From Verrucomicrobiota bacterium (lineage in GTDB: Bacteria; Verrucomicrobiota; Verrucomicrobiia; Verrucomicrobiales; DEV007), in the NCBI GenBank assembly GCA_045046875.1, contig JASFYY010000139.1:1-11164 (forward strand): a stretch of 11,164 bases of DNA. The letters are read 5' to 3'. The notes under the pieces are model-generated. The model did not search any database and was not told the DNA's origin. It worked only from the letters and a program-made list of their open reading frames with translations. Made by a program: the position numbers and the translations under genes. Each line of letters opens with the position of its first letter. Positions within the stretch are counted from its first letter, which is position 1. Of this stretch, positions 1-11,164 are shown piece by piece.

Positions 1-1
1 A

Positions 2-78
2 AGGAGTAAGAATTCAGGAGACAGAATTCAGAATTAGGAATAAAAAGACTGGCTACTGAATCCTGGCTACTAAATTCT
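2..78. repeat. Heptamer tandem repeats in inverted arrangement (imperfect hairpin)
   Basis: Left arm: AGGAGTA AGAATTC AGGAGAC AGAATTC AGAATTA (2-36). Right arm: GGCTACT GAATCCT GGCTACT AAATTCT (51-78). Positions 9-31 match the reverse complement of 56-78 at 19 of 23 bases. Confidence 0.8.
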
Positions 79-84
79 TCCTCC

Positions 85-795
85 ATGATCGCCCCGATTT
101 CTATTCCGCATTTGCTGGTGATGTTGCTGCCGTTGACTTTGGTGGCGGTGATCTATTGGAAGTGGGTTGGTCGGCCGGCGGAGATTGGGGTGGCGACGGC
201 GCGCATGGTTTTGCAGTTGCTGGCGGTGGGGTATTTTCTGGCTTATCTTTTTGGAACCGAATCGATGTGGGTGGGTTTGGGGGTGTTTGCTTTTATGATA
301 GGCGTTTCATCCTGGATCGCGATGCGCTCGACAACGGGACGCAGTAAGGCGACTTACCGCAGAATGTTTTTTTCGATTGGTTTGGCAGGAAGTGTTAATT
401 TGTTGCTGGTGGTTTTGTTTGTGCTGAAATTGGATCCCTGGTATCAGGCGCGATTTATTATTCCGATTGCGGGAATGATTTTCTCGACTGGGATGAATGT
501 GGTGAGCCTCTGTGCAGAGAGATACGAAAGTGAGATGAAGAACTCGGGCGATCATGAGTTGGCTAGAAAGGAAGCCTATCGGGCTTCGCTGATTCCCCAG
601 GTGAACTCTTTTCTCGCGGTGGGGCTGGTGGCTCTGCCCGGGATGATGACGGGACAGATTTTATCCGGGGTGTCACCGCTGATTGCGGTGCGCTATCAGA
701 TCATGGTGATGTGTATGATCATGGGCACAGCAGGCTTGGCGTCGGCTTTGTATTTGTGGCAGGTAAGGCCGAGGGGATCAATTGACAGTGGATAA
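85..795 (+). CDS. fetB: ABC transporter permease, UPF0014 / FetB (YbbM)-like
   Basis: 236 aa, very hydrophobic. Family motifs: RMVLQLLAVGYFL, PWYQARFIIPIAGMI, GLVALPGMMTGQILSGVSPLIAVRYQIMVM. The partner ATPase is not in the window and the substrate is unproven. Confidence 0.88.
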   Translation: MIAPISIPHLLVMLLPLTLVAVIYWKWVGRPAEIGVATARMVLQLLAVGYFLAYLFGTESMWVGLGVFAFMIGVSSWIAMRSTTGRSKATYRRMFFSIGLAGSVNLLLVVLFVLKLDPWYQARFIIPIAGMIFSTGMNVVSLCAERYESEMKNSGDHELARKEAYRASLIPQVNSFLAVGLVALPGMMTGQILSGVSPLIAVRYQIMVMCMIMGTAGLASALYLWQVRPRGSIDSG

Positions 796-830
796 TTAAA
801 AATAAGCAATGAGGAGGAGGGGGGAGGAGT

Positions 831-861
831 TTAACCACGGATAGCACGGATTAACGCGGAT
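831..861 (+). repeat. TTAACC-headed short tandem repeat (12/9/10-nt units ending CRCGGAT), uninterrupted copy
   Basis: TTAACCACGGAT AGCACGGAT TAACGCGGAT. Related copies lie on the - strand at 8652-8768 and 8842-8915. Confidence 0.75.
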
Positions 862-903
862 GAAGAAATGACTGTAGGCATGGATGGGAGGAGCAGGGAG
901 CGC

Positions 904-1032
904 TTACTTGGAAACCAGCGGGTTGATCGTTTTGATGTTGGGAAAACGCGCGAAATCGGCATTGTTGGAATATACGATCATTCCGTATTCCGATGTGAGC
1001 GCCGCAATATGGGCATCGTTAGTTAGATTGGC
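904..1032 (-). pseudogene. vapC: 3' remnant of a VapC-family PIN-domain toxin gene
   Basis: Manual translation gives ANLTNDAHIAALTSEYGMIVYSNNADFARFPNIKTINPLVSK*, matching the VapC C-terminal pattern NL..DA.IAA...E.G..V.S.D.DF.RF....INP. The N-terminal two-thirds and any antitoxin are absent. Confidence 0.85.
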
Positions 1033-2429
1033 TAAGCCAATAATCCAGGGGTGATATCGGCGCCGGTGACGGGGGAGTCGACCAGGCTGACTTCGCGGCC
1101 TTCGTGGGGGACGGTGAGTTTTTTGTGGTTGATGCCGAGACTGTGCAACAGGGTGGCGTGTAAGTTGTGTACGTTGACGGTATCGGTGACGGCGCGGCAG
1201 CCGAGTTCGTCGGTCTCGCCGTGAACGTATCCGGCTTTGAATCCGCCGCCGGCCAGCCAGAGAGAAAATCCCTGTGGATTGTGATCACGTCCGTCGGCGC
1301 CTTCGGAAATGGGTTCGCGGCCAAATTCGCCGCCCCACATGACCACCGTTTCGTCGAGCATGCCGCGTTGTTTCAGATCTTTGACCAGGGCAGCGCTGGG
1401 TTGGTCGGTGGTCTGGCAGAGTTCTTTCAGACGTGAGACGTTTTTGTTGTGGGTGTCCCAGGGTTGGCTGCCCATGCATACTTGCACAAAACGCACACCG
1501 CGTTCGATCAGGCGGCGGGACAACAAGCAGCGGCGGGCGTAGTCGCGGGTTTTTGGGTTGGGGCTGTCGAGGCCATACATTTTTTGGATCTCCTGCGGTT
1601 CGTCGGAAAAATCGAGCACTTCGGGAACCGCGGTTTGCATGCGAGCGGCAGTTTCAAAATCCTTGATCCGGGCGAGCAGTTCGCTGTTCTCCGGATGGCG
1701 TTGCTGATGGGAGCGGTTCAGTTGGCTGATCAGATCCAATTGGCCGGTTCTTGCATCGGGGGTGAAGCGTTGCGGGGTTTTTAAATACTGCACCGGAGTG
1801 GATCCGGAACGGAAAGGGGTGCCTTGGAATTCAGCAGGCAGCCAACCCGAAGACCAGTTGCCAACCCCGTCGGTGGGGTAGTTGTTTTGCACCAGGGCAA
1901 CGTAAGCGGGCAGGCTGTTGGTTTCGGCTCCGAGACCATAAACCACCCACGAACCGAGAACGGGGGAGCCGGGTAAAAATTGTCCGGTATTGATCAGGCG
2001 GATGGCGGCAGTGTGATCGCTGGCTTTGGTCACCATCGAACGGATTAGGGTCATGTCATCGACGATCTCTGCCGTGTGCGGTAGCAGTTCGGATAATTCG
2101 ATGCCGGATTGACCGTGTTTTTTGAAAGCAAAGGGTGAGCCCAGGATGCGTTTGGTGGTTCCGGGATTACGGAATTTCAGATCACCACCATAACTTTTGC
2201 CGTGCATTTTGGTCAGCATCGGTTTGGGGTCAAATAGGTCGACCTGGCTCGGCCCGCCGTGTTGGAAGAGGCTGATCACGGCACGAGCCTGACCGGTAGG
2301 GGAAGCGGTTGCGGTGGAAGCTTGAGCGTTTTCCTGACCGAGCAAGTGGGCGAGGGCGATGGAGCCGAGGCCGCCGACGGATTGGCCGAGGAAGAGGCGG
2401 CGGTTCATTGAATAGGTTTGAGCGTTCAT
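1032..2429 (-). CDS. DUF1501 domain-containing protein with twin-arginine (Tat) signal peptide
   Basis: N-terminal MNRRLFLG followed by a hydrophobic stretch. Motifs: LFQHGGPSQVDLFDPKP, GVRFVQV, WDTH, DQPSAALVKDLKQRGMLDETVVMWGGEFGR, GRDHNPQGFSLWLAGGG. Alternative start at 2408. Confidence 0.92.
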   Translation of the reverse strand: MNAQTYSMNRRLFLGQSVGGLGSIALAHLLGQENAQASTATASPTGQARAVISLFQHGGPSQVDLFDPKPMLTKMHGKSYGGDLKFRNPGTTKRILGSPFAFKKHGQSGIELSELLPHTAEIVDDMTLIRSMVTKASDHTAAIRLINTGQFLPGSPVLGSWVVYGLGAETNSLPAYVALVQNNYPTDGVGNWSSGWLPAEFQGTPFRSGSTPVQYLKTPQRFTPDARTGQLDLISQLNRSHQQRHPENSELLARIKDFETAARMQTAVPEVLDFSDEPQEIQKMYGLDSPNPKTRDYARRCLLSRRLIERGVRFVQVCMGSQPWDTHNKNVSRLKELCQTTDQPSAALVKDLKQRGMLDETVVMWGGEFGREPISEGADGRDHNPQGFSLWLAGGGFKAGYVHGETDELGCRAVTDTVNVHNLHATLLHSLGINHKKLTVPHEGREVSLVDSPVTGADITPGLLA

Positions 2430-2437
2430 GTTGGGGA

Positions 2438-2472
2438 AGGGTTCAGGAGTCAGAATATAGAATTCAGGAGGG
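2438..2472. repeat. Heptamer tandem repeat (same family as 2-36)
   Basis: AGGGTTC AGGAGTC AGAATAT AGAATTC AGGAGGG fills most of the 48 bp gap between the PSCyt and DUF1501 genes. Confidence 0.7.
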
Positions 2473-2477
2473 GGGAT

Positions 2478-5400
2478 TTATTCTAGGTATAAAAAACCGC
2501 TGGAGGCTAACAGGGATTGGCAGAAGTCGCGCCAGGCCCAGTTGCCTTTTTGTTTAGACTTGTAGCGTGAGGGTTGTTGAGAGAGAAAGGTGGTGGCTAG
2601 TTTTTTTTCTTCTTTGCTTGGGCTTCGGCCCCAGGCTAGTTGGAAGGCTCTTTCAATGCGGGCGGATGGCTCGGGCGTTTCTTTGGCCAGTCGGGTGGCC
2701 ATGTCGGCGGAGCGATCGAGGATGAAGGTGGAGTTCATCAGGCTGAGGGATTGCAACGGGACGGTGGTGAGGTTGCGACGGACACAGTTCACTACCATTT
2801 TTGGAGCATCGAAAGTCTGCATCAGAGTGTGCTCCTGTGAGCGTCGGTACTGGAGATAGATGCTGCGACGTTGGCTGGCAGAACCACTTTTCTCAACGAT
2901 GACTTCACCACTACCGAGTTTTTTGGTTGGCACGTAGGGGCCTCCCATTTTGTGATCGAGTTGACCTGAAACCGCTAGCATCGCATCGCGAATGGCTTCC
3001 GCATCCAGGCGTCTCACCGGGGCGCGCCACAACAGCCGGTTGGCAGGGTCGATCTGTTGTCCGTTTTGATTTTCCGCGCTGCTCTGACGATAAACGGCTG
3101 ACAGCATGATCTTGCGGTGGGCGGCTTTCAGGTCCCAGCCGCTTTTGATAAAGTCGGCAGCGAGATGTTCCAGCAGTTCGGGATGACTCGGGCTCGATCC
3201 TGAGTAACCCAGGTTCTCAGTAGAGGCCACGATGCCGGTGGCAAAATGGCGCTGCCACATTCGGTTCATCGTGACCCGAGCCAACAGCGCCGAAGCCCGC
3301 GAGTCTGTCCGGGTGATCCATTGGGCAAAAGCCAGCCGTCGACCGGTGCTTTGTCCGACTTGTTTTTTTGCTGTGGCTGCAGGATCAAAAGAATGGCTGT
3401 CGCCGCTTAGAAAAGAAAACACATTGGGGGATACTTTCTCGCCTTTGTTGAAGTAGCTGCCTCGTTTGAGCAGGAAGACATCGGAGGCTTTGTCCGAGCG
3501 ATCCGTCACCCAGGCGACTTTACCCGGTCGTTCGCCTTGCAGTTGTTTGATCATGATTTCGCTGGCCTCCGCCTTGCTCAGTTCGACATCACGTGCCTGG
3601 TCCAAATTTTCCCGGCTGCTCTGCAGAGCTGCGCTATTTTGCTTGGTCGCACTGCGCTCTACTCGAATGTTGTCGACGCTGTAGTGAAAACCTTCGCCTC
3701 GGTAGGCGAAGCCAATGCCGCCATTGGGAAGTTGTGCCGCAGTGACGCTCATCGAGCGGACCACCCGCGGCCGAGAGCTCTCTGTTTCTTCGGGCAGGCC
3801 GTTGAGAACATGTTCGATGATAAAGTTTCCATCGCCGCTATTTGTCACCCGGATGCCATAGTTGTCACCGGCAAAATAACCCCGGAAGCGCGCGCCTGCC
3901 TGTCCTCTCATGCCGCCTTTTTTCAGAGAGTTGGTGATCACGTCGATGCCGTAGGAAGGGCTTGAGTCGATAAGCACATTGCCAGTTGTTTTGCTGCCCT
4001 GTGCGGTTGATGTGGCGATGAGGAAACCAAAACGCGCTAGTTTGCCCTTGGATGAGCCACTGCCTTCCACGATATCAAAAGTCAGTTGCACCCATTCGCC
4101 CGTTTGTTCCGGGGTCCAGTCGAATTGTTTTTGGGTGGTGATCCAAGTGAAGCGGCTCGGTTTGGCGTCTTCCATTTTTAATACGCCGTCTTTGACATAA
4201 GCTTTGATTTTAGCTGTTTCACTGAATTCGACTTTTGGCGAGTCTGCTTTGGGAGTTTGAACACTCCAGTTTTTTTTCAGTTCATCGGTGCCTTTGCCGA
4301 AATCGCTCTGCCATAGAAGCTCACCGACAGGCCGGGTATTTTTTTCCCAGGCGGCGAAGTTTTTTTTGTCAGCGAGTAATTGATCTTCGGCGTTTTTCAC
4401 TTTCTCTTTCCAAGCATTCAAGACCTTGGCTGGCGCGGTATCGACCCAGCGGTTTTTTGGGGTCACCCAGTTATTGATATCGAAAGCGGGATGCAAAATA
4501 GATTGGAACTCGTAATACTGGCGTTGAGTGATTGGTTCGAATTTGTGATCATGACACTGGGCGCATTTGATTGTCATTCCCATCAGGGATGAGCCGACGA
4601 TTTGCATCGTTCCCTCTAGCGTCGCATAGCGGGTAGTGATGCGTTCCTCGGGGGTGCCCATGTCGCGGTCGGTGCCGTCTTCGCTGTTGCGCAGGTAATG
4701 AGTGGCAATCAGCATGTCCACTTGTTCGGGCTTCAGTTCCGTTCCCGGGCGGTAGCCGGATAGCTCATCGCCGGCCAGTTGCTCGCGGACAAACTGGTCG
4801 AAGGGTTTGTTGGTATTGAAAGAGCGAATGACATAGTCGCGGTAGAGGTAGGCCAGCGGCCGCACCTGATCGAAGTCGATGAAATAACCGTCGCTATCCG
4901 CGTAACCTGCGACGTCCAACCAGAAACGCCCCCAGCGTTCACCGTAGTGGTCGGAGGCGAGGTAACGATCGATCATACGTGTGTAGGCACCGGACTGGGA
5001 GTCGTTCAGGTAGATTTGTTTTTCATCCAGAGTAGGAGGCAGGCCGGTCAGATCAAAGGCTGCGCGGCGGATCAGGGTTTCGCGATCTGCTTGAGGAGAA
5101 AGTTGCAGTTCTTTTTTTGCTAACTTGGCGGTGATGAACCGGTCGATGTCAGTGAGCTTGTTTTTTTTGTTTTTGGATTTGAGCAAGACCGGTGGTTTTG
5201 ATTCCTGCAAAGGGGCGAAGGCCCAGTGTTCGATTGGGGCGAGGTCACCTTCGACATACTCGGGCAGTCCGGGCGCGCCAGCGATGATCCACTGACGTAA
5301 AACTTCTTTTTCTTTGTCATTCAAAGGCTCGTCTTCCGGCATTTCATTGTTCTCCACCAGTTGCCAGAGTTTGCTTTTATCGAGTCGGCCGGGAGTCACG

Positions 5401-5612
5401 ACTGCGCCGTGTTCACCTCCGCGCGCGATGTAGCGGGCATTGCTCAGGGTCAACTTTCCTTTGGCTTTGAGTGGGCCGTGACAGCTGTTGCAGCGTTTTT
5501 TGAACAGTGGTAGAACGTCGTCTTCCAGATTGGTCGGACTATCAGCAGCAGTCAACGCGAGGGGTGTTAGCAGAGCCGGGAGCAGAAGCAGTTGCGAGAA
5601 AAAACGTTTCAT
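2478..5612 (-). CDS. Planctomycete cytochrome c (PSCyt1) + DUF1549 (PSCyt2) + DUF1553 (PSD1) domain protein
   Basis: Sec-type signal peptide and two heme motifs, CNSCH and CAQCHDHKF. DUF1549 motifs: HWAF, LIRRAAFDLTGLPPT, YGERWGRFWLDVAGYADS, YRDYVIRSFN. DUF1553 motifs: GRRLAFAQWI, ARVTMNRMWQRHF, PSHPELLEHLA, RRLDAEAIRDAMLAVSG, PLQSLSLMNS. Confidence 0.93.
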   Translation of the reverse strand: MKRFFSQLLLLPALLTPLALTAADSPTNLEDDVLPLFKKRCNSCHGPLKAKGKLTLSNARYIARGGEHGAVVTPGRLDKSKLWQLVENNEMPEDEPLNDKEKEVLRQWIIAGAPGLPEYVEGDLAPIEHWAFAPLQESKPPVLLKSKNKKNKLTDIDRFITAKLAKKELQLSPQADRETLIRRAAFDLTGLPPTLDEKQIYLNDSQSGAYTRMIDRYLASDHYGERWGRFWLDVAGYADSDGYFIDFDQVRPLAYLYRDYVIRSFNTNKPFDQFVREQLAGDELSGYRPGTELKPEQVDMLIATHYLRNSEDGTDRDMGTPEERITTRYATLEGTMQIVGSSLMGMTIKCAQCHDHKFEPITQRQYYEFQSILHPAFDINNWVTPKNRWVDTAPAKVLNAWKEKVKNAEDQLLADKKNFAAWEKNTRPVGELLWQSDFGKGTDELKKNWSVQTPKADSPKVEFSETAKIKAYVKDGVLKMEDAKPSRFTWITTQKQFDWTPEQTGEWVQLTFDIVEGSGSSKGKLARFGFLIATSTAQGSKTTGNVLIDSSPSYGIDVITNSLKKGGMRGQAGARFRGYFAGDNYGIRVTNSGDGNFIIEHVLNGLPEETESSRPRVVRSMSVTAAQLPNGGIGFAYRGEGFHYSVDNIRVERSATKQNSAALQSSRENLDQARDVELSKAEASEIMIKQLQGERPGKVAWVTDRSDKASDVFLLKRGSYFNKGEKVSPNVFSFLSGDSHSFDPAATAKKQVGQSTGRRLAFAQWITRTDSRASALLARVTMNRMWQRHFATGIVASTENLGYSGSSPSHPELLEHLAADFIKSGWDLKAAHRKIMLSAVYRQSSAENQNGQQIDPANRLLWRAPVRRLDAEAIRDAMLAVSGQLDHKMGGPYVPTKKLGSGEVIVEKSGSASQRRSIYLQYRRSQEHTLMQTFDAPKMVVNCVRRNLTTVPLQSLSLMNSTFILDRSADMATRLAKETPEPSARIERAFQLAWGRSPSKEEKKLATTFLSQQPSRYKSKQKGNWAWRDFCQSLLASSGFLYLE

Positions 5613-6784
5613 GATTTGGTCGGCAGTTGGGCGATGAGTTGTTCGATGATAGCCAGTCCGGCTCCGTTGAGCGGGTCCGCGCGGGTGAGTTTGACCTGGC
5701 AGTTTTCCAACAGGGGAGACAGGCAGAAACGTGGTAAACGCTCTATCAATTGATCAAAACAGTGAGCATCATTTTCCAAAAAGCGGCCGAGCAAAAATAC
5801 GGTCGAAGGGTTGTAGGCTTGCAGGGTCAAGGCGATGGCGATGGCAAGGTGGTCGAGGAATCGGGATACTTCAGTGGCGATGAGTTGCGGGTTGTTTTTT
5901 TGAATTTCCAGCATTTCTGCTATTGATACCTCCCGGTCTAGCTTTTTTGTTACCTGCTTGAGTAAAGCGAGATCGGTGGCTTGGGTTTCCAGGCAACCAT
6001 GGTTGCCGCAACCGCAGAGTTCACCGTCTGGATTGATGACGATGTGGCCGATCTCACCCGCCATGCCACGAGCGCCGGTGATGCGGTGACCGTCCGAGCA
6101 GGCGGCGGCTCCAAGGCCGCCGAGGTAGTTGATCAGGGCGAAATTTTCAAGGCCGTTGGCTTGACCGCGGATTTGTTCGACTAAAAACTGGGATTCCATC
6201 ACTCCGGTGAGTTTGGTTTTTAGCCCCGTGAGCTTTTCCAGATCGGCGAGCAGGTCATGGCCATCGATCGAGGGGATGTTGGGGGTTATTTTAACTTCGC
6301 CGCTACGGCTGTCGATCAAGCCCGGCACACAGACGCCAAGACCGAGAGTGTTGGCGTTGGTGTTCTGATCCAGTTTTTTTACCAGTTTGATGATTTGTTC
6401 TAACAGGGAGGCGTAGTTCTGTGGCGTTGCGCTTTTTTCCATTTGGCCGGTTACTGCGCCATTCAAAGCAATGCTGGCGGCTCGCACTTCGATCGGGCCG
6501 AGCGCCAGCGCGATCACTTGCGCTTTGTCTGCCGACATGCGTAGGAAATTACCGGGGCGGCCTGCGCCGTTCTGCTGCTGCCCGCTACAGGACTCGGCGA
6601 AACTGCTCGCTTCCAGGGAATCGCAGATTTTGACGGCAGTGGCGTATCCCAGCCCGGTGTGTTTTGCTACGTCGGAACGCGACAGCGGGCCGCGGGTTTG
6701 CAGGCTGCGCACCACACGTTCGCGATTGACTCGACGCAGTAGGCCTGGGCGCGCCTGGGCAGGAATTTGAGGGAAAGCGATCAT
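5609..6784 (-). CDS. ROK-family transcriptional regulator (NagC/XylR-like)
   Basis: N-terminal HTH (GPLSRSDVAKHTGLGYATAVKICDSL), GLGVCVPGLID, and the ROK signature GARGMAGEIGH...CGCGNHGCLE. The start is reassigned to the ATG at 6784 (391 aa). The stop overlaps the PSCyt start (ATGA, 5609-5612). Confidence 0.9.
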   Translation of the reverse strand: MIAFPQIPAQARPGLLRRVNRERVVRSLQTRGPLSRSDVAKHTGLGYATAVKICDSLEASSFAESCSGQQQNGAGRPGNFLRMSADKAQVIALALGPIEVRAASIALNGAVTGQMEKSATPQNYASLLEQIIKLVKKLDQNTNANTLGLGVCVPGLIDSRSGEVKITPNIPSIDGHDLLADLEKLTGLKTKLTGVMESQFLVEQIRGQANGLENFALINYLGGLGAAACSDGHRITGARGMAGEIGHIVINPDGELCGCGNHGCLETQATDLALLKQVTKKLDREVSIAEMLEIQKNNPQLIATEVSRFLDHLAIAIALTLQAYNPSTVFLLGRFLENDAHCFDQLIERLPRFCLSPLLENCQVKLTRADPLNGAGLAIIEQLIAQLPTKS

Positions 6785-6794
6785 GCTGTAGTTA

Positions 6795-6817
6795 ATTTTA
6801 TCACTATGCGATAAAAT
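6795..6817. promoter_or_regulatory. Palindromic putative operator ATTTTATC-N7-GATAAAAT
   Basis: Perfect 8 bp inverted repeat with a 7 bp spacer, 10 bp upstream of the ROK start codon. It is an AT-rich ~23 bp dyad like NagC/Mlc/XylR sites. Confidence 0.65.
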
Positions 6818-6821
6818 GCAA
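6795..6821 (-). promoter_or_regulatory. Putative sigma70 promoter (extended -10 TGaTAAAAT; possible -35 TTGCAT)
   Basis: The - strand reads TTGCAT-15 nt-TAAAAT with TG one base upstream of the -10. The spacer is short, so the extended -10 is the better-supported element. Confidence 0.5.
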
Positions 6822-6901
6822 GTGAAAAGTTGTTTGGTGCTTGGGGAGGGGGTGGGGAAGGGCTTTGTGAGCTGTTTGAGTCTGTCTGGGGGGAATTGTC
6901 C

Positions 6902-6925
6902 AAAAGAAGGGAATAATACTTCCCT
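6902..6925 (-). terminator. Possible weak intrinsic terminator after the arylsulfatase
   Basis: The - strand reads AGGGAA-GTATTA-TTCCCT followed by TCTTTT. The stem is short and overlaps the stop codon. Confidence 0.3.
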
Positions 6926-8648
6926 AAGGCTTTTTCCTGCGCGCCTCATTCCTTTTTTTACGCACTTCTGGCCATGGCACGACATGGGTGCGTTGCGCGT
7001 AGGCTTTCCACATCTTGGCTAATTGTTTCACCTTGTCTGGCATTGCCGCGGCTAAGTCGTTCAATTCACTGCGGTCTTTGCTGATGTCATACAATTCCCA
7101 CTTCCCTCTGATTCCATTTGCTACGAGTTTCCAATTGTCAGATCTGACTGCGCGGTTGCCTTCGTGTTCCCAGTAGATCGCCTCACGCTCAATTTGATCT
7201 CCTTTGCCTTCAAAAGCGAGACGCAAACTTTTCCCCTCCATCGGCGTGATATTTTTTCCACCGTGAAAAGTTTTTGGGTATTCCGCTCCTGCTACATCAA
7301 CACAAGTTGCCATCAGATCGATCAAGTGGCTTGGCGTGTTTTCCCACTCTCCCTCCCGACTGATTTTAGCCGGCCAGTGCGCGATCAGGGGAGTGGAGAT
7401 TCCGCCCTCGTGAACCCAGTGTTTATACTCGCGGAAAGGAGTGTTCGACACCGTGGCCCAGGCTTTGCCATAACCAATGTAAGTATCTGAGGGGCCAGCT
7501 AAAACTCCTTTGCCCTGTCGTATGGGGAACCCGTCGCGAGTCTGTTTCGGGATCATATCAAGTTGCAGGTAGCTTTTAGAAAGCGGATTAAGGGAGGGGT
7601 TCGCCTGGCGTTGGGCTCCATTATCACCTCGGCCCATGCCCTCGTGACTGCCTCCGTTATCTTGGAAAAAAAGTAGCAGCGTGTTTTCATATTGTCCCGT
7701 TTCTTTCAAGCTTTTCACAATACGCCCTATGCCCTGATCCATATTATCAATCATAGCAGCATAAACTTCCATGTTAACGATATCCCACTTCAGGTGATCG
7801 CTTTCCTTCCAACTGTCTTTTAATTTGCTGAGCTGCGCGCTCTGCGAATCGATCAATCCGAGTTTGATCATTTTTTCATAACGAGATTTCCGGATAACAT
7901 CATAACCTGCATCATACTGCCCCTTGTACTTTGCGATATCCCGTTTTCGCGCATGCATCGGCCAGTGTGCCGAGGTGTAAGCGACATACATGAAAAAAGG
8001 TGAGTCACCCTGATTCTGATGATGCTCCTGAACGAAGCGCACGGCATGGTCGCTGATCGCATCGGTGTAATAAAACTCCTCGGGTTGATACTCAGGATCG
8101 TCAAAGGGGGAGATGAAGGCATTGTCACGAGTCAGTGAATTAGGATCAAAAAAACTGCCTGCTCCGTGGATCGTGCCATAAAAACGATCAAAACCACGCT
8201 GAAGAGGCCAGTTGCGACGATCCGTATCAGATTTCGCCTGAGTTTTTTTTGTCACATGCCATTTGCCCGTAACATAAGTCCGGTAGCCTGCTGTTTTTAA
8301 TACTTCGGCAATAGTGACGCTGTTGCGATTGAGTTCACCTCGGTAGCCATCCATTCCCAGGTCATCCATCATATCGCCGATTCCAGCCTGATGGGGGTAT
8401 AGCCCGGTCAACAAACTGGCGCGAGTGGGACAGCAACGGGAGGTGTTGTAAAATTGTCGGAAGCGCAAGCCTCCCTCAGCCAGTTTATCAAGATTCGGAG
8501 TTTTGATTTCACTGCCATAACAACCAATATCTGAAATGCCCATATCGTCTCCCATCATGAGAATGATATTAGGGCGCTCCGCAGCAGCGTAAGTGGAAAT
8601 ACAGGCTAACTGCAAAGCGCAAATAGCAGCAATAATTTTTTTAATCAT
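6924..8648 (-). CDS. Arylsulfatase (formylglycine-dependent S1 sulfatase, AtsA/PAS-like), exported
   Basis: Signal peptide MIKKIIAAICALQLACISTYAAA, RPNIILMMGDDMG, catalytic CCPTRASLLTG, GYRTYVTGKWH, HWPMHA, DNGG, ELYDISKDRSELNDLA. Start 8648 is preferred over 8672 because that ATG lies inside a repeat. Confidence 0.93.
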   Translation of the reverse strand: MIKKIIAAICALQLACISTYAAAERPNIILMMGDDMGISDIGCYGSEIKTPNLDKLAEGGLRFRQFYNTSRCCPTRASLLTGLYPHQAGIGDMMDDLGMDGYRGELNRNSVTIAEVLKTAGYRTYVTGKWHVTKKTQAKSDTDRRNWPLQRGFDRFYGTIHGAGSFFDPNSLTRDNAFISPFDDPEYQPEEFYYTDAISDHAVRFVQEHHQNQGDSPFFMYVAYTSAHWPMHARKRDIAKYKGQYDAGYDVIRKSRYEKMIKLGLIDSQSAQLSKLKDSWKESDHLKWDIVNMEVYAAMIDNMDQGIGRIVKSLKETGQYENTLLLFFQDNGGSHEGMGRGDNGAQRQANPSLNPLSKSYLQLDMIPKQTRDGFPIRQGKGVLAGPSDTYIGYGKAWATVSNTPFREYKHWVHEGGISTPLIAHWPAKISREGEWENTPSHLIDLMATCVDVAGAEYPKTFHGGKNITPMEGKSLRLAFEGKGDQIEREAIYWEHEGNRAVRSDNWKLVANGIRGKWELYDISKDRSELNDLAAAMPDKVKQLAKMWKAYAQRTHVVPWPEVRKKRNEARRKKP

Positions 8649-8651
8649 AGG

Positions 8652-8768
8652 TTTAGTGCAAATCGGTGTCATTTGCCTTTGAGTAATAATCTCTGGCTAT
8701 TTGCTTTCGGGTAATTTCCTCCAGCTATCTCTACTTCGTTCCGATTCGCTACGCTCGGCTGTGGTTAA
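8652..8768 (-). repeat. TTAACC-headed repeat interrupted by tandem mini-inserts
   Basis: TTAACCACAG [58 bp, 8758-8701] AT AG [24 bp, 8696-8673] AT GACACCGAT TTGCACTAAA. Confidence 0.6.
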
Positions 8769-8841
8769 ATTTTCAAATTTTGGCTTATCAACTCTAATCG
8801 ATCTGAACCGTTGAAAGATATTGGCAGCTTTTTCTTTTCTT

Positions 8842-8915
8842 ATTTGCCTTCGGGTGGTGTCCTTCCGCTGTCTTGCTGCGCTGCGGCTGCGTCCATCCGC
8901 GAAATCCGCGGTTAA
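8842..8915 (-). repeat. TTAACC-headed repeat interrupted by a 43 bp mini-insert
   Basis: TTAACCGCGGAT TTCGCGGAT GGACGCAG [43 bp, 8886-8844] AT. Segment 8841-8873 matches 8698-8730 at 26 of 33 positions. Confidence 0.7.
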
Positions 8916-8925
8916 AATTCTTTAT

Positions 8926-10341
8926 TTATTTTTTCTTCTTTTTCCGCCTTTGTCTGACTTGATGTTCAAGGGCTTGCAACTCCGTCTGTTGCCCTTTGTC
9001 CCCACTGGCTTCCATCCAGGCTTTCAATTTACTCTTAAGCTCAGCCTTGACCGACGCTAAGCTGGGGTCATTGGCTAGATTTTTCCATTCGTAAGGATCC
9101 TTGTTTATATCATAGAGTTCCTCACTTGGGCGCACACGGTAGCGCTTCACCTTATCCGCCGCGTCGGCATCTCCTGCGGTGGCTTTGGCTTCCCATGAAA
9201 GAAATTCAGGTGATTCCATGCAGATGTTTTGAAACTCAACTTCTGGCGTCAAATTCCAGATATATTTATACCGTTCGCTACGGATCGAACGAATACCAAA
9301 TGAGTCTGATCCGCTGAGAATTCCCCGTGTGGTCATGATTCCGTAAACAAAGTTTTTGTGAGTTTTTTTCTTTCCTAGAAGAACGGGAAGAAAACTCTCT
9401 CCATCAAGGTCAGGATCCATGCCCCCACCAGCCGCATCGATGAACGTAGGCAGGAAATCAACGTATTCGATCATCGCATCGCTCACTTCACCGGCAGACA
9501 CCTTGCCTGGCCAACGAACAATGCAAGCGCTCTGTAAACCCGTGTCATAACAAGTCCATTTACCAAAAGGAAAAGAAGATCCCTGCTCGGAAACCACTAT
9601 TACCATCGTATTCTCAGCAAGATCGTTTTGTTTGAGCAGCGTCAACAGCACACCCACCTGATTATCAAAATAGGTGATTTCTGCCAAGTAACGAGTCATC
9701 GCTTCACGAGTCTCCGGTGTGTCGACAAAGTACGGGGGCAGCTTGAGATCAGCCGCTTTGTAACGCGACGCATCACCTTTGTTCCATGGGGAGTGTGGTT
9801 CATTAGAACAAGCGAATAGGCAAAAAGGCGTATCGTTTTGCTTCGATTCTTTCAGCAATGCGGCGATAGCCTCCATATTAGGATTTTTTTTCACCTTCCC
9901 GGCTGGCATATACTCGAAAGGAAAAACCTTTTTCGGTGAAATGTGAGTCTTGCCGCTAAGCGCGACTCGATAGTTGAGCTGTTTGAGGTAGTGGGCTACA
10001 CTTTTTGTCCCTTCTTTGGCAAAAGTATGATTCGGATAGGCACCGCTCTTCACGGGATAAAGTCCGGTATAAATATTGTGCCGCGTGGGTGAACACATCG
10101 GTGCCGCTTGAAAACAACGAGTGAAACGCATGCCTTCCGCTGCCAAACGATCAATATTTGGGGTGAACGCCTGACCACCGTAACAAGCAATGTCGCGGAA
10201 CGTGCAATCATCAGCGATGATGAATAGAAAATTGGGTTGGTCGGCGGCTGAGCTTGACCAAGAAAAATTCAGTAGCAAAGCTAAAGTGATCGTCAGTGCT
10301 TTTATAACTGCAGTTTTAGAAAAAGAACCTAATAATCCCAT
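8926..10341 (-). CDS. Sulfatase, N-sulfoglucosamine sulfohydrolase (SGSH)-like, exported
   Basis: Signal peptide, QPNFLFIIADD, catalytic CSPTRHNIYTG, GKTH, NEPHSPW, LPPYFVDTPETR, GKWTCYDTGL, RSIRSERYKYIWN, EELYDINKDPYEWKNLA. The subfamily is assigned by motif resemblance only. Confidence 0.9.
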   Translation of the reverse strand: MGLLGSFSKTAVIKALTITLALLLNFSWSSSAADQPNFLFIIADDCTFRDIACYGGQAFTPNIDRLAAEGMRFTRCFQAAPMCSPTRHNIYTGLYPVKSGAYPNHTFAKEGTKSVAHYLKQLNYRVALSGKTHISPKKVFPFEYMPAGKVKKNPNMEAIAALLKESKQNDTPFCLFACSNEPHSPWNKGDASRYKAADLKLPPYFVDTPETREAMTRYLAEITYFDNQVGVLLTLLKQNDLAENTMVIVVSEQGSSFPFGKWTCYDTGLQSACIVRWPGKVSAGEVSDAMIEYVDFLPTFIDAAGGGMDPDLDGESFLPVLLGKKKTHKNFVYGIMTTRGILSGSDSFGIRSIRSERYKYIWNLTPEVEFQNICMESPEFLSWEAKATAGDADAADKVKRYRVRPSEELYDINKDPYEWKNLANDPSLASVKAELKSKLKAWMEASGDKGQQTELQALEHQVRQRRKKKKK

Positions 10342-10394
10342 GACTCATAGGTAAACATGGAAAGCTAGATCACAAAAGAAAATGCACACGCAAT

Positions 10395-10596
10395 CACGCC
10401 TTTGACAAGCTGACAGGCCCAAGGGGCCGACCCTATGCTAGCCTAGGGCAAGTTCGCCCTGGGAATGGATGGTTTTGATTCTTAAGTCCCAACGGGACGG
10501 ACCTATCCGTTACAGATTTAGGGTCGCCCTTACAGGCTGACATAAGACCGCCCCTCTGGGGCTTAGGAAACAAGGCGAGCAGCTTGTAAAGCTGTG
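10395..10596. repeat. REP/BIME-like palindrome cluster (possible MITE-like unit)
   Basis: Hairpins GGCCC-AAG-GGGCC (10416-10428), CCTAGGGC-N6-GCCCTGGG (10442-10463) and GTCCC-AAC-GGGAC (10486-10498). Inverted copies at 10519-10538 and 10542-10564. Outer imperfect inverted repeat at 10395-10412 / 10580-10596. Confidence 0.75.
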
Positions 10597-10618
10597 TCAC
10601 ACGGGATTTCTCCTTTGG

Positions 10619-11164
<546 letters not shown>

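Follow-up and report, generated by a model that had tools for sequence, protein, structure and literature searches.

How mobile DNA of less than 50 nt moves has been an open question since the SDRs of Nostoc were described in 2008. The stretch of DNA analyzed here (the window; 11,164 nt, contig C139 of the draft genome G000, which is 5.59 Mb and 94.7% complete) raises this question at a single site, where an array of 9-nt repeats between two sulfatase-family genes (domain matches below curated cut-offs) is interrupted by a short insert. A preliminary description of the window read the insert as 43 nt placed exactly at AG^AT. The sequence and coordinates given there hold, without 8844-8886 the array does show the 12/9/10 units of its counterpart at 831-861, and on the sequence there is no target duplication at the insert. 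We find that the insert is a 45-nt element, one member of a dispersed family in G000. Because the ends of this family are defined, covariation fixes its fold, six related genomes hold both filled and empty alleles and the candidate enzymes are few, the question becomes testable here. The features of the window that bear on the insert are collected in Table 1.

Table 1. Coordinates of the element copies, their hosts and the neighboring genes in the window.
Feature	Position	Strand	Basis or remark
Element, long form, 45 nt, slightly decayed copy	8844..8888	-	Family profile and pattern
Hairpin A: G.C closing pair, G(N)A internal loops, GC/GC stem, GCA triloop	8870..8887	-	Fold inferred from covariation
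Hairpin B, long form: 3-bp basal stem, GNA internal loops, 1-2-bp inner stem, variable loop	8846..8868	-	Parsed copies and covariation
Host 9-mer array, left part: two whole units and start of third	8889..8915	-	Sequence, array comparison
Host 9-mer array, right part: AT and AAG tail	8839..8843	-	Host and element missing from G002
Uninterrupted host 9-mer array; third unit GG, not AG	831..861	+	Sequence
Second element copy (outer), broken in hairpin A by third copy	8673..8760	-	Hairpin-B profile
Third element copy (inner), 46 nt, AA...AA; uninterrupted outer-type copies read AG there	8701..8746	-	Parsed copies, run contigs
Second nest, host 9-mer array, left part	8761..8769	-	Sequence
Second nest, host 9-mer array, right part	8653..8672	-	Host and nest missing from G002
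Sulfatase-family gene upstream of insert	8926..10341	-	Below curated cut-offs; context only
Sulfatase-family gene downstream of insert	6924..8672	-	Below curated cut-offs; context only

Setting of the insert and assembly checks

The insert is not an assembly artefact, because genome G005 carries a nest identical in make-up to that of the window at 98% identity and a contig of run X1, which is perhaps not independent of G005, spans 8300-8915. A contig of run X4 passes over the region with 111 other letters instead. In G002 (90% identity), host and insert are both missing at the window site, as are host and nest at the second nest 100 nt away, and no allele with the host and without the element was found at the window's own site among the sister genomes and run contigs. 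The listed start of the downstream sulfatase-family gene falls in a host repeat, and its real start is likely to lie about 24 nt further on. A separate difference is seen at 8651-8654, where G005 and contigs of four runs have 14 extra bases; the apparent loss in G000 lies between two short direct repeats.

A dispersed family of intergenic elements

The preliminary description named many copies of the insert as a sign in its favor, and the insert is indeed not unique. Combining a profile of the right half (hairpin B) and a pattern for the left half (hairpin A), we count about 90 element sites in G000, almost all of them intergenic. The hairpin-B profile, seeded from 49 G000 copies, has 76 matches at E<=1 in G000 and none in a shuffled genome, and the hairpin-A pattern, which demands no pairing, has 46 and none, respectively. 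Just one of these 46 matches lies inside an ORF of at least 200 aa, although such ORFs make up 82% of the genome. Two other patterns were less specific: a first, loose one was dropped (982 matches versus 458 in the shuffle), and a generic pattern of the GNA architecture gave only 94 matches versus 48.

Hairpin A is found in six of six genomes of the genus (9-70 matches each; 0 in the reversed control). The long form of hairpin B is present in 4 of 61 genomes of the family, all within the genus of the source, and a search of 185,579 genomes returned 29 stretches with it, from two MAG record sets; the named records with the element are Verrucomicrobia MAGs. Related copies are rare elsewhere in the phylum. 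Of 300 other genomes in the phylum, four have a single match to a strict hairpin-A pattern, as do three viral contigs, and two of these seven outside matches (L138 and L152) are complete short forms of the element. Viral contigs contained no long form and the plasmid and phage collections no element match, while three matches from a metagenome scan were judged to be due to chance, as all lie in coding DNA and none has hairpin A. Rfam has no match to 8600-9000 of the window at E<=5. We found no description of the family in the literature compared, which covered the Nostoc SDRs through later papers that cite them.

The element brings its own ends

In the preliminary description, the AG to the left of the insert was part of the host. 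We find that, in three of three cases, empty G000 arrays matching the flanks of the window site have GG at the place of the AG...AA in the filled copy. GG also forms the last unit of such 9-mer arrays (the one following CGGAT) in 52 of 56 cases, and AG does so in one; in empty two-unit arrays (n = 182, versus 2 in the shuffle) AG accounts for 5 and AA for 3 of 364 units. Given that the empty sites read GG and that the G of the AG is paired with the final base of hairpin A, we assign the left AG to the element and not to the host, so that the element comprises the 45 nt of 8844-8888 rather than the 43 nt of 8844-8886.

Other sites give a broader view of the target. We parsed 46 of 76 filled sites and found a matching empty paralogue for 12 of these, reading AA (5), GG (4), TG (1), CA (1) or TA (1) and never AG. 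Empty REP-like hosts read GG in 15 of 15 cases, and 20 empty heptamers of the ATTTG/ATTTG type include six with AG and five with AA; other empty heptamers were too few to tabulate. For the MITE hosts, 8 filled copies compare with 4 empty GAAC copies and 48 AAAA copies among 67. Two host bases are replaced where the host reads GG, TG, GA or AG, and insertion looks precise where it reads AA. There is no target-site duplication, and the left flank is variable apart from the C or G next to the element.

A collinear G000 orthologue exists for 13 of 27 G005 entries. At two orthologous loci the host is retained and the element is the sole difference, with an empty allele reading TG at L050/C142 and GA at L038/C128, and most other collinear G005/G000 loci are either shared or differ by the whole host. 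At C113:12744, G005 and G003 are empty (AG) and a different short copy lies one base away in G001; at C113:7929, the AG of G000 corresponds to an additional inner copy in G005. AG can serve as a target, yet the element brings its own ends, exchanging 45 nt for 2 (net +43). Empty alleles in sister genomes, which the preliminary description had named as support for its reading, do exist, at loci other than the window's (L050/C142, L038/C128 and C113:12744). On this comparative evidence the element is mobile, and the replacement of two bases is the odd feature that every mechanism must explain.

Very short stems with a conserved fold

The element is made up of an A, hairpin A, a second A, hairpin B and a closing AA, and it occurs in a short form of 32 nt and a long form of 44-46 nt, most long copies measuring 42-47 nt. 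In the short form, which accounts for 23 of 89 parsed copies, hairpin B is a 3-bp GNA mini-hairpin. The right end is AA in 85 of the 89 copies and the preceding base is C or G in 88 of them; at the left end, A[AG] was demanded by the search patterns themselves. In the window copy, hairpin A has lost one base from its 3' internal loop.

To describe the fold we used 58 distinct long elements from loci of G000, G003 and G005 and from the loci of the 185,579-genome search, with duplicates collapsed and with copies that have unequal internal loops, such as that in the window, excluded. Stems of only 2-3 bp covary strongly in the element. In hairpin A, one stem pair is Watson-Crick in 51 of 58 elements and the other in 55 (shuffled means 26.5 and 34.2); in hairpin B, each of two pairs is so in 47 of 58 (shuffled means 30.0 and 31.1). 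Because the copies are related, none of these counts represents independent events. G.T pairs are tolerated. A MAFFT alignment of 30 copies, made independently, gave a covariation score for hairpin B that none of 500 shuffles reached, and slid controls scored lower. Base 2 of the element and the final base of hairpin A form a pair in 62 of 65 distinct sequences (33 G-C and 29 A-T). A further candidate pair in hairpin B was unsupported (9 of 58).

This fold is not the one proposed in the preliminary description, which paired CCGC with GCGG. That pairing depends on a change in this decayed copy, most copies reading GCCGG or GCTGG, and the 43-mer folds no better than its shuffles (z +1.01). RNA or DNA folding with standard energy models, which score sheared G.A pairs poorly, gave no significant stability. 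The triloop of hairpin A, which the pattern left free, is GAA in 30, GTA in 16, GCA in 8 and AAA in 4 elements, and hence GNA in 54 of 58. Its free middle base, together with the 2-bp stems, would fit DNA mini-hairpins with sheared G.A pairs, and the copies are probably under selection for the fold. According to the available part of one study, GCGNAGC hairpins are very stable as DNA, and the related RNA hairpin tested there is much less stable (PMC13037366).

Many hosts, including the element itself

The insert had been assigned to a single target repeat family. In fact, its hosts include 9-mer arrays, heptamer arrays, REP-like repeats beside a RAYT-like gene, a MITE, the element itself and coding DNA, and it enters them in several registers. 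The earlier reading as a tiny, non-autonomous, site-specific element is supported as to the many copies, the fixed ends, the nesting and the absence of target duplications and terminal inverted repeats, but not as to a precise insertion at a fixed AG^AT or a single target family.

Several of the hosts frame genes. GxxExxY genes lie between inverted pairs of 9-mer arrays, a four-helix-bundle gene lies between heptamers, and the RAYT-like gene (NF047646, below cut-off) is bordered by the REP-like host, in which a single unit is filled and the others are empty. Around the GxxExxY genes (G000 C133:61344-61751 and C6:27394-27774; L113, L115, L116 and L118), the unit type of the arrays changes from gene to gene. 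MITE copies carry the element in their hairpin loop, and a tree of 64 MITE copies, in which 41 of 61 inner branches are open, is compatible with one or several insertions into the MITE. The strand that carries the hairpins is the G-rich strand at 52 of 65 element loci; since empty 9-mer hosts show a similar bias (128 of 171; Fisher p 0.49 for the difference), the strand bias may come from the hosts. The gene upstream of the element is on the same strand at 38 of 60 loci.

In an example from coding DNA, the single contig of G266 has a short-form copy in frame in a sulfatase gene (L138:1501-1532), where it contributes 10 residues directly behind the signal peptide. Since a short-form insertion lengthens the DNA by 30 nt, it can enter genes in frame. 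Homologues of this sulfatase are without those ten residues and are too distant to be exact empty alleles. The copy is the sole pattern match in G266, which suggests that the sulfatase gene arrived carrying the element.

Other small inserts were seen along the way. A sister GNA-hairpin module of about 34 nt lies inside the REP-like host on six G000 contigs (C6, C35, C77, C87, C95 and C128; e.g., C35:190-225) and also in frame in some genes of a multicopy family of Y1 proteins of about 350 aa (C2, C55, C63 and C109); its GNA strand is on the C-rich strand at eight of eight loci, opposite to the element. A different insert, about 31 nt long, resembles the element at its left end but has another body; it sits in the AA of CACGAAT-type units (G000 C59:46282-46511 and C34:7518-7677).

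Candidate enzymes

The preliminary description looked to a longer copy encoding a transposase, recombinase or reverse transcriptase. None was found: there is no autonomous copy among the hairpin-A matches that lack a long hairpin B, and no ORF flanked by element copies. For this reason, mobilization in trans and chemistry of the HUH or recombinase kind remain proposals. Y1 HUH proteins are the only one of four enzyme families tested to have matches in all six hairpin-A genomes (4-28 each; 15 in G000, 20 in G003, 28 in G005 and 4-8 in the other three), but their co-occurrence with the element is weak evidence because such proteins are common in controls (6 of 14 genomes). In the 15 G000 Y1 loci and 18 stretches around Y1 matches of sister genomes, no locus has the element as its ends; one element lies there, inside the REP-like repeat beside the RAYT-like gene, and none frames a gene. 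The multicopy Y1 HUH family of about 350 aa occupies 13 loci in G000 (e.g., C1:242-1288 and C50:62898-63956).

The other families gave sparser results. Reverse transcriptase (PF00078) has no match in the drafts of G000, G001 and G002, three of the six carriers, and IS110 (PF02371) has none in G000 or G001, two carriers with 28 and 43 hairpin-A matches and drafts that are 95-96% complete. GxxExxY has no match in one of the six carriers, G005, which has 25 element copies and is 95% complete. A single GIY-YIG match was found, in a 539-aa frame.

How the element may move

We tentatively favor a reading in which the element is a non-autonomous micro-element that, in the form of single-stranded DNA, enters other repeats by means of a trans-acting enzyme, most likely a Y1 HUH protein of the RAYT/TnpA-like kind; naming Y1 HUH as the candidate is a guess. 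The candidate enzyme would read the fold of the single-stranded element, new insertions would arise at AA or AG after C or G, and filled units would then spread among sister host repeats, overwriting GG, TG or GA units. We invoke this secondary spread because it explains the overwritten GG, TG and GA. The fixed ends, the covariation, the GNA triloops, the many hosts and registers, the strand bias and the Y1 matches in six of six genomes all argue for single-stranded DNA and an enzyme. Counting against a Y1 enzyme acting on single-stranded DNA are the absence of gene-flanking copies, the commonness of Y1 proteins, a strand bias no stronger than that of the hosts and the lack of unusual predicted stability; among the contigs of the sequencing runs, no circle or excised form was seen. 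Furthermore, insertion of IS200/IS605 leaves the target bases intact and depends on a fixed target of 4-5 nt, and neither applies to the element. If an enzyme does read the fold and write a 30-45-nt tag without target duplication, this would be a new insertion chemistry.

The main rival, which we regard as somewhat unlikely, has no dedicated enzyme: hairpins would pause the polymerase or exclude SSB on exposed strands, and template switching or short-patch conversion would copy the element by way of short flanking homology. The replacement of GG, TG and GA follows directly from such copying, more readily than from single-stranded DNA and an enzyme, and the lack of an autonomous copy is accounted for as well. 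Enzyme-free copying also fits the fixed orientation relative to the host, the CAC..AT context common to REP-like and 9-mer hosts, and the poor binding of SSB to GNA mini-hairpins given in the available part of PMC13037366. It is hard, however, to obtain the same ends in this way in unrelated hosts that share almost no flank (the MITE loop, heptamers and coding DNA), a point at which an enzyme acting on single-stranded DNA does better, and conversion tracts would have to end 1-3 bases from the element ends many times over. We consider it improbable that the element spreads as in homing, where a GxxExxY PD-(D/E)xK protein or a RAYT would cut empty host units and repair from a filled, resistant copy would bring in the element with two neighboring bases. 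Homing typically co-converts flanking bases, and the element does interrupt both the 9-mer arrays around GxxExxY genes and the REP-like repeat around the RAYT-like gene; yet G005 combines its 25 copies with no GxxExxY match, the ends stay the same in hosts with different partner proteins, and selection on the fold is left unexplained.

Three further explanations have less in their favor. A mini-circle could be integrated by a recombinase of the IS110 or serine type acting at a 2-bp crossover core, with the fixed AR and AA ends as cores; this would suit both the two affected target bases and the missing target-site duplication. With such a core, the target dinucleotide would be expected at one end, whereas both ends are those of the element; the left R belongs to hairpin A, and PF02371 is without a match in G000 and G001. 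We hold this route to be very unlikely. We give scarcely more than slight credence to movement through an RNA copy and a reverse transcriptase, which would agree with the upstream genes on the same strand and the tolerated G.T pairs, but not with the lack of PF00078 matches in three genomes, with two-base stems and triloops that suit DNA better than RNA, or with the absence of a target-site duplication, a poly(A) and an Rfam match. Least credible is that the hairpin is not self-mobile, having grown in place once and been carried passively by host repeats. Host and element do appear and disappear together at the sites of the window, filled REP-like copies are near-identical and filled MITE copies are compatible with one origin. 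Passive carriage is nevertheless at odds with the many unrelated hosts and registers and with self-nesting, and it is largely refuted by the loci that keep the host and differ only in the element.

Comparison with known small repeats

Elhai et al. reportedly described SDR1-8 of Nostoc punctiforme and its relatives in 2008 as a class of 21-27 nt, members of which are said to nest in heptamer arrays, minitransposons and themselves and to share a fold with compensatory changes. The element is like the Nostoc SDRs in being very small (less than about 50 nt), dispersed, multi-copy and non-coding and, as far as SDRs are reported to behave so, in being inserted in other repeats and its own copies and in having a conserved fold with compensatory changes. 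It is unlike them in having two hairpins in 32-46 nt, against 21 nt for SDR5 and reportedly 21-27 nt for the class, and in belonging to another phylum (Verrucomicrobia). In the available parts of four sources, SDR5 is given as 21 nt inserted between bases 3 and 4 of HIP1, an insertion called precise, SDRs are reported only in Nostocaceae among HIP1-rich cyanobacteria, and no function or enzyme is assigned to them (PMC4390886, PMC5861425, PMC13756078, PMC3116915). In contrast to the precise insertion of SDR5, the element replaces two host bases at many sites and looks precise only at AA hosts, again without a target-site duplication. Its behavior resembles that of the SDRs of Nostocaceae, with the comparison made by description and not by sequence, and to call it an undescribed system, as had been done, was too strong. 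We do not file it as an SDR because its length falls outside the range, its insertion looks precise at some hosts and not at others, and the likeness is one of description only. A 50-kb plasmid of N. punctiforme, too little sequence to decide, has no SDR5-like insert and no hairpin-A pattern. An unlikely but wider reading is that there is a cross-phylum class of 30-46-nt single-stranded DNA mini-hairpin elements, known by fold and not by sequence, which would overwrite two target bases by a route distinct from DDE, HUH, serine, tyrosine or IS110 recombination and parasitize REPs, MITEs and tandem arrays.

Other small repeats share some of these properties. PATEs are non-autonomous IS200/IS605 derivatives with a hairpin at each end, no terminal inverted repeats, no target-site duplication and CAA at the right end. 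The element is like them in its one hairpin per end, its lack of terminal inverted repeats and target-site duplications, its strand bias and its right end CAA, and unlike IS200/IS605 derivatives in that it has no fixed 4-5-nt target and loses target bases; no TnpA gene with such ends was found. Unlike a MITE, it has neither terminal inverted repeats nor a target-site duplication. Like REPs and REPINs, it is short, extragenic, hairpin-forming and non-autonomous. In the available parts of the sources, REPs have a terminal GTAG or CGTC tag beside a 5-13-bp stem (PMC3733652), and some of them sit inside other palindromes (PMC3733652, PMC3116915). The element, by contrast, ends in A[AG] and AA without either tag, has stems of 2-3 bp and forms no inverted doublets. 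No RAYT gene is framed by element copies, and the REP-like repeat is here the host and not the element.

Some of the hosts have a counterpart elsewhere: the intergenic TAACTGA heptamer arrays of Beggiatoaceae are arrays of the same kind as some element hosts, and the available part of the source describes no nested hairpin element in them (PMC4679880). The window itself has intergenic heptamer arrays of other types at 1-65, 781-811 and 2437-2470, which resemble the arrays framing the four-helix-bundle gene at C113:51298. Several short hairpin repeats at 10400-10600, 5' of a sulfatase gene, resemble those flanking IS200-like genes in sister genomes. Finally, G000 has a very strong GC skew genome-wide, about +/-0.2 on most contigs longer than 40 kb.
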